Part shown: piece by piece, positions 1 to 64,000 of the stretch
How positions within the stretch are numbered: the stretch's first letter is position 1
How the letters are laid out: every line of letters starts with the position of its first letter
Notes under the pieces: generated by a model
The model's input: the letters and a program-made list of their open reading frames with translations, nothing else
The model's database searches: none
Told to the model about the DNA's origin: nothing
Virus record (IMG/VR): IMGVR_UViG_3300031414_000001
Coordinates: 304,437 to 368,436 of that record
DNA from: a virus
Taxonomy: Duplodnaviria > Heunggongvirae > Uroviricota > Caudoviricetes
Length of the DNA: 64,000 bases
Reading direction: 5' to 3' (one strand)
Made by a program: the position numbers and the translations under genes

Positions 1-197
1 ACATTAAAGAAGTTCACAAGACCAACAGCAACTAGTGTATATGATGCATAGCTATTTAGCTGCCATTTCTTTTTTAACGCTGGTTCATCAAAGTTCTTAT
101 TGAAAATCAATTGTGCCAGATTACTTAGATTAGCATATAAGAATGCCAGTGCTGGAATAATAGCAATGATTAGAATTGCCGATAGAATAACTTCCAT
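1..197 (-). CDS. membrane protein, partial (runs off the window start)
   Basis: ATG at 197, hydrophobic N-terminus MEVILSAILIIAIIPALAFLYA, open to the window edge. Confidence 0.6.
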   Translation of the reverse strand, partial: MEVILSAILIIAIIPALAFLYANLSNLAQLIFNKNFDEPALKKKWQLNSYASYTLVAVGLVNFFN

Positions 198-210
198 TTA
201 TATTTCCCTA

Positions 211-234
211 TAAAAAAGGGATACCGAAGTATCC
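211..234 (-). terminator. intrinsic terminator
   Basis: GGGATAC-TTCG-GTATCCC-TTTTTT on minus strand after the AAA ATPase gene. Confidence 0.85.
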
Positions 235-244
235 CTAAGTTTGA

Positions 245-1435
245 TTACATGAAACCTGAACCAGTCATGCCTTCAGTTGCACGTTCGTTCATAACTTCTG
301 CGAGTGATTGATGTTCTGCTGTACATACTTCAACATCCATACCCAGGAACTGACGAACATTGAACTGCTGTTCTTGTTCGAGTTTCAGGAACTCCAGAGT
401 TTTGAAACAACGACCAGGACGAATCAACGCACTGTCAATATCTGACAGGTTCTTGATGTTCGTACTGATAATGATCTTAACATCTGGTGATGCTAGACCT
501 TCGGCGGCATTCAGTAGACCAGCCATAATATCGTTACCTTCTTCACGAGAATACAGGTGACGATCCACATCTTCAAAGATGAAAATATCTTTGTGTTTAG
601 ATGTGTAGATGTTGTTAACGAGTTCAGGAGAGTTCATTACCCCTGGGGTGTCGATAACACTGATGGTACGTTCATCTTCGAATCCGATACCCTGTAACAT
701 ACGTTTGATGAACGTAGTTTTACCAGTTCCTGGATCACCGTAAAGTACTAAAACGTTCGGTGCTGCTGCCATGAACGCACGTGCGAAATCTTCTGGTGTT
801 TCCGTGAACCACGGATACATGATTTCTGCTGGCATATTGATTTTTGGTGCGTTGAACAGGATACTATTTTCTACCATGTTTCCACGGTTATCCATACTTA
901 GACGGGTAAGAATAGGTGTATCGTTGATGTTCTCACGGTTCTTAATTGCCGCCATGAAATCATCAACTAGACCAATGTCCAACATGAAGGTAAACCCAAA
1001 GGTCTTATCTGTACAGTAGTTGAATTCAACACAACCATGTACTTCATTTTCACTGTAGATAAGTTCCTGGAATCCCATACTGATAGTACCGAGATTATGT
1101 TCTGAACAGAACTTCTGGATTACTTCTTTATAGGTTTTCTTACCTTCTTTTTCGTTCTCACTGACGTAATAGATTGTCTCACTATGTGAATTAATGAAAC
1201 GACCAGCCAGTTTATAACGAACTACGTCACGGAAACGCAGGTTATTTGAATACTCAAGAGATGCGTGAACAATATCTTGTACTTGTTCACGTACAGATTG
1301 TGATAGATTAGTCATATCAGGTAATTCGATCCTTGGAACGGGGGTTAAATCTATTGCGGTACGTTGATGCTGAGGTGACATAACTTTGATAGATATGCCA
1401 GCCTCAGCCAAATAGTTTTGTAAGAGTTTACTCAT
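245..1435 (-). CDS. AAA+ family ATPase
   Basis: Walker A GDPGTGKT, Walker B IFEDVD, second region of homology IDSALIRPGRCF. Confidence 0.9.
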   Translation of the reverse strand: MSKLLQNYLAEAGISIKVMSPQHQRTAIDLTPVPRIELPDMTNLSQSVREQVQDIVHASLEYSNNLRFRDVVRYKLAGRFINSHSETIYYVSENEKEGKKTYKEVIQKFCSEHNLGTISMGFQELIYSENEVHGCVEFNYCTDKTFGFTFMLDIGLVDDFMAAIKNRENINDTPILTRLSMDNRGNMVENSILFNAPKINMPAEIMYPWFTETPEDFARAFMAAAPNVLVLYGDPGTGKTTFIKRMLQGIGFEDERTISVIDTPGVMNSPELVNNIYTSKHKDIFIFEDVDRHLYSREEGNDIMAGLLNAAEGLASPDVKIIISTNIKNLSDIDSALIRPGRCFKTLEFLKLEQEQQFNVRQFLGMDVEVCTAEHQSLAEVMNERATEGMTGSGFM

Positions 1436-1754
1436 TGTCTTTCTTTAATTCTGGTACTTTCCATTTGTAGTACAGGTAAGTACTGATACCGTACATTGTG
1501 AGATACCACAACCAGAATAAGCCAGAAGCTATTACCTGGAATGGGGTAATGAAGTTACCGAATAGTAGTCCAAAGAACCACAATACAGTAAGTGTATAGA
1601 ACGGGATTAACGCCACTGTCGGCGATAACCCCACAACAACGGTCATTGTGGAACCCCACAATGACTTTCGTTGTTGGAATTTGGTAACATACAAATCGAA
1701 CAGGAATAAACTGTTAATCAATGTAGTACCAATTACAAATCCAAAGAGGGTCAT
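1428..1754 (-). CDS. membrane protein
   Basis: several hydrophobic segments; ATG at 1754 preferred. Confidence 0.7.
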   Translation of the reverse strand: MTLFGFVIGTTLINSLFLFDLYVTKFQQRKSLWGSTMTVVVGLSPTVALIPFYTLTVLWFFGLLFGNFITPFQVIASGLFWLWYLTMYGISTYLYYKWKVPELKKDNE

Positions 1755-2584
1755 TAATTCCCGCCTAAGATGGCGTGTGACCACCACCAAGAAAGGTGTT
1801 GCATGAGTTCTTCGTTTTCAAACGCTTCTGGATTAGCACGGATGTAGTTTACCGCTTCATCCCACGTGATGAAATCTTTCTCACCATTGGTAACTGTACG
1901 AATCCATTTCTTCGCGATGGTTGTTCCATGTTCACACGCATCACGACGACGCAGGAATGCAGGAGAGAGATCGCAAATAGGTGAATACCCTGCTGATTTC
2001 AGCATATGGTTATGTACCAGTACCGGATACTCGTCATGCTCATAAGCATCTTCCAGTACTTCATAGATGTAATGAAGCAATGATTGATAATGAGAGTTAT
2101 GGCGGTGGAACGGTGCGTTGAATTCTTCCAGCGTAATACTAGGATCAGCCAGGAACCAATAACCACGTTTTTCGTACTGGAAACCTTCACCATGTTCATA
2201 AACCAATGCGGTGATAGTATTACCAGGAACAGCACCGGTTTCTACCTGATAAGAATACTCGAATGGTTTAAACCACTCTGCGTGGTTAGCCAGCATGATA
2301 CCTTTAGTTTCCAGTGTTGCTGAACGCCACAATGTATTCGCCAAAGAAATATTATTGTGTACAGAAACAACATTCCAGAACTCTACTGGCTTATCAGTAT
2401 AGTTTTCCAGAAAACGATCAATATGACGGCGACCTTCAGCAGTTAATTTGCTGTAAGTCTCAGCATCAACAAAACCAATCTGTTCAGAGAATGGGAAAGA
2501 AGCCCAATCAATTGACTGTACTTCTTTACGTTTCAGTTCATTGATATTTGAATCAGTTTTTACGAGCAACTTAATCTTAGTCAT
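1754..2584 (-). CDS. hypothetical protein (C-terminal CxxG..W..TWDE motif family)
   Basis: RBS GAGGA before ATG 2584; motif shared with 3196, 4588 and 5793. Confidence 0.8.
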   Translation of the reverse strand: MTKIKLLVKTDSNINELKRKEVQSIDWASFPFSEQIGFVDAETYSKLTAEGRRHIDRFLENYTDKPVEFWNVVSVHNNISLANTLWRSATLETKGIMLANHAEWFKPFEYSYQVETGAVPGNTITALVYEHGEGFQYEKRGYWFLADPSITLEEFNAPFHRHNSHYQSLLHYIYEVLEDAYEHDEYPVLVHNHMLKSAGYSPICDLSPAFLRRRDACEHGTTIAKKWIRTVTNGEKDFITWDEAVNYIRANPEAFENEELMQHLSWWWSHAILGGN

Positions 2585-2588
2585 AGCC

Positions 2589-3119
2589 TTAATCCTCAAT
2601 CTTAATAAGTGAAGTACCGAAAAGTGGATGTTTGTATTCTTGATACATAACACCATTCATTTCAACGATACGTGTTGGAACAGATTTATTCTGACTTGGA
2701 AGTACTGGAATGTTGTCAGCACTTTTATTTGAACTTTTATCTACGAACCCTTTGTTAAGACGAAGGAACGAACCGCTACGTTTTACGGATGCTCCACGTT
2801 TAACAAAAACCTCAGTACTCTTTGGCTTCTCACGTAAGTATGAGAAGTTCTTAACTGTAGGCAATGGTTCATCTGACCAGTACCAGTCAATATATTCCTG
2901 GAGGCCAGCGAACAAATCAGCACGAGTTTGATTACAATCGTAGCACATGGATACAAGGTTGTCAATGCTATTTGACCCACCGAGTGAACGAAGTTTGTCA
3001 TGGTCAAGCGTATGACGAACTAATGTACCATCCAATTTCTGGAAGTACTTTGGAGATACTTGCGGTATACCACAGCAAGCACAGCATGTATTACGATATA
3101 TAATGGCTTCATTAATCAT
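2589..3119 (-). CDS. HNH endonuclease
   Basis: CACCG...TLDHDKLRSLGGSNSIDNLVSMCYDCN. Confidence 0.85.
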   Translation of the reverse strand: MINEAIIYRNTCCACCGIPQVSPKYFQKLDGTLVRHTLDHDKLRSLGGSNSIDNLVSMCYDCNQTRADLFAGLQEYIDWYWSDEPLPTVKNFSYLREKPKSTEVFVKRGASVKRSGSFLRLNKGFVDKSSNKSADNIPVLPSQNKSVPTRIVEMNGVMYQEYKHPLFGTSLIKIED

Positions 3120-3195
3120 TTTATGGACTCCCTTCACGTTGAATAGGAGTCCATTATAGAGGGGGAGTTGACTTATGTCAACGCCTTTTTACGTT

Positions 3196-3990
3196 TTACT
3201 GGTCGAACAAGTCCAGTTCATCAGCGACGGCTTCAGCCAGCCATACCAGATCGCACTTAGCAGAGTCAACTGCATCAGTACTGGACATGATATGACGAGC
3301 AATAAATTCATTCCATGAGTACTGTACGTCAGAACGTCCAGCCCACTTCATGGTACGACGCCAACCTTCAGCACAAGGTTCATAAGAACGCAATTCTTCA
3401 GAACTCATTACTGGACGAACCTTACCAAACAGTTTACGACTATCGTTATCTGACAGAATCAGAGAACCGAAGCTAATAAACAGATGGTACTGGAACTCAG
3501 TAATATCTTCATCTTCTACAGACTGAAGTTCAGCCCATGATTTAACTACGAACTTAGCCCACTCAGGATTGCGAGATTCACCAATTGAGGTTGCCAGTTC
3601 TTCAGGGTCGAAGTACTCAGAAGTAGTGATGATGGTTTTGAATTGTGCCAGGGACAGATTCTGATTAGAGATAAGACCAGTACTTTCATAGTCAATATCA
3701 GTTGAAGCAATCAGTTTCTTGATCATACTAGGTTTCAGCTTAGCATGATAGATGAAATCATTGTAGTACAAACCAGAAGCTACAAGCATTTCTACTGCTG
3801 CGTCAGGGATTTCATCTTGTACGTTCTCAAGAACATCTTGATACAGAAGATGACGGTACTGACGTGGGTTCATGTTCTCGAAAAGTTGTGTGAATTCCTC
3901 TAAAGAGATTGGTGATTCGAAACGGTAATCTTCGATATTATTCGCTACTTCTACAATATCGAATTGACCAGTGATTTGAATATGTGCCAT
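3196..3990 (-). CDS. hypothetical protein, paralog family
   Basis: ORF; EPCAEGWRR..SWNEFI motif. Confidence 0.8.
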   Translation of the reverse strand: MAHIQITGQFDIVEVANNIEDYRFESPISLEEFTQLFENMNPRQYRHLLYQDVLENVQDEIPDAAVEMLVASGLYYNDFIYHAKLKPSMIKKLIASTDIDYESTGLISNQNLSLAQFKTIITTSEYFDPEELATSIGESRNPEWAKFVVKSWAELQSVEDEDITEFQYHLFISFGSLILSDNDSRKLFGKVRPVMSSEELRSYEPCAEGWRRTMKWAGRSDVQYSWNEFIARHIMSSTDAVDSAKCDLVWLAEAVADELDLFDQ

Positions 3991-4006
3991 TATGTACTAC
4001 TTTCCT

Positions 4007-4531
4007 TTATGCTAAGATTTTCTGTACTTCATTACGAACATCTGCTTTTTCTGATACACGTAACAGACTACGCATATCCAGATGTGCGTGATACTTCTGA
4101 ACAAATTCAACGTCGATGCTTTTAACACGCTCAACGTGATACAACGAAATCAATTCTGCTTCTGCGAGAGTATTCAGTTGTTCGATACTTACATCCAGAG
4201 ATGGAATCTCGATGAACAGTTTCTTCTCGATAGTTTTGTTGGTTAGTTCTTCAATCAATTGCGGCACAGGAATACCAGCTTTATCAGAGAACTGCTTGAT
4301 GAAATTTTCGTTACGGAATACAGCGGTCAGCATTGCACGTAGAGTTTCATCATTTGCGTTCTGAAATACTTCAGTATACGCTTCAACGGTGAAACCATTT
4401 TGTACTGAATCCTCGATAATATCAGAGAACCAGGAACAGCTAATATTCTCAAAACCAAAGTTACGTCCAGCGGCTACAATCTCATTGATTGAGTTGATGC
4501 CAACTGTTTTAATTGCGGTGATTGTTGCCAT
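4007..4531 (-). CDS. hypothetical protein
   Basis: ORF with RBS; SIDVEFVQKY repeat-like unit. Confidence 0.8.
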   Translation of the reverse strand: MATITAIKTVGINSINEIVAAGRNFGFENISCSWFSDIIEDSVQNGFTVEAYTEVFQNANDETLRAMLTAVFRNENFIKQFSDKAGIPVPQLIEELTNKTIEKKLFIEIPSLDVSIEQLNTLAEAELISLYHVERVKSIDVEFVQKYHAHLDMRSLLRVSEKADVRNEVQKILA

Positions 4532-4587
4532 GTTGCTTCCTTTGTTTACTCAATTAAAAAGCCCAACATAGTTGGGCTTGGAGATAC

Positions 4588-5775
4588 TTATTCTTCATCG
4601 GGTTCATCAGTTCCCGATTCATCTTGTTCAGATGAAGCTGGTGCATCAGTACCCTCTGTCATAAATCCACTAAAAGTGGGCATATATTGAATTGGGTTAA
4701 TGAACCGTGGCTGTACCATTCGTGGTGCTACACGTGCTTCGACCATTTCAGCCATAGCCTGATTGATTGCTGCCATTGCTGATTGTGGATCAGCATTTGG
4801 AGCTTCACCACTACTATCAGCATTTGCTTGTACTGGTGGCGGATCGATAACGTCAGCAAACTCTACGTTGAAATCTGCGTCACCCTGACTTTCATCAGTA
4901 CCAGTAATGTGACGATACGCTTCACGCTGGACACGTTTAGCTTCGAAGCTTAAACGTTCTGGATACTGAGCAACTTCTTCTGGTGTGTTCTCCAGGCAGC
5001 GACCCATGATCCAATCAACATATCCGTTCTGGTTCAAACGAGGATGTGATTTCATCAGAGTCAGCATTTCGTTCCAGGTTGGATAGTCATTCGCACGACC
5101 AGTAACGCGACGGAACTTACGCAGCCAGATAGTGAAAGAACGCTGACCATCATCACACGGCTGACCAGACATGATACGTTGTTCAGTAATTACTGTATCG
5201 TAATAGTCCGGTACTGGCTGCTGAAGATCTTCCAGTGCTTCACGATTCAAATAACGCATACTGCGAGATTGCATAATGAAGCGACGGAACAACCCATCCT
5301 TATAGAACAGGAATTCACGAAGTACATCGGAATCACGAGACTGAAGGAAACGATCAAAGAAGCGGCTATAGCTAATTTGATTTTCGAACTTCTCCAGGAA
5401 CTCAGGAGTAATACACAACTGCTGGTGAGCATGATCCAGATACAGATGTGCGGCGTTTTTAGTCAGGAATTCCAGACTATACTGTTTATCATTACACCAA
5501 ATATCGGTATCCAGATGGAAACGGGTACGTGATACTTGCTTGCGAGTACTGATAACGAATTCCAACGCAGGTTCATCCATTACGCCAAGGATTGAACCCC
5601 AATCAACCCAATCCGCGATTGTGCGGCGTGAAGCATAGTTCACACGAGCGAGGAAATTCAAATCATTGAAGTCCTCAACGAATTCGCTCGGATCGATATG
5701 ATGCCAAGCGACACGGCGAAGTTCAGCGATAGTCAGATCACGTAAACTTGTCTTTTCAGACGTTACTGTTAACAT
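4588..5775 (-). CDS. hypothetical protein, paralog family
   Basis: ORF; QPCDDGQ..TWNEML motif, acidic tail. Confidence 0.8.
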   Translation of the reverse strand: MLTVTSEKTSLRDLTIAELRRVAWHHIDPSEFVEDFNDLNFLARVNYASRRTIADWVDWGSILGVMDEPALEFVISTRKQVSRTRFHLDTDIWCNDKQYSLEFLTKNAAHLYLDHAHQQLCITPEFLEKFENQISYSRFFDRFLQSRDSDVLREFLFYKDGLFRRFIMQSRSMRYLNREALEDLQQPVPDYYDTVITEQRIMSGQPCDDGQRSFTIWLRKFRRVTGRANDYPTWNEMLTLMKSHPRLNQNGYVDWIMGRCLENTPEEVAQYPERLSFEAKRVQREAYRHITGTDESQGDADFNVEFADVIDPPPVQANADSSGEAPNADPQSAMAAINQAMAEMVEARVAPRMVQPRFINPIQYMPTFSGFMTEGTDAPASSEQDESGTDEPDEE

Positions 5776-5792
5776 GTTTGTTGTCCTGTTTG

Positions 5793-6596
5793 TTAGTCGT
5801 TATAACCGAGAATTTCTAAGAATGGTTGACGGAAGTAAGAATTGAACCAGGTATTGGCTAAACCGTCCAGGCCAGTATCTTTACATTCGTTAATGTATTC
5901 TTCCCAATTCGTGTACTTCTGTTTACGAGAATTACTATTCCAGTAACCCGTAACAACATCCATCGAATAGTCAGCACGTTCCTGATCCTGATAATCAGCT
6001 ATCAGTTTATTAATATCTACAGGAACATCGAACCACTGATTGATGAACTGAAGAATCCGCTGAAGTGTAACTTCATCAAAATTACAGTTACTTACAGATT
6101 GAACCAGAGAATCCTTACCTGACCGCCATGATAAGTGACGACTCAGATACCGACGGCACATTTCTGGAGTACCCAAGAAGTCCAGTACATCACCGAAACG
6201 TTCACGGTACTGAAGAAGTGAACCCATGCTCAGGCGATCAGCATAACGACTGGCGAATTCAGGCGTAATATTACGCTGACCTTCGATGTTCAGACGGCAC
6301 AGTTTATCACCATTTTCCAGAAGGAACTCAGCAGAGTATTCATGGAGTTGACCAATGTCATCCCAAATGTCTGAACTGTTACGAATGATCGTTTCACATT
6401 CTTCTTTAGTCAGACGTTCATTGCGATGGATATAGTACTGAACGTGAGTGGTTGTTGGAACCTGAAGAAGAATATTGCGATGACCAGCACGAAGTAATTC
6501 GTACACTTCATCGCAATCCAATTGATCGAGATTGAACTGATTAATGTTATCTACTGTAACATTAGTCAAATCAGCTTTCAAATAGATAGTACCCAT
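5793..6596 (-). CDS. hypothetical protein, paralog family
   Basis: ORF; QRNITPEFASRY and NWEEYI motifs. Confidence 0.8.
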   Translation of the reverse strand: MGTIYLKADLTNVTVDNINQFNLDQLDCDEVYELLRAGHRNILLQVPTTTHVQYYIHRNERLTKEECETIIRNSSDIWDDIGQLHEYSAEFLLENGDKLCRLNIEGQRNITPEFASRYADRLSMGSLLQYRERFGDVLDFLGTPEMCRRYLSRHLSWRSGKDSLVQSVSNCNFDEVTLQRILQFINQWFDVPVDINKLIADYQDQERADYSMDVVTGYWNSNSRKQKYTNWEEYINECKDTGLDGLANTWFNSYFRQPFLEILGYND

Positions 6597-6652
6597 TATT
6601 GTTGTACCTCTTTTCCTATTATTGAACCAGTGAATATCTTTGATGGGATCAT

Positions 6653-6681
6653 ACTATACTCGCCTCGCTCTTGCGAGTCAA
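6653..6681 (-). promoter_or_regulatory. sigma70-type promoter (class 1)
   Basis: TTGACT-N17-TATAGT. Confidence 0.75.
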
Positions 6682-6699
6682 GGATTTTCTTTTGCTTCG

Positions 6700-7233
6700 C
6701 AGCAAGAAAATCTAAATTAAAACGTACTTTACCTCATTCATATCTGACGAGATTTGTTGAGGCATTTTCATCCCCCCGCTGGGGGCTTGAAACCTGACGA
6801 TGATAGTCGTCGGCATTATTGTATTGAGAATTACTTTTAGAGTAGTGCAGAAGCGGGTTGTTCGGTATTCTTCTTATCTCAGTTCTAACAACGGTCGAGG
6901 TCTTAGCTCGCATAATACTAAATCTATACAATCAAATCTAGTACTTGAAAACAGCAAAATTTGGACGGATCTATATTGTACAAATTTCGGTGCTTTCTCC
7001 CTTATCGGATATTGGTAAGGTAGCATCCTTATATGTCTATCGAGGAAGTACATTACGATTGTAGTACTTCTTTATAGAGCCGCATTGCCGTGGACGGTAC
7101 AAACTATGCCGATTCCTAACGGGTTTCTTCTGCTCTTTGAACTGCTTGAACTTCTCAACTATCCAATTACATTTTCATCGGACTAGGGTTTACAACATTA
7201 GGGGCAATTAGCCCCTATCAAACAGAATTGTAT
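6700..7233 (-). ncRNA. candidate ~530-nt structured ncRNA
   Basis: no credible ORF, promoter at 7240-7268, multiple hairpins (AGGGGC/GCCCCT, GAAGTAC/GTACTTC, GACGA/TCGTC, CCCCC/GGGGG). Confidence 0.55.
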
Positions 7234-7239
7234 TGGTAC

Positions 7240-7268
7240 ATTATAGCACAGAATTTTGTGCCGTTTCA
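7240..7268 (-). promoter_or_regulatory. class 2 promoter
   Basis: TGAAAC-N17-TATAAT; the same spacing recurs 8 times in the window. Confidence 0.7.
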
Positions 7269-7694
7269 CTAATTTGAACAGTATTGTACAGAACGGTGAT
7301 CACCATTACATTCAATCGCAACACCAACCGACAATGAATGTTCAGCACTTTCAATAGTCATGTAGTTGAAGTTTCGATCCGATTGTAATGAAACCGTACA
7401 TTTAGAATATACTTCTTTACGGTCAATCACGAAAGGTTTAACACTGTCAATAGTAATAATACCATCAACGCAATTATACTCATGCCTGAAATTAGCATGG
7501 TATACTGCTTTAAAATTATGACGAAGTACATTCTGTACATTCGCACAATGAGGATCAGTTTCAATCTTATCCAGTACTGCCTGGTAGTTTTCAGTACTCA
7601 GGTCATAGCGTTTCTGAATAAGAGTTCCCCATGATGTTTCTACACCATCAATAAAGATTTGAAGAAAACCACGAGCTAACGTAAAAGTTAACAT
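7269..7694 (-). CDS. hypothetical protein
   Basis: ORF with RBS. Confidence 0.75.
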   Translation of the reverse strand: MLTFTLARGFLQIFIDGVETSWGTLIQKRYDLSTENYQAVLDKIETDPHCANVQNVLRHNFKAVYHANFRHEYNCVDGIITIDSVKPFVIDRKEVYSKCTVSLQSDRNFNYMTIESAEHSLSVGVAIECNGDHRSVQYCSN

Positions 7695-7706
7695 GAGAAC
7701 CTACTT

Positions 7707-8162
7707 TTAAGCTGGTGAAACTTCGTAAAGCACATTTAGTACTTCAACCGCGAATGCCGCCTGTTCAGGAAAACGCTCAGTGTGGTATGCATTAGAAATC
7801 AAACCATAATGAGATTTGATCATACCTTTAATGATATTACCACATTCAGATTCGAAATTGTATCCGCAATGAATAGCATCAACAATCACTTCGTCAGAAT
7901 ACTTAGGATGATATAACCCACTTGAGGTTACATAATCAGAGAACAGTACTGGAGCATGAACATCACGAAGTGCCAAATACTGTTTCATGTATTCAGTATC
8001 CTGTTCATCAGCACCTTCTGTCCATCCACGCTTAATAGCACCTTCGATGGAATTCATATTCCGTACTAAGTACTTTGAAAGTTCCAAATGATGTGGATTA
8101 GTTAGGGCACTTTCGAACAGTTCTTCTGCTTGCCGCAGAGAGTTGATTTGACCTTCACGCAT
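7707..8162 (-). CDS. hypothetical protein
   Basis: ORF with RBS. Confidence 0.75.
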   Translation of the reverse strand: MREGQINSLRQAEELFESALTNPHHLELSKYLVRNMNSIEGAIKRGWTEGADEQDTEYMKQYLALRDVHAPVLFSDYVTSSGLYHPKYSDEVIVDAIHCGYNFESECGNIIKGMIKSHYGLISNAYHTERFPEQAAFAVEVLNVLYEVSPA

Positions 8163-8165
8163 ATA

Positions 8166-8426
8166 TTACCTCAGTTGTGAATCCTTTGACCCGCGTCGAT
8201 TGTAACTTTCTTTAAAAGTACTTTCATGCGTTGTCTGACACTTAATACAGTACTTAACACCTTTCAATGCTAAGCGACGTTTTTCAGGAATTTCATTTCC
8301 ACAATCCAGGCAGTACATTTCCGATTCACCTTGCGGCAATTGAGAACGAGCAAAGTCGATCCCATTATCTAATGTAGCCTGAATTGTTTCCTGAAAGTTA
8401 TCTACTGAACCAAAACCACTTGCCAT
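8166..8426 (-). CDS. TraR/DksA C4-type zinc finger protein
   Basis: CLDCGNEIPEKRRLALKGVKYCIKCQ; N-terminal GFGSVD..QETI. Confidence 0.9.
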   Translation of the reverse strand: MASGFGSVDNFQETIQATLDNGIDFARSQLPQGESEMYCLDCGNEIPEKRRLALKGVKYCIKCQTTHESTFKESYNRRGSKDSQLR

Positions 8427-8437
8427 GATTCTCCACT

Positions 8438-8788
8438 TTAATAATAGTTATCATTATCGTATAGTTCAATCATACCAGGTTCATAAATGAACCCCATTTT
8501 CTCTAAGATATTGATTAATTTTTCAATATCAAAAAGTGAAGTACAATCTGAACCATTGGGATGAATAGCACATATTACACTATTACAATCTACAATGGTA
8601 TAACCAAAATCATTTTCACCTTCAGTGAAACCGACTGATTGATATGTTACACAATCAATAAGTTCGTTATTTTTTTCCCAATGATATTTTGGGACAAAGG
8701 CTAAACTGTTAAATTCAAATTCACCATCTCCTTTGAGAACATCGAACAGAATTTGCGTTTCATTTATATTAACATCTAAGATTGACAT
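8438..8788 (-). CDS. hypothetical protein
   Basis: ORF. Confidence 0.7.
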   Translation of the reverse strand: MSILDVNINETQILFDVLKGDGEFEFNSLAFVPKYHWEKNNELIDCVTYQSVGFTEGENDFGYTIVDCNSVICAIHPNGSDCTSLFDIEKLINILEKMGFIYEPGMIELYDNDNYY

Positions 8789-8797
8789 AGAATCCCC

Positions 8798-9046
8798 TTA
8801 TAAACCTTCCAGCTTAAGTTCAATGTCTTCAATACCTGGCTGAACCAGATACAGTGGATCTTTTACTTCGTTCCAGAACTTAACTGCTTTTGACAGAAAA
8901 GCTTTACCCTGAACTTCAGTGCCATCAGGCAAAGTCAACGTGTAGTTGATGTTTTGCATCTTTGGTGGTGCGAATGGGCGAACGGTTTTACCAATAACTT
9001 GATTGGTATCGTTGTCAACAACAGCATACATATGGATGATAGTCAT
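8798..9046 (-). CDS. hypothetical protein
   Basis: ATG 9046 after GGGAG RBS. Confidence 0.7.
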   Translation of the reverse strand: MTIIHMYAVVDNDTNQVIGKTVRPFAPPKMQNINYTLTLPDGTEVQGKAFLSKAVKFWNEVKDPLYLVQPGIEDIELKLEGL

Positions 9047-9047
9047 A

Positions 9048-9416
9048 TCAGACTCCCTTAAAACAACGAGCACGACGAAGCAATGGACCGTATTGTAATA
9101 CGAAGGAACGGAACATTGGAAATTCACGATACGTAATATTAACGTCGTTATTCGTGATACCACGAATAAACAGTACTGTCACTTCTGGTTGTTCTTTACT
9201 GAATTGAATCAGTAATGTTTCAACCATCCCACGCCAGAACTCCCGCTCTTTCCAACCGTTCATACGGTTATTGAATGCGTCAGTAATCAATTGAATTGCG
9301 TCAGCTAATTCCTGCTGAGCACGTTCATCGGTGTAACTCAAGTTCCCAACATTAAGAACATGATGGGTTTCCTGAATATTACGCTCACTTAAAATAACAG
9401 GAGTGAATTCATACAT
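9048..9416 (-). CDS. hypothetical protein
   Basis: ORF with GAGGA RBS. Confidence 0.75.
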   Translation of the reverse strand: MYEFTPVILSERNIQETHHVLNVGNLSYTDERAQQELADAIQLITDAFNNRMNGWKEREFWRGMVETLLIQFSKEQPEVTVLFIRGITNNDVNITYREFPMFRSFVLQYGPLLRRARCFKGV

Positions 9417-9481
9417 GATAAGTTCCTCGCCTTAGTTAGTGAGTCTATCTTATCACTATGGTTCAGCCCCGTCAAGGACTT

Positions 9482-9733
9482 TCAATCGCCATTCATGAAT
9501 TGAATTGCCATTGTGTCACCTACTATACCGCCACCAAACGCACTACACATCGCTATCGAGCAATCATCGTCCTGTTCAGCTTTGGCTTTCTCTAAACGCT
9601 TCTGCTCTGCCTGGATTTGACTATATGGCGTTACCCTTGCTGGTTCTGGCTTAGGCTCATGGATAGAAATCAACAGAATTTCACCAGCAAAGAATAAAAC
9701 TACAAGTGCAAAAGCAATACAGAATTGTTTCAT
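9482..9733 (-). CDS. small membrane protein
   Basis: N-terminal hydrophobic helix. Confidence 0.7.
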   Translation of the reverse strand: MKQFCIAFALVVLFFAGEILLISIHEPKPEPARVTPYSQIQAEQKRLEKAKAEQDDDCSIAMCSAFGGGIVGDTMAIQFMNGD

Positions 9734-9742
9734 AATTGTTCC

Positions 9743-10105
9743 TTAGATAAGTACTGAATTATCGAACACACAAACACCGTTCTCAAATACATTCTTACCA
9801 TCGCTAACCATGTAACGGGAAGTATTGGTTACAGTATCAATCAATAGAAGAATACTATTCTTCGTGTATTGTGATTTGTAAGTAATAGCGATAGCAGTAC
9901 CGCTAACTTGTTCACCAGCATTGTAGTACTTCTCAGCACCGAATACAAATGAACCATCATTAGTGTTCGCCTGTACATGCGTCACAGATGGTTTAGTACC
10001 TTCTTTGATACAGTTCAGATTATATACGCCAGGTGAAGGATTAACTTCAGCAGTACTGAAGAATGAAGCACCCAGCAGGGCAATACCTAAAAGTAACTTT
10101 CTCAT
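9743..10105 (-). CDS. secreted/periplasmic hypothetical protein
   Basis: signal-peptide-like MRKLLLGIALLGASFFSTA. Confidence 0.7.
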   Translation of the reverse strand: MRKLLLGIALLGASFFSTAEVNPSPGVYNLNCIKEGTKPSVTHVQANTNDGSFVFGAEKYYNAGEQVSGTAIAITYKSQYTKNSILLLIDTVTNTSRYMVSDGKNVFENGVCVFDNSVLI

Positions 10106-10148
10106 AATAGTTTCCAAAAGAAAGTGGGGCAATATTTCCCCACTGTTA

Positions 10149-10856
10149 TTAACATGAACAGGTAAAGAAGGAACCGCGATCACGGTCGTCCGTAGTACGT
10201 CCACGAACAATATCATAGTGGTTCCAGAACTCGTCTGAAACATATTCACCTTCCAGCAGTCCACCATAGCACAGGTAATCGTGATAACCTTGTACCCAAC
10301 GATCTGCGTAATCCATCAGTACATCATAGTCAATACCGAGATTGTCGGCATAGTCGTTGATCCATTGAATGGATGCTTGTTCAGTACTAGCACGTTTTTG
10401 TGCTTTCAACAGTTCAGTATTAACTGGTTCTGCTACAGTACTAACAGTGTTGTTCTGAGCCAGGCGTTTCTGAATTTCCAGCATCAGTTCTTCACTACTC
10501 AGTTCAGCAATAGATTTCTCTTTAACTGAACTTGGGAAGTCTGGATGTTCCCAAACATGAGCCAGAGAGGTAATCTGACGAGGATATACCACGAGCCAGA
10601 ATTTCTCACCTTTCTGTACTTTCTCAGTCAGGAATGGATCAACGATACCAACAGCTTTGATGTACTTGTTGAAATCTGAACCATATGCTTTACCATCTTC
10701 ACCGATACCGATGTTAGAACCAACGGTAAGATCTTCACCTGCTTCCACTGGTTCAACACCTAAGTGAATAGCATCGCGACGTTCTTCGCGAGTATGAATA
10801 GTACCGAGAGTTTCCAGAGCATCAGTTGCTACTGAACGTTTATCTTTATGAGACAT
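10149..10856 (-). CDS. hypothetical phage protein
   Basis: ORF; C-terminal FFTCSC. Confidence 0.8.
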   Translation of the reverse strand: MSHKDKRSVATDALETLGTIHTREERRDAIHLGVEPVEAGEDLTVGSNIGIGEDGKAYGSDFNKYIKAVGIVDPFLTEKVQKGEKFWLVVYPRQITSLAHVWEHPDFPSSVKEKSIAELSSEELMLEIQKRLAQNNTVSTVAEPVNTELLKAQKRASTEQASIQWINDYADNLGIDYDVLMDYADRWVQGYHDYLCYGGLLEGEYVSDEFWNHYDIVRGRTTDDRDRGSFFTCSC

Positions 10857-10859
10857 GTA

Positions 10860-11357
10860 TTACTCCGGGATCAGTTTGTTCAAATGTTTCTGAAGTACTG
10901 GACTGTTTGGCTTATTCTTAACGTAATAAGCAATAATCGCCAGGCGTAAACGTTTCTGATATTCTTCAGAAAGATTACTATTACTGTTTGACAGATAAGA
11001 GCTTACTTTATTACGCATTGCTTTATCTGTTTCCAGTACTTCAACGATTTGCGGTACTGTTTTGAAACGTAGTGAAGTTGGATTATCTTCAACCCACTGT
11101 TCGCGACGAGCCTGTTTAGCCGCATTTACACGTGCAGCGGTAGCTGCTTTACGAACTTTCCAACGTTCACGACGCAAAATACGGAACAGATCATATGACA
11201 GTTTAGCGTGTTCGCGAGTTTTGTCATTCATGTTTTGGTTGTTACTGTACAGTTTTACTTTACTTTCCAATTGAGGATCAGAAAGCATTTGGTTTGCCAG
11301 TTCTTCAATGGTGAAATTATTGATACCTGACACTAAACCGCGACGACCACCAGCCAT
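10860..11357 (-). CDS. basic hypothetical protein
   Basis: ORF with RBS. Confidence 0.75.
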   Translation of the reverse strand: MAGGRRGLVSGINNFTIEELANQMLSDPQLESKVKLYSNNQNMNDKTREHAKLSYDLFRILRRERWKVRKAATAARVNAAKQARREQWVEDNPTSLRFKTVPQIVEVLETDKAMRNKVSSYLSNSNSNLSEEYQKRLRLAIIAYYVKNKPNSPVLQKHLNKLIPE

Positions 11358-11368
11358 AATATATACCT

Positions 11369-12364
11369 TTAATCAAAGTTGATATTGTTGCGTTCAACGA
11401 TGCGACGTACTTTATCCATCATATCATTGTAACGGCGTGAAAGAGTTGCCTTAGAAGTTACGAACTTACCTTTACCATCAATATAACCAGATGTGATAAT
11501 TTCATCAAAGGTATGCATCTTATAACCATCAAGGCCGTGACATAAACCAAGTAACACACGTTCGTGTTCTTCCAGTTCATCCATGATTTCATCCATCACG
11601 GTAAGGAAGTCTTTGTTCATGACACGTTCATCAACAACGTAATCAGCACTATCAGAAGTAATCACATCTTTCAGTGTTTGTTCTGAACCTTCTTCACCGC
11701 GATTCATCGGTGTGTCAATGCTGAACGTGTTGGCGTTGTAGTTCATTATACGCTTCACTGCCCGAATGTCAATCCCTGTACCAGCAGAAATCTGCTCATT
11801 CGTTGGATAGCCAGTGTTTTCAGTCGTATAACGCTCAATGAACGCCTGAATGCGAATGTTATCGCGTGACAGGTGTTCTGGTAACGCAACCATACGAACT
11901 TCGTTGTTACCATTACGGTACATATGCTGACGAATAGTAGTTGTAGCGTAAGTACTGAAACGTGTAGTCAATTGACCGTTGTATCCGTAGATCGCTTTCA
12001 TCAATCCTTCGAAACCATATTGAACTTTATCCTGGAAAGGAATGTTACAGGTACAGTTCTTCGCTTCGTTGTAAACTAGACCGCTATTGAACAGAATGAT
12101 TTTGTTCTTCGCTTCTTCTACGTTTACACCTTCTTGAACCATTTTAACTAGTTCTTCGTTGCTGATGTATTGTTCCGCTTTAACCGCCGCTTTGAGTTTA
12201 TCCAGAGTTAGACCACCTTCAGGAACTGAATCATCTGATCCTTCGTCTTCATCATCTTCCGACAATTCCAACAGATCATTGTTTTCATCTTCGAAGCACT
12301 CATTCAGTACTTCATCTTGGATTTCTTCTAAGTTTAGTTGTTTCGGACCCACAGCAATCTCCAT
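11369..12364 (-). CDS. sigma70-family RNA polymerase sigma factor
   Basis: region 2 GFEGLMKAI..RFSTYAT..IRQ, region 3 PTNEQIS/SIDTPM, region 4 LEEHERVLL. Confidence 0.85.
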   Translation of the reverse strand: MEIAVGPKQLNLEEIQDEVLNECFEDENNDLLELSEDDEDEGSDDSVPEGGLTLDKLKAAVKAEQYISNEELVKMVQEGVNVEEAKNKIILFNSGLVYNEAKNCTCNIPFQDKVQYGFEGLMKAIYGYNGQLTTRFSTYATTTIRQHMYRNGNNEVRMVALPEHLSRDNIRIQAFIERYTTENTGYPTNEQISAGTGIDIRAVKRIMNYNANTFSIDTPMNRGEEGSEQTLKDVITSDSADYVVDERVMNKDFLTVMDEIMDELEEHERVLLGLCHGLDGYKMHTFDEIITSGYIDGKGKFVTSKATLSRRYNDMMDKVRRIVERNNINFD

Positions 12365-12394
12365 GTATATATTTTGTACGACAAATTACTTCCA

Positions 12395-12422
12395 ATAAAA
12401 AAGGCCATCAAATGATGGCCTT
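12395..12422 (-). terminator. intrinsic terminator
   Basis: AAGGCCATC-hairpin-GATGGCCTT followed by T run. Confidence 0.75.
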
Positions 12423-12439
12423 CATCTTTCTTAATATTA

Positions 12440-12589
12440 TTATGCTTCGCGAGTACGGCTAATGATAATATCGTTGCCTTTCTCACGCTTCGCAGCGGTA
12501 CGTGCTTCTTCCGGTGAACGAGCACCCTGACGAGTACTGAGAGGAACAGAACTACCTTTCTGGAAGTACTCAACAATGTATTCTTTCAT
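12440..12589 (-). CDS. small hypothetical protein (49 aa, below ORF-track cutoff)
   Basis: MKEYIVEYFQKGSSVPLSTRQGARSPEEA..., read manually. Confidence 0.65.
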   Translation of the reverse strand: MKEYIVEYFQKGSSVPLSTRQGARSPEEARTAAKREKGNDIIISRTREA

Positions 12590-12594
12590 AGTGA

Positions 12595-12816
12595 TTACTC
12601 CTTCGGTGATAAAGTGAGTTCAACGTGTAAGCCCAGGGCTTCTACACATACCAGCAGTTCATCAATGGTGAACATATAAGAACGTTCATCCAACAGATTT
12701 GAAACACGAGCCTGATGCATATCGAATTTACGGGCAAGGTCACGCTGACCTAAACACTGCTCAGCAGCTTCTACCTTAATACGATTAATCAGACGAGATT
12801 TGATTTGTTTGATCAT
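12595..12816 (-). CDS. XRE-family HTH protein
   Basis: GQRDLARKFDMHQARVSNLL...FTIDEL. Confidence 0.8.
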   Translation of the reverse strand: MIKQIKSRLINRIKVEAAEQCLGQRDLARKFDMHQARVSNLLDERSYMFTIDELLVCVEALGLHVELTLSPKE

Positions 12817-12853
12817 GATTAGTACCTTACTTAATAGTGGCTAAATTAAAAGT

Positions 12854-12967
12854 TGCCGGATTTCTCCGGCGGGTTTTGGTTTGGTAGTGACTCACCCACC
12901 GCCTCACCATCCGAAACACCTTTACCGCACTAGGGCTGACCATCTCACAGGTAGTGGGGAATCTATG
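12854..12967 (-). ncRNA. candidate small structured RNA
   Basis: own promoter (12974-13002), CCCACTACCT/AGGCGGTGGG stem, terminator-like GCCGGA/TCCGGC hairpin. Confidence 0.4.
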
Positions 12968-12973
12968 CTTTAC

Positions 12974-13002
12974 AGTATAGTCGGCTGTTCCCTGGTTGTC
13001 AA
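12974..13002 (-). promoter_or_regulatory. sigma70-type promoter (class 1)
   Basis: TTGACA-N17-TATACT. Confidence 0.8.
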
Positions 13003-13184
13003 GGACAGTTGTGAGATTATGCTACACAACGCAGAGACAACTCATTTGCTCACTATCCAACTATCTTATAATATCACAAGCATTTAGCGAATGATAGTAC
13101 TCGATGTTGGTTTGTGAATCGCTATGTGCTAGTCCTCTCCGAACAGATTATAGCACATAACTTCGCAGTACTTCAATTTTGATT

Positions 13185-14019
13185 GTGAACTTCGTTCGGG
13201 AAGTTCGACACGTGTCGCTAATCAAGCATCTCTCGAAAGAGGTCTGTACCTACGCAATACAGATAACACATGTTTGGAACACACACGGACTAGATCTACC
13301 GTACCCGCAGGAAAGTCTTCTGCTGACTTCATCAATACCTTTCGGTAAGTCGTGTTCCTACTCATATATGCGACTGGCAAACCCCTTTCGACCCATCAAT
13401 TGGCACTAAGCCCACAAAGCGAATCGAACAAGGCGTACACTTCCCGCAATGTTTACTACCGATCTTCGCAATTCCCCGCCGAAACGGGTTATTGTATATT
13501 CGAGTTCAGGTATCGACGCTATAAACAGTCATCCTCTTTATACCGGCAATCTTATCCCATTCTCGAAATTGGTTGCCCTTACTATTCAAGGGCGAAGTCA
13601 GACATGAACAGGCTTCACAGTTTCCGCCGAATCCGATTTCGGATATACTCGGCTCAACTCCACCTCGGATCTCATAGTATCCCAAGTTCATCGCAATTTG
13701 TCAGCTTTAACCCGGTACTTTTGATGGCGATTATTGCTCAATGTCGCCGTACCCAAGTTATTGCTCGCATCATTTATAAGTAAAAGGGTTGAATCAGTTA
13801 ATTACTTCATGACGGCGATCTCCTATAGTTCCGGTTCGCGGGGCGACGCTGCTCCCGCTGGGTTCTACACGGCAGTCTACACGCTGTAGTACTGCGACTT
13901 TTGCTCATTTAGAGCCGCAAATTCAAGATTATCTAGTTTCCAATTAAGTTATAGTTTATCTGTTACATCTGCGTTCAATCCTCTTTGTCAGTTATCGTCG
14001 TTTTCACGTTCACTTCAGA
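13185..14019 (-). ncRNA. candidate ~830-nt highly structured ncRNA
   Basis: strong promoter upstream, no credible ORF, GC-richer than flanks, many UUCG/GNRA hairpins. Confidence 0.7.
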
Positions 14020-14025
14020 GTCTTC

Positions 14026-14054
14026 ATAATACTATCTAGCGAATCGGCTGTCAA
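14026..14054 (-). promoter_or_regulatory. sigma70-type promoter (class 1)
   Basis: TTGACA-N17-TATTAT. Confidence 0.8.
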
Positions 14055-14325
14055 GTACTTTTTTCTATTTCTTTCAACTTTTCACCCTTAAGTACTTTAC
14101 AGTACCAGACAGTGCGAGTGTGCTTCCTGTCTTGAGGTGTCCAGTATATCACAACCACTCAGGCTGTCAAGGACTTTTTTAATCTTTTTTTTACAGAAGG
14201 TGCATCTCAGGTGATACCACTAACAAGATGATAATCAATATCATCAGTACTAATTCTTCACCCCAGGACATAATTCTTCTCACTTAATAAGGAGGGGAAA
14301 CATCCCCTCGATGTAGAACATCTTA

Positions 14326-14592
14326 TCACTTCACGGCTTTTACGTCAAGCCCCCATTTGCCACTAGCATTCGGAGCATAATGTAAAGTACTCTTTACAAT
14401 TTCTTGTAACTCAACTACTTCATGGACATAGTGAGTACTGACCAGCATGAACTTCCTGGCGTACTCTACAGCGTCCGTAGCGGTTTCGAATAGCTTAGCG
14501 TCGCTTTGTAAATTCGTGCGTACTGGAGTCGCCCAGCGGTTTTCACGAATGTACTTGTATTCAGAATCAGTTTGTACACGGATAAAGAACAT
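14326..14592 (-). CDS. hypothetical protein
   Basis: ATG 14592 after GGGGG RBS. Confidence 0.7.
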   Translation of the reverse strand: MFFIRVQTDSEYKYIRENRWATPVRTNLQSDAKLFETATDAVEYARKFMLVSTHYVHEVVELQEIVKSTLHYAPNASGKWGLDVKAVK

Positions 14593-14593
14593 G

Positions 14594-15160
14594 TTAACCC
14601 CCAACACGGAATGATTTAAATGTGCGTTCGTGATCATACATGATGTGTTCACGAATAACAACACCTTCTTCGATGTGGAATACACGTTCAGCCTTTGGCG
14701 TACTGATGGTGATTTGTTTCAGATCTTTCAGTTCTAAAGCAACTTCACCAGCGTACTTAATGAACCCGAATTTCTTACGGTTATAAGTATACGCCACTGA
14801 CTTAGGTTTAATGGTAATCTCTGTAACACCTTCTTCTTCAATGGTATTACCATCTTGATAGGTTACAATGATTTTGAAAGCACCATATCCAGATTCATCA
14901 ATTGAATCTTCATTCTGATCCGATGATGACCGAGGAATAACTTCAAAACACAAAAGTATTTCACGGTGATAGATCCCAACTTGTTGCTGTTTGCCATCGA
15001 GAATGAATTCACGAACCGCACCATCAGCATCAACTTTTGAAACAATCAACTTCTTATCACGAATAATCGCCGCAATATCAGAGTTTTGAGTATGCATTGC
15101 CCTGAACAGTTCTTTGTCTTTAAGACGAATGGAATCACCGACTTTCACTATTTCTGACAT
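14594..15160 (-). CDS. hypothetical protein
   Basis: ATG 15160 after GAGGA RBS. Confidence 0.75.
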   Translation of the reverse strand: MSEIVKVGDSIRLKDKELFRAMHTQNSDIAAIIRDKKLIVSKVDADGAVREFILDGKQQQVGIYHREILLCFEVIPRSSSDQNEDSIDESGYGAFKIIVTYQDGNTIEEEGVTEITIKPKSVAYTYNRKKFGFIKYAGEVALELKDLKQITISTPKAERVFHIEEGVVIREHIMYDHERTFKSFRVGG

Positions 15161-15212
15161 GATATTGTCCTCTAGATTAAAAAGTCCAGTACTAGTGTAC
15201 TGGACAGAAGTA

Positions 15213-15665
15213 TTACTTGAATTCAATGAACGGGCAGATCTTACGCTTCTTCGCCTTGATGAACTCAATCGTTACAGAAGGTTTATAAGTACCTTCTTCG
15301 ATCTTAACTTCGCGGCGATAGTTACTGTAAATCCGCAGACTTACGCCACCGATCAACGTGAACCAGATCAACAGTGACGCAACGATGTAACGCCAGTTGA
15401 ATTCACCTTTCGGTAGTATCCACGAATCCGGTAAGAACGAATGTAGCATTGTCATAACAAGGCCACCTACCGCATAGGTAAGGAACCAGGTTAATCCTAG
15501 AATGATGAATAGTACAACACCTACACCAACCATGATCATGAATGGTGCGAGTACCATTTGCCAGAAGAATACACACAGTGACGGCGAAGGATCAATGTCG
15601 AAGAAACCCCACGCTTTCGCTGTCATGCGATACAGGAACGAACTCTTACTTAGTGAAAGGCTCAT
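15213..15665 (-). CDS. membrane protein
   Basis: multiple TM segments. Confidence 0.75.
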   Translation of the reverse strand: MSLSLSKSSFLYRMTAKAWGFFDIDPSPSLCVFFWQMVLAPFMIMVGVGVVLFIILGLTWFLTYAVGGLVMTMLHSFLPDSWILPKGEFNWRYIVASLLIWFTLIGGVSLRIYSNYRREVKIEEGTYKPSVTIEFIKAKKRKICPFIEFK

Positions 15666-15779
15666 TACTTACCTCCCAGGATTGAGTTCACACAGTCACC
15701 CATAGTAGGAGCTTTAGTACCGAATTGATAACCACCATAGGCAGCACCAGCGGCAATGAGAGCGATTAACAGCAATGGT

Positions 15780-16493
15780 TTAAGCATCGTCTTTCTCCAG
15801 TTCAGTTATGATTGCTGACAATTCAGCATATGTTTTATTCATATGCATGATACTTTGGTAATACATTCCACCAGGCATACGAGAATTATCTACGTCTTCT
15901 TGTGTTAAGTATAACCCATTCTCTATGTAGTAGTCAAGCACAATTTGCCAGGCTTTTGCCGTACAGAGTGCCAACTCTACCAGTACTGGATCATCGGTCT
16001 TACGAACCAATGTGATAAATGAATACTCACAAATAGGATATGGAGTATGCCAGTGATCACCACCAAAACGTTTACCCTTCTCAGAAGTAGTCTTAGCAAT
16101 ACTTTCAGCCGCAACCATTTCTGGATTGAAATAGTATTCACGATCCATTAGTTTGAACTCTGGAATTGCGTATGCTGCTTTAGCATCACGAACCATCTCA
16201 AGAATACGTTCCGGTACTTCCATATCTTTGTAATCAGCTAAGTACTTATCATACTCTTTAGCCGTTTTATTATAACGGTCAGTATGATAAGCAATGGCTT
16301 TATCGAAGTCATGTACCTGGGATTCCAGTAACCCTTTCCCATCGTAGACTGGTCCACGTACTGGATCATAATCATAACCATTCCCAATTACAAGGAACAA
16401 ATGATCCAGTTGTTCAAGGGCAGTTTCTGAAATAGTATTGTATTCGTATTTCGAGAAACTTAAGTTCGTAAGAAGATTAATTAGCGATGACAT
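15780..16493 (-). CDS. hypothetical protein
   Basis: ORF. Confidence 0.75.
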   Translation of the reverse strand: MSSLINLLTNLSFSKYEYNTISETALEQLDHLFLVIGNGYDYDPVRGPVYDGKGLLESQVHDFDKAIAYHTDRYNKTAKEYDKYLADYKDMEVPERILEMVRDAKAAYAIPEFKLMDREYYFNPEMVAAESIAKTTSEKGKRFGGDHWHTPYPICEYSFITLVRKTDDPVLVELALCTAKAWQIVLDYYIENGLYLTQEDVDNSRMPGGMYYQSIMHMNKTYAELSAIITELEKDDA

Positions 16494-16494
16494 A

Positions 16495-16740
16495 TTACTC
16501 CAGTAATGTTTTCATGATCACATTCTTTTGTGAACGAACGTGAGCTTCCAGTTTAGCTTTCGCGTTAAAAGTACTATCGATCTGTTTGTACAGTTGATCG
16601 ATTTCTGATGTACGAATACCTTTGGACTCCACGAAACGATCAGTGATTTCCGAGAACATACCTTTAACACGATTGCTCATGTCAGCGATCTGTACTTCAG
16701 TGTCTTTGATGTTTTGTGCGATTTCAAGAATCTGTTCCAT
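16495..16740 (-). CDS. coiled-coil hypothetical protein
   Basis: ORF. Confidence 0.7.
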   Translation of the reverse strand: MEQILEIAQNIKDTEVQIADMSNRVKGMFSEITDRFVESKGIRTSEIDQLYKQIDSTFNAKAKLEAHVRSQKNVIMKTLLE

Positions 16741-16816
16741 TTTTCGAACTCCAGTGCTTGTTTAAGATGATACGATTATACCCGCTCACAGCCAGGCTGT
16801 CAACGGGTATTTTCGA

Positions 16817-17464
16817 TTACCAGTCAGAACTTGATGACGAGCTTGAACCGCTGTCATACGAAGAACTATCAGAACTAGATGAAGACCAAGACGAACTTGA
16901 ATCATCACTAGAACTACTCCAACGTGAAGAAGATGAACTATCATCACTCGAAGATGAACGCCATGAAGACGAGCTATCATCAGATGATGATGAACGCCAG
17001 GATGAAGTACTGTCATCTACTGAACTTGAGCGGCTAGAAGATGTATCAACATCAACCGATTTAGATTCAGTACTAACAGGTGCTTCCCAACGATCCTGAC
17101 GTTCTGTAACCCATGTATCAACCTTTTCAGTTTTTGACTCAGGGATAGAATCAATCACTGTATTAAGTTCTTCGATGGTGTTGTTATGTTCAGTAACTTC
17201 CTGAACAATATCATCCATCTGATCCATGTATACATTCGCCAGTACTACTTGAGTAACCAAATCAGGACTAGACGCAGTATCGGTTATAGAGTTACCGTAC
17301 ACTGTCGGACTAGTATAGCGACGCAGTTCAGATTCTTTGTACTTTGTGCTATTACCTACGATCTTATAGCGTTCTTGACGCAAGATGTTTTTGGTTACTG
17401 CTTCGATTGTACTGACTTCGCCAGTACTGATCACTTCAACTTCTTCACCTACATAATATGACAT
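16817..17464 (-). CDS. hypothetical protein with Ser-rich repetitive tail
   Basis: C-terminal SSWRSSSSDD repeats ending DW. Confidence 0.8.
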   Translation of the reverse strand: MSYYVGEEVEVISTGEVSTIEAVTKNILRQERYKIVGNSTKYKESELRRYTSPTVYGNSITDTASSPDLVTQVVLANVYMDQMDDIVQEVTEHNNTIEELNTVIDSIPESKTEKVDTWVTERQDRWEAPVSTESKSVDVDTSSSRSSSVDDSTSSWRSSSSDDSSSSWRSSSSDDSSSSSRWSSSSDDSSSSWSSSSSDSSSYDSGSSSSSSSDW

Positions 17465-17474
17465 ATGTCTCCTT

Positions 17475-17909
17475 TTAGGTTTTCAAAACCTGTACAGATG
17501 CTTTACGGACAATGCTATTGTGCATCATCCTGAATGTCATAATGTTGAAACCAATACCGAGTAGGCCAATACTTACCATATAATAACCGTACTGGAAAAG
17601 GATTCCTGTCATTATGAATACTACAATTTGCCAAGCAATGCTTAGCTGTTTATCGCCCAATGCGTTGTATAGAGTTACACGCATTTCGCGACAGGACTTA
17701 TCGACTTCGAATAGTAATGCCAGATGAAATGGAATTAAACACCATGACAACATAGATACTAACGCGACGATAACTGCTGTTAATGTGTACCATTGTCCTG
17801 ATAAGAACGTTGGTAGATGGAACTGAGTGGCACAGAACTTATAGAAGAAGATCGCCAGTACTGCGAATACTCCAATAAGTGAATTTTTGAGTGTACGAGA
17901 ATATGACAT
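17475..17909 (-). CDS. membrane protein
   Basis: 4 hydrophobic segments. Confidence 0.75.
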   Translation of the reverse strand: MSYSRTLKNSLIGVFAVLAIFFYKFCATQFHLPTFLSGQWYTLTAVIVALVSMLSWCLIPFHLALLFEVDKSCREMRVTLYNALGDKQLSIAWQIVVFIMTGILFQYGYYMVSIGLLGIGFNIMTFRMMHNSIVRKASVQVLKT

Positions 17910-17918
17910 GTTTGTTCC

Positions 17919-18383
17919 TTACAATAAGTCGTCTGAACGATCAAGTACTACTGGTTTACGGGCAGCGATCTTTGCTTCTTCGATTGCGTATTCAAGTGCA
18001 TACTTATTTTGGTTGTCACGATGGATGTAGTTATGAACCCAAAACATGATACAACCCATGATACACCACGGCCAGGCACTAACATAGAAACATAGTACTG
18101 CGAACAGAAGGAAGTGATATGTGTACATGAAGCTCACATGTTCAGTTCCAAATGCTTTATAGTAGTTACGTTTCTTAGTATTCTCACCATCATCACAGAT
18201 AGTTACCTGGTGGAATACGGATATTACTGTAGCACCTACGTATAAGATAACACAGGTAATCCAGTATTTGAATTCCAGAGTACTGTTAAAGAAACGGAAC
18301 TTTTCGTTAAATTCAACACCAATAACGATCAATTCCACGATAGCAGCTAAGGAAGTAAACAACAGAATATTAGAACGCTTCAT
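17919..18383 (-). CDS. membrane protein
   Basis: hydrophobic segments. Confidence 0.75.
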   Translation of the reverse strand: MKRSNILLFTSLAAIVELIVIGVEFNEKFRFFNSTLEFKYWITCVILYVGATVISVFHQVTICDDGENTKKRNYYKAFGTEHVSFMYTYHFLLFAVLCFYVSAWPWCIMGCIMFWVHNYIHRDNQNKYALEYAIEEAKIAARKPVVLDRSDDLL

Positions 18384-18426
18384 AGCATCTCCAGTTAAAA
18401 CAGGGGAACATAGTTCCCCGTTGTGG

Positions 18427-18960
18427 TTATTTTAGGGTTACGCCCCAATTCTTCGCCATTGCTTCTTTGAGATTCTTAATCTCGTCGTTGCTCAGTACTG
18501 TTTTGTCGGCTTTACGCTGGACAGGTTGTGCTACCTGAACATCAACGCCAACAGAAGTACCACGGCTTAGACCTTCCGTAACGAACTTCTGAACTGCTTT
18601 TGCGTTCATGAATTTGCCGTTAACAATGTGACCAAACGTAGTGTTACTGTTACCTGGCATTACGCCGATTTCAGAAAGAGGTACTTCAGTTTTACTAAGA
18701 ATAGCAATCTTAACAAAACCGTTCACCAGTTTATCAGCTTTCACATCACAGACAACGGCAAATGGTACACCTTCCCAATAGCAAACCCACTTGTTAAAGT
18801 TTGCGTCCTGAACCTTCAGGCAATCTTTGAAAGTATAGTACATAAAACTTTCATCAAAGATGCCGAGGAAACCACCTTCATCGGTAATGGTTTCTAACGG
18901 GATATAACCAGCACGGTTAATCATCGCTTTAGTAATTTTAGTTGCGAGTACAGATGACAT
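18427..18960 (-). CDS. hypothetical protein
   Basis: ORF with RBS, terminator downstream. Confidence 0.8.
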   Translation of the reverse strand: MSSVLATKITKAMINRAGYIPLETITDEGGFLGIFDESFMYYTFKDCLKVQDANFNKWVCYWEGVPFAVVCDVKADKLVNGFVKIAILSKTEVPLSEIGVMPGNSNTTFGHIVNGKFMNAKAVQKFVTEGLSRGTSVGVDVQVAQPVQRKADKTVLSNDEIKNLKEAMAKNWGVTLK

Positions 18961-19028
18961 AGCGGAACCTCTCGTACAGTTAATTTTGTTTACATCTTGG
19001 ATTATAGCATTTCTTGGTAATATGTCAA

Positions 19029-19511
19029 TTATATTACAGTCTTTCGCCGCTCCGCTTTATCACTATTTTCCTCTGCGATCAAATTGTTGTACACTTTTTG
19101 AGCTAAGAAAAACACTGATGGCGAAAGAATAAATGCTTCACCGTTAATACAACTACTTTGAAATTCGAAACGTACTGTTTCATTTGAATTGTCAAGTAGA
19201 CGTTCTTTCTGGATACGAAGTGATTTTTCACCATCGTTACGCCAGTCAGTACTGTAACCAACGCCAACTTTATTTTCTAAAGCTAGGGCTAGTAACTTTT
19301 CCAACTTAGAGTTAACTTCAGGAATGAACTTGTATCCATTCTTTATCTGTTTATACGTCAATGAATATGACCAGTAATAGTTCTTAATGAACTCCAGTAC
19401 TGAATCAGATACTTTGTACGCATAACGAATACGGAAATTAAATCCACCAGAAAACACACTGTACACGATACTGAAGAATATCATATACAGGTAAATGAAT
19501 AACTCCATCAT
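19029..19511 (-). CDS. membrane-anchored hypothetical protein
   Basis: N-terminal TM. Confidence 0.65.
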   Translation of the reverse strand: MMELFIYLYMIFFSIVYSVFSGGFNFRIRYAYKVSDSVLEFIKNYYWSYSLTYKQIKNGYKFIPEVNSKLEKLLALALENKVGVGYSTDWRNDGEKSLRIQKERLLDNSNETVRFEFQSSCINGEAFILSPSVFFLAQKVYNNLIAEENSDKAERRKTVI

Positions 19512-19813
19512 GGAAGCCTCCGCTTGTAAGCATCCTCGCATTTGTTAATTAAGTTATTACTGATTGCTACGTCAGTACGAACAATCTCAGAACCACTTTG
19601 GTAGTACTCAGATGTAATAGCATCAACATCTGGTTCTTGTATTTTAGAATCGAAGTACTGTTGCATATCGTAATAGTACTTCATCTTGTATACCTGAGAC
19701 ATTTTACCTGCGTACCCTGAACAGTACGCATAGTTATGTAATTCACTTGCCTTTGATTCCGGTGAAATAATCAGATACACCGCAATGATAAAAGCCAAGC
19801 TAAAGAATTTCAT
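19508..19813 (-). CDS. secreted hypothetical protein
   Basis: signal-peptide-like N-terminus. Confidence 0.7.
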   Translation of the reverse strand: MKFFSLAFIIAVYLIISPESKASELHNYAYCSGYAGKMSQVYKMKYYYDMQQYFDSKIQEPDVDAITSEYYQSGSEIVRTDVAISNNLINKCEDAYKRRLP

Positions 19814-19814
19814 T

Positions 19815-20393
19815 TTAATCTCCGAGTTTCAAATCTTGTAATGGTTTAAGAATACTGATTACCGGATAGTTCTCAATCTTCTCACGACCTTCAGCACCAG
19901 TCATGATAGTTGGAATTGCCGCAATCTCAGAAACGAGGTTATAACCCTCGAACGTAAATTCCTGACACTTCTCGTTATACAAAGCCCATAACACAATATC
20001 AGCTTTCTTTTGAATCTTAGGAAGTTGACGAGCACTAATACATGGACCGAAGCGTAACCAGGAACCGTACTTAATACCTTTCACTTCAATGCGAACTCCA
20101 GATACATAGAGATCACATTCTCCTTCACGCTTTTCATCCTGGAAAGCAGGATCGATATTGAGATCACGATTGATCAATGTTTCAATTTCATTGAACAATA
20201 ACCACGAAGCATGTTCCGCAGCCATGCCAACTAAGTGCGAGTGAGCATGATTGAATCCATAAGGTGATTTACCCGCTGGTGCGATCTTAGTGAACTTCTC
20301 AGCCTTAGCAATTGCTTTAGCCATGAATGATTCAGCTTCATCGTGGTGTAAACGGATCTTCATTTTATCTTCACGAATGATTAGACGTGTCAT
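19815..20393 (-). CDS. hypothetical protein, possibly PD-(D/E)xK nuclease-like
   Basis: G..AE...ECDLYV...IEVKG motif; start corrected to 20393. Confidence 0.5.
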   Translation of the reverse strand: MTRLIIREDKMKIRLHHDEAESFMAKAIAKAEKFTKIAPAGKSPYGFNHAHSHLVGMAAEHASWLLFNEIETLINRDLNIDPAFQDEKREGECDLYVSGVRIEVKGIKYGSWLRFGPCISARQLPKIQKKADIVLWALYNEKCQEFTFEGYNLVSEIAAIPTIMTGAEGREKIENYPVISILKPLQDLKLGD

Positions 20394-20420
20394 ATTTTGT
20401 ACCTCAATTAATTGAACCTC

Positions 20421-20449
20421 ATTATAACAAAAACTTATCCTCCCGTCAA
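20421..20449 (-). promoter_or_regulatory. sigma70-type promoter (class 1)
   Basis: TTGACG-N17-TATAAT. Confidence 0.8.
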
Positions 20450-20535
20450 GGAGAATTATTATTGGAGGCTCTTTTGCACTCCACAAAATAATACCATTTT
20501 GGTGCTGAAAATTCAAGGAAAAATAAAGAAAACTA

Positions 20536-20543
20536 GATAAATA
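20536..20543 (+). promoter_or_regulatory. T4-type late promoter-like element
   Basis: GATAAATA (cf. TATAAATA) ~28 nt upstream of the only plus-strand gene. Confidence 0.45.
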
Positions 20544-20570
20544 CTGGAAATAACTTCGGAGGATACCCAT

Positions 20571-21704
20571 ATGGCTCACCCAATAGCAGGTGTTAATGAA
20601 TATAGATATGGCGAATGTGGTTATATCGTTGATGGGGCATTACTTAAAAATAATGTTAAATTAAAAAATATACGCATTTTCAAACAACGTTCAGTTAACA
20701 TCTTTGATTTAATGGACTATGATACAAATGTCATTTATCAATATGTACGTATTACCGGTTATGATTCATATAATGATGTTCTTGATTATTCAAAAACTGA
20801 TGATGAACTTTTAAATGAAATTCCAGTCAATACATTCTTTGTTCGTGGATATAATAGTGACATGTCCGTAACAGGATTTGTTATTCGTTTCCAGAATAAT
20901 AAAGTCTGTTTAGCAGACGGTAGGTATATGTTTGATATGTATATACCTGAATGTAGTATTGGTCCAATTGATATTGGTGTAGTAACTGTTAGTACTATCG
21001 CAATTGGCACTACTACTGTAACAGGTACTATTAGTGCTGTTAGCGGATCATTAGATACTACTGGAATGGTTGTTACTATGGAAATCGAAGGTGTTACTTA
21101 CACAGCAACACTAGATGGTCGTAACTTTACATTCACAGATGTTATTGTAACCGAAACTGGTAATGCTGTAATTACAATTACATCACCAAAATACAATACC
21201 AAGGAAGTTGATGTTCCTATTGTAAGTGAAGCTGATACAGATTATGTTACTATGTACGCAGTATCTGGTTCTCAAATGATCGATAATGGTGATGGTACAT
21301 ATACTTTTACATTAGAAAATACAGTACACAGCCGTGGCTCGAATGTTGTAGTTCAGATTCAAAATATTAATGGTACTATCTATAATCCAGATGTTAGTGT
21401 AGATAATGCTGGGAACATCACAGTGACTCAAACTGATAATACAGATTATGATATTATAATTGTTGGTCCAACTAATGTGAGAACTGTTTACAGTACTTCT
21501 CTAGTATGGTCAGCTAGTGGTTCAGATTTCACAATGTCTATTCCATACAGCACACACATGAAACAAAGCCCATCATTATCAGTATATGATTCTGGTGGTG
21601 ATCTTGTTCAAGTACTAGTTAGTATTGATAATTCAGATAACATCACTCTTAAAAGTTCCGAGAACTTTACAGGTAAAGTTGTTATCACTGGCGTAACCGC
21701 ATAA
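20571..21704 (+). CDS. putative virion structural protein (beta-rich, Ig-like repeats)
   Basis: only plus-strand gene, GGAGG RBS, Thr/Val/Asp-rich beta repeats, late-promoter-like element. Confidence 0.6.
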   Translation: MAHPIAGVNEYRYGECGYIVDGALLKNNVKLKNIRIFKQRSVNIFDLMDYDTNVIYQYVRITGYDSYNDVLDYSKTDDELLNEIPVNTFFVRGYNSDMSVTGFVIRFQNNKVCLADGRYMFDMYIPECSIGPIDIGVVTVSTIAIGTTTVTGTISAVSGSLDTTGMVVTMEIEGVTYTATLDGRNFTFTDVIVTETGNAVITITSPKYNTKEVDVPIVSEADTDYVTMYAVSGSQMIDNGDGTYTFTLENTVHSRGSNVVVQIQNINGTIYNPDVSVDNAGNITVTQTDNTDYDIIIVGPTNVRTVYSTSLVWSASGSDFTMSIPYSTHMKQSPSLSVYDSGGDLVQVLVSIDNSDNITLKSSENFTGKVVITGVTA

Positions 21705-21707
21705 CAC

Positions 21708-21738
21708 AGAAAGGCACTCTTAAGAGTGCCTTTCTTTT
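21708..21738. terminator. bidirectional terminator
   Basis: AGAAAGGCACTC-TTTA-AGAGTGCCTTTCTTTTT between convergent genes. Confidence 0.85.
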
Positions 21739-22259
21739 TGGTATACTATTGCTCTTGATTTCTGAAACTTACATTGATGTACATCTAACCATATAGAAGG
21801 ATCTACAATATGAGAGTTAGGACGTATCAATATCAGTGTATCAGTGTAAGTACTGAGAGCGTACAATAACTTTTGCCTGTACGATTCTGGTACTAAATCG
21901 AATGCGTAACTGCATATGATTACATCATAACGCTTTTCGAAGATACAATTAAAATCAGCTATATCCTCAAAGGAATATGGATAGCATACGAATCCAGTTT
22001 CCTCGGTATATCTCTCGTGCATGTACTTGTCAGCACCTTCAATATCAGATACGCCGCAGTGTTTCAATACATTGCTTACAAGGCCATTGCCGCAAGCGAG
22101 ATCCAGTACTGAAGCGTCTTCAGTAAAGTACTGATAGAACGAATTCATTAAGCAATCATTAACATAATCCTGGTGTGGATTTTCGTATGTAGCTTGTGTA
22201 TTAGGATCTTGATAGTACTCTTGAACGCCAAGCGTTCGGTACTGTTCAGTTATTTTCAT
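21720..22259 (-). CDS. class I SAM-dependent methyltransferase
   Basis: VLDLACGNG motif I; YDVIICSY. Confidence 0.8.
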   Translation of the reverse strand: MKITEQYRTLGVQEYYQDPNTQATYENPHQDYVNDCLMNSFYQYFTEDASVLDLACGNGLVSNVLKHCGVSDIEGADKYMHERYTEETGFVCYPYSFEDIADFNCIFEKRYDVIICSYAFDLVPESYRQKLLYALSTYTDTLILIRPNSHIVDPSIWLDVHQCKFQKSRAIVYQKERHS

Positions 22260-22313
22260 ATAACCTCAAACGTAAAAAGGGAGCCATTGGCTCCCTTTTG
22301 TGTGGTTCGCGAA

Positions 22314-22985
22314 TTAACGCAGGATTTGTGCGACAATCTGGTTCAGAGTCAGGTTGCCATTCGCACGAGCGAAGTCGAACACCTGAGACTTACGAACTTC
22401 AATCACTTCGTCAACCTGAGCGTCAGAGTAGAAACGACGCAGTTGAGCGACCATTGCCTGAACACGAGCATCAGACGCCAGCAGGGATGCTGCTTTGTCT
22501 TCAATCGCGGTACGCAGTGCTGCGTCGGACAGGTCAGCTACTACAGTGTCAGCAGCATCGGTACGAGCGGTACGGTTAGTACCGAACACGTCATTCGCTT
22601 CAGAAGCGGTAGAACGTGCCGCAGGGCGGGAAGCAGCAGGACGACCGCCAGCCAGAGCCTGTTCCAGAATATCGGTCAGGGTGGTTGCTACGTCTTCAGC
22701 AGACTTCGCGGTGCTTGCTTTGGTCACTTTCGCTTTCGCAGTGCCGAACAGACCAGCTACCAGACCGGAGACAGCGGTAACAGCGTCGTTGATTACGCCA
22801 GTTACAGAAGTTACGGAATCCAGTACTTCGCCGAGTTCAGCCTGAGCTTCCAGAGCTTCAGCTTCGGTATCGAAGTCCAGATCGATTTCTGCGTTTTCCA
22901 GAACGATGGTCAGGGTAGAACCGTTAACAACGGCGAAAGCGAACAGAGCGGAATCGAACAGAGCGTTTTTGAATTGAACTTGCAT
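22314..22985 (-). CDS. hypothetical Ala-rich protein, likely highly expressed
   Basis: GC-richer with high-expression-type codon bias; own promoter and terminator. Confidence 0.8.
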   Translation of the reverse strand: MQVQFKNALFDSALFAFAVVNGSTLTIVLENAEIDLDFDTEAEALEAQAELGEVLDSVTSVTGVINDAVTAVSGLVAGLFGTAKAKVTKASTAKSAEDVATTLTDILEQALAGGRPAASRPAARSTASEANDVFGTNRTARTDAADTVVADLSDAALRTAIEDKAASLLASDARVQAMVAQLRRFYSDAQVDEVIEVRKSQVFDFARANGNLTLNQIVAQILR

Positions 22986-23240
22986 GGTGTTACCTCTTAG
23001 GTTTATTGAGTTTCTTTGTTACATTCATTGTACTACAAATTTTTGGCATACGCAACAGGATTTTCACCTGTATCCCCAGAACCCCTCTCATGGGCGAACC
23101 AGAATCCTATTAAGCTATTGTATCAAGTACTGTCTGATAACGCAAGCAAAACATTAGACGATACGTAATATCGTGAAGATGGTCAAGCGTGTTGACCCCT
23201 GGCAGCAGCCAGCCGTAAGTCGTACTTTTCAATCTTCTAG

Positions 23241-23313
23241 TGGAGCTATGCGGATTTGAACCGCAGACCTACTACGTGCAAGGCAGTTGCTCTACCAACT
23301 GAGCTATAGCCCC
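23241..23313 (-). tRNA. trnA: tRNA-Ala(UGC)
   Basis: cloverleaf GGGGCTA/TAGCTCC, anticodon TGC. Confidence 0.95.
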
Positions 23314-23392
23314 TTATCACGTCCTGACTTATACCGAGTCGGCTTTCGGGCAGACGTGATACACCCCGAAGCACATTGGCTTTGTATAAGTT

Positions 23393-23467
23393 TGATGCGG
23401 GAGAGGGATTTGAACCCCCGACCTCCAGGTTATGAGCCTGGCAAGCTGACCGCTGCTCTACCCCGCA
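23393..23467 (-). tRNA. trnM: tRNA-Met(CAU)
   Basis: cloverleaf, CCAGG-CTCATAA-CCTGG. Confidence 0.9.
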
Positions 23468-23615
23468 TTTCCTATGTGATTATTATACCACAATTTTTTG
23501 AGCCGTTCCAATTTTTTTTCAACATTTTTCAATTTCAGAATCAAGCGGCTATCTCTCAATTCATGCTAACATTATACCAGAATTTTTCTGGTCGTTTCAA
23601 CTTTTTTTCGATTTT

Positions 23616-23810
23616 TTACATCGCCAAATAAATGAACAATCCAGGAAATACGATGAACAGTACTACCAAACCCCACCAAAAGAATAGATAGGACTTCCAG
23701 TTTTGTTTAAAAGTACCGTATTGTGGCATTGCCATTGAGAAGTTAATAAAGAATAACAGACCAATCATCCACATAAAACCAGTACCAATGCTTGATAAGA
23801 TTACACCCAT
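23616..23810 (-). CDS. small membrane protein
   Basis: two TM segments. Confidence 0.7.
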   Translation of the reverse strand: MGVILSSIGTGFMWMIGLLFFINFSMAMPQYGTFKQNWKSYLFFWWGLVVLFIVFPGLFIYLAM

Positions 23811-23825
23811 GATAACTTTCCTCGT

Positions 23826-23901
23826 TGGTGGTCAATACTGGATTCGAACCAGTGACAGCGACATTATGAGTATCGTGCTCTACCAACTGAGCTAATTGAC
23901 C
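23826..23901 (-). tRNA. tRNA(CAU), Met or Ile2
   Basis: cloverleaf with encoded CCA, anticodon CAT. Confidence 0.9.
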
Positions 23902-24095
23902 CTTGGATAATTTTGTACGTTGTGAGTTAAGTACTGAAGCTCACAACGTGCTTTGTTGATGTGACTAACAGCACGGTTTTGTAACTGGTTAGTCACTGGC
24001 TGTACTGAGCTATCAACAATTATATACTGCTGTAACTCGTGTTGTAACGCCATTAATTCACTTTCAATCTGGACTAATCGTTCAGTACTGATCAT
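23892..24095 (-). CDS. hypothetical protein
   Basis: ORF with RBS; its TAG stop lies inside the tRNA 5' end. Confidence 0.65.
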   Translation of the reverse strand: MISTERLVQIESELMALQHELQQYIIVDSSVQPVTNQLQNRAVSHINKARCELQYLTHNVQNYPRVN

Positions 24096-24170
24096 GTTTT
24101 TATCCTCTCACTTAAAACGTGTAAGCATTATTACACGTTGCCTCGCACTCGTCAAGGACTTTTTGGTAGA

Positions 24171-24247
24171 TGGTGGGCTTTCAGGGATTCGAACCCTGGA
24201 CAAACCGATTAAGAGTCGGCTACTCTAACCAACTGAGTTAAAAGCCC
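24171..24247 (-). tRNA. trnK: tRNA-Lys(CUU)
   Basis: cloverleaf with CCA, GCCGA-CTCTTAA-TCGGT. Confidence 0.95.
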
Positions 24248-24600
24248 ATATCCTTAACTGCTCTCGTCAAAATATAATTGAAGCGACAGCAATCGTAAAA
24301 CGATAATCCGAACCTTTCTTCCTTCACTATATCACGATATTCAACGATGCTTAGCTTATCTTCCCCTGAATCATCTAAGTTCAGTAGTAGACCAAAATCC
24401 ACAACACATACTAGAATGTGAAGATCATCTTCTTCATCAAAGTATCCAAGTCGTAGTAATGGTACGGGTGCATCTTCTGCGAAGTACATAATGTACGTAG
24501 TACCGTTATAATCAATAGTACCATCTTCATAACGTAAGAAATGATGATAGTTAGTATCGAAGAACTTCGCTATATCCTTTAGTGAGTTTAGTTCATTCAT
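24238..24600 (-). CDS. hypothetical protein
   Basis: start corrected to ATG 24600 (AAGGA RBS). Confidence 0.75.
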   Translation of the reverse strand: MNELNSLKDIAKFFDTNYHHFLRYEDGTIDYNGTTYIMYFAEDAPVPLLRLGYFDEEDDLHILVCVVDFGLLLNLDDSGEDKLSIVEYRDIVKEERFGLSFYDCCRFNYILTRAVKDMGF

Positions 24601-24632
24601 ATATATTTCCTTATATATACAGTTCAGTTTAG

Positions 24633-24709
24633 AGCGTGGAGAGGGATTTGAACCCCCGACTTTACGGATTTGCAATCCGTTCCAATTGACCAGACTCTGG
24701 CATCCACGC
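24633..24709 (-). tRNA. trnC: tRNA-Cys(GCA)
   Basis: cloverleaf, anticodon GCA, U73. Confidence 0.95.
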
Positions 24710-24717
24710 TAGATTCT

Positions 24718-25308
24718 TTAAAAGTACAGATGTACCTTTATATCAGGAGTAGCTTGTACGAGTGAACCAAACTCTTTACAGCGTTCTAATATCTCCCAAA
24801 TAGCAATACATTCAGGTAGTTCCAATATTAGACCATCAGTGGTCATACGTTGGAAATGAGATTCTTCTGAATCTGGAAGTACCTTGTATTCGGTATTTAA
24901 TGTTGTCTGAAGTTCCTTGGTATTGAAAATAGTACCATCAGGACGTTGTTTAGCAACATAAGAGAATCTTATCCAGTTGTTGTTAGCTCCAGCATTAACG
25001 ATGCTTAGCTTCCCATCAAGGAATTTCATAACTTCAACTTTTTGTTGATAAGTATTCTGTACTTTTCTATAACCACCGCCACCAGGAACAGCAAAATTAT
25101 GACCAACATCTTCTTCTTCGGTCACAGTACATCCTAACATCATTTTGAAAATGAGTTCATTGGTAGCAATGATTCTAATTATTTCAAGGTCTTCAGTACA
25201 AATAACTGTTCGTTCAGTATTAGACCGTTCTCTTGATATTTCCATGTTAGGCATTTCACGAATGAAACGCCTAACAATGTTAGTTCTGTTTATTAACGAA
25301 TCTTCCAT
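24718..25308 (-). CDS. hypothetical protein, EExxFQxxT family
   Basis: C-terminal SEESHFQRMTT. Confidence 0.75.
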   Translation of the reverse strand: MEDSLINRTNIVRRFIREMPNMEISRERSNTERTVICTEDLEIIRIIATNELIFKMMLGCTVTEEEDVGHNFAVPGGGGYRKVQNTYQQKVEVMKFLDGKLSIVNAGANNNWIRFSYVAKQRPDGTIFNTKELQTTLNTEYKVLPDSEESHFQRMTTDGLILELPECIAIWEILERCKEFGSLVQATPDIKVHLYF

Positions 25309-25826
25309 TTAGATTTTAAATCCTTTAATACAGCTTCCTTTATTTTACTAATATCAGTAAGACATTCAAATGGAAGTACATTATCATGTACTGTCATTTG
25401 TTGAAACCATTGTTCTTCAGTTTCATAGTAACGGTACTTTTTATAGGTAACATGTTTTTTAGGTTCACCAATTAATAATGTTACCTGGTTTCTAACCATA
25501 GATGCCATAACATTTCGAATAGCAGGATCAGTTTGTTCATCTAATGTTGAATTGAGAATTTCTGCATAATGAGCGTACTGTACTTTTCGTTGTTCATATT
25601 CAAGTTGTGATAATGAATCGTTTAACGCATCACCATAAATGTCACGAACTTCAATTACTTTATCAGTAATTCCTAAACAATATCCTTCATTAGAACTAAG
25701 GCGTATAGTTCCATCTGGATCAATTTCGTATTGATACAAATCAAAAGATGTATTCAGCAATTCACCTAAACCAGTAAGTACTGCTATTGTAAATTCTTCA
25801 TTATTAGTAACCGTAGTTTCTTCCAT
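25293..25826 (-). CDS. hypothetical protein, EExxFQxxT family
   Basis: C-terminal TEEQWFQQMTVHD. Confidence 0.75.
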   Translation of the reverse strand: MEETTVTNNEEFTIAVLTGLGELLNTSFDLYQYEIDPDGTIRLSSNEGYCLGITDKVIEVRDIYGDALNDSLSQLEYEQRKVQYAHYAEILNSTLDEQTDPAIRNVMASMVRNQVTLLIGEPKKHVTYKKYRYYETEEQWFQQMTVHDNVLPFECLTDISKIKEAVLKDLKSKWKIR

Positions 25827-25871
25827 ATTGTACCTATAAAAATAGGGAGCAAATTGCTCCCTTCATAATCA

Positions 25872-26060
25872 TTATTTAGATTGGTTTTGACTTGGGTCTA
25901 CTGGAGCATCAGGTTGAACAGCAGATTCATCAGTACTTGGTGCGTCAATGCCATTAGGATCGGCAGGGATACCAACATCAAGCACTGAATTTTCAGGCTC
26001 TTTGTTTAAAGCGGCAAATACTGATTTGATCCAAGACCAAATTTTACTTAATAGATTCAT
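25872..26060 (-). CDS. small hypothetical protein
   Basis: ORF with GGAG RBS. Confidence 0.7.
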   Translation of the reverse strand: MNLLSKIWSWIKSVFAALNKEPENSVLDVGIPADPNGIDAPSTDESAVQPDAPVDPSQNQSK

Positions 26061-26136
26061 GTAAGTACTCCTAAAATGAAACAGAACTTTGTCTGCTAAT
26101 TATTTAAGTATTAAGTACTTACATGGAAGGTAAATT

Positions 26137-26694
26137 TTATTGTCCAGATGTAACAGTTGTAACAGGAGGCTTTTCTTCCTTCGGTTGTGCGTTAGCTGCT
26201 GGAACACAACTTACAGAAGTATCCCATGTTACACTATTCGAAACAACATAACAATTCGCGTCAGGTTGTTCTACTTTTTTCATGTAGTACACGTCTTTAC
26301 CCGAAGTACCGATGATTTGAAGCTTACCAGCATTTGGTGCTAGTTTAGGTTCATCATCTTCCGGTTCAGGAACGGCAACAGGTTCCGGTTCTTCGGGTTT
26401 CGCTTCTGGCTTGTTCTCAGCACTGACAGTACTTTGAACCTCAGTTTTCACAGAAGTTGGAGCCGAATCAGCAGAAGTACTTGAAGCAGTACTTTGTACT
26501 GGATCAGCATCGGACTGCTTTTGAGTTCCAGTAGTTGTCGGTGTGTTAACCGCTGGTGCTTTAGCTTCAGCAACAGTTTTGGTTGGAGTATCACCTGAAC
26601 TCGTTGGAGTATCATCAGGGAATGGTTCACAACCGGATAGCAGTACTGAAGTTGTTGCTACTACGAGTGTCATAACTATTGCGAAACGTTTCAT
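26137..26694 (-). CDS. putative lipoprotein with disordered Pro/Thr-rich linker
   Basis: signal peptide with lipobox LLSG-C. Confidence 0.75.
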   Translation of the reverse strand: MKRFAIVMTLVVATTSVLLSGCEPFPDDTPTSSGDTPTKTVAEAKAPAVNTPTTTGTQKQSDADPVQSTASSTSADSAPTSVKTEVQSTVSAENKPEAKPEEPEPVAVPEPEDDEPKLAPNAGKLQIIGTSGKDVYYMKKVEQPDANCYVVSNSVTWDTSVSCVPAANAQPKEEKPPVTTVTSGQ

Positions 26695-26705
26695 TATATA
26701 CCCTG

Positions 26706-26903
26706 TTAGTGTTTGTAATCACCTGGTACTTCATCCATTTCACCAATGTAGCGAGCTACAATATAGTAATCTGGTGTTTCTTCAGGTAAATCTTTATTAC
26801 ATTCAGTTATGGCGGCATTGGCTTCTTCAATGGTATCAAAACCACGATGCCAAATTTCACCACCCCAACCACGTTCTGATTCAACATATTGTACTACGTG
26901 CAT
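26706..26903 (-). CDS. hypothetical protein
   Basis: ORF. Confidence 0.7.
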   Translation of the reverse strand: MHVVQYVESERGWGGEIWHRGFDTIEEANAAITECNKDLPEETPDYYIVARYIGEMDEVPGDYKH

Positions 26904-27437
26904 TTAACTTCCTACAAATTTCAACTGTTTAATATCTACGATAGATTCATCTTCTTCAAAAGTGAATCCCCACAATCCAGTATATGGATTGCGTTCACAG
27001 GTTTTCACTGTAGCAGTGAACAAACCACTTTTAAATGGTTTACCTGAACGTTTCTGTACTACTGAACCTTTGCGATTCTGATTTTCTTTCCATACCTGAA
27101 AATCTTCTTGACGCATATATTCGCGGCGATCTTCATATTTGGAAACAAACCATTTGGGAATGTCGTATGAATTGTAGTTACGAATAACATCAGCGTAATA
27201 CACTTCATCGCAATCAAAGGTTGGCGTAATAAGAATATCAACTTCTCCAGGAATCTTATCAAGTTTCCCTTCGTAATGCATCCAACGTGCTACTTCAACA
27301 CCTTCATCGAACACGTTACCAATCTCTTTACCCAATTCATAATCAGTCGCAATGATTGTCAGCATTTTGCTAGTTAACATACGAGAAGATGGGCTGATAC
27401 AGATAATAACAGAACGCATGGCTTTAGTAGTTGGCAT
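26904..27437 (-). CDS. hypothetical protein
   Basis: ORF; KRSGKPFKSG motif. Confidence 0.75.
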   Translation of the reverse strand: MPTTKAMRSVIICISPSSRMLTSKMLTIIATDYELGKEIGNVFDEGVEVARWMHYEGKLDKIPGEVDILITPTFDCDEVYYADVIRNYNSYDIPKWFVSKYEDRREYMRQEDFQVWKENQNRKGSVVQKRSGKPFKSGLFTATVKTCERNPYTGLWGFTFEEDESIVDIKQLKFVGS

Positions 27438-27460
27438 GATATTCTCTCTTTATTAAAAGT

Positions 27461-27541
27461 TGAGTACAATAGGGGTTTCACCTACACTGACGACCAGCAT
27501 TACCTGTTAAAATCGCTGCTCTATAATTAAGCTATATACTC
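27461..27541 (-). ncRNA. tRNA-like RNA with aberrant anticodon arm
   Basis: acceptor GAGTATA/TGTACTC, D arm GCTT/GAGC, T arm GTAGG-TGAAACC-CCTAT, enlarged anticodon region. Confidence 0.55.
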
Positions 27542-27611
27542 TACAATAGGAACACTACACAGAAGATAGGTCTGATTGCCTCGGATGCTTTCGCAGTTGC
27601 CGTAGTGTAAT

Positions 27612-27699
27612 TGGTGACACGAGTTGGATTCGAACCAACGTAGCCCTTTCGGACGGCAGATTTACAGTCTGCTGGTTTTAGCCACTCACCCACCGTGCC
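27612..27699 (-). tRNA. trnY: tRNA-Tyr(GUA)
   Basis: class II cloverleaf with CCA, anticodon GTA. Confidence 0.95.
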
Positions 27700-27745
27700 A
27701 GGTGTTTAATGATAGTACCGCATGGCAGCGGTACTGTCAAGGCTT

Positions 27746-27952
27746 TTATGAGATGTATTCTACGTGGTTAACCACATAGCAGTACTCGTCATCGTAATAC
27801 GTACTACCGAAAGCACCTTTCAGGATTTGGATCTTGTTCTTTAAACAAAAATCCTCGAACACTTGAATGTTCGCAAACACCTTGAACGGTACTTTGTGAG
27901 AACTATCTTCATAACGATGATAGTAATCAACTGCTGCTACTTGAGTCGTCAT
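27746..27952 (-). CDS. hypothetical protein
   Basis: ATG 27952 after GGAG RBS. Confidence 0.65.
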   Translation of the reverse strand: MTTQVAAVDYYHRYEDSSHKVPFKVFANIQVFEDFCLKNKIQILKGAFGSTYYDDEYCYVVNHVEYIS

Positions 27953-28118
27953 GATTTCTCTCCGATTCAGATTTACGAACATGATCAATAAAATCATTAA
28001 TCCGAGTATACACAGCATGTTCGCTCATGTCAAGCCCATTGTTAACTGAGTTTTCACCCATACATGCGTGAATCCCTTCGCAGCCACAACGAGGACATTT
28101 GCCTAATTTCATTACCAC
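27927..28118 (-). CDS. small Cys-containing protein
   Basis: CPRCGC..HAC. Confidence 0.55.
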   Translation of the reverse strand: MVMKLGKCPRCGCEGIHACMGENSVNNGLDMSEHAVYTRINDFIDHVRKSESERNHDDSSSSS

Positions 28119-28360
28119 ATTCGCCTACCAGTGAGGAACGCAAGTGAGATGATTGTCATCACAATAGCAGTTACCCATGCTGCGAATTTGATCACAGCTA
28201 ATACAAAGAACCCAAAGGTCATTGCTGCTGGACCGATTGTACATACTTGCCAAATAGCAACTAGTACAGCACCTGAACACAATGAACCAAAGAATACTTG
28301 AAATGATGTTACGATAAACGCAATGATTGCGAAGAACGCAACTCCAACAGCATCTTTCAT
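28112..28360 (-). CDS. membrane protein
   Basis: hydrophobic throughout. Confidence 0.7.
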   Translation of the reverse strand: MKDAVGVAFFAIIAFIVTSFQVFFGSLCSGAVLVAIWQVCTIGPAAMTFGFFVLAVIKFAAWVTAIVMTIISLAFLTGRRMW

Positions 28361-28364
28361 GTTT

Positions 28365-28679
28365 TTACCTTATTGTAGTTTTCCTGAATCCTTGAACTCC
28401 TTCGAGTTTGTTGATTTCACGAACAGCTTCTTCAACTGAACCAAAGATTCGAGACTTGTTATTACTGAACATCACTTCACCATTTTTAGTGATACAGTAT
28501 CCCCAACCACCATCACCATTTTCACGAGAAATCCCATAAGGACTCGCTGGTAATGCTGCTTCAGGGTTTACTACCTGGTTGAATAACCGTGCGGCAGTTT
28601 TCTTATTCATTACGTACACAATACAAATGGTGATGAACGCAATGAGACAACAGAATAGCAGTACTTGAATGTCACTCAT
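28365..28679 (-). CDS. TM-anchored protein, tandem paralog 1
   Basis: TM + SPYxI + EEAVREINKLE. Confidence 0.75.
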   Translation of the reverse strand: MSDIQVLLFCCLIAFITICIVYVMNKKTAARLFNQVVNPEAALPASPYGISRENGDGGWGYCITKNGEVMFSNNKSRIFGSVEEAVREINKLEGVQGFRKTTIR

Positions 28680-28683
28680 ATTA

Positions 28684-29013
28684 TCAATCCAATTTAGTTA
28701 CACGAACACGATCAAGTTTTTCGTACTTGTTCATGGCTGATACAGCATCTTCCATATCATGGTAAACAGTATATTGATTAGATGAACCACTTAATGTCAT
28801 ATGCCGTCCATTTTTCAAAATGGTAAATCCAATCTTACCAGCTTGTGTTTTAGCTGGATATATTGAATATGGACTTTCAGGTAAATCAGAATCAATTTCT
28901 TCATGTACCCGTACTGTCTTGATGTAGATATTAGCAGCGATGCTTTTGACATTAATGTACATCAAACATGCCGCACCGAATACAACTAAAGCTGCGATTA
29001 GTAATGGATGCAT
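28684..29013 (-). CDS. TM-anchored protein, tandem paralog 2
   Basis: TM + SPYxI + EDAVSAMNKYE. Confidence 0.75.
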   Translation of the reverse strand: MHPLLIAALVVFGAACLMYINVKSIAANIYIKTVRVHEEIDSDLPESPYSIYPAKTQAGKIGFTILKNGRHMTLSGSSNQYTVYHDMEDAVSAMNKYEKLDRVRVTKLD

Positions 29014-29014
29014 T

Positions 29015-29353
29015 TTACACCACCTTAGTATGTGTATAGCCTTCCAATTGTTCTAACTCATTCAGTGACGTTTGAGCTTCTTTAGCAGTACTGAAACGCC
29101 TATCCACATGCATTGTATTACCTTTATAGATGTAATACAGATCTTTGTTTTGATACGTATTCCAATATCGTGCGATACGATATGGAGACTGTTTGAGTTC
29201 GCCAGGTTTAGGTGGTTCAGGTTCTTCCACTAAACGGACATACAAAATACTGGAAATCCGAAGATAACCAAAGTACGAAAACATTGCCGCAGCAAGTAAT
29301 AGTACTGATACAATTAACAAAACGATATTAGTCGTCATATTAAGCTTTCCCAT
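29015..29353 (-). CDS. TM-anchored protein, tandem paralog 3
   Basis: TM + SPYxI + KEAQTSLNELE. Confidence 0.75.
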   Translation of the reverse strand: MGKLNMTTNIVLLIVSVLLLAAAMFSYFGYLRISSILYVRLVEEPEPPKPGELKQSPYRIARYWNTYQNKDLYYIYKGNTMHVDRRFSTAKEAQTSLNELEQLEGYTHTKVV

Positions 29354-29457
29354 TCAGTACGGAGCAATACCATTGAAGTAAATCAAGGTACGCTTGTTGT
29401 TCATAGGTACGTTCTTTGATAGAACGCATAGCTCGCATATCATCAATGATCCACTGT

Positions 29458-29937
29458 TCAGGTTTCATCGTCGTCCTCGATAGGTTTATTTAGATCAACT
29501 TCAACACCAGCAGTTAACTCCTTAATGTGATTCCACATTTCAGTACTAACTGGTACTAAGTTTTCAGGATGTTCATCAATATCTTTGGATAAGAAATCCA
29601 GGAATTGTTCTTCATAATTACCCAAGCATTCTTTAGGAAGTCTAGAATCAATGGCAATTACATGTTTGTAAACATCATATTTCTTCTCATAACCCCAAAT
29701 TATAGAGGGTGGTTCAACAACAGTACTTAGTACTTGAATGGTGTCATCAATTAGGTTTAACTCTACAGCGTCAAGAAAATCTTCATAAGATAAATTCTCA
29801 ACATAATATCGAGTACTTTCATCCTCACTAAACAAAAACAAGCCTCTCCCATATCCTCTAGGGAAACTTCCAGAAAAACCTGTCATTGTTGGGGTATGTG
29901 ATTTCTTTGTAGATATAAATTCTAAAAAATGTTCCAT
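29458..29937 (-). CDS. hypothetical protein
   Basis: ORF. Confidence 0.7.
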   Translation of the reverse strand: MEHFLEFISTKKSHTPTMTGFSGSFPRGYGRGLFLFSEDESTRYYVENLSYEDFLDAVELNLIDDTIQVLSTVVEPPSIIWGYEKKYDVYKHVIAIDSRLPKECLGNYEEQFLDFLSKDIDEHPENLVPVSTEMWNHIKELTAGVEVDLNKPIEDDDET

Positions 29938-29957
29938 AAGAGTACCTTAAAAGTTAG

Positions 29958-30030
29958 TACACCGTATCCGGCTTGAACGGATGACCTCGGAGTTAAAAGC
30001 TCCTTGCTCTACCAACTGAGCTAACGGTGC
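29958..30030 (-). tRNA. trnK: tRNA-Lys(UUU)
   Basis: cloverleaf, AGGAG-CTTTTAA-CTCCG. Confidence 0.92.
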
Positions 30031-30039
30031 ATAGTACTT

Positions 30040-30113
30040 AATAGTAGGAGGGATTCGAACCACACATTTTCCTAATCTGAATAGGGAATCGTTACCAATT
30101 GACTTACTACTAT
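30040..30113 (-). pseudogene. degenerate tRNA, CAG anticodon in class I body
   Basis: acceptor ATAGTAG/CTACTAT, TTCGAAT loop but mismatched T stem, no long variable arm. Confidence 0.6.
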
Positions 30114-30125
30114 TAAGTTCTGTTT

Positions 30126-30389
30126 TTATTTGTCGTCCAATTTCTTGAACATATCCAGAAGTTGTTCTGCTTTTTCATCAACAGTACCTTCTAGATGAAT
30201 GGTCTTAGCGTTAAGATTCAATAACGCAGCAACTTGTTCAGGATTAACATTATCGAATTCATCAATAATGATAACACCTTTAGGGTCGCCATGAATAACT
30301 CCACGCTGAATGAAATCATCATCGACATTCATTGATTGTTCAATGAAGTCTTCAAGACCTTTATTCTTTTGTGGTTCCATCTTGACCAT
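30126..30389 (-). CDS. hypothetical protein
   Basis: ORF; IIIDEFD. Confidence 0.7.
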   Translation of the reverse strand: MVKMEPQKNKGLEDFIEQSMNVDDDFIQRGVIHGDPKGVIIIDEFDNVNPEQVAALLNLNAKTIHLEGTVDEKAEQLLDMFKKLDDK

Positions 30390-30549
30390 CCTTTGTGAGT
30401 GATTTTACTCGACTGATACCTAAATTTTTACCACAATCTTTACAGATGCGTTGATATTCAAGTTCTGTAAGATTCGGTTTATAATGAATTTTACAAACTT
30501 CCATACTGACATAATGCCCACATAATAGCTGCTTGAAAAACTTCATCAT
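30361..30549 (-). CDS. small Cys/His protein
   Basis: LCGH...CKDCG. Confidence 0.65.
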   Translation of the reverse strand: MMKFFKQLLCGHYVSMEVCKIHYKPNLTELEYQRICKDCGKNLGISRVKSLTKDGQDGTTKE

Positions 30550-30552
30550 AAA

Positions 30553-30756
30553 TTAAGGCTCAAGTATATCCAATAGTTCATCAGGGTAGTCTAAGCTACA
30601 TGCTATAATACCTTCAACGAATTCACCATTTTCAGGATCAACAGCAGTACCTTTAAACAATTGAAATTCTTCTTCCGGTTCTGAACCAGAAATATCTTTT
30701 ACTTCATAACCTGCCATTTTAGCAAGTTGTTCGATTTGCTTACGATTTAAAATCAT
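30553..30756 (-). CDS. hypothetical protein
   Basis: ORF. Confidence 0.7.
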   Translation of the reverse strand: MILNRKQIEQLAKMAGYEVKDISGSEPEEEFQLFKGTAVDPENGEFVEGIIACSLDYPDELLDILEP

Positions 30757-30801
30757 AACTTTCCTTATTAGGGGAACCGGAGTTCCCCACGTAGACGATT
30801 A

Positions 30802-31266
30802 TTAAGCGTCTTTAGATTCCTTCACTGGATCATTCAAATGCTTATGAATAGCATCCTGGAGTGAATAACCTTGATAACGACGCTTGCCTACATACACGTC
30901 ATGGGAAACCCAATTGGCTGGCGTACCAGTACTTGTTTCCCATTTCAGCGGAGTTGGAACCAGACGCACTTCATTAGTAATGATGAAGTCCAGAATCGCC
31001 GCAGCAGAAAGCTGATGGGAAGCAGTTGACATGTCAAAGATTTTCGCTTCGTAGATTTCCGTAGTATCTACGCTTTTACAATAACACTGGAAAGTAACTT
31101 CACCTTCCGCATTACGAGTTGTTGTAGTTTGTGCCGACAGAATAGCAGAAACTTGTTCGTTTGCTTCTTTCTGAGAGGCCGAGAGAATCGTAACGGGCGT
31201 GTCTTCCACACGATTCTCAAGAGGCCACAGACTTACTAAGTTGATAGTACTTTTAATCTTGCTCAT
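30802..31266 (-). CDS. hypothetical protein
   Basis: ORF between promoter and terminator. Confidence 0.8.
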   Translation of the reverse strand: MSKIKSTINLVSLWPLENRVEDTPVTILSASQKEANEQVSAILSAQTTTTRNAEGEVTFQCYCKSVDTTEIYEAKIFDMSTASHQLSAAAILDFIITNEVRLVPTPLKWETSTGTPANWVSHDVYVGKRRYQGYSLQDAIHKHLNDPVKESKDA

Positions 31267-31345
31267 TTTCCGGTTCCCATTATTGAATTAACGGCGGTAG
31301 TGTAACATACAGGCCGCAGCCTGTCAAGGACATTTTAAAAGTAAT

Positions 31346-31422
31346 TGGTGTACCCAGCGAGATTCGAACTCGCGACCTTCGGACTTTCAAACCGACGCTC
31401 TAACCAACTGAGCTACAGGTAC
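31346..31422 (-). tRNA. trnF: tRNA-Phe(GAA)
   Basis: cloverleaf with CCA; U31.U39 mismatch, G38. Confidence 0.88.
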
Positions 31423-31459
31423 AGATTAGCACAATTTTAAACGTTGTGCAACCGTTTTG

Positions 31460-31534
31460 TGTGGCTGGAGAGATTCGAACTCTCGTCATCTGCGTCACAG
31501 GCAGGAACATTAACCAACTATGCTTACAACCACC
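31460..31534 (-). tRNA. trnH: tRNA-His(GUG)
   Basis: cloverleaf, anticodon GTG, G-1 encoded. Confidence 0.9.
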
Positions 31535-31539
31535 ACTGA

Positions 31540-31923
31540 TTATTCGATTATTTCAGCATATGGCATGAACGGAAATTCAGTACCATCATCTAAATGATGT
31601 GCTTCTTTTTCAGTACTTCCCCAATCGTACAGGAACATACCATCAACCCACATTGCTTCTTGAACATCTCCGAATACTTTATACCAACGAGCTTGTTTCA
31701 TCTCATGCTTAGGTATAACTCGGAAACCAGGAACTTCAGCAATTGGCTCAAATACATCATGAACATTATCATCTTCTGGATGTTTAATCGTCATGTTATA
31801 TTCATCACCGTACCATTCAGTTTTAATGAAATGGAATTTATATCCATCCCATACAGCTTCTGAAGTACTGCGTGATTTACCAATGTACTTAACACCAGGT
31901 ACTAAATGACTTTTTGGAATCAT
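31540..31923 (-). CDS. hypothetical protein with internal duplication
   Basis: two similar halves ending HPEDD..FEPIAE and HLDDG..FMPYAE. Confidence 0.75.
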   Translation of the reverse strand: MIPKSHLVPGVKYIGKSRSTSEAVWDGYKFHFIKTEWYGDEYNMTIKHPEDDNVHDVFEPIAEVPGFRVIPKHEMKQARWYKVFGDVQEAMWVDGMFLYDWGSTEKEAHHLDDGTEFPFMPYAEIIE

Positions 31924-32234
31924 TTCTTTTTTGCCTTATGCTTAGCAATATTATTTTGAATCTCACCATAGTAAAGTACTTTACCACGTGGAGCATCATC
32001 TTTGTTATGACGAGTTCTGGCTGAACTAGTATGCTTATTACCAGCACCTAACTTATCACACCACCGCATCATTTCACGACATATCCAACCAATGTCAGAA
32101 CGTAGTTCACATGCCATTTCATCGCTGAATTTACCATTAACAAATAGTCTTGCATGCCAACGGTTCTTAATCTTAGTTACTTTAATATCAGTACTGGATT
32201 CAGTACTTAATAACATTTGTCTACTACGTTTCAT
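31920..32234 (-). CDS. hypothetical protein
   Basis: ORF. Confidence 0.7.
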   Translation of the reverse strand: MKRSRQMLLSTESSTDIKVTKIKNRWHARLFVNGKFSDEMACELRSDIGWICREMMRWCDKLGAGNKHTSSARTRHNKDDAPRGKVLYYGEIQNNIAKHKAKKK

Positions 32235-32793
32235 TAGTATTCTTCCAATTTAATACGTATTGATGTACTTGTTCTTCAATCAAATATTTAAAGTCACTAT
32301 GCATATATTGATGATGGGTAGGACATAAAGGAACTAAGTTTGCTGGATCATTGTTATGATGGTTTTCATCATAATGATGAACCGAAACTATATTTTCTTC
32401 TGAACATACAACACACTTTTTAGTATGATGATGGAAGCAAATAGTACGATATGTTTTAGTACTATTGTTATTCCCATCAGCTATTGCTTTTTGGTGGCTT
32501 CCATTGTTAATACCACTTCTAAAATATGTATTAGAACAAGAATGTGAACATGTCACTTTTGATTCAATTTTACGCTCCATGAATTCTTTATCACATACTG
32601 GACAAATTCTAAATTCATAAACTTTCATCTTGAATTCATAATCTAAATCAACATCTAATGCTGATAGTTTGCATTTAATGTCTCTTATCATTCTAGAATT
32701 AGGATTACGTGAATATCCAAGAGATTCATAAAAATCACCTTTTGTTTTACTTTCACTAATAATTTCTAGTATTTCTAATTTTGTCAAATCCAT
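32224..32793 (-). CDS. HNH homing endonuclease with Zn-finger, tRNA-associated
   Basis: CPVCDKEF..CSHSC; CVVC..VHHYDENHHNNDPANLVPLCPTHH; very AT-rich; directly 3' of tRNA-Pro. Confidence 0.85.
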   Translation of the reverse strand: MDLTKLEILEIISESKTKGDFYESLGYSRNPNSRMIRDIKCKLSALDVDLDYEFKMKVYEFRICPVCDKEFMERKIESKVTCSHSCSNTYFRSGINNGSHQKAIADGNNNSTKTYRTICFHHHTKKCVVCSEENIVSVHHYDENHHNNDPANLVPLCPTHHQYMHSDFKYLIEEQVHQYVLNWKNTNET

Positions 32794-32848
32794 TTGAAAA
32801 TCTCCATATCGTTTAAGATATTTATCATTTTCATTGGATTTGAATCTG

Positions 32849-32922
32849 TCGGAGTGGTAGGATTTGAACCCACGGCTTTTCCGCCCCAAACGGAACACTC
32901 TACCAAACTGAGCTACACTCCG
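32849..32922 (-). tRNA. trnP: tRNA-Pro(UGG) copy 1
   Basis: cloverleaf CGGAGTG/CACTCCG. Confidence 0.95.
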
Positions 32923-32934
32923 AAGTGTATTGTG

Positions 32935-33008
32935 TGCTTGTTACAAGATTCGAACTTGTGACTTCCACCGTGTAAAGATGGCACTCTAACCAACTGAGTT
33001 AAACAAGC
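32935..33008 (-). tRNA. trnV: tRNA-Val(UAC)
   Basis: cloverleaf, anticodon TAC. Confidence 0.95.
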
Positions 33009-33014
33009 AATTAG

Positions 33015-33089
33015 TCGGAATGATAGGACTCGAACCTACATAAACTCCTAGCCCCAAACTAGGCGGCTAACCAATTAGCCCACACTCCG
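33015..33089 (-). tRNA. trnP: tRNA-Pro(UGG) copy 2
   Basis: cloverleaf, CCTAG-TTTGGGG-CTAGG. Confidence 0.92.
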
Positions 33090-33125
33090 ATTATAGCACA
33101 ATTTCTTGTGCCGTTTCATTTTATT

Positions 33126-33560
33126 TTAAGCTGTTTCTTCAGCTTCTTCTTCAGTACCGTACAACTCACTAAGTTTACGTAGGTACTTAATATAACGATG
33201 TTCTAAGAATCCCAAATCGTATTGAGTACTAATCTGGAACATCCATTCTGGACCAACATCATAGTCCAAGTTGAATTCATATTCAGAACCCCAATTGGAT
33301 TCAGTTGAACTTTTAGCTTCTCTATAATGACGACCTACCCAAACACTCATATGATCATTATGACAAGTAACTATTGTTCTTGAATCATCCTGGTCTACAG
33401 TGATAGCTAGTTGGTCTATCATATTCGCTTCAATTGAAAAGGTATTACCTTGTAAAAGAACTGCTTTTTGAACGTACAGGAAATCATAAATTGTATCTCT
33501 GTCTTGCTCACTTACTTCAGTATAGACTTTAAATTTCTGTACTAATGTCCTTGCTGCCAT
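33126..33560 (-). CDS. hypothetical protein, EExxFQxxT family
   Basis: GPEWMFQISTQYD. Confidence 0.75.
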   Translation of the reverse strand: MAARTLVQKFKVYTEVSEQDRDTIYDFLYVQKAVLLQGNTFSIEANMIDQLAITVDQDDSRTIVTCHNDHMSVWVGRHYREAKSSTESNWGSEYEFNLDYDVGPEWMFQISTQYDLGFLEHRYIKYLRKLSELYGTEEEAEETA

Positions 33561-33591
33561 TTACTGCTCCAAATAAAAAAGGAGAGCACCC

Positions 33592-33960
33592 TTAAGGGAA
33601 CTCTCCTATCAAAAATTCATAGATTTGTTTAAGTAGCATGATTTCATCGAATGTTAGATCGTAATAATCATGTACAGTACTTTGCTGAAAGAATGATTCT
33701 TCTGAATGTACTTTATCTATGTATCGGGGAGTTCCATCGAAATACACATATTGTGTGTTAAAACAAAACCCCGTATCATGGATATAAGCGTACTTTCGGA
33801 AGTACTCATATGTGAAGTACGAACTACAGTACTCAATGCCTACTTTCTGACATATATCTAGTACGTAATGTATCTTCGTCCATTGTTCGGAGGAAGGAAA
33901 ATCTCTTTTATCAGGATAATCCTTCCAACTTTCATCATGCATTCTCTTTCTCGGTAGCAA
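33592..33960 (-). CDS. hypothetical protein, EExxFQxxT family
   Basis: SEESFFQQSTVHD. Confidence 0.75.
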   Translation of the reverse strand: MLPRKRMHDESWKDYPDKRDFPSSEQWTKIHYVLDICQKVGIEYCSSYFTYEYFRKYAYIHDTGFCFNTQYVYFDGTPRYIDKVHSEESFFQQSTVHDYYDLTFDEIMLLKQIYEFLIGEFP

Positions 33961-34153
33961 TCATTTCTAAGTGCTTACGAATCCAACGCATGAAGAATGT
34001 GGCTTTGTCTTCATTTTTAAATTCTGCGTTACCAGTATCAGCTACGGGAACGGGGAACATAAAGCCACATTCAGTAGTATACCATAACTCATTTTCTTTA
34101 TAATGGCTAAAATAGACTTTTTTGTCTTTAACCATGTCTTTCAATGTTTTCAT
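33935..34153 (-). CDS. hypothetical protein
   Basis: start corrected to ATG 34153. Confidence 0.7.
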   Translation of the reverse strand: MKTLKDMVKDKKVYFSHYKENELWYTTECGFMFPVPVADTGNAEFKNEDKATFFMRWIRKHLEMIATEKENA

Positions 34154-34170
34154 TTCGTTAATCCTTAGAT

Positions 34171-34249
34171 TGGTGTTCATGGCAGGACTCGAACCTGCGA
34201 CCCTTTGTTTCGTAGACAAATGCTCTAATTCCAACTGAGCTACACAAAC
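34171..34249 (-). tRNA. trnR: tRNA-Arg(ACG)
   Basis: cloverleaf with CCA, anticodon ACG. Confidence 0.92.
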
Positions 34250-34271
34250 AATTTATTTTTACTTTACTTCT

Positions 34272-34402
34272 TATCGGTGTACTTTCGTACTCAATACCCT
34301 TGCGGATCTGCCCGTCCGAAGACGAGGGCTTGACGTTTTACAGTACTGGACTAACCTTTTTACAGGAAACGGAGGGCGATATTTCTATCCAAGTAACCCC
34401 TC
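34272..34402 (-). ncRNA. candidate ~130-nt multi-hairpin RNA
   Basis: GATA-GAAA-TATC, CGTC-TTCG-GACG, CC-GCAA-GG and GTAC-GAAA-GTAC tetraloop hairpins in an intergenic gap. Confidence 0.5.
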
Positions 34403-34410
34403 TTTTTTAT

Positions 34411-34569
34411 TTATACAATTTCAGTTATTTCAATGTAATCGGAATCACTAATAGCACCCATTACCTGATATTTCTTTCCATTGTACAAATAGACTTCATC
34501 CCAAAGATGAAGTGACGAACCTGATGAAATCATTTCACCGTGTTCTTGTAACTCTTGATACGATACCAT
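34411..34569 (-). CDS. small hypothetical protein (52 aa)
   Basis: MVSYQELQEHGEMISSGSSLHLWDEVY..., read manually. Confidence 0.65.
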   Translation of the reverse strand: MVSYQELQEHGEMISSGSSLHLWDEVYLYNGKKYQVMGAISDSDYIEITEIV

Positions 34570-34800
34570 TTATTTAGTCTCAAAGGTATCAGTACTTTTC
34601 AGTACGCATTGATGCGTCATCAAACCAAAATCACCATATTGGGTTGTTACCTTATTACGGCACTCTTTTTCAATAAGATGATTCAGTACTGCTTGATTGT
34701 TGGCTGTCAGTACTACAGTGTCTTCGCGAGAAGATTCACCATCGTATGAATACCAAGTATGTTCAAAAATTAATACTGCTTTATGCATTTGGATTTCCAC
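34570..34800 (-). CDS. hypothetical protein
   Basis: ORF. Confidence 0.65.
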   Translation of the reverse strand: MEIQMHKAVLIFEHTWYSYDGESSREDTVVLTANNQAVLNHLIEKECRNKVTTQYGDFGLMTHQCVLKSTDTFETK

Positions 34801-35062
34801 ACATCAAGCCAACACTTTGTTCTAAACGTGCGGCTTTTTCAGCATCCCATTCGGGATAAGTTTCTTTATGTCGCCACGTCATTGTATGAATGATTTCGGC
34901 TTCAGTCCATAGACCGCCTTTATACTTACGGCGACCAAGACCACGAGAACGCATTAATATGCTTTTCTTTACCATGTTACGATAACGGTGATTGTTTTGA
35001 ACATGTTCACCAGATGATGCCATTACAGCATCAAAGATACGCTTTTTTGCTTTCTTATTCAT
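34781..35062 (-). CDS. basic hypothetical protein
   Basis: start corrected to ATG 35062. Confidence 0.7.
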   Translation of the reverse strand: MNKKAKKRIFDAVMASSGEHVQNNHRYRNMVKKSILMRSRGLGRRKYKGGLWTEAEIIHTMTWRHKETYPEWDAEKAARLEQSVGLMCGNPNA

Positions 35063-35080
35063 AAGTTTCCTTATAATTAG

Positions 35081-35152
35081 CGGAACCAGCGGGAATCGAA
35101 CCCGCCCCACTCCCGTGACAGGGGAGTATCCTAACCGATAAACGATGGCTCC
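35081..35152 (-). tRNA. trnD: tRNA-Asp(GUC)
   Basis: cloverleaf GGAGCCA/TGGTTCC, G73. Confidence 0.95.
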
Positions 35153-35160
35153 AACAGATA

Positions 35161-35376
35161 TTATAACCTGTTCATGGCAATAATATCAAAATATGTTTCT
35201 GGCATGTTATGTAGTTCTTTTAAGATATTTTGAACTTCAAAAATGTCAGTTAATTCTTCATCAGTACTGATGATTGTGGAATCAGTTTCTTTGACATGTT
35301 CGCCTGAACTGTCTTCCCAATACGCCCCACGCCTGAAATATGTGTATTCATAACGTACAAAGTACTTAAACATCAT
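35161..35376 (-). CDS. hypothetical protein
   Basis: ORF. Confidence 0.7.
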   Translation of the reverse strand: MMFKYFVRYEYTYFRRGAYWEDSSGEHVKETDSTIISTDEELTDIFEVQNILKELHNMPETYFDIIAMNRL

Positions 35377-35882
35377 TTCCCCTTAAACACGTCGCGTGTA
35401 GCATCGCGTTCTTCGTTCACAACGATATGTGACTTAGTAGCCATAACACCCTGAATGTAACCTAACCAACGATGTTTCTTTGTTTCAGACATATCAGGTT
35501 TAGATAATTCAGTTAACATCCACGCTAAATGACTATCAGTAAGTGCCTCATTTGAATTTTCAACTGGTTCACAATTTAATAGATCAAAGTAACGTTGGCG
35601 AAGTTCAGGATAAAAATCACCATGAATTGGTTTACTTTCTTCCTGCATCTTTTTAAGCATATCAATCGAAATAAGTACTGAATTTGAATACAAAGAAGTA
35701 TCTAAACTATCTAATGTACCATTTAAGTACTGTTCAATTACAAATTTAGCACCAGCATGAATCTGTAATCTTCCACGTTCGATCAAATCAATCATGCGTT
35801 CTTTATCACGAATAAGAATATCGAACGCATAACGTGCTTGTGAGATTTCTGATGAAGTCATGTCACTCACCAAAGCGTTCAT
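35373..35882 (-). CDS. hypothetical protein
   Basis: ORF; HRWLGYIQG motif. Confidence 0.75.
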   Translation of the reverse strand: MNALVSDMTSSEISQARYAFDILIRDKERMIDLIERGRLQIHAGAKFVIEQYLNGTLDSLDTSLYSNSVLISIDMLKKMQEESKPIHGDFYPELRQRYFDLLNCEPVENSNEALTDSHLAWMLTELSKPDMSETKKHRWLGYIQGVMATKSHIVVNEERDATRDVFKGK

Positions 35883-36129
35883 TCAAACGACGCATTACAG
35901 CATCAATGAATTCAACTGCTTTTTCTGGTGGTAAATTATCAGGCAGTGTCATTCGAAACATACCTTCATCTTCACCAGCATCGATCATTTTCTGAACCAT
36001 TTCTTCAATCTGGTTCGCAAAATCTTCGATTGAAACTGGTTTAATACCAGCTTTTGCTTTCTCCATTTTGTCTACTTCTTTGAAGTAAGCGAAGTGCATA
36101 AACTCACGTGCCATATCAGTGTTCCTCAT
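35863..36129 (-). CDS. hypothetical protein
   Basis: ORF. Confidence 0.65.
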   Translation of the reverse strand: MRNTDMAREFMHFAYFKEVDKMEKAKAGIKPVSIEDFANQIEEMVQKMIDAGEDEGMFRMTLPDNLPPEKAVEFIDAVMRRLNERFGE

Positions 36130-36144
36130 TTTGAGAATAAAGAC

Positions 36145-36208
36145 TAGAATCTATTATTTTGGGTTTTCAAGATAAGTGAAATAAAATAGTGTTTGCTGTT
36201 AGATTCTA
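36145..36208 (-). ncRNA. CAGCAA-stem element, minimal
   Basis: TAGAATCTA/TAGATTCTA stem, ACAGCAAAC bulge, TTTCA-7nt-TGAAA hairpin. Confidence 0.75.
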
Positions 36209-36214
36209 AATTTG

Positions 36215-36541
36215 TTATTTGGTCTTAAGTTCTGCTACTACAGCAGCAACTAAGTCCGGTGTAAAATCAATGCCGAAAACTTCGGAATAATGTTTTACTG
36301 TACCTTCATAACCATGACGCTTTTCATTCAAGCGATAACGCAATTCCATAATCGCATTGTCATAGTTAAACCAAGGATTGTTTTGACTCGCATTCAAGCG
36401 ACCCCAATCAGTCAATGGTACGAAACCTTCATCAGCAGACTTACCCCGAAGAATATTATAGATAATATGCTCGTGTACAGTGTGCTCTTTTTCCAGTTTC
36501 CAGGTTGTTTTTACAGTAATGAATTGTTCTTTGGTCAACAT
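36215..36541 (-). CDS. hypothetical protein
   Basis: ORF with AAGGA RBS. Confidence 0.8.
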   Translation of the reverse strand: MLTKEQFITVKTTWKLEKEHTVHEHIIYNILRGKSADEGFVPLTDWGRLNASQNNPWFNYDNAIMELRYRLNEKRHGYEGTVKHYSEVFGIDFTPDLVAAVVAELKTK

Positions 36542-36660
36542 AGTATGTTCCTTTTGGATAGTAATTAATTTAGTGTTTTGTTCTGAATTAACTTTATCCG
36601 GTGGACCAGTACTGAATTTCTATAGCATCATAAGATTTACCTTTTGTTTGTTTATGTTAG

Positions 36661-36742
36661 AGCGGGATACAGGATTTGAACCTGCGTAAACTATTCGCCG
36701 CCTGCTTGGAAGGCAGGTGCTCTACCACTGAGCTAATCCCGC
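36661..36742 (-). tRNA. trnG: tRNA-Gly(UCC) with 15-nt variable region
   Basis: cloverleaf GCGGGAT/ATCCCGC, U73, anticodon TCC. Confidence 0.85.
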
Positions 36743-36890
36743 TAGGATGTACTGCCGCTCTCAGTACTGTATATACTTGATTATTACAATCTGACCTATA
36801 CAGGTGCATCGCGGTTCTCGTCATATAATTTTACAAGCTGGGAGAATCATTCAAGCTTGTTTCACACAGGAAGTAATGAAATCTTTAAAT

Positions 36891-36965
36891 TGGCAGGCCG
36901 GAGAGGGTTCGAACCTCTGATCCGAGAATCAAAATCTCGTGTGTTACCAATTACACCACCAGCCT
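36891..36965 (-). tRNA. trnQ: tRNA-Gln(UUG)
   Basis: cloverleaf with G73-CCA. Confidence 0.93.
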
Positions 36966-36969
36966 AATC

Positions 36970-37015
36970 AAGAATCTATATATTATTCAACCGTTTTACT
37001 TGCTGGAAGATTCTT
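36970..37015 (-). ncRNA. CAGCAA-stem element, minimal (46 nt)
   Basis: AAGAATCT/AGATTCTT stem with CAGCAA. Confidence 0.65.
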
Positions 37016-37062
37016 TGTAATATTTGGATTACATATTATTAAACCATCCAAATATCACTTTG

Positions 37063-37134
37063 CGGTAAAGGGGAATTTCGAAATCCCGACCATCTCCTTA
37101 ACAGGGAGCCGCTCTGCCTCTGAGCTACAATACC
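37063..37134 (-). tRNA. trnN: tRNA-Asn(GUU), mismatched acceptor stem
   Basis: anticodon loop CTGTTAA; two U.U pairs in acceptor stem. Confidence 0.75.
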
Positions 37135-37208
37135 AAGTTGTTGTTTTTCTTACTTATATTATACCACATTTTTTAGTGGCGTTTCATCTTTTTTTCAAAG
37201 AAATAGGC

Positions 37209-37270
37209 TGGAATCCATTTTGATTTTTCAATTAACAGTTGATTTCATTTATGGTTGCTGCTGGATTCCA
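37209..37270 (-). ncRNA. CAGCAA-stem element with Asn-like anticodon loop
   Basis: TGGAATCCA/TGGATTCCA; TCAA-CTGTTAA-TTGA. Confidence 0.75.
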
Positions 37271-37294
37271 AATTCGGTTTTATTCAATTAAAGC

Positions 37295-37349
37295 TAGAAT
37301 CTATTTTTGTTTTCTATATCCGAGAAGTTTTAATTGCTGGTAGATTCTA
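37295..37349 (-). ncRNA. CAGCAA-stem element, minimal
   Basis: TAGAATCTA/TAGATTCTA; TTCT-CGGATAT-AGAA. Confidence 0.75.
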
Positions 37350-37473
37350 AATGAGTACAAATTGAGTTTACAGAAGTCCTTCCAAGGGACTAATACGTAT
37401 TCTATTCTGACCTTAGTAGGATAACATGCTATCCGTGTCACACCATAGTACGCCTGGTGAATTTGATTAATAC

Positions 37474-37588
37474 TGGAATTTATTTCGTTTTAGGCGGCTG
37501 CTCTCCCAACTGAGCTACAGTACTAGTACTGACAGGACTCGAACCTGCGACATGCTGCGTGATAGAAAGTGTTTGCTGTTAAATTCCA
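37474..37588 (-). ncRNA. circularly permuted tRNA-like RNA (YrlA/Y-RNA-like) with CAGCAA stem
   Basis: order T arm, acceptor 3' strand CAGTACT, acceptor 5' strand AGTACTG, D arm, all enclosed by TGGAATTTA/TAAATTCCA. Confidence 0.85.
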
Positions 37589-37605
37589 AATTTGTTACTA
37601 ACGCA

Positions 37606-37746
37606 TTAACGTTTAGGTTGATGCGGGTTGTTACGATTCAAAGTTTCATAACTATGATCGTTACGGCGTGAATGATGTGGATTATTACGATTCAACGTTT
37701 CGTAACTATGGTCATTGCGTTTTGAACTATGAGCATTGCCTGACAT
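37606..37746 (-). CDS. 46-aa peptide with 18-aa tandem repeat
   Basis: RNDHSYETLNRNNPH twice; synonymous differences between DNA copies; AAGGTG RBS. Confidence 0.65.
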   Translation of the reverse strand: MSGNAHSSKRNDHSYETLNRNNPHHSRRNDHSYETLNRNNPHQPKR

Positions 37747-37756
37747 ATTATCACCT

Positions 37757-38017
37757 TTATAGTTGAAGGTAAGGATTATAGTTCGGATCACTGAATATGT
37801 CGTACTCTTTATGTTTACCATCCACAATAGTGTAGAAAGTAAAATTGACAGAGTTATATGATTTACGGTCATCTTCTAAGTATATTGAAGTACTAGAACC
37901 ACCGATATTCACACGATTCACAACATAATAATGATCAGAATCTAACGCTAATGCGTTTATTCTATCACTTTCGTAACCAGCGTTAAGCTCAGTTACTTTA
38001 GCATATAAAATATCCAT
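37757..38017 (-). CDS. hypothetical protein
   Basis: ORF. Confidence 0.75.
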   Translation of the reverse strand: MDILYAKVTELNAGYESDRINALALDSDHYYVVNRVNIGGSSTSIYLEDDRKSYNSVNFTFYTIVDGKHKEYDIFSDPNYNPYLQL

Positions 38018-38035
38018 ATCTTACCTAATTAATAC

Positions 38036-38171
38036 AAGAATTCATCGTTTATTGGATAGCCGTGTCTACCAGTTTCACCATCACTATTCGTACTGACATA
38101 GTTCGTAGGACTCGAACCTACACGCCATAAGGCCGCTATTTGGGTTAACATTTAGTTGCTGTTGAATTCTT
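38036..38171 (-). ncRNA. circularly permuted Leu-type tRNA-like RNA with CAGCAA stem
   Basis: ATAGC + long variable arm GCC-TTAT-GGC + T arm, closed acceptor, Leu-type D arm, GCTAT; ends AAGAATTCA/TGAATTCTT. Confidence 0.8.
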
Positions 38172-38257
38172 TAAGTTCTTGTTGTAGTACGTTATAGGCT
38201 TACTGATTCATCCAAAGTGCTACCTATTGTGTTGGATAATTTCACAGTACTACTTAG

Positions 38258-38330
38258 TGGGAATAGCTGGACTCGAACCAGCGGCGACTCGATTATCGGT
38301 CGAGCATTCTACCAACTGAATTATATTCCC
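38258..38330 (-). tRNA. trnI: tRNA-Ile(GAU)
   Basis: cloverleaf; loop CC-GAT-AA (C33). Confidence 0.9.
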
Positions 38331-38342
38331 ATATAATGCCTG

Positions 38343-38579
38343 TTACCAGGCATAATCACCAGTGCCGATGTAACAAGCTTTGTTACAATGACCACTCATG
38401 GCATCAAGTACATCGTTAAGTTCTTCGATACGTGGATCATCATCTTCCATGTCAAAGAACACATAAGTCAGTGCTTGATATAAATCAATGTTATTTGAAC
38501 GTTCATTTGAATCAACAAATTTACGAACAGCTTCGTGCATATTAGCACTATTCAGGATTTCATCTACGATGGTTTCCAT
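38343..38579 (-). CDS. hypothetical protein
   Basis: ATG 38579; C-terminal SGHC...IG motif. Confidence 0.7.
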   Translation of the reverse strand: METIVDEILNSANMHEAVRKFVDSNERSNNIDLYQALTYVFFDMEDDDPRIEELNDVLDAMSGHCNKACYIGTGDYAW

Positions 38580-38583
38580 AGTA

Positions 38584-39042
38584 TCACCTACAAGGATATG
38601 GTACAATGTTATGATGTTCTCTAAGAAATTCTATGCTATGATTAACTTTCATCATATCTTCGAAGTACTTAACGAACTCGCGTAACCGTGTTACAAATTC
38701 GTAACTGAACGGAACTTCTTTTAACGTACTTAATTGGAAGTGCCATTCCTCACTTATACTGTAAGGAAAACCATTGACTTTGAATAAATCTTCATCGTCT
38801 TCATCCCAATAATGTACGTTGAACCTGTTTGATAACAAGTCAACTACTATTGAAAGGGTGTTATCCTTTTCGTCCGACAAATAAAAATGGATTATCCCAT
38901 CTCGTGAAGAATAATGATCATTGTCATTAAAAACCACAGTATTAGATAATCCATTAATATTCGATCTACATCGTTCCGGTACATGTAATAACGAAATGAG
39001 ATATTCTTCTCCAATTTCGTACAACACATCGTATTTGCTCAT
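38584..39042 (-). CDS. hypothetical protein, EExxFQxxT family
   Basis: SEEWHFQLSTLKE. Confidence 0.75.
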   Translation of the reverse strand: MSKYDVLYEIGEEYLISLLHVPERCRSNINGLSNTVVFNDNDHYSSRDGIIHFYLSDEKDNTLSIVVDLLSNRFNVHYWDEDDEDLFKVNGFPYSISEEWHFQLSTLKEVPFSYEFVTRLREFVKYFEDMMKVNHSIEFLREHHNIVPYPCR

Positions 39043-39273
39043 TTAGAATGAATCCGGTTTTGCTACGCTCCGTACTGCCGACATGAAACCTTTTTGGAGG
39101 TCAGTCTTGGCAATCGCCAGCCAACGTTTATCAATATCAGGATGATCTTCAAGTGCTTCGATCATATCTCCGACTTTAGCAGCTAAGTCCTTAATTGCGT
39201 TCATCGCATTAATTTCTTGCTGATTAAGATCTCGATACCCTTTAATTTGTTTGTGTTGATTATCCATAATCAT
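39043..39273 (-). CDS. acb2: Acb2/Vs.4-like anti-CBASS cyclic-nucleotide sponge
   Basis: MDNQHKQIKGYRDL...MNAIK...RWLAIAKTDLQKGFM..VR.VAKPDSF matches the recalled Acb2 hairpin sequence. Confidence 0.9.
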   Translation of the reverse strand: MIMDNQHKQIKGYRDLNQQEINAMNAIKDLAAKVGDMIEALEDHPDIDKRWLAIAKTDLQKGFMSAVRSVAKPDSF

Positions 39274-39291
39274 TATCTCTCAATTAAATGC

Positions 39292-39349
39292 TGGAATCCA
39301 CAAGGTCAAAGTAAAAGTTTGATTTTTGTGTGGTTGCTGGAGGATTCCA
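39292..39349 (-). ncRNA. CAGCAA-stem element with Lys-like anticodon loop
   Basis: TGGAATCC/GGATTCCA; TCAAA-CTTTTAC-TTTGA. Confidence 0.75.
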
Positions 39350-39355
39350 AATTCT

Positions 39356-39571
39356 TTATTCTACGTAGCCGATAAAGCCAACGTGTTCTTTAACAGTACT
39401 TTTCTTCTTGGTTTCTTCGTCATGAACTTCACGTTCAAAAACTACTGGTTCCAATAGAACAACTGCTTTTTGTGCTCCGAAGATATTGCTAACTTGTTCG
39501 TCATTCAATTCTTCAGCACTAGTATGACGACGCAAAGCACCATCTACTTTGTAGTAGTAATCGTAAAACAT
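39356..39571 (-). CDS. hypothetical protein
   Basis: ORF. Confidence 0.7.
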   Translation of the reverse strand: MFYDYYYKVDGALRRHTSAEELNDEQVSNIFGAQKAVVLLEPVVFEREVHDEETKKKSTVKEHVGFIGYVE

Positions 39572-39590
39572 TTTTTCTTCCTTGTGTGAT

Positions 39591-39687
39591 TGGCGGTAAA
39601 GAGAGGATTTGAACCTCCGAGGCTAGGGATTACCTAACCTGGCCGCTTTCCAGGCGACTGCATTAAGCCAAGCTCTGCCACTTTACC
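39591..39687 (-). tRNA. trnS: tRNA-Ser(GGA)
   Basis: class II cloverleaf, G73-CCA. Confidence 0.95.
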
Positions 39688-39744
39688 ATGTTCGTTGTAT
39701 GGCTTCAACTTTATTTAGTAATTTTAAACACTAAATTAAAAAGC

Positions 39745-39804
39745 TAGAATCTATAATCTTTGTTTTCACCAATTGAATAAGAGTATGTTTGCTGTTAGAT
39801 TCTA
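39745..39804 (-). ncRNA. CAGCAA-stem element, minimal
   Basis: TAGAATCTA/TAGATTCTA, ACAGCAAAC, TGAAAAC. Confidence 0.75.
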
Positions 39805-39806
39805 TG

Positions 39807-39928
39807 CGAGAAAGGTTGGACTCGAACCAACGACCAGGCCATTAAAAGTGGATGAAGTATGGTTGCTGAGAAATTACAGTACTGTAATTTTGGGTTTCTA
39901 CCTGCTCTACCAACTGAGCTACTTTCTC
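39807..39928 (-). tRNA. tRNA(UUU)-like gene with 49-nt CAGCAA insertion in anticodon stem
   Basis: removing the insert restores GGCCA-CTTTTAA-TGGCC and a 73-nt cloverleaf. Confidence 0.75.
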
Positions 39929-39939
39929 ATAAATTTTTA

Positions 39940-40015
39940 GGGGCAAGGAATGGAGTTGAACCATTTCCAGGATCAGTGGCATCTCCAGTGTTTTATCACT
40001 CAGAAGACAATGCCC
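39940..40015 (-). pseudogene. degenerate tRNA-like sequence
   Basis: T arm AATGG-TTCAACT-CCATT, GGGCA/TGCCC ends, non-canonical D and anticodon arms. Confidence 0.45.
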
Positions 40016-40118
40016 ATTGGGTAATTAAGTTCCTCAAGCCTCTACTAAGTTATAGTTCCCTATAGATGAATATAACGTTCGCTTTCTGCGGCCTCTAATG
40101 TGCCTATCCTTAATTACT

Positions 40119-40209
40119 TGGAGGAAGATGTGGGATTCGAACCCACGGAGGGCTATTAACCCCCTCTAGTTTTCAAGACTAGTGCAATCGGCCTCTCTGC
40201 CAATCTTCC
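40119..40209 (-). tRNA. trnS: tRNA-Ser(UGA)
   Basis: class II cloverleaf with CCA, anticodon TGA. Confidence 0.93.
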
Positions 40210-40239
40210 AAAAAAGTACTTCACAGTACTTTGTACGCT

Positions 40240-40395
40240 GGATTCTCTATTAATTGAGCAACTACCTAGCACGGCTCAATATAACTAATTATTATCTCCC
40301 TAGTTACCAGGTGGACACGAAGGGAGTTTTACGTCCGAGTATCCAATCTCATTATTTGATAGATTTTAAGATTTTATGTGTTGCTGTCAGAATCC
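40240..40395 (-). ncRNA. CAGCAA-stem element with large non-tRNA distal domain
   Basis: GGATTCT/AGAATCC stem, ACAGCAAC, internal CTCCCT/AGGGAG and ATTGAGC/GCTCAAT helices. Confidence 0.6.
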
Positions 40396-40423
40396 GAGTG
40401 CTAATTCGGTTTTAATTAAAAAC

Positions 40424-40529
40424 AAGAATCGTTGTTTTCTATCCCCACAACCAGTGGTAAATCGGAATTGAACCGAAGGTGTTTTTCGCCAAATGAAATA
40501 TAAAGAGTTATGTTTGCTGGACGATTCTT
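40424..40529 (-). ncRNA. permuted tRNA-like RNA lacking D arm, CAGCAA stem
   Basis: AAGAATCGT/ACGATTCTT; T arm TTCGG-TTCAATT-CCGAT; closed acceptor hairpin. Confidence 0.7.
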
Positions 40530-40533
40530 TTAG

Positions 40534-40604
40534 CGTTCCCAACGAGGTTCGAACTCGTGTTGCCTGAGTGAAAGTCAGGTATCCTACCGCTAGATGATGG
40601 GAAC
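40534..40604 (-). tRNA. trnE: tRNA-Glu(UUC)
   Basis: cloverleaf, anticodon TTC, G73. Confidence 0.95.
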
Positions 40605-40606
40605 AA

Positions 40607-40771
40607 TTATTGTTTATCAGGCTCTTTCAATGTCCATTCGGTACTTTTCTCTGTACTTTTGGTCACTTCAAAACCTAATTCGGACATTACTTCAGGTAGG
40701 TTATTGTTATTGTTATCAATACCACTCAGGATACGACGAACAATTACCATGTTTTCTTCTGCTGATGCCAT
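40607..40771 (-). CDS. small hypothetical protein
   Basis: start corrected to ATG 40771 (AAGGA RBS). Confidence 0.65.
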   Translation of the reverse strand: MASAEENMVIVRRILSGIDNNNNNLPEVMSELGFEVTKSTEKSTEWTLKEPDKQ

Positions 40772-40796
40772 TTTGTTATCCTTTATTGAAGGAACT

Positions 40797-40913
40797 GAAA
40801 TCTTTGTTTTTCTGGACCCAATCACAGCCTACATAGCAACAAGGCTGCTGCGGATTCGAACCGCACCGTTTTTTTCGCATAAAAAATAATTGTTTTATTT
40901 GCTGTAAGATTTC
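40797..40913 (-). ncRNA. permuted tRNA-like RNA, CAGCAA stem
   Basis: GAAATCTT/AAGATTTC; T arm TGCGG-TTCGAAT-CCGCA; closed CAGCCT/AGGCTG. Confidence 0.7.
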
Positions 40914-40960
40914 GTGTTGCTAATACTTTTATTATACCACAAATTTTTGATTCGTTTCAT

Positions 40961-41440
40961 TTATTTTTGAAGAATTTTCAAGTACTCACCGTACCAGTAT
41001 TCAGTACCGTGACCATATCGTTTCTTCAACATAAAGCACAATTCATCTACATTTGAATGGTATTTCATGAATTCTAATACATGAATATTATCACAATTTC
41101 GTTCAGTACTGGAAAGTTTCAAGGGTTCAGTGGAAATTGCTTCACAATGATGTGAACCAATTTCTTGTACAATGTTTTTCCAGCATGATGAATCATGGTC
41201 ATGTGTTGGATCAATTTCATTAGCCAACGCATGAGCAATTTCATGTAAAATTATACTACGAACATCACGATAGATAACTGATTTTGCTACAAAGCTATCT
41301 AACGATATTATCTTTTCCGAAGATTGACAATATCCTAAAACGCGGGTTTCACCCTTTATGATTTTATCATGGAGCTTAAATTTCCAATCATATAAACCAT
41401 GCTTATTCATATAATGATAAGCCATTTTATATATGTTCAT
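40961..41440 (-). CDS. SprT-like zinc metalloprotease
   Basis: LGYCQ...IILHEIAHAL...H...WK. Confidence 0.8.
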   Translation of the reverse strand: MNIYKMAYHYMNKHGLYDWKFKLHDKIIKGETRVLGYCQSSEKIISLDSFVAKSVIYRDVRSIILHEIAHALANEIDPTHDHDSSCWKNIVQEIGSHHCEAISTEPLKLSSTERNCDNIHVLEFMKYHSNVDELCFMLKKRYGHGTEYWYGEYLKILQK

Positions 41441-41463
41441 AACTAATCTCTTAATTAAGATCA

Positions 41464-41585
41464 GGAATCTTGTTTTATCCAGCACCAAGCTCCCACTATT
41501 TGAATAAGGCATATGTTCGTGGGTGGGGATTCGAACCCCGTCGTTTCGTTTTCATCAAAAGGTTTATTTTTTGCTGTAAGATTCC
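41464..41585 (-). ncRNA. permuted tRNA-like RNA, CAGCAA stem
   Basis: GGAATCTT/AAGATTCC; GGGG-TTCGAAT-CCCC; CCCAC/GTGGG; mini D arm AGC-TTGGT-GCT. Confidence 0.75.
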
Positions 41586-41628
41586 GATGCCTTATGTTCT
41601 ATATTATACCAGAAATTTTTCTTCCGTT

Positions 41629-42051
41629 TCAAATATTTTTCAAAACATCAGAAAGAAATTGACCAGGTTCAAGTTCGATATAATCTGATTCATCATACTG
41701 TAACTCGAATATAAAGTCATCCCAATTTTCTTCAAGATAATGAATAAAACTTTCAGGAGAACCACGTTCGCGATACCGCTCAATGTATTCTTCAGATAAA
41801 TCAACTTCAGGGTATACGTTAGTGTACTTCATACCAACGGTTTGTAATAGTTTTCGTACTGATTCATGAGTACTGATCAGTATATACTCATAACCATCAT
41901 TCTCAGCATCAATAATAGCCTGAAGATAATTCAATGGAAATGTTTGTATTCTACTATAAGCAGAACTATCTAAGTCAATTACCTTATCATTGTTCTGTAC
42001 TACAGTGGTTTTCCCAATACCAGGAAAACCACAAATAATCTTAGCTGCCAT
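41629..42051 (-). CDS. P-loop nucleotide kinase-like protein
   Basis: IICGFPGIGKTT, IDLDS. Confidence 0.7.
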   Translation of the reverse strand: MAAKIICGFPGIGKTTVVQNNDKVIDLDSSAYSRIQTFPLNYLQAIIDAENDGYEYILISTHESVRKLLQTVGMKYTNVYPEVDLSEEYIERYRERGSPESFIHYLEENWDDFIFELQYDESDYIELEPGQFLSDVLKNI

Positions 42052-42724
42052 ATGTCTCTAACTGGTTCCTGAACTGTACACCATCTTGGGTGTACTGTTG
42101 TGCTAATTTTGGGTTTTGCGTGTTGTTAACATCGTTGATCATAATAGGTACAAATGACACACGAATGAATGTGCGAACACGACCAGTACTGACCTTTGGA
42201 CGACGATGAAGAATGTACGGGTCCATACAGTACACGACATTCTCTTTACAACGTTTTACTTCTGAAGTGATGTTCTGTTCCAGGAAGTGGTTCACGTTGT
42301 GTTTCAGTGGATCGAAATCATCAGGGAACTTCACAGAAACATTGGTGTATTCTGTCGGAATACGATTAGTCCAAATGTAATTCTGCTCAGGAACATGAGC
42401 GACCTTAGTACTGAAACCATCAACATGCCATTCGTCATCAGTTACAGATTTAACAGCACCATGACGTACAGTAATGTAGCAGTACTGTTTATCACCATCC
42501 AACGCATTCTGCTGATGGGTAATAGCTTCTAACAGTACTGGAGTGAGCCAACGTAATTCATCAGGGATCAAAAGATTCTGACCATCGGCACATACACACA
42601 TACGTAAAATGTATTGTTCATCGAAAGGACATGATACTTCAACTTTCGACAGTTCAATTGGTTCAACATTGTTTTCAAATTCACTTACAGAAACATTACG
42701 CTTTGCTCGTTCAATGATACTCAT
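42041..42724 (-). CDS. putative 2OG-Fe(II) dioxygenase-like protein
   Basis: WHVDG (HxD)...LHRRP...RTFIRVSF. Confidence 0.55.
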   Translation of the reverse strand: MSIIERAKRNVSVSEFENNVEPIELSKVEVSCPFDEQYILRMCVCADGQNLLIPDELRWLTPVLLEAITHQQNALDGDKQYCYITVRHGAVKSVTDDEWHVDGFSTKVAHVPEQNYIWTNRIPTEYTNVSVKFPDDFDPLKHNVNHFLEQNITSEVKRCKENVVYCMDPYILHRRPKVSTGRVRTFIRVSFVPIMINDVNNTQNPKLAQQYTQDGVQFRNQLETYGS

Positions 42725-42760
42725 GATGTACCTCTTATTTAAAATAGGGCATTGCTGCCC

Positions 42761-43237
42761 TTAGTCCAGAACTACTTCTTCGTCTGAGCTACGTTTAGTA
42801 GCTTGCTTTGGTGCGTCAGGTGATACCTGATTACCAGAAGTACTGTCCAGAGATTTCTCAAGCTTGATAATACGCTTGAAGGTTTTAATGTCAGGTTTAT
42901 TACAAGCCCAATCTTTGCTATCCTGAGCACCGTAACGGTACAGATTGCCATATGAGTAGTACTTGTTACCAACCCAAATCACACCTGCTTTTTGACCAGT
43001 TTCCTTATCAGTAAAGATAAGTTCTTTTGGTTCACGGCGTACAGTTAACAGACCAGCTTCAAACTTATCCATCAGAAGGTTCAACTTGATAGTTGCTTCT
43101 TCGTTATAAGTCAAAGATGACATTAAGAACTGAGCGGTTTTCAGACGTTCAGTACCCATAGATGATGTTACAACCAACATCCACAGAATGAACAGTACCA
43201 AAGCACCCAGCAAACCATACAATGCTATAGCAGCCAT
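42761..43237 (-). CDS. membrane-anchored hypothetical protein
   Basis: N-terminal TM. Confidence 0.75.
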   Translation of the reverse strand: MAAIALYGLLGALVLFILWMLVVTSSMGTERLKTAQFLMSSLTYNEEATIKLNLLMDKFEAGLLTVRREPKELIFTDKETGQKAGVIWVGNKYYSYGNLYRYGAQDSKDWACNKPDIKTFKRIIKLEKSLDSTSGNQVSPDAPKQATKRSSDEEVVLD

Positions 43238-43250
43238 TTTTTCTCTCCAG

Positions 43251-43493
43251 TTACGAGTTGATGATTTCAGAAATAACCACTTCTTTCAAATCACGGAAGT
43301 CCAACTGACGACCACGAATATCATAGATTAGGTTCGTTTGTAACTGACGCAACTTAGCGAGATGCTTCGTTTCGTCTTTTGTCTTGTTCTCTTTCGAGTC
43401 CAGTTCATTGATTTCAACAGAAACCATAGAAAGCTGACCTTTCAAGAGTTCAATACGTTTGTGTAGGTTTTTCAGTTCTGTAGCACTTTTCAT
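43251..43493 (-). CDS. coiled-coil hypothetical protein
   Basis: ORF. Confidence 0.75.
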   Translation of the reverse strand: MKSATELKNLHKRIELLKGQLSMVSVEINELDSKENKTKDETKHLAKLRQLQTNLIYDIRGRQLDFRDLKEVVISEIINS

Positions 43494-43557
43494 GATACTG
43501 CTTCCCTATTACTTACTTAAAGATGCCACCAACATTGTTGGCGGCAATGGCTGGCAA

Positions 43558-43773
43558 TTACTTGTGGTAACGTGCCTTGTTCTGAGCCTTACGGATTTCG
43601 TGCAGTTCAGTCTGCAACGATTTCTTCCAGTCTAGCAGATGTGCGTAGCAGATCTTTGGCTTATCGCTGTTAGCGAAAGGAGCCAGCAGTTCTTCTGCCT
43701 GAGCAATCTGGAACTGAATGTAGTTCACGTTGCGTTCTACTTCGCCAATATCAGTAATAGTGTTTTTAGCCAT
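43558..43773 (-). CDS. hypothetical protein
   Basis: ORF. Confidence 0.75.
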   Translation of the reverse strand: MAKNTITDIGEVERNVNYIQFQIAQAEELLAPFANSDKPKICYAHLLDWKKSLQTELHEIRKAQNKARYHK

Positions 43774-43907
43774 GTTTTGTAATGCCCTTTTCTTTATTCA
43801 TAAGATAAGTACCTTCGACATGAAGTGTACCGGAAACGTTTTACATCCGTCGATGTGGTACATAGTACCGGAATCTTGAAGCCCTGTCAAGGACTTTTTT
43901 GAACTTT

Positions 43908-44408
43908 TTAGTCTTGAAGACCGTAGTCCAGGATTACAATTTCACCATCGGCGTTTTCGCCCATGTTCTCGAACCCTACGTCATACAGTATCTCAGAAAT
44001 TTCGTCCTGAGTCAAGCCACTTTCTTTAAATTTTTTCGCAAAATGAATGAATTTTTCATTCGGGTTATCTACCAGGAACTGATCAAGGTTCTCTGGATAG
44101 TACTGAATCGCACATACCAGTTCATTGATAGATTCCTCGTATTCACCGGAAATGTCATCCATAAGATTATATGGCTTAACACGTTCCATGATTATACGCT
44201 GATTGCTGCTGCTGTCAACCAAAATTTTACACAACGGTAATTTGTCACCATACTTAATGTAAGTTTCCAGTTCTACACGACATTGTTCAATGCCCCAACC
44301 AGCCGCATCGTCTTGATGCTTAGCTACCTTGATAACCAGGTTATCATTGATTTCATAAACAGTACGTGATGCACCTTCATCAATGTACTTAAAGAGTTCA
44401 TTGCTCAT
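43908..44408 (-). CDS. protein-kinase-fold protein
   Basis: GASRTVY..VIKVAK..E; IIMERV; ENMG..IVILDYG. Confidence 0.7.
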   Translation of the reverse strand: MSNELFKYIDEGASRTVYEINDNLVIKVAKHQDDAAGWGIEQCRVELETYIKYGDKLPLCKILVDSSSNQRIIMERVKPYNLMDDISGEYEESINELVCAIQYYPENLDQFLVDNPNEKFIHFAKKFKESGLTQDEISEILYDVGFENMGENADGEIVILDYGLQD

Positions 44409-44470
44409 TGGTATACCCTTTTAGCTCAATTAAAAAGGGGAACATAGTTCCCCTGTTACGTATTATGGTA

Positions 44471-46888
44471 TTACCACTCTACGCCTACACCAGCACCCCA
44501 CAGTACTTCAGATTGCGTGTTAGTACTGACAGACACTTTGGTAGTGACACTGTTAGTTACACGAGCACTGAATCCCACTGCTACTGCTTGTTCGCCATCG
44601 TAACCACCGATACCAGCACCTACTGAGAAGTTACCGTTCTGCGTTACTTGTGGGATGTTTGCCATCGCACCAGCACCAGCAATACCAGCACTTGCTACTT
44701 TACGGTTATCACCGATACGTTTATCAACATCAGCGAAACGCTTGTTAGTACTTTGTTCCAGATTGGATACACGACCTTCTACAGAACCAATACGTTGAGT
44801 ATTGCTGGTAATGCGTTGGTCATGTTGTACTAACGTAGCATCGTTAGAATCGATCCGGCTGGACAACTTCGCATCAGCAGATTTGCGTGACGCAGTTTCA
44901 CTTGCCAGTTCTTTCTTACTTGCTTTAGTTGCGATAACTTTATCCTGATTGGAATCAGTTACCGCCTGGTCAGCTTTGTTCTTGTCGATATTCGCTTTCA
45001 GGGCTTTATCCGCATTGGCACGAGTACTAGACTCAGTATCAATGTTCGCCTGAAGGTTTTTATCGGCGTTCTGACGTGACACTGTTTCATCAGCGAGTTC
45101 TTTCTTACTTGCCTTAGTATCAATAATCTTATCCTGATTAGAATCGGTTACTGCTTGGTCGGCTTTGTTCTGATCGATGTTCGCTTTCAGGGCATTGTCA
45201 CCAGCAATACGGTTATCAGTTTCAGTACTGAGATCCTTATCTTGTTTAGCGTCGGTTTTAGCCTGATCCGCTTTGTTCTGATCGATTTTGGCTTGTAACT
45301 GTTTATCAGCATCTTTGCGATCCGCAGTTTCTTTATTCAGGTCGGATTTATCAGCTTTAGTTACAGCAAGACCAACAATCGCAGTATCTTGAGCGGCATC
45401 ATGAATACCCTGTACCACTTTATCAACTGCGTAGGTAGATTTATCTACTTTACTGTCAATAGTAGCATTCTGCTTAGCGTCAGTTTTGGCTTGATCAGAT
45501 TTGTTCTGATCGATATTGTTCTTCAACGCAGTATCAGCATTCTGACGATCAGATACTTCTTTACTAATCGCAGCGTTTTGTTCGTTATCAGTACTGGCCT
45601 GGGCAGATACTGCTTTATTAATCTTGTCGTCAAGTGCTTTATCACCTTTGACACGATCCGCAGTTTCTTTGTTCAGATCGGATTTATCAGCTTTTGATAC
45701 TTCAAGGCCAATGATCGCACCATCTTGTAATGCGTCATGAATACCCTGAACAGCTTTATCGACAGCGTAGGTAGACTTATCTACTTTACCGTTAATAGCC
45801 TGATCTTGTTTGGCATCAGTTTTGACTTGATCCGCTTTGTTCTGATCGATATTGTTCTTCAACGCAGTATCGGCGGTAGCACGAATTTGGGCTTCAGAAT
45901 CAATATTGGATTGAAGTACTTTGTCAGCATCTTTACGTGCTGCTACTTCTTTATCCAGATCAACTTTGTCTGCTTTAGTTACAGCAAGACCAACAATCGC
46001 AGTATCCTGAACAGCATCCTGAACAGCTTGCTTCGCTTTATCAACAGAATACGTAGATTTATCTACCTTGCTATCAATTGCGGCATTTTGCTTCGCGTCG
46101 GTTTTAGCCTGATCCGCTTTGTTTTTATCAATGTTGGATTGAAGTACTTTGTCACCATTTTGGCGATCAGTTACTTCTTTATCCAATGCTGATTGGTCAG
46201 CTTTACCTGCGATAGCAGTATCTTGCTCTGCGTTTTTGGTTTCTACACCATCCAAACGTTCAGCATTGTTAATACTGCGAGTATCCGTTACTTCCAACTG
46301 TTTGTTAGTTTCACGAATAGCACCTTCTGTTGAATCGGCACGATGTTCCAGATCAGTAGCACGGTCATTAGCAGTTTGGGCTGCGTCTTGTACCGCATTG
46401 ATATGGTCATCTTGACCAGCATCGCGGGTTGCCTGAGTTTCTTTGTCAACCAGGTTAGAGGTATCGGCATTTTGACCATCTTTACCATCTACACCGTCAA
46501 CACCATCTTTGCCAGGATCACCTTTGTCACCCTTATCTCCTTTGTCGCCTTTATCACCCTTGTCACCTTTGGTTGGTGAAGTATTGCCACCACCAGTACT
46601 GATAGAGTTGTTAAAGTCGTTCAGGGACGAAGGAACATTACCAGATTTCAAAGAATCCAGCAAAGCTTTCGCTTCTTCTGCTGTACCGTTGAAACGGTTG
46701 TTGAACGTGGAAATGAAACGGGCTTCGTTCCAATTTCCGTTTTCTTTGGCGTTCATCAAGTCCTGAACAGCCGGACCCCATTGATCGCCAGATGATTTCA
46801 ACGATACGGCGGCGTTAGCCATATTAACCGTCATCGCAGATACCATTAAGGCTACTGCCAGCATAATCTTTTTCATTTTGTCACCCAA
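44471..46888 (-). CDS. YadA/Eib-like trimeric autotransporter adhesin
   Basis: signal peptide, collagen-like GDK repeat, coiled-coil stalk repeats, anchor SAGIAGAGAMANIPQV...GAGVGVEW. Confidence 0.9.
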   Translation of the reverse strand: MGDKMKKIMLAVALMVSAMTVNMANAAVSLKSSGDQWGPAVQDLMNAKENGNWNEARFISTFNNRFNGTAEEAKALLDSLKSGNVPSSLNDFNNSISTGGGNTSPTKGDKGDKGDKGDKGDKGDPGKDGVDGVDGKDGQNADTSNLVDKETQATRDAGQDDHINAVQDAAQTANDRATDLEHRADSTEGAIRETNKQLEVTDTRSINNAERLDGVETKNAEQDTAIAGKADQSALDKEVTDRQNGDKVLQSNIDKNKADQAKTDAKQNAAIDSKVDKSTYSVDKAKQAVQDAVQDTAIVGLAVTKADKVDLDKEVAARKDADKVLQSNIDSEAQIRATADTALKNNIDQNKADQVKTDAKQDQAINGKVDKSTYAVDKAVQGIHDALQDGAIIGLEVSKADKSDLNKETADRVKGDKALDDKINKAVSAQASTDNEQNAAISKEVSDRQNADTALKNNIDQNKSDQAKTDAKQNATIDSKVDKSTYAVDKVVQGIHDAAQDTAIVGLAVTKADKSDLNKETADRKDADKQLQAKIDQNKADQAKTDAKQDKDLSTETDNRIAGDNALKANIDQNKADQAVTDSNQDKIIDTKASKKELADETVSRQNADKNLQANIDTESSTRANADKALKANIDKNKADQAVTDSNQDKVIATKASKKELASETASRKSADAKLSSRIDSNDATLVQHDQRITSNTQRIGSVEGRVSNLEQSTNKRFADVDKRIGDNRKVASAGIAGAGAMANIPQVTQNGNFSVGAGIGGYDGEQAVAVGFSARVTNSVTTKVSVSTNTQSEVLWGAGVGVEW
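44900..46260 (-). repeat. internal stalk repeats of the autotransporter
   Basis: recurrent IDQNKADQAKTDAKQ and KVDKSTYAVDK units with near-identical DNA. Confidence 0.8.
46517..46572 (-). repeat. collagen-like (GDK)n repeat
   Basis: KGDKGDKGDKGDKGDKGDPGKDG. Confidence 0.85.
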
Positions 46889-46941
46889 AAGGTAATTGAA
46901 GTTTGAACTACATTTAGGCCGACTCGCTGGCCTTGAACAAC

Positions 46942-46970
46942 ATAATACAGTACTGAAACTATTCCGTCAA
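46942..46970 (-). promoter_or_regulatory. sigma70-type promoter of the autotransporter gene
   Basis: TTGACG-N17-TATTAT. Confidence 0.75.
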
Positions 46971-46991
46971 GGACTTTTTAGAATTATTTTG

Positions 46992-47076
46992 TGGGAATAG
47001 TCGGACTCGAACCGACACGCCATCTCTGGCGGGGGATTTTGAATCCCCTGCGTACTACCAATTTCGCCATATTCCC
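46992..47076 (-). tRNA. trnL: tRNA-Leu(CAA)
   Basis: class II cloverleaf, anticodon CAA. Confidence 0.95.
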
Positions 47077-47125
47077 AATTAAAAAGCCCTTTAATAAGGG
47101 CTTTTATTGTTAAAGATTTTTTTAA

Positions 47126-47500
47126 TTACACTACCTGGATCTTAGTGACGTGAAGACGTTCTGCTTCAATCGGGATACCCGTATGTTCAGATACGTATTC
47201 AGCCAGTTTAGGCAGAATCGCTTCTTCAGTCAGCGGACCGTTTGAGTAGTGATACAGACTCGCAGTGAACTTTTCAGAAGGTTCAGATACGAAGTTGTAC
47301 TCTACATACACAGTGCTAGTACCACTAGGGGCAGTACCTTCCGCTTCAGCAATGATCTCCTGAACCGTTTTGTACTTGCGGGTAGGAGCGATCCAGATAA
47401 TCACGGTGAGAGCACCAGCAAAGATTGCCAATGGAATCTGACCGAACGCGAACAGAAGAATAGTTACAGCGACTAACAGTACTTCGAAGAAATGTTTCAT
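47126..47500 (-). CDS. membrane-anchored hypothetical protein
   Basis: N-terminal TM pair. Confidence 0.75.
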   Translation of the reverse strand: MKHFFEVLLVAVTILLFAFGQIPLAIFAGALTVIIWIAPTRKYKTVQEIIAEAEGTAPSGTSTVYVEYNFVSEPSEKFTASLYHYSNGPLTEEAILPKLAEYVSEHTGIPIEAERLHVTKIQVV

Positions 47501-47714
47501 GTTTTTGTCCTATTAATTAGGTATTCAATTAAGCATCCAGTGATGAACACTCCGATGCCGACAACTGCGATTATAGCACTCTTTGTGACTACCGTCAACA
47601 ACGCAATGAGAATTACAATCGCGATTAGTATTTCGTAGAAGTATTTCATACCTCAACCCCCATATGATAGCGGAGTTTTGGCATTCTGTCAAGCGTTCCC
47701 GCTGTTTTTTTTAC

Positions 47715-48344
47715 TTAGTAACCTGAGACATTGAACATTGTACCGTTCTCGTCGAAGTACGTGACTTCATCAATACTGCCCTGGGCGGCAAATTGATTAT
47801 CACAGGTATGATCACCCTGACCTTCGAAACGGATTTCAACACCTTCAATTGTGAAGCGACATTGATAACCATCAACAACAATAGGAATCGCTGCTTCAGG
47901 AGCAATATTATCTTCACCGCTCGGTATTTCGTATTTAGTACCGTCACTTTCGATGATAATAACATCTTCGTTCGCTTCAACAACCGTACCGAACTTCATC
48001 TGACGTTCAACACTGTACTTGTGCTGTACTTCATTAACGAAGTGTAACTTAGTACCCACAATTGGAATACCAGTATCTTCATTGATGTTAGTATTGTTCC
48101 AGTCTTCATCGTTCATGATGAACGGTGCTGAATGATAGCCATCATCATCCATCCAATCCAGACCAGTACTGACACCTTCCATAATACGGGCAATCAGTTC
48201 TTCTTTGTTCTGAGATTCTGGAAGTTTAAAGTTGAACGTTTCGTTCGTGTAACCATCAGCATCACCATGCATGAATTCCAGTTTAACACGTAAGGTGTTT
48301 TTTGGATTAGCTGATGGTACTGCTGGAGTGAGTTTAACTGGCAT
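47715..48344 (-). CDS. hypothetical protein (MHGDAD family)
   Basis: KLEFMHGDADGY...VTYFDENG, paralog of 58300. Confidence 0.8.
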   Translation of the reverse strand: MPVKLTPAVPSANPKNTLRVKLEFMHGDADGYTNETFNFKLPESQNKEELIARIMEGVSTGLDWMDDDGYHSAPFIMNDEDWNNTNINEDTGIPIVGTKLHFVNEVQHKYSVERQMKFGTVVEANEDVIIIESDGTKYEIPSGEDNIAPEAAIPIVVDGYQCRFTIEGVEIRFEGQGDHTCDNQFAAQGSIDEVTYFDENGTMFNVSGY

Positions 48345-48618
48345 TCGGGAGTACCTTCTTCACGGAGTTAATTGTGCTTTCAACAACATTACCGATTACT
48401 TTGTCCAGTTTAGACATTTCACCAGATTCATAATGATACTTTGGTTTACCATCTTTACCGAGTACCGTGTAACGATCATAAGTCGTCGGATTGATAGACT
48501 TAGATGATTGTTCACGAGCAACAGCAGGGTCAACCATAGTTACACCCGTATGAGTGTAATCTTTCAGACTTTGTACTTTCTCTTTAAAGTACTTTTTCAG
48601 TTCTTCGACAATATACAT
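48334..48618 (-). CDS. hypothetical protein
   Basis: ORF. Confidence 0.75.
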   Translation of the reverse strand: MYIVEELKKYFKEKVQSLKDYTHTGVTMVDPAVAREQSSKSINPTTYDRYTVLGKDGKPKYHYESGEMSKLDKVIGNVVESTINSVKKVLPNAS

Positions 48619-48635
48619 AATATATCCTCAATAAG

Positions 48636-48752
48636 CGGTGAGTGCAGGAATCGAACCTACGGCTTCGGCGTGAAAGGCAATTGTATTGATTGCTGTTAGA
48701 TTCAGTACTGGAATCCATTTTTTACGCTATTTTACCACTAAACTAACTCACC
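48636..48752 (-). tRNA. tRNA(UUC)-like gene with 46-nt CAGCAA insertion
   Basis: acceptor GGTGAGT/ACTCACC G73; insert 48679-48724 = GATTC-CAGTACT-GAATC + ACAGCAA; loop CTTTCAC. Confidence 0.7.
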
Positions 48753-48758
48753 AGATTT

Positions 48759-49115
48759 TTAAGTGCGATTAGGACGTGAGTTTTTGATCAACTCAACACC
48801 CGCAGCAGTACAACGCTCAATCTGAGCATTATACAGTTTCTCTACAACGTCTTTATCAGAACTATGTAGATAGATTTGTTTCAGTTTCGGGAAAGCATTA
48901 CGCTTTAGACGGTGAGTAACCATCATAAGCAAATCAGCCCCCGTATGGGTACGATCACCCAGGAAGTTGTCGAAGTGAAGTACTTCAATTTCTTCATTGT
49001 TATGGAAGATGAAGTTCTTCGCTTCCCACCATTCTTTCAGCCAAACAATACCTTCGGCTTGTTCAGTACTGAGATGGTTCTCTGGATTACGAATATCGTC
49101 TACGTAAACTTTCAT
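48759..49115 (-). CDS. cyclic-phosphate-processing receiver-domain-like protein
   Basis: VYVDDIR...HFDNFLG...TGADL...LHSSD. Confidence 0.6.
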   Translation of the reverse strand: MKVYVDDIRNPENHLSTEQAEGIVWLKEWWEAKNFIFHNNEEIEVLHFDNFLGDRTHTGADLLMMVTHRLKRNAFPKLKQIYLHSSDKDVVEKLYNAQIERCTAAGVELIKNSRPNRT

Positions 49116-49507
49116 TAGTAGTTGTTCTCCTGACTATTATTAATCAGTTCAACACCAGCCGATGCCAGTTCTTCAGAATAGGTTTCAACCAGTTCTTCAA
49201 CCATATCCGAATCCGAGGAATGAAGATAGATCTGTTTCAGATTTACCCATTCTTCTTTCCCGCCCCACATACAATCACCAGCAACCATAAAGAACAAGTC
49301 TTTACCAGTTAGCGTTGGTTCATCCATGTAGTTATCGAAGTGGATCACTTCAATAGTGGCAGAATTTTCGATAAGGAAACGTTTTGCTTCCCACCATTCT
49401 TTGATCCAAACAATACCTTCAGCCTGTTCAGGCGTGAGATAACGTGCTGGATCACGAATGTCATCAATGTATACTTTGGTATTAGACATATTAGTGTCCA
49501 CCGTCAA
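49115..49507 (-). CDS. cyclic-phosphate-processing receiver-domain-like protein (paralog)
   Basis: VYIDDIR...HFDNYM...TGKDL...LHSSD. Confidence 0.6.
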   Translation of the reverse strand: MTVDTNMSNTKVYIDDIRDPARYLTPEQAEGIVWIKEWWEAKRFLIENSATIEVIHFDNYMDEPTLTGKDLFFMVAGDCMWGGKEEWVNLKQIYLHSSDSDMVEELVETYSEELASAGVELINNSQENNY

Positions 49508-49760
49508 CAGTTAAATGATGACCACCAGCCGTGGCAAGAAAGCGATCAGTACCGCAACCACGAGGATCAATATCAGAAACTTTGAAATCAGCTTCACCGA
49601 GATCTACGTAAGTAGTAGTTCCGAAAGTACGGTCAACCCGTAATTCATAAACATGGTCTTGCTGAAGTTCCTGAACACCATTAGCTGGATGTGACTCTGG
49701 AACGATGTGACCGATAATGATACCACCAGGCATAACCTGGATACGTGCTGTCATAGCCAT
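49491..49760 (-). CDS. hypothetical protein
   Basis: ORF downstream of promoter 49790-49818. Confidence 0.75.
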   Translation of the reverse strand: MAMTARIQVMPGGIIIGHIVPESHPANGVQELQQDHVYELRVDRTFGTTTYVDLGEADFKVSDIDPRGCGTDRFLATAGGHHLTVDGGH

Positions 49761-49829
49761 TTCTGTACCCTCATTGATTAAGAGATAGTACTATATCATA
49801 CCGCTTCGTTCCCGTCAAGGAAAATTTAG

Positions 49830-49906
49830 TGCAAGGGGATGGACTCGAACCATCGACACGGAGTTATACTAAGATAATCTTGCTCTACCGTCTGAGCTAC
49901 CCTTGC
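49830..49906 (-). pseudogene. tRNA with aberrant enlarged anticodon arm (TAG-like loop)
   Basis: perfect acceptor, D and T arms; 21 nt instead of 17 in the anticodon arm. Confidence 0.65.
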
Positions 49907-49912
49907 GAAACG

Positions 49913-50215
49913 TTATGAGTAATTCACATAACCGTCATATTTGATATTGATTGCTGGACGTAGGCCACCTTCTGGAATATTAAGGTAGCGATACAATTCA
50001 GGAACAGTTAGTTCGATTGTACGCATTACACTTTTGTTTTCCAGGATAGTACTAACATCATGTAATTCAATACCAACATGAAAATACGGATCTAACTCAG
50101 ATTTGAGTTGTTCAACCGCAGCTTCATCAGAAATGCGACTTTGGTTACAGAAGCGAACAATAGTATGCCAGCCTTCACCAGTTGCTGCGTATTCGAAAAA
50201 TAATACACTTTGCAT
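49913..50215 (-). CDS. hypothetical protein
   Basis: ATG 50215 after GAGG RBS. Confidence 0.7.
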   Translation of the reverse strand: MQSVLFFEYAATGEGWHTIVRFCNQSRISDEAAVEQLKSELDPYFHVGIELHDVSTILENKSVMRTIELTVPELYRYLNIPEGGLRPAINIKYDGYVNYS

Positions 50216-50216
50216 G

Positions 50217-50429
50217 TTATACCTCGACTTCTTCCAGATATTCCATTTCTTCATCACTGAAGAAACAACTATCAGAAACAGCTTTGCCATTTTTGGCGAT
50301 ATAGTAGAATCCATCTTCTTCGATTAATTCTACACCAGTAGTATTCAGTTCTGGAAAATGCTTAAGTAAGTCATCAGCACCGAATACTGTACTCATAAAA
50401 CCATCTAAATCTTTAATTTTAAATGTCAT
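50217..50429 (-). CDS. hypothetical protein
   Basis: ORF. Confidence 0.7.
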   Translation of the reverse strand: MTFKIKDLDGFMSTVFGADDLLKHFPELNTTGVELIEEDGFYYIAKNGKAVSDSCFFSDEEMEYLEEVEV

Positions 50430-50444
50430 ATGTATTCCAATTTG

Positions 50445-50556
50445 TAGAGAGGGCAGGATTCGAACCTGCGTTACGTTCGTATGAATGAAATTTATGGATG
50501 CCGTAAGATTCCATCTGGAATCGCTTTACGTGTCCTAGCCGCTAGACGACCTCTCT
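50445..50556 (-). tRNA. tRNA-like gene with 39-nt CAGCAA-variant insertion
   Basis: acceptor AGAGAGG/CCTCTCT; insert GATTCC-AGAT-GGAATC + ACGGCA; 8-nt loop ATTCATAC after excision. Confidence 0.65.
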
Positions 50557-50562
50557 GTTATT

Positions 50563-50970
50563 TTAGATATAATCCTTAGTCATATCATAGACCGCAGAGT
50601 TAATATCAGCGAACTTCACTTTCCACGGTGCGTAGTACTGTTGAAGGATTTGATCCTTCTTGAACAGTGCTTCAATCGCCGTAATAGCAAATTTCGCATC
50701 TTCAAGAAACTTATCTTTAACTTTCTTGATATACTCAGGTTTCATACCGTCGAAGCCCATAAGATAGGCAACTTCTAATTCACGATATGACGCACCGAGA
50801 TCACCCAAAGGATTTTTCTCACCTTCAGGGAAGCAGAAGCGATAGACTTCTTCACACGTCTGTTTCAGACGTTCTTCGGCTTTAGCTTCTTTACCGTACT
50901 TCTCAAAGAAGATTTCAGCAGGTGGATAAGTCTTTACATTCTTCATCCACGTGTCGATTAACTCATTCAT
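50563..50970 (-). CDS. hypothetical protein
   Basis: ATG 50970. Confidence 0.75.
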   Translation of the reverse strand: MNELIDTWMKNVKTYPPAEIFFEKYGKEAKAEERLKQTCEEVYRFCFPEGEKNPLGDLGASYRELEVAYLMGFDGMKPEYIKKVKDKFLEDAKFAITAIEALFKKDQILQQYYAPWKVKFADINSAVYDMTKDYI

Positions 50971-51790
50971 AGCTTTTCTCCGTAAAACCAGGTACAGAAG
51001 CGATGTTTTCAACTTCTTGAGTCATATCAAGAATTTCAGCACCACGAATCGGTGACGTTACCGGAATGTTAGCCAAAGAATGAAGTACTGCCATCATTTC
51101 ATGCCATGATTCTTCTTTAGCGATGTAGTAAGAATGGCTCTGGCGATAACGGTTAATATACTCGTTACACAACGCCATGAACTCACCTTTCCAGAACACC
51201 AGAATGGTAGCATCACCGTACTTACGATCTTGATCCGTATCATCATAAACAATACGAAGTTCAAGTTCTTCGGGTTTCTTTTCTGGATAACAGAACAGTT
51301 CATGTAAGTTACACGTCAGTTCATAGTCATCATTAATGCCGTGATATTCTTCAAATGTTTCCTGGAGAATATCAAGTTCAGCATCACCCAGCTTAGGAGC
51401 TTTCAGCAAATCATCCCACGTTGGCATAACCAACTCAATAGGCGTGAATGCAGAAGTTTCAATATAACGGGTTTCTGGTAAGAAATCTACCATTTCGTCA
51501 TCACTGAATCCAGTACTGAGGAATGTATGCCATCCCTGTTCCTGAATGTGTTGAAACACTTCATGCTGAAGATCATCACCCGCTGGATAAACGAAAGTAT
51601 TAGTATCAGAGAAGCTTACCAATACATCAGTTTTAGAATTCGGAAGAACAATCGGATGTACACATAAGAATTTTTTCTCTGCGATCATACGATTGTAGAA
51701 TTTAGAGTTCCGACGACTTTTGCTGTAATACTCTTTGAAACCAGTGATGAACTTCTCAAGTACTGTCATGATACAATCCTTAATAATCAA
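50963..51790 (-). CDS. hypothetical protein
   Basis: ORF. Confidence 0.8.
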   Translation of the reverse strand: MIIKDCIMTVLEKFITGFKEYYSKSRRNSKFYNRMIAEKKFLCVHPIVLPNSKTDVLVSFSDTNTFVYPAGDDLQHEVFQHIQEQGWHTFLSTGFSDDEMVDFLPETRYIETSAFTPIELVMPTWDDLLKAPKLGDAELDILQETFEEYHGINDDYELTCNLHELFCYPEKKPEELELRIVYDDTDQDRKYGDATILVFWKGEFMALCNEYINRYRQSHSYYIAKEESWHEMMAVLHSLANIPVTSPIRGAEILDMTQEVENIASVPGFTEKSYE

Positions 51791-51998
51791 CAGATTTTAC
51801 GAAAAGAATTCCCCAAATTACAAGCACGAGAACCCAAAGGAAAGATAATCCACCAGCACCAATGCTGAACCACAAACGTTGGTCTTCAGACATATAGTAC
51901 CAATGACCCACAGGCTGATGAACAACAACCAAGATAGTTATGATTATTGCTGCCAGAAATGTAGCTAAAGCAGTAATTACAGCATGAATTGGTTTCAT
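51780..51998 (-). CDS. small membrane protein
   Basis: two TM segments, ATG 51998. Confidence 0.7.
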   Translation of the reverse strand: MKPIHAVITALATFLAAIIITILVVVHQPVGHWYYMSEDQRLWFSIGAGGLSFLWVLVLVIWGILFVKSVDY

Positions 51999-52065
51999 GG
52001 GTTTTTCCTGTTCAATTAATATAGACAGTACTTTATCACATAGATTCGGTACTGTCAAGGACATT

Positions 52066-52509
52066 TTACTGATCCAGCAATTCGAGGTCATAAAGCATTT
52101 TTGCCAGTTCAGCAAAATCAGAATGACCATTAATTACATGGGTGAATACAAACTGCCCTTTTGGTGTAACACGCCAGATTTGCCCTGGATGTTCAGTTAG
52201 ATAGCGGTTTTCTTCGCCATCAGGCCATACCAAATTCATAGTACGTACTGAGAAGTCATCGTAGACAAAATCTACAATGGTAATATCAGTACGGTTCTGC
52301 CAGTTGAAAGAGAATGCTTGTGTTTCTTCCACAAGTAACTCAGTGTTCTGAGCAAAACATAGACACATCATTTCGTTGTTATCTTCTTCGTATGGGAAAC
52401 GAATTTCTTGACTTTTCGAATAGTCGATGAAGGTCAAAAACTTCGCATCGAATGTGAAGATTTCACAATTCTCCGTTACCAGAGAAACGGTTTTTAATAC
52501 TTTTGACAT
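52066..52509 (-). CDS. hypothetical protein
   Basis: ORF. Confidence 0.75.
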   Translation of the reverse strand: MSKVLKTVSLVTENCEIFTFDAKFLTFIDYSKSQEIRFPYEEDNNEMMCLCFAQNTELLVEETQAFSFNWQNRTDITIVDFVYDDFSVRTMNLVWPDGEENRYLTEHPGQIWRVTPKGQFVFTHVINGHSDFAELAKMLYDLELLDQ

Positions 52510-52567
52510 GATTAATCCTCTTGGGTAATAATTAAGGGCATCTAGTGATGCCCTTCTTCAATAGAGG

Positions 52568-52834
52568 TTAGAAATCGTCGATGATGCGGATAGTATCAGC
52601 GTTTGGATTATCAGCAAAAATCTTCGCGAAGATTGCGGTAATCATTTCATTACTGAACGTTTCGCCACGATGAACAGAGTAAGACCCTGAACCATCTTGA
52701 CCATAGATTTCTTCTTGCTGACATGCATCACACACATCATTCCATTCGAACCCCAACATTTCACCAACAACGTTAATATCGCTGTTGTCCATAGTGTATG
52801 AAGGTTCAATTACAAAAGTTGGCTCTGCTGGCAT
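52568..52834 (-). CDS. hypothetical protein
   Basis: ORF. Confidence 0.75.
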   Translation of the reverse strand: MPAEPTFVIEPSYTMDNSDINVVGEMLGFEWNDVCDACQQEEIYGQDGSGSYSVHRGETFSNEMITAIFAKIFADNPNADTIRIIDDF

Positions 52835-53064
52835 TATTTCACCTTAACGGCGGTACGAGCCGCATCGTAGTACTTGTTGACTTTGTTACGATACGCAATA
52901 GCAGTATCGAATTCAGTACTGTCAACATCATCTTTCATCGAACGAACACCTTCTTCGTCGTAATGATAGAAGTTTTTGTTGATCTGTGCCAGTACTGAGG
53001 TGCGGTGGTTTTTCAGACGCTGAAGATTCATTTTCTTCAGTACTTCATCTTCTACAATTTTCAT
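52834..53064 (-). CDS. hypothetical protein
   Basis: ORF. Confidence 0.75.
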   Translation of the reverse strand: MKIVEDEVLKKMNLQRLKNHRTSVLAQINKNFYHYDEEGVRSMKDDVDSTEFDTAIAYRNKVNKYYDAARTAVKVK

Positions 53065-53357
53065 GGTTTCGCCATATTAATTTTACAATCGGTATTAACG
53101 ATCATGACCCATTCGCCATCATCATTAATCATTGTGAGTTCTTTCTTATCCTTAGATAAAGTAAACTCTTTCGTGTAAACATAGTCGAAGCGACCGCAGT
53201 TCAGACGGAAGTACTTATATCCAGGCTTGATAGTGTAGGTAGTACCTACATCAGAAGGTGCTACAGTCGCAGAACTGGAAGCTTTATCATCTGCCAGTAC
53301 TGAACTGGAGAGCACTGCTAACAGTGCTCCGAGGATGAATTTATTCAACTTCTTCAT
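53061..53357 (-). CDS. secreted hypothetical protein
   Basis: signal-peptide-like MKKLNKFILGALLAVLSSSVLA. Confidence 0.7.
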   Translation of the reverse strand: MKKLNKFILGALLAVLSSSVLADDKASSSATVAPSDVGTTYTIKPGYKYFRLNCGRFDYVYTKEFTLSKDKKELTMINDDGEWVMIVNTDCKINMAKP

Positions 53358-53652
53358 CAGCATCACCTTCTGCTTCTTCGGCTTCAGCCTTTTCATGGTT
53401 ACGCTGGACTGCGAGTTTGAATTCTTCAGACTCCAGTACTTCATCGTCGCCATATACCAGTTCCCACTGACCAGAACCATACGCTTCATCGTAATTGCTG
53501 TGTTTCCAGTCTGAACCGATACCCATATCGTGCTTGCCCCAGGAAGTGTTGCTACTGAGATGGCTTGCTACAACATCGCCGTCTTCAGTCAGTGCTAACA
53601 TCTGGACGCCGAACGGATGTTCAGCATAAGGAATTACAAAGATCTTTTTCAT
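53341..53652 (-). CDS. hypothetical protein
   Basis: ORF; ASHLSS..WGKHDMG. Confidence 0.75.
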   Translation of the reverse strand: MKKIFVIPYAEHPFGVQMLALTEDGDVVASHLSSNTSWGKHDMGIGSDWKHSNYDEAYGSGQWELVYGDDEVLESEEFKLAVQRNHEKAEAEEAEGDADEEVE

Positions 53653-53834
53653 TTTGTCTCCTTCAAGACTACTTCGAAATTAGCCGTGATCATGTTGAGT
53701 TGTTCCAACTGAGCGATAGCTGCTGCTAAACCCTGTTGGGCGATGCTATAACCTGAACGATAATCGCTACTGTTTTTAGCATTATCACGTAACTGCTTCA
53801 GATTATCAATACTTTGTTGTGAAACAATTGCCAT
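53649..53834 (-). CDS. hypothetical protein
   Basis: start corrected to ATG 53834. Confidence 0.7.
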   Translation of the reverse strand: MAIVSQQSIDNLKQLRDNAKNSSDYRSGYSIAQQGLAAAIAQLEQLNMITANFEVVLKETK

Positions 53835-53851
53835 GAGTATATCCTCATAAT

Positions 53852-53942
53852 TGGTACGGGTGACGAGATTCGAACTCGTAGAACCATCAAAGGTTCGAGA
53901 GATTTTAAGTCTCTTGTGTACTGCCAATACCACCACACCCGC
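53852..53942 (-). tRNA. trnL: tRNA-Leu(UAA)
   Basis: class II cloverleaf with CCA. Confidence 0.95.
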
Positions 53943-53950
53943 ATTATACA

Positions 53951-54397
53951 TTAACCAGCGTCTAATTCATAGTACTGGTTAGAATTTTCTTCGTGTAACT
54001 CGCCCATTTTACCCCAAAAGATTAATGAACCAGTTACACCACGTCCAGCATCAAATGTGCCATCAAAGCCTTTAGTAAGAAGTCGCTTATTCATTTCTTT
54101 ATAAAGCATCTTACCATAGCCTTTCAAACGATGTTCTTCTTTGATGAACGCCTGAATATTTGTTCCCCAATAGCGATGGCTGAATTCATCGTTATGGAAC
54201 ATTGCCCCGATATACTTACCTAAGTCACTCTTTAAAAGAATGAGTTCTGAAGTACTTGCCACATCACTATCGTTAATAATGTCACGATAGCAAGTAATGA
54301 TTGTCCACGATGGTGAGTGGTACAATTCTGAATCCAGTGCTATCTGAGCTAATTCCGTTATCGGAAGGTCTTCAGGCGTTATGATTTTCATTACCAA
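53951..54397 (-). CDS. GNAT-family acetyltransferase-like protein
   Basis: FIKEEHRLKGYGKMLY motif A, ..S..FW. Confidence 0.65.
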   Translation of the reverse strand: MVMKIITPEDLPITELAQIALDSELYHSPSWTIITCYRDIINDSDVASTSELILLKSDLGKYIGAMFHNDEFSHRYWGTNIQAFIKEEHRLKGYGKMLYKEMNKRLLTKGFDGTFDAGRGVTGSLIFWGKMGELHEENSNQYYELDAG

Positions 54398-54588
54398 AGT
54401 CCTGTGTGGTTAACCGAAAAGATACGCAGGAACGCATCAATCCAAACAATTGCGAAAGGTACAAACATACCAGTCGCAGACCAAAACTTTTTAACATTCC
54501 AGGATATTGCGGCTTTAATCGAATTACTCAGATGGTAAACCGAAAACAGGAATGCCCAAAGACATATCAATGCCAGTACTGGACTCAT
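54391..54588 (-). CDS. small membrane protein
   Basis: hydrophobic. Confidence 0.65.
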   Translation of the reverse strand: MSPVLALICLWAFLFSVYHLSNSIKAAISWNVKKFWSATGMFVPFAIVWIDAFLRIFSVNHTGLW

Positions 54589-54821
54589 TTTGTCAGATCC
54601 TTAAAGTCATCGTTTGTTGGTGGTTCAATACCATCTAAACGATGATAGAATTCACCAAACAACTTACCGAGAAGAAAAGTACTGATCATGATTATCGTCA
54701 GACCAATACTACCGATTGAACCGCCAATAATTGCCCCGTACATCAGGCTCGAAACGAAACCGATTATAACAGAGATAATCAGTTGAATCAAGAAAGAAAG
54801 CTTCATGGTACAATTTCCCAA
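54585..54821 (-). CDS. small membrane protein
   Basis: hydrophobic. Confidence 0.65.
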   Translation of the reverse strand: MGNCTMKLSFLIQLIISVIIGFVSSLMYGAIIGGSIGSIGLTIIMISTFLLGKLFGEFYHRLDGIEPPTNDDFKDLTK

Positions 54822-55045
54822 TCAGTCACGTTAAGTTCATTTTGCATCAGTTCTACGTCGAAAACCATGTCATCAACGAACTGCCATGTTTTACCATTTT
54901 TGTTAATGTAGATTTCAATGTCTAATTCAACAAAATGTGGGCGACGGATATACAATCCGTTCTTAAAAGAAGTTTTCAGTACTTTTTGAATTTCTGCGAT
55001 AGTCATAAAAAATTGTGTCTCATTTGTGAATGCGATATGTATCAT
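54803..55045 (-). CDS. hypothetical protein
   Basis: ORF. Confidence 0.65.
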   Translation of the reverse strand: MIHIAFTNETQFFMTIAEIQKVLKTSFKNGLYIRRPHFVELDIEIYINKNGKTWQFVDDMVFDVELMQNELNVTDWEIVP

Positions 55046-55189
55046 CGATCATTGCTTGAGTTACAATTCGACCGATTCCTTCTGCGACTGCGTTAATAAC
55101 AATCGCACCAACGATTACAAGAAGTAATCCAAATAGGATAAAACAAGCATTGTCTTTTAAGTACTTCAGCATGAGTTTACCCTCTCAAA

Positions 55190-55478
55190 TAGGAGCCGCA
55201 TAGGGGTGTCGATCCCCTCTCAAGTGAACGCATCAACCAGACACTCGGAAAATTCTTCCCGTCACTCTATCACAATACCGCTATTGATACTTGTACTTTC
55301 CTGTGCACCATCCAGTACTTTCTCTCAGTGATGAATGGGAATCGAACCCACCCACGGCATAATTCTTAATTAAAAACCTACAAGTGACGCTTTGACCACT
55401 AAGCTATCGCCCTGTACCTCTCGGTATGGCGGGCCACCAAGACCACGTACTGACCGTGGATCTTCACTTGTAGGGTAC
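55190..55478 (-). ncRNA. composite tRNA-like structured RNA candidate
   Basis: D arm, several T-arm-like hairpins and 11-bp CCTACAAGTGA/TCACTTGTAGG helix in a 290-nt gap. Confidence 0.55.
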
Positions 55479-55482
55479 TACA

Positions 55483-55803
55483 TTAGTTTACCAGCAGTAC
55501 GTAATAACCGCCGACATAGGATACGTCATCATAAGATGGTGTATCTTCGTCGTCTTCATCCATATGCTGATCGTATTCGTCTTCCTGAATAACACGAATC
55601 CACGGTACGCCGTCAACTTCAACGTCAATGGTGTGATCCCAATTACCGTTGAAAACGTAATCGTCGATTTCTTCCGCAATTTTATCAATATGCGGCGTGA
55701 AGTCAAATTTGGGTTTGAAGTGCTCTACGAATTGTTGAGCAAGTTCACGTGCTTCTTCAGCAGAAGTTTTACCCTGGTATGGCATCATGAAATTTTGATT
55801 CAT
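55483..55803 (-). CDS. acidic hypothetical protein
   Basis: ORF. Confidence 0.75.
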   Translation of the reverse strand: MNQNFMMPYQGKTSAEEARELAQQFVEHFKPKFDFTPHIDKIAEEIDDYVFNGNWDHTIDVEVDGVPWIRVIQEDEYDQHMDEDDEDTPSYDDVSYVGGYYVLLVN

Positions 55804-55828
55804 GTTTCAGTACTCCACTATTAGTGAA

Positions 55829-55918
55829 TGGTGATCCCGGCTGGATTCGAACCAGCGATGTGTCATTAACTGTATTCAATTATGAGTTGAGTGCCTTCGG
55901 CCTCTAGGCAACGGGACC
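55829..55918 (-). tRNA. tRNA(CAU) with 18-nt variable arm
   Basis: acceptor GGTCCCG/CGGGATC-ACCA, loop CTCATAA. Confidence 0.8.
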
Positions 55919-56071
55919 AGCTTTTGGTTTCTCCTGACCGCAGTACTCGCATTGTACTACTACAGTCGGTTCGCCACCTTCAACACCATTGATGAACTCA
56001 GATGGTATTGATTGTTTTTGGTAATTGTGACCAGCACCGCTGGCTACGCATTCATCATACGGTTGAGACAT
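55904..56071 (-). CDS. small Cys-containing protein (55 aa)
   Basis: MSQPYDECVASGAGH...QCEYCGQ; TAG stop inside tRNA. Confidence 0.55.
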   Translation of the reverse strand: MSQPYDECVASGAGHNYQKQSIPSEFINGVEGGEPTVVVQCEYCGQEKPKAGPVA

Positions 56072-56079
56072 TGTGTACC

Positions 56080-56277
56080 TCACTTATTCCGACGCATTAG
56101 CTTACGCAACATTAAAGTTGGCATAGCTGGTTTTTTCAATTCTTCTTGTACCTGGTTGAATGATTCTTCCGACAGTACTTTACGGTTTCCAGTACTATTA
56201 CACGGAACACATTCATATACCATTCCATCACCTGCGTAATGATAACCAGTACCTGAACAAGATTCGCATTCTGACAT
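56080..56277 (-). CDS. small zinc-finger protein (DnaJ-type CxxCxGxG)
   Basis: CESCSGTG...CVPCNSTG. Confidence 0.7.
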   Translation of the reverse strand: MSECESCSGTGYHYAGDGMVYECVPCNSTGNRKVLSEESFNQVQEELKKPAMPTLMLRKLMRRNK

Positions 56278-56296
56278 AGTGCTATCTCCATTAAAA

Positions 56297-56407
56297 GGTG
56301 CTAAGAACAGGATTCGAACCTGTAAGGAAGCCTCGCGGTACTTCCCACGTCCTATTGTCGCTTTCGCTATCGTCAGACGCTACGTTTACCAATTCCGTCA
56401 TCTCAGC
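56297..56407 (-). ncRNA. class II tRNA-like RNA with 24-nt anticodon loop and 23-nt variable arm
   Basis: GCTGAGA/TCTTAGC, Leu-type D arm, GCGTC/GACGT stem, canonical T arm. Confidence 0.7.
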
Positions 56408-56408
56408 G

Positions 56409-56473
56409 TGGCGGGGATATTCCGCACCCTACTCTGCGTTGGAAGCCAAAGGGTGTTATCGGCTATATGCCCC
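56409..56473 (-). pseudogene. degenerate mini-tRNA-like sequence ending G-CCA
   Basis: GGGG(C)ATA/TATCCCC-G-CCA; TTCCAAC loop; no proper T arm. Confidence 0.3.
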
Positions 56474-56580
56474 ATAGTGTTTGGTGAGAAAGGTTCAGGC
56501 TACCTTGAATAGAATACAGGACTTAAGTGCAAGTTGCTGAACTCTTACACACCCTCATTTCATCGGTTCTTTCTCATTTG

Positions 56581-56653
56581 TGGCTCATACCAGATTCGAA
56601 CTGGTGTGGACAGAGATTTAGAGTCTCCCGCTACGCCTCTCAGCTAATGAGCC
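56581..56653 (-). tRNA. amber suppressor tRNA (anticodon CUA)
   Basis: intact cloverleaf GGCTCAT/ATGAGCC, GGAGA-CT-CTA-AA-TCTCT, canonical T arm. Confidence 0.92.
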
Positions 56654-56737
56654 ATTCATTCATTTGATACGTTTATTATACCAGAGTTTTCGAAGTCGTT
56701 CCAGCTTTTTTTCAAAAATTTTCACGACTTCAATCAC

Positions 56738-57010
56738 TTAGGCGTCACAGTCATCGTAAGTACGAAAACGATTCTGGTCAACCAGGAACACTTGTGTCCA
56801 TTCATCACCATCTTCGAGTTCCACTCGACCGAGACTCACACCGACTTCAACATCATGAACCCAAATACCTTCACGTAAGTAAGGCTTAGTTTCATAAGCA
56901 TCCATCCAGCCAGTATAGCTAATGACTAAGTAATGAAGTCCAGCAGGAACATCAATTACACAACCATTAACAACAACGGTTCGAACACTAGGTGGTTTCA
57001 AAATTTTCAT
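56738..57010 (-). CDS. hypothetical protein
   Basis: ORF. Confidence 0.75.
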   Translation of the reverse strand: MKILKPPSVRTVVVNGCVIDVPAGLHYLVISYTGWMDAYETKPYLREGIWVHDVEVGVSLGRVELEDGDEWTQVFLVDQNRFRTYDDCDA

Positions 57011-57261
57011 TTCGATTCACCGTGAACGAATTGCATCGCCGTTTCTAAACCAGTACGAAGATTATCATACGCAGTCTGAAGCTCAGGGCGATCACCTTTG
57101 CCTTTACCGTAGTCACCACGATTCATAATGATTTCATGGTCAACCAGGTGACGAAGAATACGCAGTTCAGAAGTCCAGTACTTTTTATCTTTCGCACAAC
57201 CAGACTTAGCACGTAATTCACGATAGCCCTGAACAGCATTATAGACTTCACTGTTAGTCAT
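57007..57261 (-). CDS. hypothetical protein
   Basis: ORF. Confidence 0.75.
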   Translation of the reverse strand: MTNSEVYNAVQGYRELRAKSGCAKDKKYWTSELRILRHLVDHEIIMNRGDYGKGKGDRPELQTAYDNLRTGLETAMQFVHGESK

Positions 57262-57434
57262 GATTACTTCCTCGCGAAATCCACGAATACGACATTGCTA
57301 TCTTTGTTAATCATAGCTTTCAGTCGTGCCTTTTGTTCATCACTCATTGGAGTGACATAACCACGTGTCGGTAAATCTTTCATTTCGTACCTCTCGTTGG
57401 TAGGAGTACATAATACTCTTTAACGCACTGCCTG

Positions 57435-57548
57435 TCAAGGACTTTTTTTGTCTTTTTTCGACGGTAACTCATGAACAGGCATGGTCGGCGTCTTAAGAAC
57501 ATCCTTCAAACGATCCAGTGGATTTTCTTTCTTAGGTTCTTTACTCAT
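57435..57548 (-). CDS. small basic peptide
   Basis: GGGAGG RBS, ATG 57548. Confidence 0.55.
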   Translation of the reverse strand: MSKEPKKENPLDRLKDVLKTPTMPVHELPSKKDKKSP

Positions 57549-57633
57549 ATGGCCTCCCCTAATCAATACAGCTATTCTAACAGAACCCTGTACCTTATGC
57601 AAATAAAAAACCCAGCACGTGGCTGGGCATGTA

Positions 57634-57710
57634 TGGCCTTCCCTGAAGGATTCGAACCTTCGACCCACGGCTTAGAAGGCCGTTGCTCTATTCCACTGAG
57701 CTAAGGGAAG
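57634..57710 (-). tRNA. trnR: tRNA-Arg(UCU)
   Basis: cloverleaf with CCA. Confidence 0.95.
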
Positions 57711-57740
57711 ATAAAGTACTACATTGTAGTACTATAATAT

Positions 57741-58091
57741 TTATTGAAGCTGAGCTTCATCAAATGGTGTGTACGTAATCTGAGCCTTTTGACTCTTACC
57801 ATTGTAGTAGTAAGTACAGGAAGTGTCGCCTGGTTCTTCACCATGAACTACAACCGTGAAAAGTACACCGCTGTACAGTTCAGATAGTTGCTTCATGTGA
57901 TCTTCATGTTCGTACCAGTACGTTTCATCAATACTTACAATACCATCATTTCCACTAACGGAAAATGTCTCATTTGGTTCTAACGCTTTCAGATCTTCCA
58001 GTAAAGCTGGCATACTGAGTTTCGCACTCTGAATACCACGTGGAAGTTTATGCAGTTTAGCACGAATATCAAAAGTAGATGTGTAACCCAT
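57741..58091 (-). CDS. hypothetical protein
   Basis: ORF; WYEHED..HGEE motif. Confidence 0.75.
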   Translation of the reverse strand: MGYTSTFDIRAKLHKLPRGIQSAKLSMPALLEDLKALEPNETFSVSGNDGIVSIDETYWYEHEDHMKQLSELYSGVLFTVVVHGEEPGDTSCTYYYNGKSQKAQITYTPFDEAQLQ

Positions 58092-58095
58092 TTTA

Positions 58096-58290
58096 TTACG
58101 CCTCAGTTTGTTCCTGAACGTCTAACTCCAGGAAGTTATCTAAATCTTCAGTACTACAAGTGTCAATCCACGATTGACGCAATTCAGCAGTTTCAAAAAT
58201 AAAAATACTTTCCTTGTATTCAAAACCATATGGTACACCATACGATTCTTGTAAATCATCACGTAGATTGATTTCATCTTTCGCAATCAT
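58096..58290 (-). CDS. hypothetical protein
   Basis: ORF. Confidence 0.7.
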   Translation of the reverse strand: MIAKDEINLRDDLQESYGVPYGFEYKESIFIFETAELRQSWIDTCSTEDLDNFLELDVQEQTEA

Positions 58291-58299
58291 ACTTCTTCC

Positions 58300-58713
58300 T
58301 TATGTACTCTTAGAGTACTTTACTTTAACTTCGTGTTCGATACCATTAGCATCGAAATAAGTTACTGTTACACCAGTTAATGATGACCAGCAACCTTCAT
58401 GACAAGGCCAATTCAGACAATCGAGTTCTTCGAAATCTTCAGGGGCTTCGTCACAATCATACATTTCGAAGAATAACCAGAAACCTTCAGCTTCATCATA
58501 ATTGTCATAACCACCTTTACCACGTGGATACAGGTTTTGACAATTCTTCAGTACTTCAAGGAGCTTTTTAACGATTTCAGGATCTTCATATACCGCTTCT
58601 TCAGTATCATAGAAATCAGCATCACCATGCATGAAATCCATTTTTACCACATATTTGTTTTTATGTGGTGCTACTGGAACGATAGGGTTCAGTACTGTTA
58701 ATTCAACATTCAT
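58300..58713 (-). CDS. hypothetical protein (MHGDAD family)
   Basis: KMDFMHGDADFY...VTYFDANG. Confidence 0.8.
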   Translation of the reverse strand: MNVELTVLNPIVPVAPHKNKYVVKMDFMHGDADFYDTEEAVYEDPEIVKKLLEVLKNCQNLYPRGKGGYDNYDEAEGFWLFFEMYDCDEAPEDFEELDCLNWPCHEGCWSSLTGVTVTYFDANGIEHEVKVKYSKST

Positions 58714-58716
58714 AAC

Positions 58717-59160
58717 TTACTCACTCAGTGCGTTAAACTTCTTCATTAGTAATTCATAATCATCAATTACAGGATGAACTTTAGTTTCTGGTTTAGCATA
58801 AGCCGCAAAATCCAGAATAAAAGTACAACCAGTACAGTCACCGTAACCACTAAAGGTAACTACCAAATGATCATTTGGACCATAATTCCCATTCTCGGCA
58901 ATTGATTTTGCCATAGAGAAGATATATCCCATATTACCCTTTTCAGTACTGAAAAGGACTTTATGAGCATCTTCACGACAATTCTTTTCACCAATCTTAT
59001 GATACAGATGTGCATCATAACGTTTAATGTACTCATGTTCAAACAAATCATATGTTTGTTCAGGAGTGAAGTACTGTAACTGTAAAGTACAGAGATCGTG
59101 AAGACCGGAGTTTTCACCTTCAAAGATAAACGTTTGGAATTTCAAAGTTGGTTCTTTCAT
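58717..59160 (-). CDS. hypothetical protein
   Basis: ORF. Confidence 0.75.
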   Translation of the reverse strand: MKEPTLKFQTFIFEGENSGLHDLCTLQLQYFTPEQTYDLFEHEYIKRYDAHLYHKIGEKNCREDAHKVLFSTEKGNMGYIFSMAKSIAENGNYGPNDHLVVTFSGYGDCTGCTFILDFAAYAKPETKVHPVIDDYELLMKKFNALSE

Positions 59161-59207
59161 AAGGATGTTACCTTAAAAAAAGCACTCCCGAAGAAGTGCT
59201 GTTTTTG

Positions 59208-59774
59208 TTATTTAGGTAAAGAGTTTAAGTACCTCTTACCCGCCTGGATAAGTTTCTTCTTTTTGATTTTAAAAGAAGTACTATCCTGTCCACCAAACAT
59301 TGTACAGTTCGCAAGGATTTCAGCCCAAGCAGTTATATACAGAGTAGGTGCTAAAGGATCAGTCCAGATAGTATCAAAGTCTTCTGACTTAGCCATATGG
59401 AATGTCATATCTTTACGCATCAATTCTGAAATAACTGATTCTTCAGGAAATAGGTGCATCCACACATCAGCACTAACATTAGCGTGGTCGGGGAAGTGAA
59501 CCTTTCCTTCGTCATCAACAGTACGACACAATGGTTTACCACAATCATGATATTCTTGATAACGCAGTACAATATCATCTGGCAGAATCTTATCTTTGAT
59601 TTTGCCATATACTTCAAGAAGTACAGGATCGCCCTATCCAGTATCTAATTCAGAGATCAGTACTTTATACTGTTCCTGAACCATAAGACCATGTGCGTGA
59701 ACACTAAGACCTTTCATCTGTTCGGTAGTCTGCATTACATGAAGTAGTTCTTCGAAAGTGTTAGGATAAATCAT
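59208..59774 (-). CDS. HD-domain phosphohydrolase-like protein with in-frame TAG (codon 47)
   Basis: ATG 59774 overlaps upstream stop; VHAHG...TAG(59634-59636)...YHDCGKP...HFPDHA..S. Confidence 0.75.
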
Positions 59775-60115
59775 TTAGCACCTCCGCGAAACAATTGAAA
59801 TTTCTTGAAGATACTACGCTGTTCAGCGGTTACTGGAGCACTAGCAAAGGCAGTAAAGCCATAATCCCAATCAGGTTCATGGAACTGGACAAATCCAATA
59901 CCAGAATCTTTGAGTTCATCATATGCTTTTTGTAACTTATGTTTATTCTTACATGAGATAACAATCAGAGAACTAGTCTCAGTACTGTTATTTTCGAAGG
60001 CCAAGCCGCTTTCATAAGCTGCGTGGTTTGATTGTACCACAATTTGTTCTAACGGTAAGTCCGTGCGAACAAATACGTAGATCCAAGTTTTTTCATTCTA
60101 GTGAGCCATTTTCAT
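59771..60115 (-). CDS. PTH2-like peptidyl-tRNA hydrolase with in-frame TAG (codon 6)
   Basis: GAGGAA-ATG AAA ATG GCT CAC TAG AAT...WIYVFVRTDL...VQSNHA...FHEPD..TA. Confidence 0.75.
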
Positions 60116-60138
60116 TTCCTCTATTTTGGTTTACTTAA

Positions 60139-60339
60139 TTACTCTTTGAATTCTTCCCAACGCCACAAATTACCATGTACTGGCATTGTGTCTAAATTGT
60201 CATGTACGGTTTCACCGTTATGGACAATTGGCATTGAAAGCTGGAAGCGTTCTGGATTGGTTAACATATAACTAGCCTCTACTACCGTACCTAACGGAAT
60301 TCGAGAACTATCGGAATATACACATACGAATTTTGGCAT
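60139..60339 (-). CDS. hypothetical protein
   Basis: ATG 60339 after GAGGAG RBS. Confidence 0.75.
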   Translation of the reverse strand: MPKFVCVYSDSSRIPLGTVVEASYMLTNPERFQLSMPIVHNGETVHDNLDTMPVHGNLWRWEEFKE

Positions 60340-60360
60340 GATATTTCTCCTCAATTAAAA

Positions 60361-60614
60361 GGCCGTTGATAGTGTGTTATTACACCAAAGTCTCTAAGGG
60401 TCTATATTAGCATCTACTACAGAAGTCGCACCACACGCCCTTCTTATAATATCAGATACACGCCGCCCGTGTGTACCAAACTAATATAACTGTATCCGGT
60501 CTTTTCTTCCCCTGAGCTTATACGTTGGTACTAAGTGGTGTATTTTCCCATACGGATCGCTCTCGACACTCTTTAAATGATGGCTACCTTTAGGCCAACA
60601 TCCTAACAACGGTC
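60361..60614 (-). ncRNA. ~254-nt RNA containing a 23S rRNA H43/H44 (L11-binding) mimic
   Basis: terminal stem GACCGTTGTTAG/CTATCAACGGCC; AGGATGTTGGC-CTAAAGGT-AGCCATCATTTAAAGAGTG. Confidence 0.7.
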
Positions 60615-60622
60615 AGTGTTTG

Positions 60623-60820
60623 TTACATTTGAACCAGTTTGATTTCAACTAGTTCTACTTTGAAGTCAGGATGTTCATCTTCCCAATCTTCGCCGTATAG
60701 ACGCACCATTTCATCAACAGCATCGCCTCGGTATTTGAACATAGTAGTGAGGAACAGATCCGTTGTACGTGAATCATGTCCAGCCCAATACTTAGTACTG
60801 TATTCTTGTTCTAATTTCAT
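60623..60820 (-). CDS. hypothetical protein
   Basis: ORF. Confidence 0.7.
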   Translation of the reverse strand: MKLEQEYSTKYWAGHDSRTTDLFLTTMFKYRGDAVDEMVRLYGEDWEDEHPDFKVELVEIKLVQM

Positions 60821-61149
60821 GCGGTTGCCTTATACTTTTCATCCATCGCATCGAGGAATTCAGAATGAGTATAGTACTGTTTATAGTTATTATACTCATA
60901 CTCAAAGTGTTCAGTGTAAATAGCCTTTAAACGTTCATCAGTACTGCTGATGACATTATAAGCCGTTTGGATTAAAGCTTTGATCATGGAACTTTTGATA
61001 TTGAAATAAATCAAGTCCTGACCATGATGACAAGAATAAGTTTCAGTACTTTTCATTTCCTGAATTTTCTTGTCACGCAAAATGAACTGACGCCCATTCA
61101 TTTCAAGGGCATTACCGAGTTCCAGTAATGTACTTACACCAATTTCCAT
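60817..61149 (-). CDS. hypothetical protein
   Basis: ORF. Confidence 0.75.
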   Translation of the reverse strand: MEIGVSTLLELGNALEMNGRQFILRDKKIQEMKSTETYSCHHGQDLIYFNIKSSMIKALIQTAYNVISSTDERLKAIYTEHFEYEYNNYKQYYTHSEFLDAMDEKYKATA

Positions 61150-61158
61150 GATCTCACC

Positions 61159-61860
61159 TTAGTAGCTATCGTAGTTGTCAGGATGTAAGATAGTAACCTC
61201 AATTACATCGTTGACATATTTTTCGTTCTCATAGAACACAATAACCTTACCATGATTGACAGAATCAATCAAGTACCGCAAGATACCTTTTTTCGTATAA
61301 AACCGCTCGATCACGCCTGTATCTTCAATTACAACACCATCAATCATTGTGCTGAATTGTACTTCATCCAGGCGACGTGGCTTACCACGCATGAAGTTCT
61401 TAAGATCTTCCTGCTGTTTCCACGCATGTTCACGTTTCAGACGAGTTGCGTTACGTACCATATATTCTACAGTACTGTAGTCAAATTCTTGAACCGTAGT
61501 CAAAGTGCCTTGTCCGTAAACATGAGTTACACGAATACCATAACGTGGTAGTTCAACGTAGTACGTTGGAAACACTTCAGTTGGATCTTCGTAGGTAGAA
61601 CGAGCGTTTTTGTCAATGTAGTTCCAGAACAGTTTAGACAATTCCGGTACTACTTCACCTTCATAAGTTGGGTGGAACGTGTAAGAACCATCTACAAAGA
61701 AGGTACGCAGATGCTGAAGTTCAGCAAGAAATTGTTCTTCCGTGTATGCTTTTTCCTGTTCAGGAGTAAAGCCGTACAAAGAAATAAAGAATTCATCTGG
61801 AGACATTTTTTCAATTTCTTCTAAAGCTCGGTCAAGAGCTTCTTTCATTTTTTCGTTCAT
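61159..61860 (-). CDS. hypothetical protein
   Basis: ORF. Confidence 0.8.
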   Translation of the reverse strand: MNEKMKEALDRALEEIEKMSPDEFFISLYGFTPEQEKAYTEEQFLAELQHLRTFFVDGSYTFHPTYEGEVVPELSKLFWNYIDKNARSTYEDPTEVFPTYYVELPRYGIRVTHVYGQGTLTTVQEFDYSTVEYMVRNATRLKREHAWKQQEDLKNFMRGKPRRLDEVQFSTMIDGVVIEDTGVIERFYTKKGILRYLIDSVNHGKVIVFYENEKYVNDVIEVTILHPDNYDSY

Positions 61861-62174
61861 TTGAATATCCCCATTAAATCATTAACGATAGCATCAATTT
61901 CTTCAGGAGTTTTGCGTTTAACATTCGGGTCACGATACTTGAGCCTGAAGTTTGAAAACGCACGTTTACCCAAGTAACCAACACGCCACGTGAATATCAC
62001 GTTCAGTACTACATCCTTACGTTGCTGTACTGGAAAATTGGTTATCGGGAATTCAACAACATCAATGAATTCGTGATGTTTAGTATCGTACAAGCGAGCT
62101 TGAATTGTACCATCATCACGGATTTCATCAATCGCACCGTACCAATCAGCATGAATAGTTACTTTTTGTTTCAT
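61857..62174 (-). CDS. hypothetical protein
   Basis: ORF. Confidence 0.75.
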   Translation of the reverse strand: MKQKVTIHADWYGAIDEIRDDGTIQARLYDTKHHEFIDVVEFPITNFPVQQRKDVVLNVIFTWRVGYLGKRAFSNFRLKYRDPNVKRKTPEEIDAIVNDLMGIFK

Positions 62175-62176
62175 GA

Positions 62177-62746
62177 TTACATCCCGAATTCGTCTTCAGC
62201 ACGTTCAATAACTTCAACGGAGTCATTGTACCACGCTGGATTATTGATGAATACATGGTATTCCCAATCCAGTGTACCAGATTGCTTAATCCGATACATA
62301 ACGATACCTTCATCCATGTCTTTAATTTCGACACGGTTAATAACACCATTTGAGGTGAATACAGTACCGTTATCATCAGTAGTCCTGAAAGATACAGTAT
62401 CGCCTAGACGTGGCTTATCTTCAAGGAAAGCCATTTCTCGTTCGAACTGAGTCAGTTCAGTACGGCATACTGAAGTCTCGCACGGAGTACCCAGGAAAGG
62501 TTTAAAGTTTTCTTCAACGTGTTTGACAGCATCAATCACGGAATCAACTACCACATCTGGAGCATGACCGGACATTGCGAAACGCACATCACTGATCAGT
62601 GAGTTGATAAAACTGATTTTCGCGTTACACAACACAAAGCAGTACTGAGCACCGGATTCCAACGATTCGTTAGAACGGTTGCGAAGGTTCATAACTTGAG
62701 TAAACAAGTCATCTTCTGCTTTCTTCAAAAATTCGAGCTTATCCAT
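62177..62746 (-). CDS. hypothetical protein
   Basis: ORF. Confidence 0.75.
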   Translation of the reverse strand: MDKLEFLKKAEDDLFTQVMNLRNRSNESLESGAQYCFVLCNAKISFINSLISDVRFAMSGHAPDVVVDSVIDAVKHVEENFKPFLGTPCETSVCRTELTQFEREMAFLEDKPRLGDTVSFRTTDDNGTVFTSNGVINRVEIKDMDEGIVMYRIKQSGTLDWEYHVFINNPAWYNDSVEVIERAEDEFGM

Positions 62747-63599
62747 AGAATATCTCTCTTAACAGATGTTCGATTACTGGCACTGTCCATCCGTTGCCAA
62801 GCATTTTGTATGCTTGGGTGTTAGAGGACACTTTAAAGAAATCATCAGGAACTCCCTGAAGACGACAACATTCTATCACACTGAGTTTCCGGTAGTCAAC
62901 CCCATTTTGACCATTTTCTAACAAAAATTCCTTTACGATATTTGGGTTAGAAAATACTATCTGTCTACGGGATTTGTTGAAGTACTGGTTACAGTCTCCA
63001 CCTTTGAAATAGTTCGCATCTATACAATAAGATTTCGATCTATCCGTATGTCCAGATTCTAAAATAGAACTTAAATCTGGAGACAGCAATAATGCTGGTG
63101 GCACAATGTAGTTGTCAGTACTAACCCAATAATAACGTTGTCTAAAATGGGCAGTATAATGTTGAGAGTTAATTAGATGTGGTGTTCTTCCAATAATACC
63201 AGAACAGTATTCTTCAAAGTCTTTCTTCATCTTAACATTCTCGAACAAGTACTTCACATCTGGATTAACACTTTTGATATGATTAAAAATATCAATCATC
63301 GTATGGAATAGCATTCCACGAGGATCGTTTGTTCCACCTTGTTTACCAGCTACTGACCAAGCCTGGCAGGGGAATCCACCCATCAATAAGTCTATTGAAC
63401 TCCAGTCAATATCCCATTCTTCCCATTTAGTAACATCACCCAATTGAACAATGTCAGGGAAGTTTTCTTGACTTTCCGCAATTGCGAATTTGTCAATCTC
63501 TGATGAATAGTATGTTTGTATAGGGATACCAGCTTTTTGTAAAGCCATGTATCCGCATGACATGCCGTTGAATAACGACAGTACTGTAATAGGTTCCAT
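62739..63599 (-). CDS. DNA (cytosine-5) methyltransferase
   Basis: motif I VLSLFNGMSCG, catalytic GFPCQ, ENV, C-terminal KMLGNGW. Confidence 0.92.
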   Translation of the reverse strand: MEPITVLSLFNGMSCGYMALQKAGIPIQTYYSSEIDKFAIAESQENFPDIVQLGDVTKWEEWDIDWSSIDLLMGGFPCQAWSVAGKQGGTNDPRGMLFHTMIDIFNHIKSVNPDVKYLFENVKMKKDFEEYCSGIIGRTPHLINSQHYTAHFRQRYYWVSTDNYIVPPALLLSPDLSSILESGHTDRSKSYCIDANYFKGGDCNQYFNKSRRQIVFSNPNIVKEFLLENGQNGVDYRKLSVIECCRLQGVPDDFFKVSSNTQAYKMLGNGWTVPVIEHLLREIFYG

Positions 63600-63619
63600 A
63601 GAAATCCTTTTCTATTAGA

Positions 63620-63970
63620 TTATTCTTCGTTTTGTTCATCCATGTAAGCATCGTCGGGATCAATACCACCGTAACGTGCTTCATATTCTTTCGCTACTAC
63701 TGATTCAGCACCAGGATTATGAGTACTGCGATCCAGAAAATTATATACTGAAGTTTTACCTTCCAGTACAAAATTAACGGATTCCAACATACGCTCAAGT
63801 TCAGCTTTCAGATCGAGAATAGCTTCTCGTTCAGTATCACCAGTACCCATTGGTGCGATTTCACCAGTATTACCAACAGCAGGTTCATAATAAACCTCAA
63901 TGATGCTGGCACTGAATTCAGTGTAATCATCCATTTCAGTTTTGGTTACTTCTACACGATTATTCCACAT
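63620..63970 (-). CDS. hypothetical protein
   Basis: ORF. Confidence 0.75.
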   Translation of the reverse strand: MWNNRVEVTKTEMDDYTEFSASIIEVYYEPAVGNTGEIAPMGTGDTEREAILDLKAELERMLESVNFVLEGKTSVYNFLDRSTHNPGAESVVAKEYEARYGGIDPDDAYMDEQNEE

Positions 63971-64000
63971 ATTTGTACCTTATTTAAAGACCGTAAATTC

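Follow-up and report, generated by a model that had tools for sequence, protein, structure and literature searches.

A tRNA-Lys(UUU)-derived gene of a jumbo phage is split in its anticodon stem by a structured handle that may serve a Ro60-like protein

The window analyzed here, a stretch of 64,000 nucleotides of viral DNA, comes from the 370,971-bp record of a jumbo phage, whose nearest relatives are Erwinia phage Kaldavass (96%) and Xanthomonas phage XbC2 (91.5%), followed by the phages CBB and GAP32 of the genus Mimasvirus. About 29 tRNA genes were found on the minus strand, and uninterrupted copies of the Lys(UUU), Glu(UUC) and Met tRNAs are present in this same genome. The locus under study, which is missed by a default ARAGORN run, is a true gene derived from tRNA-Lys(UUU), and the jumbo phage is of the Rak2/Mimasvirus type. 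Its parts are as follows:

39807-39928, minus strand: whole interrupted tRNA-Lys(UUU)-type gene (122 nt), recognized by RF00005 and by the cloverleaf read from the sequence
39901-39928, minus strand: 5' part, with the 5' strand of the acceptor stem, the D arm, A26 and G27 G28, delimited by sequence reading, split search and pairing
39852-39900, minus strand: 49-nt insert, a closed copy of the hairpin-plus-CAGCAA handle (best split after nucleotide 28)
39871-39890, minus strand: handle hairpin, with a 7-bp stem and a 6-nt loop
39858-39868, minus strand: CAGCAA motif (itself at 39863-39868) and its 3' extension, invariant in two homologue alignments
39807-39851, minus strand: 3' part, with nucleotides 29-31, the CUUUUAA loop, the 3' strand of the anticodon stem, the variable loop, the T arm, the 3' strand of the acceptor stem and G73

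The Rfam tRNA model RF00005 matches this gene with 46.1 bits (gathering score 29), leaving 64 unaligned nucleotides in place of the 15-nt anticodon arm. The acceptor, D and T arms are normal, and the gene displays a 7-bp acceptor stem, a standard Lys-type D arm, A26 and the variable loop UGGUC, the D arm and the variable loop being of the gammaproteobacterial Lys type. Downstream of G27 G28 one reads the 49-nt insert, CCA, the loop CUUUUAA with the anticodon UUU (39844-39846, minus strand), and UGGCC. A contiguous 5-bp anticodon stem with a 7-nt loop is thus absent from the gene as encoded, the 49 nucleotides splitting the stem. The original prediction had placed the CAGCAA insert between nucleotides 28 and 29, and this position indeed ranks first, with 5/5 Watson-Crick pairs, when split positions, loop lengths and variable-loop lengths are searched exhaustively. 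As had also been predicted, removal of the insert in silico leaves a 73-nt tRNA with a perfect GGCCA/UGGCC stem, which can be read directly from the sequence.

Fourteen distinct Lys homologues were collected, from related and unrelated phages. The orthologues in named phages are as follows:

Kaldavass and XbC2: orthologues of 122 nt, annotated as tRNA-Lys(TTT)
GAP32, L004:1268-1387: not annotated as a tRNA, lying under a small CDS annotated as a 'putative membrane protein'
CBB, L003:1260-1378: annotated as tRNA-Ser(AGA)
Serratia phage BF, L005:294-418: annotated as tRNA-Pseudo

Further interrupted Lys homologues occur in the pEa_SNUABM phages and in seven metagenomic phage contigs. The interrupted gene has been maintained in two or more phage genera and in unrelated metagenomic phages. 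Once an insert of 43-55 nt is removed, all 14 homologues regain a perfect 5-bp stem, for which they use eight different sequences. The split lies after nucleotide 28, except for one homologue where it lies after nucleotide 29 and two where 28/29 is ambiguous. Over the 14 homologues, 95.6% of the cells are paired, versus 32-47% when the partners are slid by 1-3 columns; compensatory changes occur in 21 of the 28 pairs, and none of 500 shuffles matched the observed pairing values. The acceptor, D and T arms all pair and covary; positions 27:43 and 28:42 pair in 100% of the homologues and show compensatory changes; covariation is seen for all three pairs spanning the insert; and each of the seven pairs of the insert hairpin, which are 84-92% paired across the homologues, shows compensatory change. 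Together, these pairing and covariation statistics indicate that selection acts on the tRNA body as well as on the split stem and the insert. Loss of the junction pairing was part of what would have refuted the original prediction, which is not refuted in this respect, since the insert-spanning pairs are conserved and covary. The discriminator base is G73 in the clade of the window and in the BF-type copies, and A73 in GAP32, CBB, pEa50 and five metagenomic copies; CCA is encoded in the Eneladusvirus copies. Perfect stems also occur with non-canonical loops, namely in the CBB copy (10 nt, without UUU), in a Met-like tRNA of the window (8 nt), and in the contigs L097 (8 nt) and L151 (10 nt).

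When introns are allowed, ARAGORN calls at this locus a 51-nt intron at 30/31 and an ochre-suppressor anticodon UUA, a reading with an A.G mismatch in the stem and a 4-nt variable loop. We rejected this call, to which we attach next to no probability, because the Lys reading, with the UUU loop originally predicted, gives 5/5 Watson-Crick pairs in every homologue and these pairs covary.

The consensus of the handle consists of UA(R)AAAC, a covarying helix of 5-8 bp, 1-3 nucleotides, ACAGCAA and a linker of 9-13 nt. The motif CAGCAAMMAWA occurs five times in the window, as compared to 0.52 expected occurrences. Four tRNAs of the genome carry the closed handle at the same structural site, three of them found with ARAGORN when introns were allowed. 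Besides tRNA-Lys and a Pro-like tRNA located outside the window, they are:

48635-48752, minus strand: second closed-handle tRNA, Glu(UUC)-like, split after nucleotide 29
50444-50556, minus strand: third closed-handle tRNA, with a Glu body, the variant handle ACGGCA and an 8-nt anticodon loop

A scan of viral contigs irrespective of the anticodon, in which ACAGCAA had to be followed by a T loop 25-55 nt later, returned at least 117 stretches and, beyond the Lys homologues, at least 31 further distinct handle-interrupted tRNAs. For the 31 listed tRNAs, removing 40-62 nt at 27/28 to 29/30 yields in nearly all cases a 5-bp stem and a canonical 7-nt loop, with a permissive parser and a few doubtful assignments. 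Their anticodons include those for Thr, Asp, Asn, Pro, Val, Arg, Lys and Glu, and most interrupted tRNAs combine the canonical 7-nt loop with U33 and a purine at position 37.

The window holds other unusual tRNA calls, all on the minus strand. ARAGORN reports a tRNA with the four-base anticodon ttag in an 8-nt loop at 49829-49906 and an amber-suppressor tRNA (cta) at 56580-56653. The 111-nt class II-like tRNA body at 56297-56407, which ARAGORN reads only by assuming a 17-nt insert at position 40, lacks the CAGCAA motif and is therefore an odd tRNA of another kind. Rfam finds a tRNA match of 40.9 bits at 27461-27541, where ARAGORN makes no call.

Small RNAs resembling Y RNAs are framed by the module that forms the insert of tRNA-Lys, there in circularly permuted form. 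About ten such open copies lie in the tRNA region of the window. In these copies the strand located 5' of ACAGCAA pairs with the strand that follows a downstream UA(R)AAAC, and the helix is formed by the two ends of the unit. A genome-wide motif-plus-helix filter gave 130 matches, mostly due to chance, and only the GAAUC-type copies of the tRNA region were kept. The open copies include the following:

39743-39805, minus strand: small open handle with an 8-bp stem enclosing ACAGCAA...AAAAC, an empty hairpin that starts 2 nt past the 3' end of the interrupted tRNA-Lys
37472-37589, minus strand: YrlA-like open handle around a permuted tRNA body with T arm, closed acceptor and D arm
38034-38172, minus strand: open handle framing a class II-type permuted tRNA body
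40422-40530, minus strand: open-handle RNA directly 3' of tRNA-Glu, with at least a T-arm-like element
40794-40915, minus strand: open-handle small RNA with a T arm, a closed acceptor-like stem and a D arm, and a TGnTATAAT promoter-like site upstream
41461-41587, minus strand: open-handle small RNA with a tRNA-like cargo (T arm, closed acceptor-like stem, D arm) and a TGnTATAAT promoter-like site upstream

Five open copies have a tRNA-like cargo, and the remaining ones include small empty hairpins. In both the closed and the open copies, the handle exits the tRNA body at the top of the anticodon stem, and the single-stranded segments joining the helix to the body measure about 11 and about 20 nt. 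The Rfam YrlA model aligns to 37472-37589 with 41.9 bits, which is below its gathering score, matching the tRNA-like core and leaving the stem unmatched. No Rfam family was found to cover the handle. Where the open handles frame YrlA-like permuted tRNA bodies, as several do, they cannot be introns.

Two further elements were observed on the minus strand. An empty handle hairpin lies at 36838-37018, just upstream of tRNA-Gln, with a loop comprising CCAGCAAG and UAAAAC. The gap upstream of tRNA-Lys (39929-40118) contains an element resembling a T arm plus acceptor, which has no handle. Together with the D arm of tRNA-Lys, this element produces a weak match to the YrlA family RF02553 (20.3 bits at 39878-39989, for a gathering score of 69).

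The comparison of the open reading frames surrounding the metagenomic interrupted tRNA-Lys genes with those of the present genome revealed one shared protein, which comprises the DUF2828 and DUF7788 domains. Its gene (G000:176259-177773, minus strand) is about 167 kb away from the interrupted tRNA-Lys in this genome, and it lies beside the tRNA in two metagenomic contigs. The family counts more than 7,800 relatives at E ≤ 1e-5, and the GAP32 copy is annotated "RNA-binding protein". Searches of PDB sequences gave no match for this protein, and AlphaFold2 (AF2) run on the single sequence yielded a model with a pLDDT of 44; with an alignment of 39 sequences, the pLDDT was 87 and the pTM 0.83. When the latter model was compared with the PDB by Foldseek, the 13 best matches, the sole ones at E ≤ 0.001, were all Ro60 structures, which suggests that the protein adopts a Ro60-like fold. 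These matches extend over the full length (E from 4e-9 to 3e-6, TM about 0.55), rank before isolated vWA domains, and include Xenopus Ro60 with RNA, Deinococcus Rsr, human Ro60 and the Ro60 of Thermus phage phiLo. The Pfam TROVE domain (PF05731) has no match in the genome, the likeness to Ro60 being seen at the level of the fold.

A Ro60-like gene thus co-occurs with the interrupted tRNAs, as is expected of partners of Y RNAs, both in the present genome and in 22 of the 27 listed contigs with handle-interrupted tRNAs, versus 2 of 29 control contigs selected for an ordinary tRNA with the same D-arm type (Fisher p = 1e-8); one of the two DUF2828-positive controls is a 350-kb jumbo phage. All eight listed contigs with handle tRNAs that are at least 90% complete encode DUF2828. 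In most of 25 DUF2828 neighborhoods, ACAGCAA handles occur within a few hundred nucleotides of the gene, usually just upstream and on the same strand, and many neighborhoods contain several handles, both closed and open. Y RNA genes adjoin Ro60 genes likewise, as shown by bacterial rsr with YrlA (PMC4201824) and by the Ro60 gene of Thermus phage phiLo, which has the same layout with two upstream Y-like RNAs (PMC12135203). Across the 25 loci, no nuclease or ligase was found as a conserved neighbor of DUF2828. In the present genome, an Rnl2-family RNA ligase with an N-terminal PHA02142 OB-fold domain adjoins the Ro60-like gene (L024:2718-3983, minus strand, i.e. G000:178217-179482). With Rnl1, which has the T4 C-terminal domain (G000:243661-244809, minus strand), the ligase set of the phage amounts to Rnl1 and two Rnl2-family ligases.

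Other kinds of over-long tRNAs were seen in contigs encoding DUF2828. One is a 106-nt tRNA-Ile(gat) call of a distant jumbo-phage contig (L032:448-553, plus strand), whose anticodon loop has a 31-nt hairpin insert without CAGCAA; this other type of phage tRNA insert lies about 5.4 kb away from DUF2828. Three over-long tRNA-like calls of 113-128 nt adjoin the DUF2828 gene of a 100-kb phage (contig G013, 96705-98098, loci L275/L291); they lack an exact ACAGCAA and may contain divergent handles.

On balance, we think that the insert is a retained handle of the Ro60 type, which would make the product of the gene a tRNA-shaped partner RNA of a Ro60-like protein, as judged from sequence and from analogy with known Ro60 particles. 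Because the insert is a structured handle that travels with Ro60-like protein genes, such a partner RNA is more likely than a tRNA with an ordinary intron. We infer from the co-occurrence and from the Ro60 analogy that the DUF2828 protein binds the handle, which would be kept in the mature RNA to dock this protein. The RNA would not be a decoding tRNA; its anticodon stem would form around the handle as a three-way junction, and the product would be a Y RNA shaped like a tRNA, exposing an entire tRNA body together with a genuine Lys anticodon arm. The candidate targets of the resulting particle would be tRNA-binding enzymes, anticodon nucleases and RNA-repair enzymes. A retained protein-binding arm was the alternative offered in the original prediction, and it fits the data better than the small protein-spliced intron that this prediction had put forward, given that the module frames Y-RNA-like RNAs and co-occurs with a Ro60-fold gene. 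No direct support for the intron itself, in the form of a BHB motif, EndA or RtcB, was found in this phage.

The intron reading, which we hold to be a serious though distinctly less probable alternative, assumes that the pre-tRNA folds with its anticodon stem formed, that an endonuclease cuts both bases of the handle (5' junction N|UA, 3' junction usually after U), and that an ATP-dependent ligase (Rnl2-type or Rnl1) seals the nick left inside the duplex to generate a working tRNA-Lys. In that case, a role of the Ro60-like protein in marking or chaperoning the substrate is conceivable, as is a Y-like RNA consisting of the excised hairpin itself. This scenario would account for the exact 5-bp stems that each of the 14 Lys homologues and most of the other 31 listed tRNAs regain upon removal of the insert, and for the free acceptor ends with their discriminators and, sometimes, an encoded CCA. 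It also agrees with the canonical loops and the diverse anticodons (Thr, Asp, Asn, Pro, Val, Arg, Glu, Lys), which are what selection for decoding would be expected to produce and would probably require excision, thereby arguing against retention. An insert located inside a helix would leave a nicked duplex, which is the preferred substrate of T4 Rnl2, and with Rnl1 and two Rnl2-family ligases, one of them adjoining the DUF2828 gene, cutting and rejoining are feasible in this phage. Unexplained tRNA introns also occur in Lak megaphages (PMC6784885). Other points against retention are the CCA encoded in the Eneladusvirus copies and the 167 kb that separate the DUF2828 gene from tRNA-Lys. However, the intron reading lacks a candidate endonuclease: EndA (PF01974), RtcB and Tpt1 are absent from the phage genome. 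To our knowledge, bacteria generally lack EndA. No BHB motif was found at the insert, where, in the required register, the AGCA of the 5' exon does not pair with the CUUC of the intron, as verified by hand. Self-splicing finds no footing either, the insert of 49 nt being far from the core of about 200 nt or more of group I and group II introns; Rfam searches of the locus returned no intron or small ribozyme at E ≤ 1, and the junction nucleotides (a 5' exon ending in G, an insert ending in U) do not correspond to those of group I or group II introns.

Several observations weigh at the same time against an intron and in favor of the retained handle. DUF2828 has no conserved nuclease or ligase neighbor in the 25 loci, and Rnl1, Rnl2 and RtcB are undetectable in three near-complete phages that possess both such tRNAs and DUF2828. 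The intron reading also has to cope with a variable spacing between CAGCAA and the 3' junction (9-13 nt) and with a split site that ranges from 27/28 to 29/30. The module also occurs where an intron is impossible and splicing would be senseless, i.e., around permuted bodies and as empty hairpins, and its junction with the tRNA body coincides exactly with that of the YrlA handle. In some copies the stem is intact but the loop is not usable, and the genome has its uninterrupted Lys(UUU), Glu(UUC) and Met tRNAs. This redundancy and the many module copies located between tRNA genes, some of them as empty hairpins, could also be explained by the inactivation of a tRNA by a small selfish repeat (MITE-like, with inverted ends), giving an RNA devoid of function. 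We regard this explanation as very improbable, in view of the maintenance of the gene in at least two phage genera and unrelated metagenomic phages, of the compensatory changes in the acceptor, T, anticodon and insert helices, of the tight link to a single protein family (DUF2828), and of the identical structural insertion site in many different tRNAs. A more speculative proposal, which we consider rather unlikely, is that the CAGCAA handle is the counterpart in bacterial viruses of the archaeal BHB signal, the Ro60-like particle marking it for rejoining after a cut in each of its two strands. If so, the closed handles would be protein-spliced tRNA introns delivering working tRNAs on demand, the open handles around permuted bodies would give rise to circular or re-joined RNAs, and a bacterial system would for the first time be seen to splice tRNAs by a protein-dependent pathway.

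Particles made of Ro60 and Y RNAs are conserved from bacteria to humans, and the role of their tRNA-like parts is unclear. The present data would add a distant Ro60-fold family (DUF2828) paired with a distinct handle, which is built into otherwise complete tRNAs with many anticodons. If the handle is retained, these RNAs would be Y RNAs displaying a full tRNA, including its anticodon, which would point to tRNA-recognizing enzymes or host anticodon nucleases as targets and would provide a defined RNA-protein pair for testing. If it is excised, viruses infecting bacteria would have a protein-dependent route of tRNA splicing. Either way, these genes are mislabeled by current annotation, as tRNA-Ser, tRNA-Pseudo or a membrane-protein CDS in close relatives.

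As regards the known systems, the protein-spliced introns of archaea and eukaryotes (BHB, EndA, RtcB) are similar to the present insert in being short, too small to self-splice and located at a non-canonical position of the stem, and in that the same signal also frames permuted tRNA-like bodies. They differ from it by the bulge-helix-bulge and EndA, both lacking here in a bacterial virus, whereas the handle has its own conserved sequence tied to an RNA-binding protein family. The 'enigmatic' tRNA introns of Lak megaphages (Devoto et al. 2019, PMC6784885) are likewise short conserved inserts of huge phages with no known splicing route, but, by their description, they lie in the anticodon loop, one of them may encode a tRNA, and neither a CAGCAA handle nor a link to Ro60 is reported for them. 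In the literature on phage tRNA introns, DUF2828 and Ro60, we found no description of DUF2828-associated RNAs or of handle-interrupted tRNAs.

The closest parallel to the retained handle is provided by the YrlA Y RNAs and Ro60/Rsr (RF02553; Chen et al. 2014, PMC4201824; phiLo Ro60 with Yrl1/2, PMC12135203). Similarly to YrlA, the present RNAs combine a tRNA-derived RNA with a conserved stem-and-loop module that leaves the tRNA body at the position of the anticodon stem and accompanies the gene of a protein predicted to have the Ro60 fold, directly beside which the RNAs lie in other phages. In contrast to YrlA, the partner is a DUF2828+DUF7788 protein instead of a Pfam TROVE protein, the handle sequence is unlike the Ro-binding stem, the acceptor end of the tRNA-Lys RNA is open and its anticodon arm complete, and the module is a closed hairpin inside a stem, whereas the stem of YrlA is formed by the RNA termini.

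The Class I RNAs of Dictyostelium have a short terminal stem beside a conserved 11-nt motif (RF01414; Kjellin et al. 2021, PMC7919456), a definition that corresponds to the architecture of the open handles. Both groups share a covarying short stem, an unpaired 11-nt motif ending in ACAGCAA and a variable remainder. The RF01414 model aligns CUUACAGCAA...UAAAACAAUU of the open copy at 40794-40915, running through CUUACAGCAA and the following A-rich stretch, with 25.9 bits for a gathering score of 41.5. The Class I RNAs differ in being eukaryotic, 42-65 nt long, devoid of a tRNA body and bound by an RRM protein, and the module of tRNA-Lys differs in being circularly permuted and closed. The motif that they have in common with the phage handle hints at what these long-unexplained RNAs bind.

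What the first reader, a model, noticed from the sequence alone, without database searches (positions are those of the whole stretch)
56581..56653. Intact amber suppressor tRNA (CUA)
Seen: complete cloverleaf with loop CU-CUA-AA, immediately downstream of a class 2 promoter (56675-56703). Among genes whose stops I checked, TAG ends only the mobile HNH gene (TAG TAG) and two small ORFs whose stops lie inside tRNA genes. The amino acid identity is unclear (G1-C72, C3-G70, A73, 6-nt variable loop).
Basis: partly seen in the sequence, partly recalled or inferred. Interest (0 to 1): 0.75.

Follow-up and report, generated by a model that had tools for sequence, protein, structure and literature searches.

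The report
Suppressor tRNA with dedicated amber-gated genes
A jumbo phage that uses the normal genetic code carries a genuine UAG-reading tRNA, and its probable job is to read conserved in-frame UAG stops in two neighbouring genes for tRNA-end enzymes, which would give these unexplained phage suppressor tRNAs a target.

Summary
The tRNA is real. ARAGORN and Rfam (53.7 bits) place a 73-nt cloverleaf with loop CU-CUA-AA at 56581-56653(-).

- **Gene B**, a PTH2-fold gene, opens SD-ATG-GCT-CAC-TAG. No other start codon precedes its conserved core.
- **Gene A**, an HD-like gene, has TAG at codon 47 inside one confidently folded domain (pLDDT 97).

Both TAGs are invariant in GAP32, CBB, BF, fHe-Yen9-04, XbC2 and Kaldavass, with synonymous-dominated change on either side.

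In 80 IMG/VR loci of the family:
- 65 need TAG read-through.
- CUA is the commonest anticodon nearby (55 of 547 tRNAs), always on the same strand.
- Two loci with a TGA leader carry tRNA(UCA) and no CUA tRNA.
- RaK2 and Hallingskeid lack both the TAG and the tRNA.

The phage is not recoded genome-wide. About nine ORFs still end in TAG, and I found no release factor and no GlnRS- or LysRS-type synthetase.

The best reading is a suppressor-gated pair of genes. Nothing is experimental, and the inserted residue is unknown and probably unimportant. I found no paper describing this. Earlier agents of this scan noted the same cassette on other DNA.

The parts
56581..56653 (-). tRNA with anticodon CUA (amber-suppressor type), class I, A73, no encoded CCA
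   Evidence: ARAGORN, Rfam 53.7 bits, structure. Identical in XbC2 and Kaldavass, with a syntenic but diverged Sup-tRNA in GAP32, CBB, BF and fHe-Yen9-04.
56675..56703 (-). Promoter-like site: extended -10 TGGTATAAT (56675-56683) and weak -35 TGGAAC (56698-56703), about 20 nt upstream of the tRNA
   Evidence: Sequence. TGNTATAAT is enriched, 14 against 4.2 expected, with 13 on the - strand. The generic sigma-70 scan did not call it.
59771..60115 (-). Gene B, a PTH2-fold peptidyl-tRNA-hydrolase-like protein. The likely start is the ATG at 60107-60109, which has a GAGGA Shine-Dalgarno, and the in-frame TAG is at 60098-60100 (codon 4 from that ATG). No ATG, GTG or TTG lies between the TAG and the conserved first strand.
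   Evidence: ORF lists, leader alignment of 12 phages, Pfam PTH2 E 0.005, AF2 pLDDT 93.4, Foldseek 3erj/2zv3/1q7s with TM up to 0.79, synonymous-dominated divergence after the TAG.
59208..59774 (-). Gene A, an HD-superfamily protein resembling the C-terminal tRNA-binding part of class II tRNA nucleotidyltransferase. The in-frame TAG is at 59634-59636 (codon 47). Its ATG overlaps the TGA of gene B (ATGA).
   Evidence: tblastn finds one piece covering residues 1-188 in 29 phages. TAG is conserved in 7 relatives and is Val in Arash and ME3. AF2 pLDDT 97.3, one domain, with residue 47 in a loop. PDB profile hit 3wfp E 3.5e-4, Foldseek 3wfo-3wfs TMq 0.66, phrog_14850 spans the TAG, purifying selection on both sides.
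59181..59200 (-). Terminator-like hairpin plus T-run just after gene A
36215..36631 (-). Possible third target: SD-ATG-(ATG)-CTA-TAG leader (TAG at 36620-36622), then 27 codons in frame with a 108-aa ORF of unknown function that also has its own ATG and SD
   Evidence: Genome-wide leader scan. ATG CTA TAG is invariant in GAP32, CBB, fHe-Yen9-04 and BF. It is in frame with the main ORF in four of the five phages and frame-shifted in BF.

Best explanation
The tRNA(CUA) is a functional phage amber suppressor, and its conserved role is to decode a few programmed in-frame UAG codons in the phage's own tRNA-region genes.

Inferred steps:
- The tRNA is transcribed from an extended -10 promoter and trimmed.
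- It is given CCA by the host enzyme or by the phage's own CCA-adding enzyme.
- It is charged by a host synthetase.
- It competes with host RF1 at UAG.

Shown by sequence:
- Gene B (PTH2 fold) begins SD-ATG-GCT-CAC-UAG-AAU..., so a full-length protein requires read-through at codon 4.
- Gene A (HD-like, start overlapping B's stop) requires read-through at codon 47.
- Both UAGs sit at structurally permissive places: an N-terminal tail and a loop.
- Both are followed by a purine.

The two proteins would therefore be made only, and in limited amount, while the suppressor is expressed, matured and charged. That makes this a translational gate on a pair of tRNA 3'-end enzymes. Which amino acid is inserted probably does not matter.

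The purpose of the gate is inference. It could be a timing or licensing signal that phage tRNAs are ready. It could also be a dosage or feedback control on enzymes that would be harmful in excess.
For: - The tRNA is real and conserved in synteny.
- In-frame TAGs occur in B and A only in this genome's tRNA region. They are invariant in seven Mimasvirus and Eneladusvirus genomes, while flanking codons change mostly at third positions: A before the TAG 3/2/14, A after the TAG 22/14/56, B 6/5/39 against fHe-Yen9-04.
- Gene A folds as one domain across the TAG, with pLDDT 97.3.
- The SD-ATG-1 or 2 codons-TAG leader recurs in every TAG-bearing distant homologue examined: Arash, ME3, RsoM2USA, pT24, XacN1, RAS14, Xoo-sp13 and LR756511.
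- Among 80 IMG/VR loci, 65 need TAG read-through. CUA is the commonest of 547 flanking tRNAs (55), all on the same strand, at a median of 690 nt. Of the 46 TAG-needing loci with any tRNA in the flank, 39 have a CUA tRNA.
- Covariation: L187 and L194 have an ATG-x-TGA leader and a tRNA(UCA) but no CUA.
- Negative controls: RaK2 and Hallingskeid homologues have no in-frame TAG, and those genomes have no tRNA(CUA).
- pT24 has only three tRNAs, one of them CUA, 2.6 kb from its B-A fusion.
- Internal TAGs arose at several different positions of A and B in different lineages.
- The base after a leader TAG is A in 47, G in 8, C in 1 and T in 0 of 56 contexts. The nine presumptive TAG terminators of this genome are followed by T in six cases.
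- TAG stops make up 2.1% here, against 6.2% and 6.8% in suppressor-less RaK2 and Hallingskeid (Fisher p = 1.2e-3 and 2.6e-4).
Against: - Nothing is experimental. Expression, charging and suppression are all unshown.
- My ORF calls are crude: 483 ORFs against roughly 590-660 annotated features in relatives.
- The co-occurrence counts are not phylogenetically independent.
- 26 of the 65 TAG-needing loci show no CUA tRNA within 10 kb. 19 of those 26 have no tRNA at all in the flank, so the gene may lie elsewhere.
- TAG-stop avoidance is not general among suppressor-bearing phages: pT24 11.7%, RsoM2USA 5.8%.
- The suppressor differs strongly even within the genus (window type against GAP32 type, 71% identity). 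It could therefore have been replaced, and nothing shows it is charged in the host.
- The biological reason for gating is unknown.
Confidence: 0.78

Rival explanations
1. The tRNA is a general-purpose suppressor, serving as insurance against amber mutations or as a means to disturb host termination. On this view the in-frame TAGs in B and A are incidental lesions in decaying genes.
For: The literature treats such tRNAs this way and reports no targets (PMC5852040; PMC8386662). TAG is depleted as a stop in this genome.
Against: The TAGs are invariant across two genera, while the codons on both sides evolve under purifying selection. The same leader recurs in dozens of distant phages. The stop type covaries with the anticodon, TGA with UCA. 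Gene A models as one intact domain.
Confidence: 0.08
2. ATG-x-TAG is a two- or three-codon minigene or leader peptide. The main ORF is translated by re-initiation or from a non-canonical start, independently of the tRNA.
For: The codon after TAG is ATT, a rare start codon, in 27 of 56 leader contexts. For the 36.6-kb candidate and for XacN1, a normal ATG follows the TAG.
Against: In this window the TAG is followed by AAT GAA AAA ACT TGG, with no ATG, GTG, TTG or ATT before the conserved strand. AAC and AAT follow the TAG in 16 contexts. Re-initiation cannot explain TAG at codon 47 of gene A, whose first 46 residues carry invariant residues and belong to the fold. It explains neither the tight linkage to tRNA(CUA) nor the TGA/UCA swap.
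Confidence: 0.07
3. The phage uses a reassigned code (TAG as sense, 'code 15'), at least for part of its genome, as in crAss-like, Lak and some huge phages.
For: A suppressor tRNA is present, TAG stops are rare, and some relatives of the cassette come from huge-phage assemblies (LR756511).
Against: Only two genes, or three counting the 36.6-kb candidate, show in-frame TAG with coding signal on both sides. About nine ORFs still end in TAG, with a TAA or TGA 0-13 codons downstream in eight of them. I found no RF-1 or PCRF domain and no GlnRS- or LysRS-type synthetase. All 94 ORFs of 300 aa or more end in TAA or TGA and are intact under code 11.
Confidence: 0.03
4. The tRNA gene is a silent or non-chargeable relic.
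For: It has no encoded CCA and an unusual 6-nt variable loop, no clear parent isoacceptor (best 73% to several), and no match in E. coli genomes.
Against: The cloverleaf is perfect. The sequence is identical in three phages whose flanks differ by about 5%. Forty-three of the 48 unique cassette-linked CUA tRNAs keep 7 of 7 acceptor pairs despite very different sequences. The phage encodes a CCA-adding enzyme, and most of its tRNA genes lack CCA.
Confidence: 0.04

Closest known systems
Stop-codon recoding in phages with phage-encoded suppressor tRNAs (TAG read as sense, 'code 15'; crAss-like, Lak and huge phages; e.g. PMC13037316, PMC12386605)
   Same: A virus-encoded tRNA(CUA) lets phage genes containing in-frame UAG be translated in a host that uses the standard code.
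   Different: Here only two genes, or three counting the 36.6-kb candidate, carry in-frame UAG, at fixed regulatory-looking positions (codon 3-4 of a leader, or surface loops). TAG still ends other genes. There is no phage release factor or synthetase. The targets are tRNA-end enzymes next to the tRNA, not late structural genes.
prfB (RF2) autoregulation through an in-frame UGA early in its own gene (established knowledge)
   Same: An early in-frame stop codon makes the yield of a translation-related protein depend on the balance between termination and its alternative at that codon.
   Different: prfB uses a +1 frameshift and senses RF2 itself. Here the alternative is decoding by a dedicated tRNA, and no feedback from B or A onto suppression has been shown.
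Annotated 'Sup-tRNA' / 'tRNA-Pyl(CTA)' of GAP32, CBB, BF, fHe-Yen9-04, XbC2, XacN1 and RsoM2USA
   Same: The gene is of the same kind. It is syntenic in the first five of these phages and identical in XbC2 and Kaldavass.
   Different: Those records and papers give no target. The XacN1 paper states that none could be found. All of those records split gene A and truncate or omit gene B.
Archaeal/eukaryotic peptidyl-tRNA hydrolase Pth2 (PF01981; 3erj, 2zv3, 1q7s)
   Same: Gene B has the Pth2 fold (TM up to 0.79) and the VR-DL...Q..VQ..HA N-terminal motif.
   Different: It scores below Pfam's cut-off (17.4 against 23 bits). Activity and substrate are unknown. It is always paired or fused with the HD-like gene A.

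Membership tests
tRNA (Rfam RF00005) | Covariance-model score above the gathering threshold, with a full cloverleaf | tested here: met
   53.7 bits against 29 over model positions 1-71. ARAGORN cloverleaf with a 7-bp acceptor stem and canonical T-loop.
Amber suppressor tRNA | Anticodon CUA in a 7-nt loop with U33 and a purine at position 37 | tested here: met
   Loop C-U-C-U-A-A-A.
Amber suppressor tRNA | In-frame UAG codons in genes that need read-through | tested here: met
   Gene B codon 4 and gene A codon 47, conserved.
Amber suppressor tRNA | Aminoacylated and able to insert an amino acid at UAG in vivo | not testable with these tools
   This needs an acid-gel Northern or tRNA-seq, a reporter assay and mass spectrometry.
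tRNA-Pyl (ARAGORN's label) | tRNA-Pyl architecture: 6-bp anticodon stem, 3-nt variable loop, tiny D-loop without G18G19, atypical T-loop (recalled from established knowledge) | tested here: not met
   5-bp anticodon stem, 6-nt variable loop, D-loop AGAGGCG with GG, T-loop TTCGAAT. The label follows from the anticodon only. pylS was not searched for.
Code-15 phage 'code-change module' | Many genes interrupted by in-frame TAG | tested here: not met
   Two genes with clear in-frame TAG, plus one candidate leader.
Code-15 phage 'code-change module' | Phage release factor (RF2) and/or a synthetase accompanying the suppressor | tested here: not met
   PF00472, PF03462, PF00749 and PF00152 are all absent from the genome, which CheckV rates 100% complete. 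Other synthetase families were not searched.
PTH2 (PF01981), for gene B | Pfam score at or above the gathering cut-off | tested here: not met
   17.4 bits against 23.
PTH2 (PF01981), for gene B | Pth2 alpha/beta fold | tested here: met
   Foldseek 3erj E 6.7e-5, TM 0.79; also 2zv3, 1q7s, 1xty.
HD-superfamily phosphohydrolase, for gene A | H...HD...H...D metal-binding motif, conserved | tested here: met
   Invariant H28, H76, D77, H97, D122 and H126 in 53 sequences. Foldseek secondary hits are to HD hydrolases 1xx7, 2cqz, 2pq7 and 6zpa. There is no Pfam hit at E < 0.1.

The most novel reading that the evidence does not exclude
The cassette is a self-referential translational circuit. A virus-encoded suppressor tRNA licenses synthesis of two tRNA 3'-end enzymes (PTH2-like and HD-like). 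These enzymes in turn act on aminoacyl- or peptidyl-tRNAs, possibly including the suppressor itself or the di/tripeptidyl-tRNA waiting at the leader UAG. Read-through, or tRNA-end repair and deacylation, would then be held at a set point. That would be a tRNA-based analogue of RF2 autoregulation, spread across many large phages.
Probability: 0.2. Interest if true: 0.85.

Novelty: new variant of a known kind. Interest (0 to 1): 0.72.

Why it matters
Suppressor tRNAs are annotated in many standard-code jumbo phages, and published genome papers could not find what they suppress. The XacN1 paper says so explicitly.

A conserved, position-specific target makes the question directly testable with a reporter, a tRNA knockout and mass spectrometry. 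The supporting features are:
- UAG at codon 3-4 of a PTH2-like gene.
- UAGs inside its HD-like partner.
- Linkage to the tRNA on the same strand.
- A natural UGA/UCA swap in two loci.

It also has practical consequences:
- It corrects the annotation of these genes. They are currently split or truncated in GenBank records and in PHROGs (phrog_26054 and phrog_34073 are fragments).
- It points to a natural orthogonal translational switch.
- It links phage tRNA clusters to enzymes that act on tRNA 3' ends.

Tried and rejected
- **Parent tRNA in E. coli.** blastn of the tRNA against E. coli genomes found no match.
- **Parent tRNA in the phage.** Pairwise identity to the phage's 31 other tRNAs was at most 73% and spread over Tyr, Met, Leu, Lys and Arg, so it is uninformative. 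The amino-acid identity stays open. The absence of a long arm argues against Ser, Leu and Tyr, and C3-G70 argues against Ala. A73 with U35 fits Lys better than Gln, by recalled identity rules only.
- **Fixed-pattern search for CUA tRNAs.** It missed the known one in RsoM2USA, so I replaced it with whole-genome ARAGORN.
- **The search for related loci with the gene B alignment.** It failed for lack of a conserved stretch. The gene A alignment worked.
- **Conserved 70-nt element at 56409-56478.** An Rfam E-value search of 56330-56590 found nothing.
- **Leader-like ATG ATA TAG at 49791-49799.** Rejected as a target because a good SD-ATG follows 10 codons later.
- **In-frame pair at G000 263642-264379.** Read as two separate genes, since the second has its own start.
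- **The 'HNH' label for the TAG-TAG ORF.** Pfam did not reproduce it.

Full report
**Setting.** The window is bases 304437-368436 of a 370,971-bp virus record. CheckV rates the record 100% complete. GC content is 38% and there are 32 tRNA genes.

Megablast and tblastn place the phage among the Mimasvirus and Eneladusvirus jumbo phages of Enterobacterales. The relatives are XbC2, Kaldavass, GAP32, CBB, BF and fHe-Yen9-04.

- ARAGORN finds a tRNA with anticodon CTA at 56580-56653(-).
- Rfam's tRNA model scores 53.7 bits at 56581-56653(-) against a threshold of 29.
- No CCA is encoded. That is true of most tRNA genes of this phage, and the phage has a CCA-adding-enzyme gene at G000 172085-172447.
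The generic scan does not call it. The extended -10 motif is nevertheless three-fold enriched in the window and almost exclusively on the coding strand.
- ARAGORN's label 'tRNA-Pyl' comes from the anticodon alone. The architecture is not that of tRNA-Pyl.

**Stop-codon usage.** I made my own ORF call, using codon-usage scoring and a greedy non-overlapping choice. It gives 483 ORFs.
- Stops are TAA 396, TGA 77 and TAG 10.
- All 94 ORFs of 300 aa or more end in TAA or TGA.
- The TAG share (2.1%) is about a third of that in RaK2 (6.2%) and Hallingskeid (6.8%). Those two jumbo phages have no suppressor tRNA and were analysed with the same script. Fisher p is 1.2e-3 and 2.6e-4.
- TAG avoidance is not universal among suppressor-bearing phages: pT24 has 11.7% and RsoM2USA 5.8%.

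Two of the ten 'TAG-terminated' ORFs run on in frame into coding sequence. One is simply followed by the next gene. The other (59634-59774) continues for 141 codons with no start codon nearby. Reading TAG through gives two adjacent genes on the tRNA's strand, about 2.5-3.5 kb upstream of it in the direction of transcription.

*Gene B (59771-60115):*
- It opens GAGGA-N8-ATG GCT CAC TAG AAT GAA AAA ACT TGG ATC TAC GTA TTT GTT CGC.
- There is no ATG, GTG or TTG between the TAG and the conserved first beta-strand. The standard-code ORF would start 25 codons later, inside the fold.

*Gene A (59208-59774):*
- Its ATG overlaps B's TGA.
- It has TAG at codon 47.
- A terminator-like hairpin follows it.

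**These are intact genes, not wrecks.**
- tblastn with gene A read through finds a single 188-residue alignment in 29 phage records. In the close relatives the annotation splits it into two to four 'hypothetical proteins'.
- The TAGs of both genes are identical in XbC2, Kaldavass, GAP32, CBB, BF and fHe-Yen9-04.
- Against fHe-Yen9-04, nucleotide differences by codon position are 3/2/14 in A before the TAG, 22/14/56 in A after it and 6/5/39 in B. This is the signature of purifying selection on both sides.
- AlphaFold2 models full-length A as one compact helical domain (pLDDT 97.3, pTM 0.92), with residue 47 in the loop between helices 25-44 and 50-62.
- B is modelled at pLDDT 93.4.

**What the two proteins are.**
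- *Gene B* has the Pth2 peptidyl-tRNA-hydrolase fold. Foldseek gives 3erj at TM 0.79, then 2zv3 and human Bit1 1q7s. Pfam PTH2 scores E 0.005, below the cut-off.
- *Gene A* carries invariant H...HD...H...D...H residues. Its profile hits the C-terminal part of a class II tRNA nucleotidyltransferase (3wfp, E 3.5e-4). Foldseek ranks the same entries first (TMq 0.66), followed by HD hydrolases.
- The two are fused in either order in pT24, XacN1, RAS14 and Xoo-sp13, and phrog_14850 is such a fusion profile. They very probably work together on tRNA 3' ends.

**The link to the tRNA.**
- In all twelve phages first examined, the first gene of the pair or fusion begins SD-ATG-(1-2 codons)-TAG. The same holds for RAS14, Xoo-sp13 and the 595-kb uncultured phage LR756511.
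- A tRNA(CUA) lies within a few kb in nine of the eleven fetched loci.
- Whole-genome ARAGORN finds one in RsoM2USA, pT24, RAS14 and Xoo-sp13. pT24 has only three tRNAs in all.
- The XacN1 paper reports two CUA suppressor genes per terminal repeat.
- RaK2 and Hallingskeid have gene B homologues without any in-frame TAG, one with a normal ATG and one as a fused domain. Their genomes have no tRNA(CUA).

**Wider survey.** A scan of IMG/VR with the gene A alignment returned 80 loci with 10-kb flanks.
- 65 need TAG read-through. A leader of this type occurs before B in 54 and before A in 25. An internal TAG occurs in A in 16 and in B in 2.
- Most of the other 15 also have a TAG just upstream but fail my strict criteria.
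- Among the 547 tRNAs in these flanks, CUA is the commonest anticodon (55; next is CAU with 33).
- All 55 are on the genes' strand, at a median of 690 nt, and 39 lie within 1.5 kb.
- Two loci have the same leader built with TGA: ATG GAA TCG TGA before B in L187, and ATG TCA TGA before A in L194. Both carry a tRNA(UCA) and no tRNA(CUA). This is a natural compensatory swap.
- Internal TAGs sit at several different positions in different lineages, equivalent to residues 31, 47, 49 and 51 of A and 38 and 43 of B. They therefore arose repeatedly.
- The base after the leader TAG is A in 47 of 56 unique contexts, G in 8, C in 1 and never T. This genome's presumptive TAG terminators are followed by T in six of nine cases. 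From established work on amber-suppression context (recalled, not checked here), a 3' purine favours suppression.

**Not a recoded genome.**
- Only these two genes, plus one candidate, show coding signal on both sides of a TAG.
- There is no RF-1 or PCRF domain, and no tRNA-synt_1c or tRNA-synt_2 domain, anywhere in the genome.

**The candidate third target (36215-36631).**
- It has an invariant ATG CTA TAG leader, 29 nt downstream of tRNA-Gly, in window, GAP32, CBB, fHe-Yen9-04 and BF.
- The following 27 codons are in frame with the main ORF in four of the five, but frame-shifted in BF. The main ORF also has its own SD-ATG.
- I leave it as possible.

**Amino-acid identity.**
- No parent isoacceptor can be named.
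- The suppressors of GAP32, CBB, BF and fHe-Yen9-04 have a completely different acceptor stem from the window/XbC2/Kaldavass type.
- The 48 unique cassette-linked CUA tRNAs are all class I, but their discriminators vary: A 25, G 13, U 8, C 2.
- Where relatives have a sense codon at A's position 47 it is Val, in a loop.
- Taken together, the inserted residue is probably not important. For this tRNA, Lys or Gln are the classical outcomes for class I amber suppressors with U35. This is recalled knowledge and was not tested.

**Mechanism.**
- *Shown by sequence and comparison:* a bona fide tRNA(CUA); conserved in-frame UAGs in two intact, selected genes beside it; co-occurrence, same-strand linkage and stop/anticodon covariation across many phages.
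- *Inferred:* the tRNA is expressed, charged by a host enzyme and outcompetes RF1 at these purine-followed UAGs. B and A would then be made only while it is active.
- *Speculative:* why this is so. The options are licensing (make tRNA-end enzymes only once phage tRNAs are working), dosage limitation, or feedback if B or A act on aminoacyl- or peptidyl-tRNA.

**Literature and earlier scan notes.**
- Full-text searches found no paper linking phage suppressor tRNAs to a PTH2-like or HD-like target.
- The XacN1 paper states that in-silico read-through found no targets. The RsoM2USA and phiKp24 papers only speculate.
- The scan's own index shows that other agents reported the same amber-gated PTH2-like cassette on other DNA. 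I treat these notes as agreement, not as evidence.
- What this window adds is the second gated gene (A, codon 47) in the Mimasvirus/Eneladusvirus clade, the suppressor-less control genomes, the UGA/UCA swap and the 3'-context contrast.

Noticed in passing
window 49829-49906 (-): A tRNA-like gene (Rfam 46.9 bits) that ARAGORN can only fold with a four-base 'anticodon' ttag in an oversized loop. It may be a tRNA-Leu(UAG) with a distorted anticodon arm, a frameshift-suppressor-like tRNA or a pseudogene.
   Followed up: partly
window 49791-49799 (-): A minigene-like ATG ATA TAG lies 30 nt downstream of that odd tRNA, in frame with a 99-codon ORF that has its own good SD-ATG 10 codons later. It is probably not a read-through target.
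   Followed up: partly
window 39807-39928 (-) and 27461-27541 (-): Rfam tRNA matches (46.1 and 40.9 bits) that ARAGORN did not call. The first is 122 nt long and may contain an intron or insert.
   Followed up: no
window 56409-56478: A 70-nt stretch 95.7% identical in Yersinia phages fHe-Yen9-03 and -04, where nothing is annotated. Kaldavass annotates a 109-nt 'tRNA-Arg' over it. Rfam finds no family at E <= 1.
   Followed up: partly
L187:9291-9367 and 9543-9560; L194:2335-2412 and about 9809-9820: IMG/VR relatives in which the leader stop is TGA and the nearby suppressor-type tRNA has anticodon UCA.
   Followed up: yes
RAS14 genome 302428-302502; also locus L209: A tRNA with the ochre-type anticodon UUA, in addition to tRNA(CUA), in phages that carry the cassette.
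   Followed up: no
L012 (RaK2) about 2965-2990: The suppressor-less RaK2 homologue of gene B has CAT TAG GTA AAC AAT ATG just before its normal start. This may be a relic of an ancestral ...His-TAG leader.
   Followed up: no
G000:C1:172085-172447 (-), outside the window: The phage encodes a class II nucleotidyltransferase (PolyA_pol/CCA-adding head domain, 70.6 bits) in a 386-aa open frame.
   Followed up: partly
window 32224-32898 (-): An ORF ending in TAG TAG that overlaps tRNA-Pro at its 5' end.
   Followed up: partly
PHROGs phrog_26054 (46 aa) and phrog_34073 (77 aa): These families are annotation fragments: the part of gene A before its TAG, and the part of gene B after an internal GTG. 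The full proteins match phrog_14850 and phrog_1866.
   Followed up: yes

Follow-up and report, generated by a model that had tools for sequence, protein, structure and literature searches.

The 64,000-nt stretch of DNA analysed here (the window; bases 304437-368436 of the 370,971-bp record of a GAP32-like jumbo phage) carries a two-gene operon, encoding a PTH2-like and an HD-like protein, in which each gene is interrupted by an in-frame TAG. We consider it probable that translation of the operon is gated by these UAG codons and that they are most likely read by the phage's own tRNA(CUA). Since most of the 79 related loci keep the arrangement, it looks, judging from the sequences, like a natural gene-specific translational switch. 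The initial annotation of this DNA had proposed a suppressor-gated operon rather than a decaying one, and that proposal is supported by the selection on both genes, the conservation of the stops, the linkage to the tRNA and a joint change of stop codon and anticodon to TGA and UCA.

The closest deposited relatives of the phage are Erwinia phage Kaldavass and Xanthomonas phage XbC2, followed by Cronobacter phage GAP32 and Pectobacterium phage CBB (Mimasvirus) and, at a third rank, by Serratia phage BF, the Erwinia pEa_SNUABM phages and the Yersinia fHe-Yen9 phages (Eneladusvirus). A fragment of the HD protein (P0007), 90% identical to that of the window, is annotated on a contig of 371,314 bp that is deposited as part of a Salmonella enterica assembly, so that a close relative of the phage sits inside a bacterial genome record.

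Organization of the operon and the requirement for read-through

The features of the operon and of the regions compared with it are listed in Table 1. On the minus strand, the start region of the PTH2-like gene reads GAGGAA, six bases and then ATG GCT CAC TAG AAT GAA AAA ACT TGG. Both TAGs lie where the initial annotation had placed them, and both minus-strand frames run on past them. For the start of the PTH2-like gene, its GAGGAA and its TAG hold, but its choice of ATG 60115, which would make the TAG codon 6, does not. This ATG is not conserved: Kaldavass has ATA in its place, and GAP32 lacks it. We therefore put the start at ATG 60107-60109, which gives a leader M-A-H-TAG and makes the TAG codon 4. 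We agree that the ATG at 60094-60096 is out of frame with the gene. The HD-like gene starts at 59774 and is coupled to the PTH2-like gene through an ATGA overlap, with its TAG between the H26-A-H28 and H76-D77 motifs, again as described before. Table-11 calls split both genes, as the earlier ORF calling had done, and the two genes are annotated as split or truncated in every deposited relative inspected.

Table 1. Positions of the operon, the tRNA(CUA) and the comparable elements in related loci.
Feature	Position	Strand	Remarks
Shine-Dalgarno-like GAGGAA	60116..60121	-	6 nt ahead of ATG 60109; sequence reading
PTH2-like gene	59771..60109	-	112 codons; start M-A-H-TAG-N-E-K-T-W; stop TGA 59771-59773
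In-frame TAG, codon 4 of the PTH2-like gene	60098..60100	-	next base A
HD-like gene	59208..59774	-	188 codons; ATGA overlap with the PTH2-like stop; end TAA 59208-59210
In-frame TAG, codon 47 of the HD-like gene	59634..59636	-	from translation
Intrinsic-terminator-like hairpin and T-run	59181..59200	-	directly 3' of the HD stop; closes the two-gene unit
tRNA(CUA)	56580..56653	-	ARAGORN; class I, discriminator A73, no encoded CCA
Extended -10-like element TGGTATAAT	56675..56683	-	~21 nt upstream of the tRNA(CUA) 5' end; sequence reading
Atypical CUA elements near putatively gated genes	L040:9423-9500; L043:~5690-5770; L062:5721-5793; L082:~9530-9610; L083:~7540-7620
Putatively TGA-gated genes and tRNA(UCA) region of L042	L042:7067-7279, 8283-8720, 9940-10600

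Were the PTH2-like gene read from its first table-11 start, the protein would lack strand 1 together with the invariant R17 and D19, and the window has no canonical in-frame start between the PTH2-like TAG and the conserved strand. Without read-through, the HD gene is cut between H28 and H76-D77, and its next in-frame start lies beyond the HD motif. Because the truncated starts lose invariant residues, read-through is needed for intact proteins. Both TAGs occupy variable, unstructured spots; in the predicted model of the HD-like protein, the TAG falls in a loop between helices 25-44 and 50-62.

Conservation and selection across the in-frame stops

The 902-nt two-gene unit of the window was aligned with that of nine relatives, giving 10 Mimasvirus/Eneladusvirus-type genomes. 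No indel occurs in the unit across the 10 genomes and both TAGs are invariant, a conservation that spans two phage genera. Synonymous sites are nearly saturated, with dS reaching 0.5-1.2, and at such distances the invariance of both TAGs is not a matter of chance. The median dN/dS in these genomes is 0.10 for PTH2-like codons 5-112, 0.08 for HD codons 1-46 and 0.08 for HD codons 48-188. With dN/dS of about 0.1 on either side of each TAG, neither gene is decaying. The codon-4 TAG of the PTH2-like gene is also kept in contigs L004-L008, and TAGs are retained in metagenome relatives down to 66-77% protein identity.

The initial annotation had turned to homologues for two points, the conservation of the TAGs and the residue found in their place. 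Conservation is borne out by the invariance in the 10 genomes; the residue, by contrast, varies (I, K, Q, V, T or E, and L at another site). The full-length proteins in databases that have Q at the TAG sites are correctly translated solely under TAG=Q (code 15), and this Q stems from the choice of code 15 by the gene caller.

Contigs from independent public runs cover both TAG places, and among the differences listed for these contigs none is at either TAG; all four runs consist of contigs. One contig (X1) spans the whole stretch with 4 differences. An RNA run (X15) yielded one 253-nt contig, which is not proof of transcription.

Predicted folds of the two products

The model of the PTH2-like protein (pLDDT 94) has the alpha/beta fold of Pth2 and matches 2ZV3, 1Q7S, 3ERJ, 1WN2 and 1XTY over its full length, with a TM-score of 0.70-0.75 and an rmsd of 2.5-3.9 A to solved archaeal and human Pth2 structures. 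Its score against Pfam PF01981 is below threshold (17.4 bits against a gathering cut-off of 23, E=0.005), while 63 of 104 PTH2-like relatives match PF01981 at E<=0.01 and the family profile, from a family of 971 representative clusters, matches the PDB Pth 24bt with E=3.5e-7. R17, D19, Q28 and H31 are conserved, and E80, which is invariant, falls at the position of the DAG-motif Asp in the alignment. The protein shares with archaeal and eukaryotic Pth2 the fold and the N-terminal R-x-D-L...Q..HA motif, and its residue at the DAG site is likewise acidic; it differs from them in a Gly/Lys loop that is two residues shorter, in the sub-threshold Pfam score and in the in-frame UAG. On the strength of the model, it looks like a divergent Pth2-type ester hydrolase.

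The best matches of the HD-like model (pLDDT 96) are the HD regions of class II CC-/A-adding tRNA nucleotidyltransferases, with TM-scores of 0.60-0.66. The E-values are marginal, both for 3WFR (TM 0.66, E=2e-3) and for residues 253-438 of O67911 (E=2.7e-4); the match of the family profile to the Aquifex aeolicus enzyme 3WFO, in which the HDxGKP...F.(D/E)H motif is aligned, is likewise marginal (E=0.007). H28, H76, D77, H97 and D122 are invariant in 108 HD sequences and H126 is nearly so, which is the pattern of the metal ligands. Pfam HD (PF01966) has no match in the protein of the window, and 15 of the 108 relatives match it at E<=0.01, the best with 3e-4. The motif and the helical fold are those of the HD domain of the A. 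aeolicus CC-adding enzyme (3WFO-3WFS); unlike class II nucleotidyltransferases, the 188-aa protein is a stand-alone HD domain without a polymerase head. E. coli Cca contains an HD phosphohydrolase. The phage also encodes a class II tRNA nucleotidyltransferase outside the window (G000:C1:172085-172447, minus strand; open frame of 386 aa), in which no HD.GK motif is present. The only CCA-enzyme-type HD domain found in the phage is that of the stand-alone gene with the in-frame amber codon.

Given a Pth2 fold in one product and the HD fold of a CCA enzyme in the other, both are probably tRNA 3'-end enzymes, a prediction that follows from the models. The Pfam scores of the two proteins, both under the curated cut-offs, count against our reading.

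A tRNA(CUA) downstream of the operon

Among the 28 tRNA genes of a minus-strand island in the window, one has the anticodon CUA. Such a tRNA had been claimed for this genome before, and both ARAGORN and Rfam find it. It scores 53.7 bits against RF00005 (threshold 29) and shows the features of a suppressor tRNA, namely a cloverleaf, a 7-nt anticodon loop (CUCUAAA), U33 and the anticodon CUA. The gene lies 2.6 kb downstream of the operon on the same strand; the TGGTATAAT element ahead of it is not listed by the consensus scan. The label 'Pyl' given by ARAGORN derives from the anticodon alone, and TIGR02367 (PylS synthetase) finds nothing in the phage genome. By E. coli rules, A73 with U35 would favour Lys or Gln.

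The tRNA(CUA) is 98.8% identical in Kaldavass and XbC2. It is not closely similar to any of the 27 other tRNAs of the phage and has no match in E. coli genomes. Compared with the tRNA(CUA) of L012, L014, L015 and L016, closely related phages with HD proteins about 90% identical, its acceptor, D and T arms differ strongly, and the CBB/BF-type tRNA(CUA) has two acceptor-stem mismatches. With divergence this strong and mismatches in the acceptor stem, the function of the tRNA is not guaranteed. As the TAG sites are variable and unstructured and the acceptor stems differ between close relatives, the identity of the inserted residue seems unimportant, which suggests that read-through matters and the residue does not.

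Two other tRNA genes of the window are unusual. The one at 49829-49906 (minus strand) has an 8-nt anticodon loop (UC-UUAG-UA) and is left unassigned by ARAGORN; its acceptor, D and T arms are kept in Kaldavass and XbC2, where the anticodon arm differs and the tRNA is called Lys and Glu. The other, at 55829-55918 (minus strand), is a tRNA(CAU) of 90 nt whose variable region carries a long insertion; its Rfam score is 49.3 bits.

In-frame stops in related loci

IMG/VR was searched with an alignment of HD homologues, and the best 80 relatives gave 79 distinct loci with 36-96% identity, mostly on contigs of 100-500 kb. A profile of the PTH2-like family detects an adjacent, co-oriented PTH2-like gene in 75 of the 79 loci, without exception on the same strand. 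Of these 75 loci, 64 have an in-frame TAG at the N-terminus of this gene or next to it, typically as M-x(1-4)-TAG. The HD gene has a TAG in 58 of the 79 loci, at no fewer than four different positions. The group of the window has it at codon 47, another group behind DLPP and L078 behind QHGE; codon 2-6 is the most common place across the loci. Four further loci (L065, L077, L080 and L088) encode PTH2-HD fusions in one frame, with a short leader M-T-TAG or similar. Altogether, at least one gene with an in-frame stop is found in 76 of the 79 loci, its position varying by lineage and falling mostly at codon 2-6; no in-frame stop was seen in L056, L061 and L070. The arrangement extends to very distantly related phages. 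In 73 of 116 cases the putative gating TAG is followed by A, and in E. coli an A after TAG favours suppression.

There is no wholesale recoding in these loci. Table 11 by itself gives an ORF cover of 0.7-0.95, and reading TAG as sense gains no more than reading TGA as sense.

Linkage and co-variation of the suppressor tRNA

ARAGORN finds 59 tRNA(CUA) genes in 51 of the 79 loci. All 59 share the strand of the HD gene; their median distance from it is 1.34 kb, and 50 lie no more than 3 kb away. CUA is the commonest anticodon in the loci (59 of 574 tRNAs), and among the 40 loci with at least 3 tRNAs the tRNA(CUA) is the one nearest to the HD gene in 23, where 5.7 are expected. Nine more loci have CUA tRNA-like elements that ARAGORN missed, with a CUCUAAA or UUCUAAA loop, a normal T arm and an aberrant D arm; the element of L062 reaches 25.4 bits with the Rfam tRNA model, which is under the threshold.

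The locus L042 uses a different stop codon. Its PTH2-like gene begins M-E-S-TGA-V-T-Q and its HD gene M-T-W-S-TGA-V-T-L (TGA at codon 4 or 5); two ordinary class I tRNA(UCA) lie 1 kb upstream of these genes, and the locus lacks a tRNA(CUA). In L042 the stop codon and the anticodon have switched jointly, which is the strongest single piece of evidence for the gate.

Two observations from these loci count against the gate. In about 18 of the 79, a suppressor is missing from the 10 kb around the genes. The complete genome G001 (357,873 bp, locus L013) keeps both TAGs, and no tRNA(CUA) is present among the 30 of its 32 tRNA hits that were checked; a tRNA(CCG) occupies the syntenic slot of the suppressor, and pattern searches of this genome for a tRNA(CUA), one restrictive and one looser, returned nothing convincing.

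Genetic code of the rest of the genome

TAG terminates 3 of the 92 ORFs of at least 100 aa in the window, in line with the earlier remark that its clear genes almost never stop at TAG, and 16 of 476 in the genome. A genome-wide codon-usage scan for in-frame TAGs flanked by coding sequence recovers the HD gene, and a separate genome scan for early TAGs recovers the PTH2-like gene. The codon-model scan of the whole genome found no other convincing in-frame TAG that needs read-through. Outside the operon, the genome keeps to the standard code.

Three further candidates were rejected. The stretch 263642-264406 of the genome consists of two genes that share one frame, and window 49791 lies in a promoter-like stretch. 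A TAG at window 36620-36622 (minus strand), preceded by M-M-L, shares the frame of a 108-aa gene and stands 26 codons ahead of its ATG; it is probably there by chance, as this gene has its own AAGGAA ribosome-binding site, and the PHROG family of the gene starts at the downstream ATG.

If the suppressor works, the 16 TAG stops of the phage and the TAG stops of the host should be read through too, which we count against the gate. ORFs that end in TAG have no closer back-up stop than the others (median 8.5 versus 9 codons).

Alternative explanations

Some of the observations that speak against the gate would suit a throttle that is independent of the phage tRNA, in which near-cognate read-through or a host suppressor keeps possibly harmful enzymes scarce and the tRNA(CUA) serves otherwise. 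Under it, G001 could keep both TAGs with no detectable tRNA(CUA), some 18 of 79 loci could do without a suppressor within 10 kb, and the poor conservation of the tRNA(CUA) between close relatives would be of no consequence. We nevertheless regard it as quite unlikely, since it leaves unaccounted for the co-orientation of 59 out of 59 tRNA(CUA) genes at a median of 1.3 kb and the tRNA(UCA) that accompanies the switch to TGA in L042, and since a weak ribosome-binding site would be a simpler way to limit expression. It is very improbable that the whole phage uses genetic code 15, as crAss-like or Lak phages do, and that the two genes are merely its visible cases. The suppressor tRNA(CUA), the rarity of TAG stops (16 of 476) and the use of TAG=Q by automatic callers on short contigs of relatives would agree with such a code, but the in-frame TAG is confined to two genes, with no other gene in the genome-wide scan needing read-through; 16 long ORFs (at least 100 aa) still end in TAG, and TAG as sense adds no more ORF cover than TGA as sense in the related loci.

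A bypass that needs no suppressor is equally hard to credit. A ribosome that slips by -1 on the run of six A's behind the out-of-frame ATG 60096 (ATG AAA AAA C) would, in the window, enter the conserved frame, and re-initiation after the tripeptide is another conceivable route; yet L007 and L017 are without that ATG, L016 and L017 break the A-run, and the TAG is kept in all of them. Moreover, no canonical in-frame start lies between the PTH2-like TAG and the conserved strand, and the HD TAG at codon 47 has no such route at all. Least probable is the view that both genes are pseudogenes inactivated by nonsense mutations, or products of sequencing errors, which the fragmentation of both genes by table-11 annotation in every deposited relative inspected might seem to favour. 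Against it stand the dN/dS of 0.08-0.10 either side of the TAGs and the 0 indels in 902 nt among 10 genomes; relaxed selection in the flanking codons, which the initial annotation had named as a sign that would speak for decay, is not borne out by these data. Sequencing error, its other concern, is countered by identical TAGs in many independent assemblies and by contigs from independent runs, among whose listed differences none touches either TAG.

Discussion

In the reading that we prefer, a UAG gate read by the phage's tRNA(CUA), this tRNA would be transcribed, CCA-tailed and charged by a host enzyme, and would then compete with RF1 at the two UAGs. Ribosomes that start at ATG 60109 would meet the UAG at codon 4. 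If RF1 wins there, a tripeptide would be released and nothing useful made; if RF1 loses to charged tRNA(CUA), the PTH2-like protein would be made in full. A failed attempt would be cheap, because the early stop yields a tripeptide only. Owing to the ATGA coupling and to the second UAG at codon 47, the output of the HD gene should depend more steeply on suppression.

As to the purpose of the gate, we tentatively favour a sensor loop that may tie the dose of the two tRNA-end enzymes to the ratio of charged suppressor to RF1, a homeostat comparable to prfB. A timer or checkpoint, which would delay both enzymes until the phage tRNAs work, ranks second as a possible purpose; the clean-up of side effects of read-through is a rather unlikely one, and the remaining probability falls to something else. 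The tRNA and the two genes could possibly form a self-contained sensor of working charged tRNA that sets the dose of both enzymes, with stop and anticodon co-evolving from UAG/CUA to UGA/UCA, although we hold this more comprehensive proposal to be doubtful. The gene for RF2, prfB, is autoregulated via an early in-frame UGA that is passed by a +1 frameshift, and its product recognises that very stop. The PTH2-HD operon resembles it in that an early in-frame stop in a translation-related gene would act as a sensor of the decoding of that stop. It differs from prfB in that a dedicated tRNA would pass the stop and in that no link of the products to UAG decoding is apparent; there is no frameshift site.

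Phages that use code 15, such as the crAss-like and Lak phages, encode Sup-CUA tRNAs (PMC10879173, PMC13037316, bioRxiv 10.1101/2022.06.29.495998). Common to those phages and the one described here are a phage tRNA(CUA) for in-frame TAGs in phage genes and a host on the standard code. Unlike in code-15 phages, the TAGs are confined to two adjacent genes beside the tRNA; other genes continue to use TAG as their stop, and a block of recoded late genes is missing. Suppressor tRNAs for which no target was found have been described in the standard-code jumbo phages XacN1 (PMC5852040), Atu_ph07 (PMC6102473) and phiKp24 (PMC8386662); the authors of the XacN1 study searched only behind annotated TAG stops (PMC5852040). 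The phage of the window has a jumbo-phage tRNA array with a suppressor in common with these three and, in contrast to them, two specific candidate target genes. PTH2 genes have been noted in jumbo phages without mention of stops (PMC7824862). In a synthetic feed-forward loop built on a suppressor tRNA, the output needs both mRNA and suppressor tRNA and an early stop removes leak (PMC7969014); compared with such engineered amber switches, the putative gate described here is natural and conserved. Phage suppressor tRNAs and genome-wide TAG recoding are thus known already. A published description of a gene-specific amber gate on PTH2 or HD genes was not found in the literature searched, a body of work that excludes most subscription journals.

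For annotation, the analysis means that the deposited relatives inspected contain split genes and that the Q at the TAG sites of database proteins is a code-15 artefact. The orphan suppressor tRNAs of standard-code jumbo phages would find their explanation in a conserved pair of target genes next to the tRNA. If true, the gate would be a natural one-codon, tRNA-dependent switch of the kind that synthetic biologists build by hand, and its link to two predicted tRNA 3'-end enzymes points to a way of controlling tRNA repair or turnover in infection that is still unexplored.

Follow-up and report, generated by a model that had tools for sequence, protein, structure and literature searches.

Genomic setting of the RNA locus

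The window, by which we mean the whole stretch of 64,000 nucleotides analysed here, is part of a complete virus record of 370,971 bp. Its relatives at approximately 87% identity are Xanthomonas phage XbC2 and Erwinia phage Kaldavass, with GAP32, CBB, BF, and fHe-Yen9-04 at a greater distance, and the source phage and all of these are Rak2/GAP32-like jumbo phages. The feature of interest is a non-coding RNA on the minus strand that is present as one copy in the complete phage genome. It was noted that the window contains 28 tRNA genes, all 28 on the same strand as the RNA, the closest being about 2.65 kb away, and that the direct neighbours of the RNA are small ORFs. A 65-aa ORF lies upstream with its stop codon about 10 nt before the RNA start, and a 66-aa ORF is the first gene downstream, 12-13 nt separating the end of the terminal stem from the GAGGAG ribosome-binding site. 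No family was found in a Pfam search of the neighbour ORFs in the window, and a promoter and terminator scan around the RNA gave nothing usable, including no separate promoter. The phage genome was found to hold no genes for L11 or L12, while a search for L10 returned one sub-threshold hit (E 0.018) that was not convincing.

The original prediction had placed this RNA just upstream of amber-gated PTH2 and HD genes. Two ORFs (59771-60115 and 59208-59774) are indeed located just downstream, and each requires readthrough of one TAG to stay open. However, the 66-aa ORF is the one immediately downstream, the PTH2-like Pfam hit of ORF 59771-60115 lies below threshold (E 0.005; 17.4 bits where 23 is needed), the search gave no HD domain, and the neighbourhood is not common to the relatives. 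A tRNA with anticodon CTA, of the amber suppressor type, is encoded at 56580-56653, 3 kb downstream of the RNA. At 49829-49906, ARAGORN also recorded a tRNA with a four-letter anticodon (ttag) and an unassignable amino acid, which may be a quadruplet or odd-loop suppressor.

The two ends of the RNA match the GTPase-associated centre of 23S rRNA

We compared the RNA by blastn with the real E. coli rrlH sequence (L001) as the 23S reference. Minus-strand positions 60604-60570 were found to match 23S 1054-1088 at 31 of 35 positions without gaps (E 3.5e-8), the four differences being U1065C, G1068A, A1070G, and C1072U. The H43 loop has the same length as in 23S, A1067 is kept, and GAGU follows at 1087-1090, so that the match given in the original prediction was reproduced exactly. 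By binomial arithmetic, the chance expectation of such a match is about 5e-10 in 128,000 positions. A scan of the region with Rfam 15 returned no LSU rRNA match. The predicted terminal stem was also recovered (CCGUUGuUAG / CUAuCAACGG, 60612-60603 with 60372-60363) and is referred to as P1.

The H44 half had to be relocated. It had been assigned to CGTATAAGCTCA at 60524-60513, beyond an insertion of about 42 nt, but the GCUC of this segment pairs with GAGC at 60562-60559, and this pairing covaries in relatives. In addition, CGUAUAAGCUCA as an H44 half would break the base triple at 1072 through its C...G, a U1072 with C-G combination that was seen in none of the 115 cores among the matches listed. 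With a 1.1-kb query, the RNA stretch was the sole part that aligned to Acinetobacter phage ME3 and Xanthomonas phage XaC1, in unannotated gaps of their genomes, and these two phages share a 3' block (UUUGGYGUAAYARCACAC) followed by the complement of the 5' flank. Because these unrelated jumbo phages share that block, which corresponds to 60389-60373 in the window, the true H44 copy could be located at the 3' end, as GUGUAAUAACACA at 60385-60373 on the minus strand (23S 1091-1103). The insertion is thus 178 nt long. The segment GUGUAAUAACACACU is identical to 23S 1091-1105 at 12 of 15 positions, with two of the three mismatches forming both sides of the compensated pair 1092-1099, and its hexaloop GUAAUA (60378-60383), closed by U-A and G-C, is that of E. 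coli.

The elements of the RNA therefore follow the order H42-like stem, H43, UUAAAGAGU, insertion, UUUG, H44, and stem (Table 1). No rRNA sequence flanks the copy, and the 58-nt domain is interrupted by the 178-nt insertion rather than continuous. We conclude that this is a non-coding RNA of approximately 255 nt whose 5' and 3' ends together rebuild the uL11-binding, GTPase-docking part of 23S rRNA, down to a base triple.

Table 1. Elements of the RNA and its insertion domain, in window positions.
Feature	Position	Strand	Evidence or remark
Structural core	60363-60612	-	within RNA-library contig span 60358..60619 (262 nt)
P1 5' strand CCGUUGUUAG	60603..60612	-	pairs with 60363-60372; last three pairs correspond to H42 1053-1055
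H43 copy (23S 1057-1081), 9-nt loop CUAAAGGUA, A1067 at 60591	60577..60601	-	helix 1057-1064 / 1074-1081; 31/35 identity over 1054-1088
Junction UUAAA (1082-1086) and GAGU (1087-1090)	60568..60576	-	1082-1086 covariation
Insertion domain, 178 nt, in H44 5' strand between 1090 and 1091	60390..60567	-	covarying helices Pj, Pa, Pb
CGUAUAAGCUCA: 3' side of internal loop, Pa 3' strand, and A103 (60513, first base of Pc)	60513..60524	-	GCUC/GAGC covariation
UUUG and true H44 copy GUGUAAUAACACA, A1095 at 60381	60373..60389	-	12/15 to 23S 1091-1105
P1 3' strand CUAUCAACGG, then CCUUUUAAUU	60363..60372	-	pairs with P1 5' strand
Pj, 3-bp closing helix	60565-60567 / 60390-60392	-	GUC/GAC, AUC/GAU, UGC/GCA, UUC/GAA, UCC/GGA
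Tandem purine-purine pairs G.A and A.G	beside Pj	-	insert architecture
Pa arm, conserved internal loop GAUC / UAUAA	60559-62 / 60514-17	-	compensatory changes
Pc arm, AGGGG/CCCUU	60509-13 / 60396-400	-	conserved 15-20-nt loop between Pc and Pb
Pb, 8 bp UAUAUUAG/CUAAUAUA	60481-88 / 60403-10	-	covaries
Two distal hairpins	beyond Pb	-	insert architecture

The RNA belongs to a large phage family

We assessed the distribution of the RNA with sequence patterns taken from its two halves. An 18-nt pattern from the 5' half detected at least 119 viral stretches, and a 3' pattern detected at least 120 further ones. Anchored extraction among the matches listed gave 69 distinct members from the 5' scan and 83 canonical-length members from the 3' scan. 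As 47 of these 83 lack the 5' pattern, their 5' halves provide an unbiased sample. Pooling both scans, at least 115 distinct cores from viral contigs share the architecture, and the window fits the family order at every element (P1, H43, UUUAAAGAGU, helix-closed insert, UUUGG, H44 with A1101, and P1'). The 3' pattern was also searched in genomes of 185,579 species (596 Gb), giving 99 matches. The 5' half was present in 20 of these, most of them from MAG contigs with a few from Bacillota isolates, and was absent from the other 79, which is roughly the chance expectation (about 140 by our estimate). From this comparison, the family is essentially viral and rare in cellular genomes.

A close association with tRNA genes was noted among the matches listed. 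Of 90 family contexts, 67 have tRNAs at a distance of 3 kb or less, and all 327 of those tRNAs are on the strand of the RNA. Among the 69 members listed from the 5' scan, P1 has a median length of 11 bp, and in 29 of them a tRNA lies 30 nt or less away from it. Clustering of the ORFs in approximately 3 kb around the RNA (3.0 kb upstream and 3.4 kb downstream) across the 90 contexts revealed no conserved partner protein; the clusters obtained were all lineage-restricted, apart from scattered HNH-like ORFs. Likewise, the Rak2-type protein gave no alignment with the small proteins encoded upstream in ME3 and XaC1. Rfam 15 gave only chance-level hits on the RNA region (gathering score; E <= 10) and only tRNAs on the loci of four relatives, and full-text literature searches found no description of such an RNA. 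The RNA is a member of a large phage-specific family that has no Rfam 15 model and no description found in the searchable literature.

Covariation and conservation point to a probable rRNA-like fold

The helices of the core were examined for compensatory changes among the 83 members listed. Pair 1058-1080 occurs in all four Watson-Crick types (UA 44, AU 18, GC 17, CG 2), pair 1054-1105 as GC (49) or AU (33), and pair 1092-1099 as CG, UA, or UG, while the outer pairs of P1 can be of any sequence. The tertiary pair 1082-1086 was found as UA in 54, CG in 15, and AU in 12 members, with 2 non-pairs; it is U-A in the window and A1082-U1086 in XbC2 and pEa44. The covariation across related phages that the original prediction called for is thus present in both helices and tertiary contacts.

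The most specific of these contacts is the triple of 1072 with the pair 1092-1099. In real rRNA, this triple was reportedly defined by covariation between C/C-G and U/U-A in work of the Draper laboratory and of Gutell. Among the phage cores in the matches listed, C/CG was recorded 73 times, U/UA 33 times, and U/UG 8 times with one exception, so that 114 of 115 are consistent with the triple; no shuffle among 100,000 reached the count of the 69-member set. U/U-A is carried by the window, L061, and fHe-Yen9-04, and C/C-G by XbC2, pEa44, GAP32, and CBB, such that the window and the 87%-identical XbC2 differ at all three triple positions. The two states are interspersed among insert types, and on a tree built without the triple columns position 1072 changes approximately 26 times. 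Four of these changes fall on well-supported branches and all four are matched by 1092, though with this number the sign test is under-powered (p = 0.125).

Conservation of the core appeared to be uneven among the 83 members listed. U1060, U1066, G1071, A1077, and A1085 are invariant (83/83), while A is retained at 1067 in 60 (72%) and at 1070 in 66 (80%), and the window itself has G at the rRNA-invariant A1070. The H44 loops among the matches listed include GUAACA (22), GUAAUA (15), and others, and A1095 is not kept throughout. As in rRNA, position 1061 is free to vary (PMC6239185). In the same source A1070 is invariant in rRNA yet has no tertiary contact, and the tertiary fold is required for uL11 binding (PMC6239185).

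Energy calculations did not favour the rRNA-like fold. When constrained to it, the RNA reached -46.9 kcal/mol against a free MFE of -62.7, a difference of about 16 kcal/mol in favour of another fold under the nearest-neighbour model, and the single-sequence MFE was no better than that of shuffles (z = -0.02). These values lend no support to the fold, but they would not be surprising where Mg2+ and tertiary contacts hold a domain together. An alternative from RNAalifold on seven close relatives, pairing the H43 5' strand with the H44 region, was rejected, as 1058 varies and its proposed partner A1101 is invariant in the family. Considering the sequence match, the helices, and the tertiary covariation of the rRNA type together, the RNA very probably adopts the three-dimensional fold of the rRNA. 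The initial proposal of a phage RNA mimicking the GTPase-associated centre is thus strongly supported, with the H42 base, H43, the 1082-1086 pair, H44, and the triple all present and covarying across the family.

The insertion domain

The insert of the window is of a three-way-junction type, which defines a subfamily comprising the Rak2-like phages, ME3, XaC1, and several uncultured phages. Compensatory changes were seen among relatives in Pa, Pb, and P1, and the Pa strands alone occur as GAAC/GUUC, GGAC/GUUC, GAGU/ACUC, GUGAC/GUCAC, GUUGA/UCAAC, and GUGG/CCAC. Across the family, insert lengths range from 23 to 354 nt among the matches listed, and the insert is always closed by a helix that abuts GAGU and UUU. 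The first three insert pairs are formed in 67, 67, and 64 of the 69 members listed, compared with 21-41 of 69 when the partner strand is slid. A set of larger members of approximately 410-430 nt (L004:6882-7305, L007, L011, L016, L020, L053, and L089) carries in the distal insert an exact 13-nt sarcin-ricin loop, UAGUACGAGAGGA, equal to 23S 2653-2665, and in these members a tRNA starts within a few nt of the 3' end. No copy of this loop at 2 or fewer mismatches was found in the source phage genome.

Some further resemblances were noted within the insert. The loop GGGGAAGGAC-AGUACAGU (window 60489-60508), which is also seen in ME3, L014, and L117, resembles 23S 1036-1047 (GGGAAGGCCCAG, the 5' strand of H42) at 10-11 of 12 positions in relatives, a similarity that is not significant (E 5-43). 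Within this loop, CGGAU at 60498-60494 could pair with AUCCG at 60557-60553 of the Pa loop, and close relatives do not compensate. Other rRNA-like stretches were discarded as chance-level (E > 0.2), including GCUCAGGGGAAG...GACCGGA against the sarcin-ricin region and GGGAAGGAC against 23S 1036-1047 in relatives. The hairpin ACACG-GGCGG-CGUGU (60456-60476), antisense to 16S 1393-1406 at 13 of 14 positions, was also set aside as chance-level, with 36 of 200 shuffles matching as well and a stem that varies in relatives.

Presence in RNA libraries

The stretch was present in assembled contigs of two metatranscriptome libraries from different studies, for which DNA carry-over is possible. In run X7, prepared from rRNA-depleted RNA, a 309-nt contig covers 60358-60619 with no mismatches and at a depth above that of the adjoining contig. 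Its ends lie 3-6 nt outside the terminal stem, which is a weak hint of the RNA ends. In run X11, contigs bridge both borders of the RNA. The contigs thus place the stretch in RNA libraries, with a hint that its ends lie near P1. It was also observed that the run X7 contig joins 60358 back to 60619 through 17 nt, CCCAGTTTTTTTGGGAC (plus strand), that are absent from the phage genome; this end-to-end joint could stem from a circular RNA, from a tandem copy carried by a strain, or from a cDNA artefact. A very high depth at 60567-60604 in run X6 was rejected as phage RNA, being due to true rRNA contigs that cross-match with 3 mismatches.

Comparison with known RNAs

The nearest counterpart is the bacterial GTPase-associated centre itself (H42-H44, E. 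coli 1051-1108), which includes the 58-nt fragment that binds uL11 and thiostrepton. Both share H43 with its 9-nt loop, the 1082-1086 pair, the H44 hexaloop, and the 1072/(1092-1099) triple, with U1060, G1071, A1077, A1085, and A1088 kept and 1061 free. At 1087-1090 the phage RNA has GAGU where E. coli 23S has GAAA, GAGU being the usual bacterial sequence at these positions. The phage RNA differs in lying outside any rRNA, in having a generic 10-bp stem in place of H42, in the A at 1101 that is paired to a U of a new UUU tract, in the 178-nt domain between 1090 and 1091, and in the relaxation of A1067 and A1070 across the family, with G1070 in the window.

Autoregulatory leaders of ribosomal protein operons, such as the L10 leader (RF00557), are likewise non-ribosomal RNAs that imitate a protein-binding site of rRNA. 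They are loose mimics in the 5' UTR of the cellular operon that they regulate, whereas the phage RNA is a near-exact copy of a tertiary domain, is not upstream of a ribosomal protein gene, and matches no Rfam model. A further group of structured non-coding RNAs, namely ROOL, GOLLD, and the stable non-tRNA RNAs of the T4 tRNA cluster, lies in or beside phage tRNA arrays, a setting that is common in the present family. The ROOL and GOLLD models gave no match to it in the region or in the loci of the four relatives, and none of these RNAs is known to us to copy a functional centre of rRNA. To our knowledge, no virus encodes a stand-alone copy of such a centre. The synthetic 'ribosome-in-pieces' constructs are also related in concept, as Munishkin and Wool 1997 reportedly describe isolated thiostrepton and sarcin-ricin RNAs that keep ligand binding. 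Those are laboratory constructs, while the phage RNA is a natural, conserved viral gene, and the member in the window holds a copy of the thiostrepton domain only. What distinguishes the family is a copy of an rRNA centre that is precise enough to reproduce a ribosomal base triple and is widespread in large phages.

Possible roles of the RNA

The reading to which we give somewhat better than even weight, judging from sequence conservation, is that of a stable, trans-acting phage RNA that binds host uL11 as a free-standing mimic of the GTPase-associated centre. Its 5' and 3' ends would meet to form the H42 base, H43, the 1082-1086 junction, and H44. Since uL11 recognises exactly this fold, the RNA would be expected to bind host uL11 off the ribosome. 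Binding could withdraw uL11 from ribosomes, blunting for example the uL11-dependent stringent response, or could form a small RNP imitating the stalk base; the response of RelA, which depends on uL11 and on the thiostrepton loop, is one candidate target of interference (PMC5829649). As tRNAs are close by and on the same strand in most relatives, the RNA would there be transcribed as part of tRNA operons and excised by tRNA-processing enzymes. Small ORFs flank it in the source phage, and there it probably shares their transcript and is trimmed up to the long terminal stem. More tentatively, and with less confidence than we place in uL11 binding as such, the RNA may be a tRNA-operon passenger that acts as a working copy of the centre, its RNP with host uL11 disarming the uL11/RelA stringent alarm or neutralising immune toxins directed at the centre.

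The pattern of conservation bears on which ligand would be involved. Nucleotides that define the fold are invariant, while A1067 and A1070, and to a lesser degree A1095, are relaxed, which favours an uL11-binding mimic, or selection on the fold itself, over direct binding of factors. For L10, no case can be made from the H42 part, given its shortness and variability. Several observations count against the uL11 reading, including the insertion that breaks the 5' strand of H44 and might clash with the uL11 footprint, the tens of thousands of ribosomes that would have to be stripped, and the doubtful benefit for the phage. The G at the rRNA-invariant A1070, the energetics, the under-powered sign test, and expression seen only in contigs weigh in the same direction.

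The main rival, which we consider unlikely, is that the RNA is a decoy or competitive inhibitor of a host or competitor factor that attacks the centre, for example an ADP-ribosyltransferase or nuclease toxin of abortive infection, so that ribosomes would stay active. Countering RNA-targeting defences is a proposed role of phage tRNAs, and members of the family commonly lie among such tRNAs. An activity of this kind exists in Tre23 of Photorhabdus (Enterobacterales), which ADP-ribosylates 23S H44 at 1095-1098 and impairs the GTPase of EF-G (PMC8661411). Conservation of the H44 loop is good across the family, where GUAACA and GUAAUA predominate, and the window has the E. coli loop, while the L004-type relatives add the sarcin-ricin loop, another classic toxin target. 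However, A1095 is not strictly kept, the source phage lacks a sarcin-ricin copy, and no defence system is known that targets the GTPase-associated centre. A stoichiometric decoy would also perform poorly against a catalytic toxin with tens of thousands of ribosomes per cell, and damaged rRNA could not be replaced by a decoy in the way that cut tRNAs are by phage tRNAs. A still less probable reading is that the RNA, alone or together with uL11 and the L10-L12 stalk, directly binds translational GTPases (EF-G, EF-Tu, IF2, RF3), or RelA and tRNA, in the manner of a 'ribosome-in-pieces', and would in this way reprogramme translation or the use of GTP. EF-G is reported to be bound by isolated thiostrepton-domain and sarcin-ricin-domain oligoribonucleotides (Munishkin and Wool 1997, PMC24907), sarcin-ricin RNA binds IF2 and EF-G (PMC3496166), and in the RelA complex A1067 stacks on the A/R-tRNA elbow (PMC5829649). 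Some family members carry both centres, and A1067 and A1095 are present in the window. Even so, conservation within the core is lowest at the factor-contacting positions, the L10-carrying part of H42 is cut down to a generic stem, and the source phage has only one of the two centres.

A role in cis, as an uL11-sensing leader for the downstream 66-aa gene or as a protective or terminating structure of the upstream operon, appears very improbable. The short spacing to both flanking ORFs, the CCUUUUAAUU that directly follows the stem ahead of GAGGAG, and the lack of a separate promoter would fit such a role. Against this, the upstream ORF is kept in the Rak2-like phages but the downstream gene differs among XbC2, pEa44, GAP32, and CBB, which counts against leader function, and the ribosome-binding site is outside the structure. 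In most of the family it is tRNAs, not ORFs, that adjoin the RNA, and the RNA of ME3 has its own large terminator-like hairpin. The remaining explanation, a functionless fragment of host 23S rDNA, would account for the high identity over 35 nt and is effectively refuted by covariation, so that we give it almost no weight. Compensatory changes extend across very different phages, and the positions at which the RNA departs from enterobacterial rRNA include compensated ones. A conserved structured insertion divides the domain, and there is no surrounding rRNA sequence or LSU rRNA match.

If the RNA binds uL11 or other ligands of the GTPase centre, it would represent a new phage route to manipulate translation, the stringent response, or ribosome-directed immunity, and in the case of an RNP a new class of RNA-based takeover or anti-defence device copied from a tertiary domain of rRNA. 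It would also offer a natural, evolution-tested minimal scaffold of the thiostrepton/uL11 site that tolerates insertions of 23-354 nt at 1090/1091. These ideas are testable in the culturable relatives GAP32, CBB, BF, XbC2, ME3, and fHe-Yen9-04.

Further variation among family members

Several family members showed individual features. In ME3 (L002:1840-1990), a long perfect inverted repeat, CACATAAGGATGCTAATAGAA...TTCTATTAGCATCCTTATGTG, comes after the RNA, and its terminator-like form suggests that the RNA is a stand-alone transcription unit in that phage. In the viral contigs L149, L184, L203, L208, and L210, the 5' half breaks off behind GCAGCCA, which would fit a second insertion within the 3' strand of H43. 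A cluster of ORFs of 171-576 aa as read, some of them cut at the locus end, was encountered approximately 1-3 kb downstream of the RNA in L009, L010, L019, L062, and L072, and, judged by eye, these may be RNA-binding proteins of the Ro60/TROVE type.
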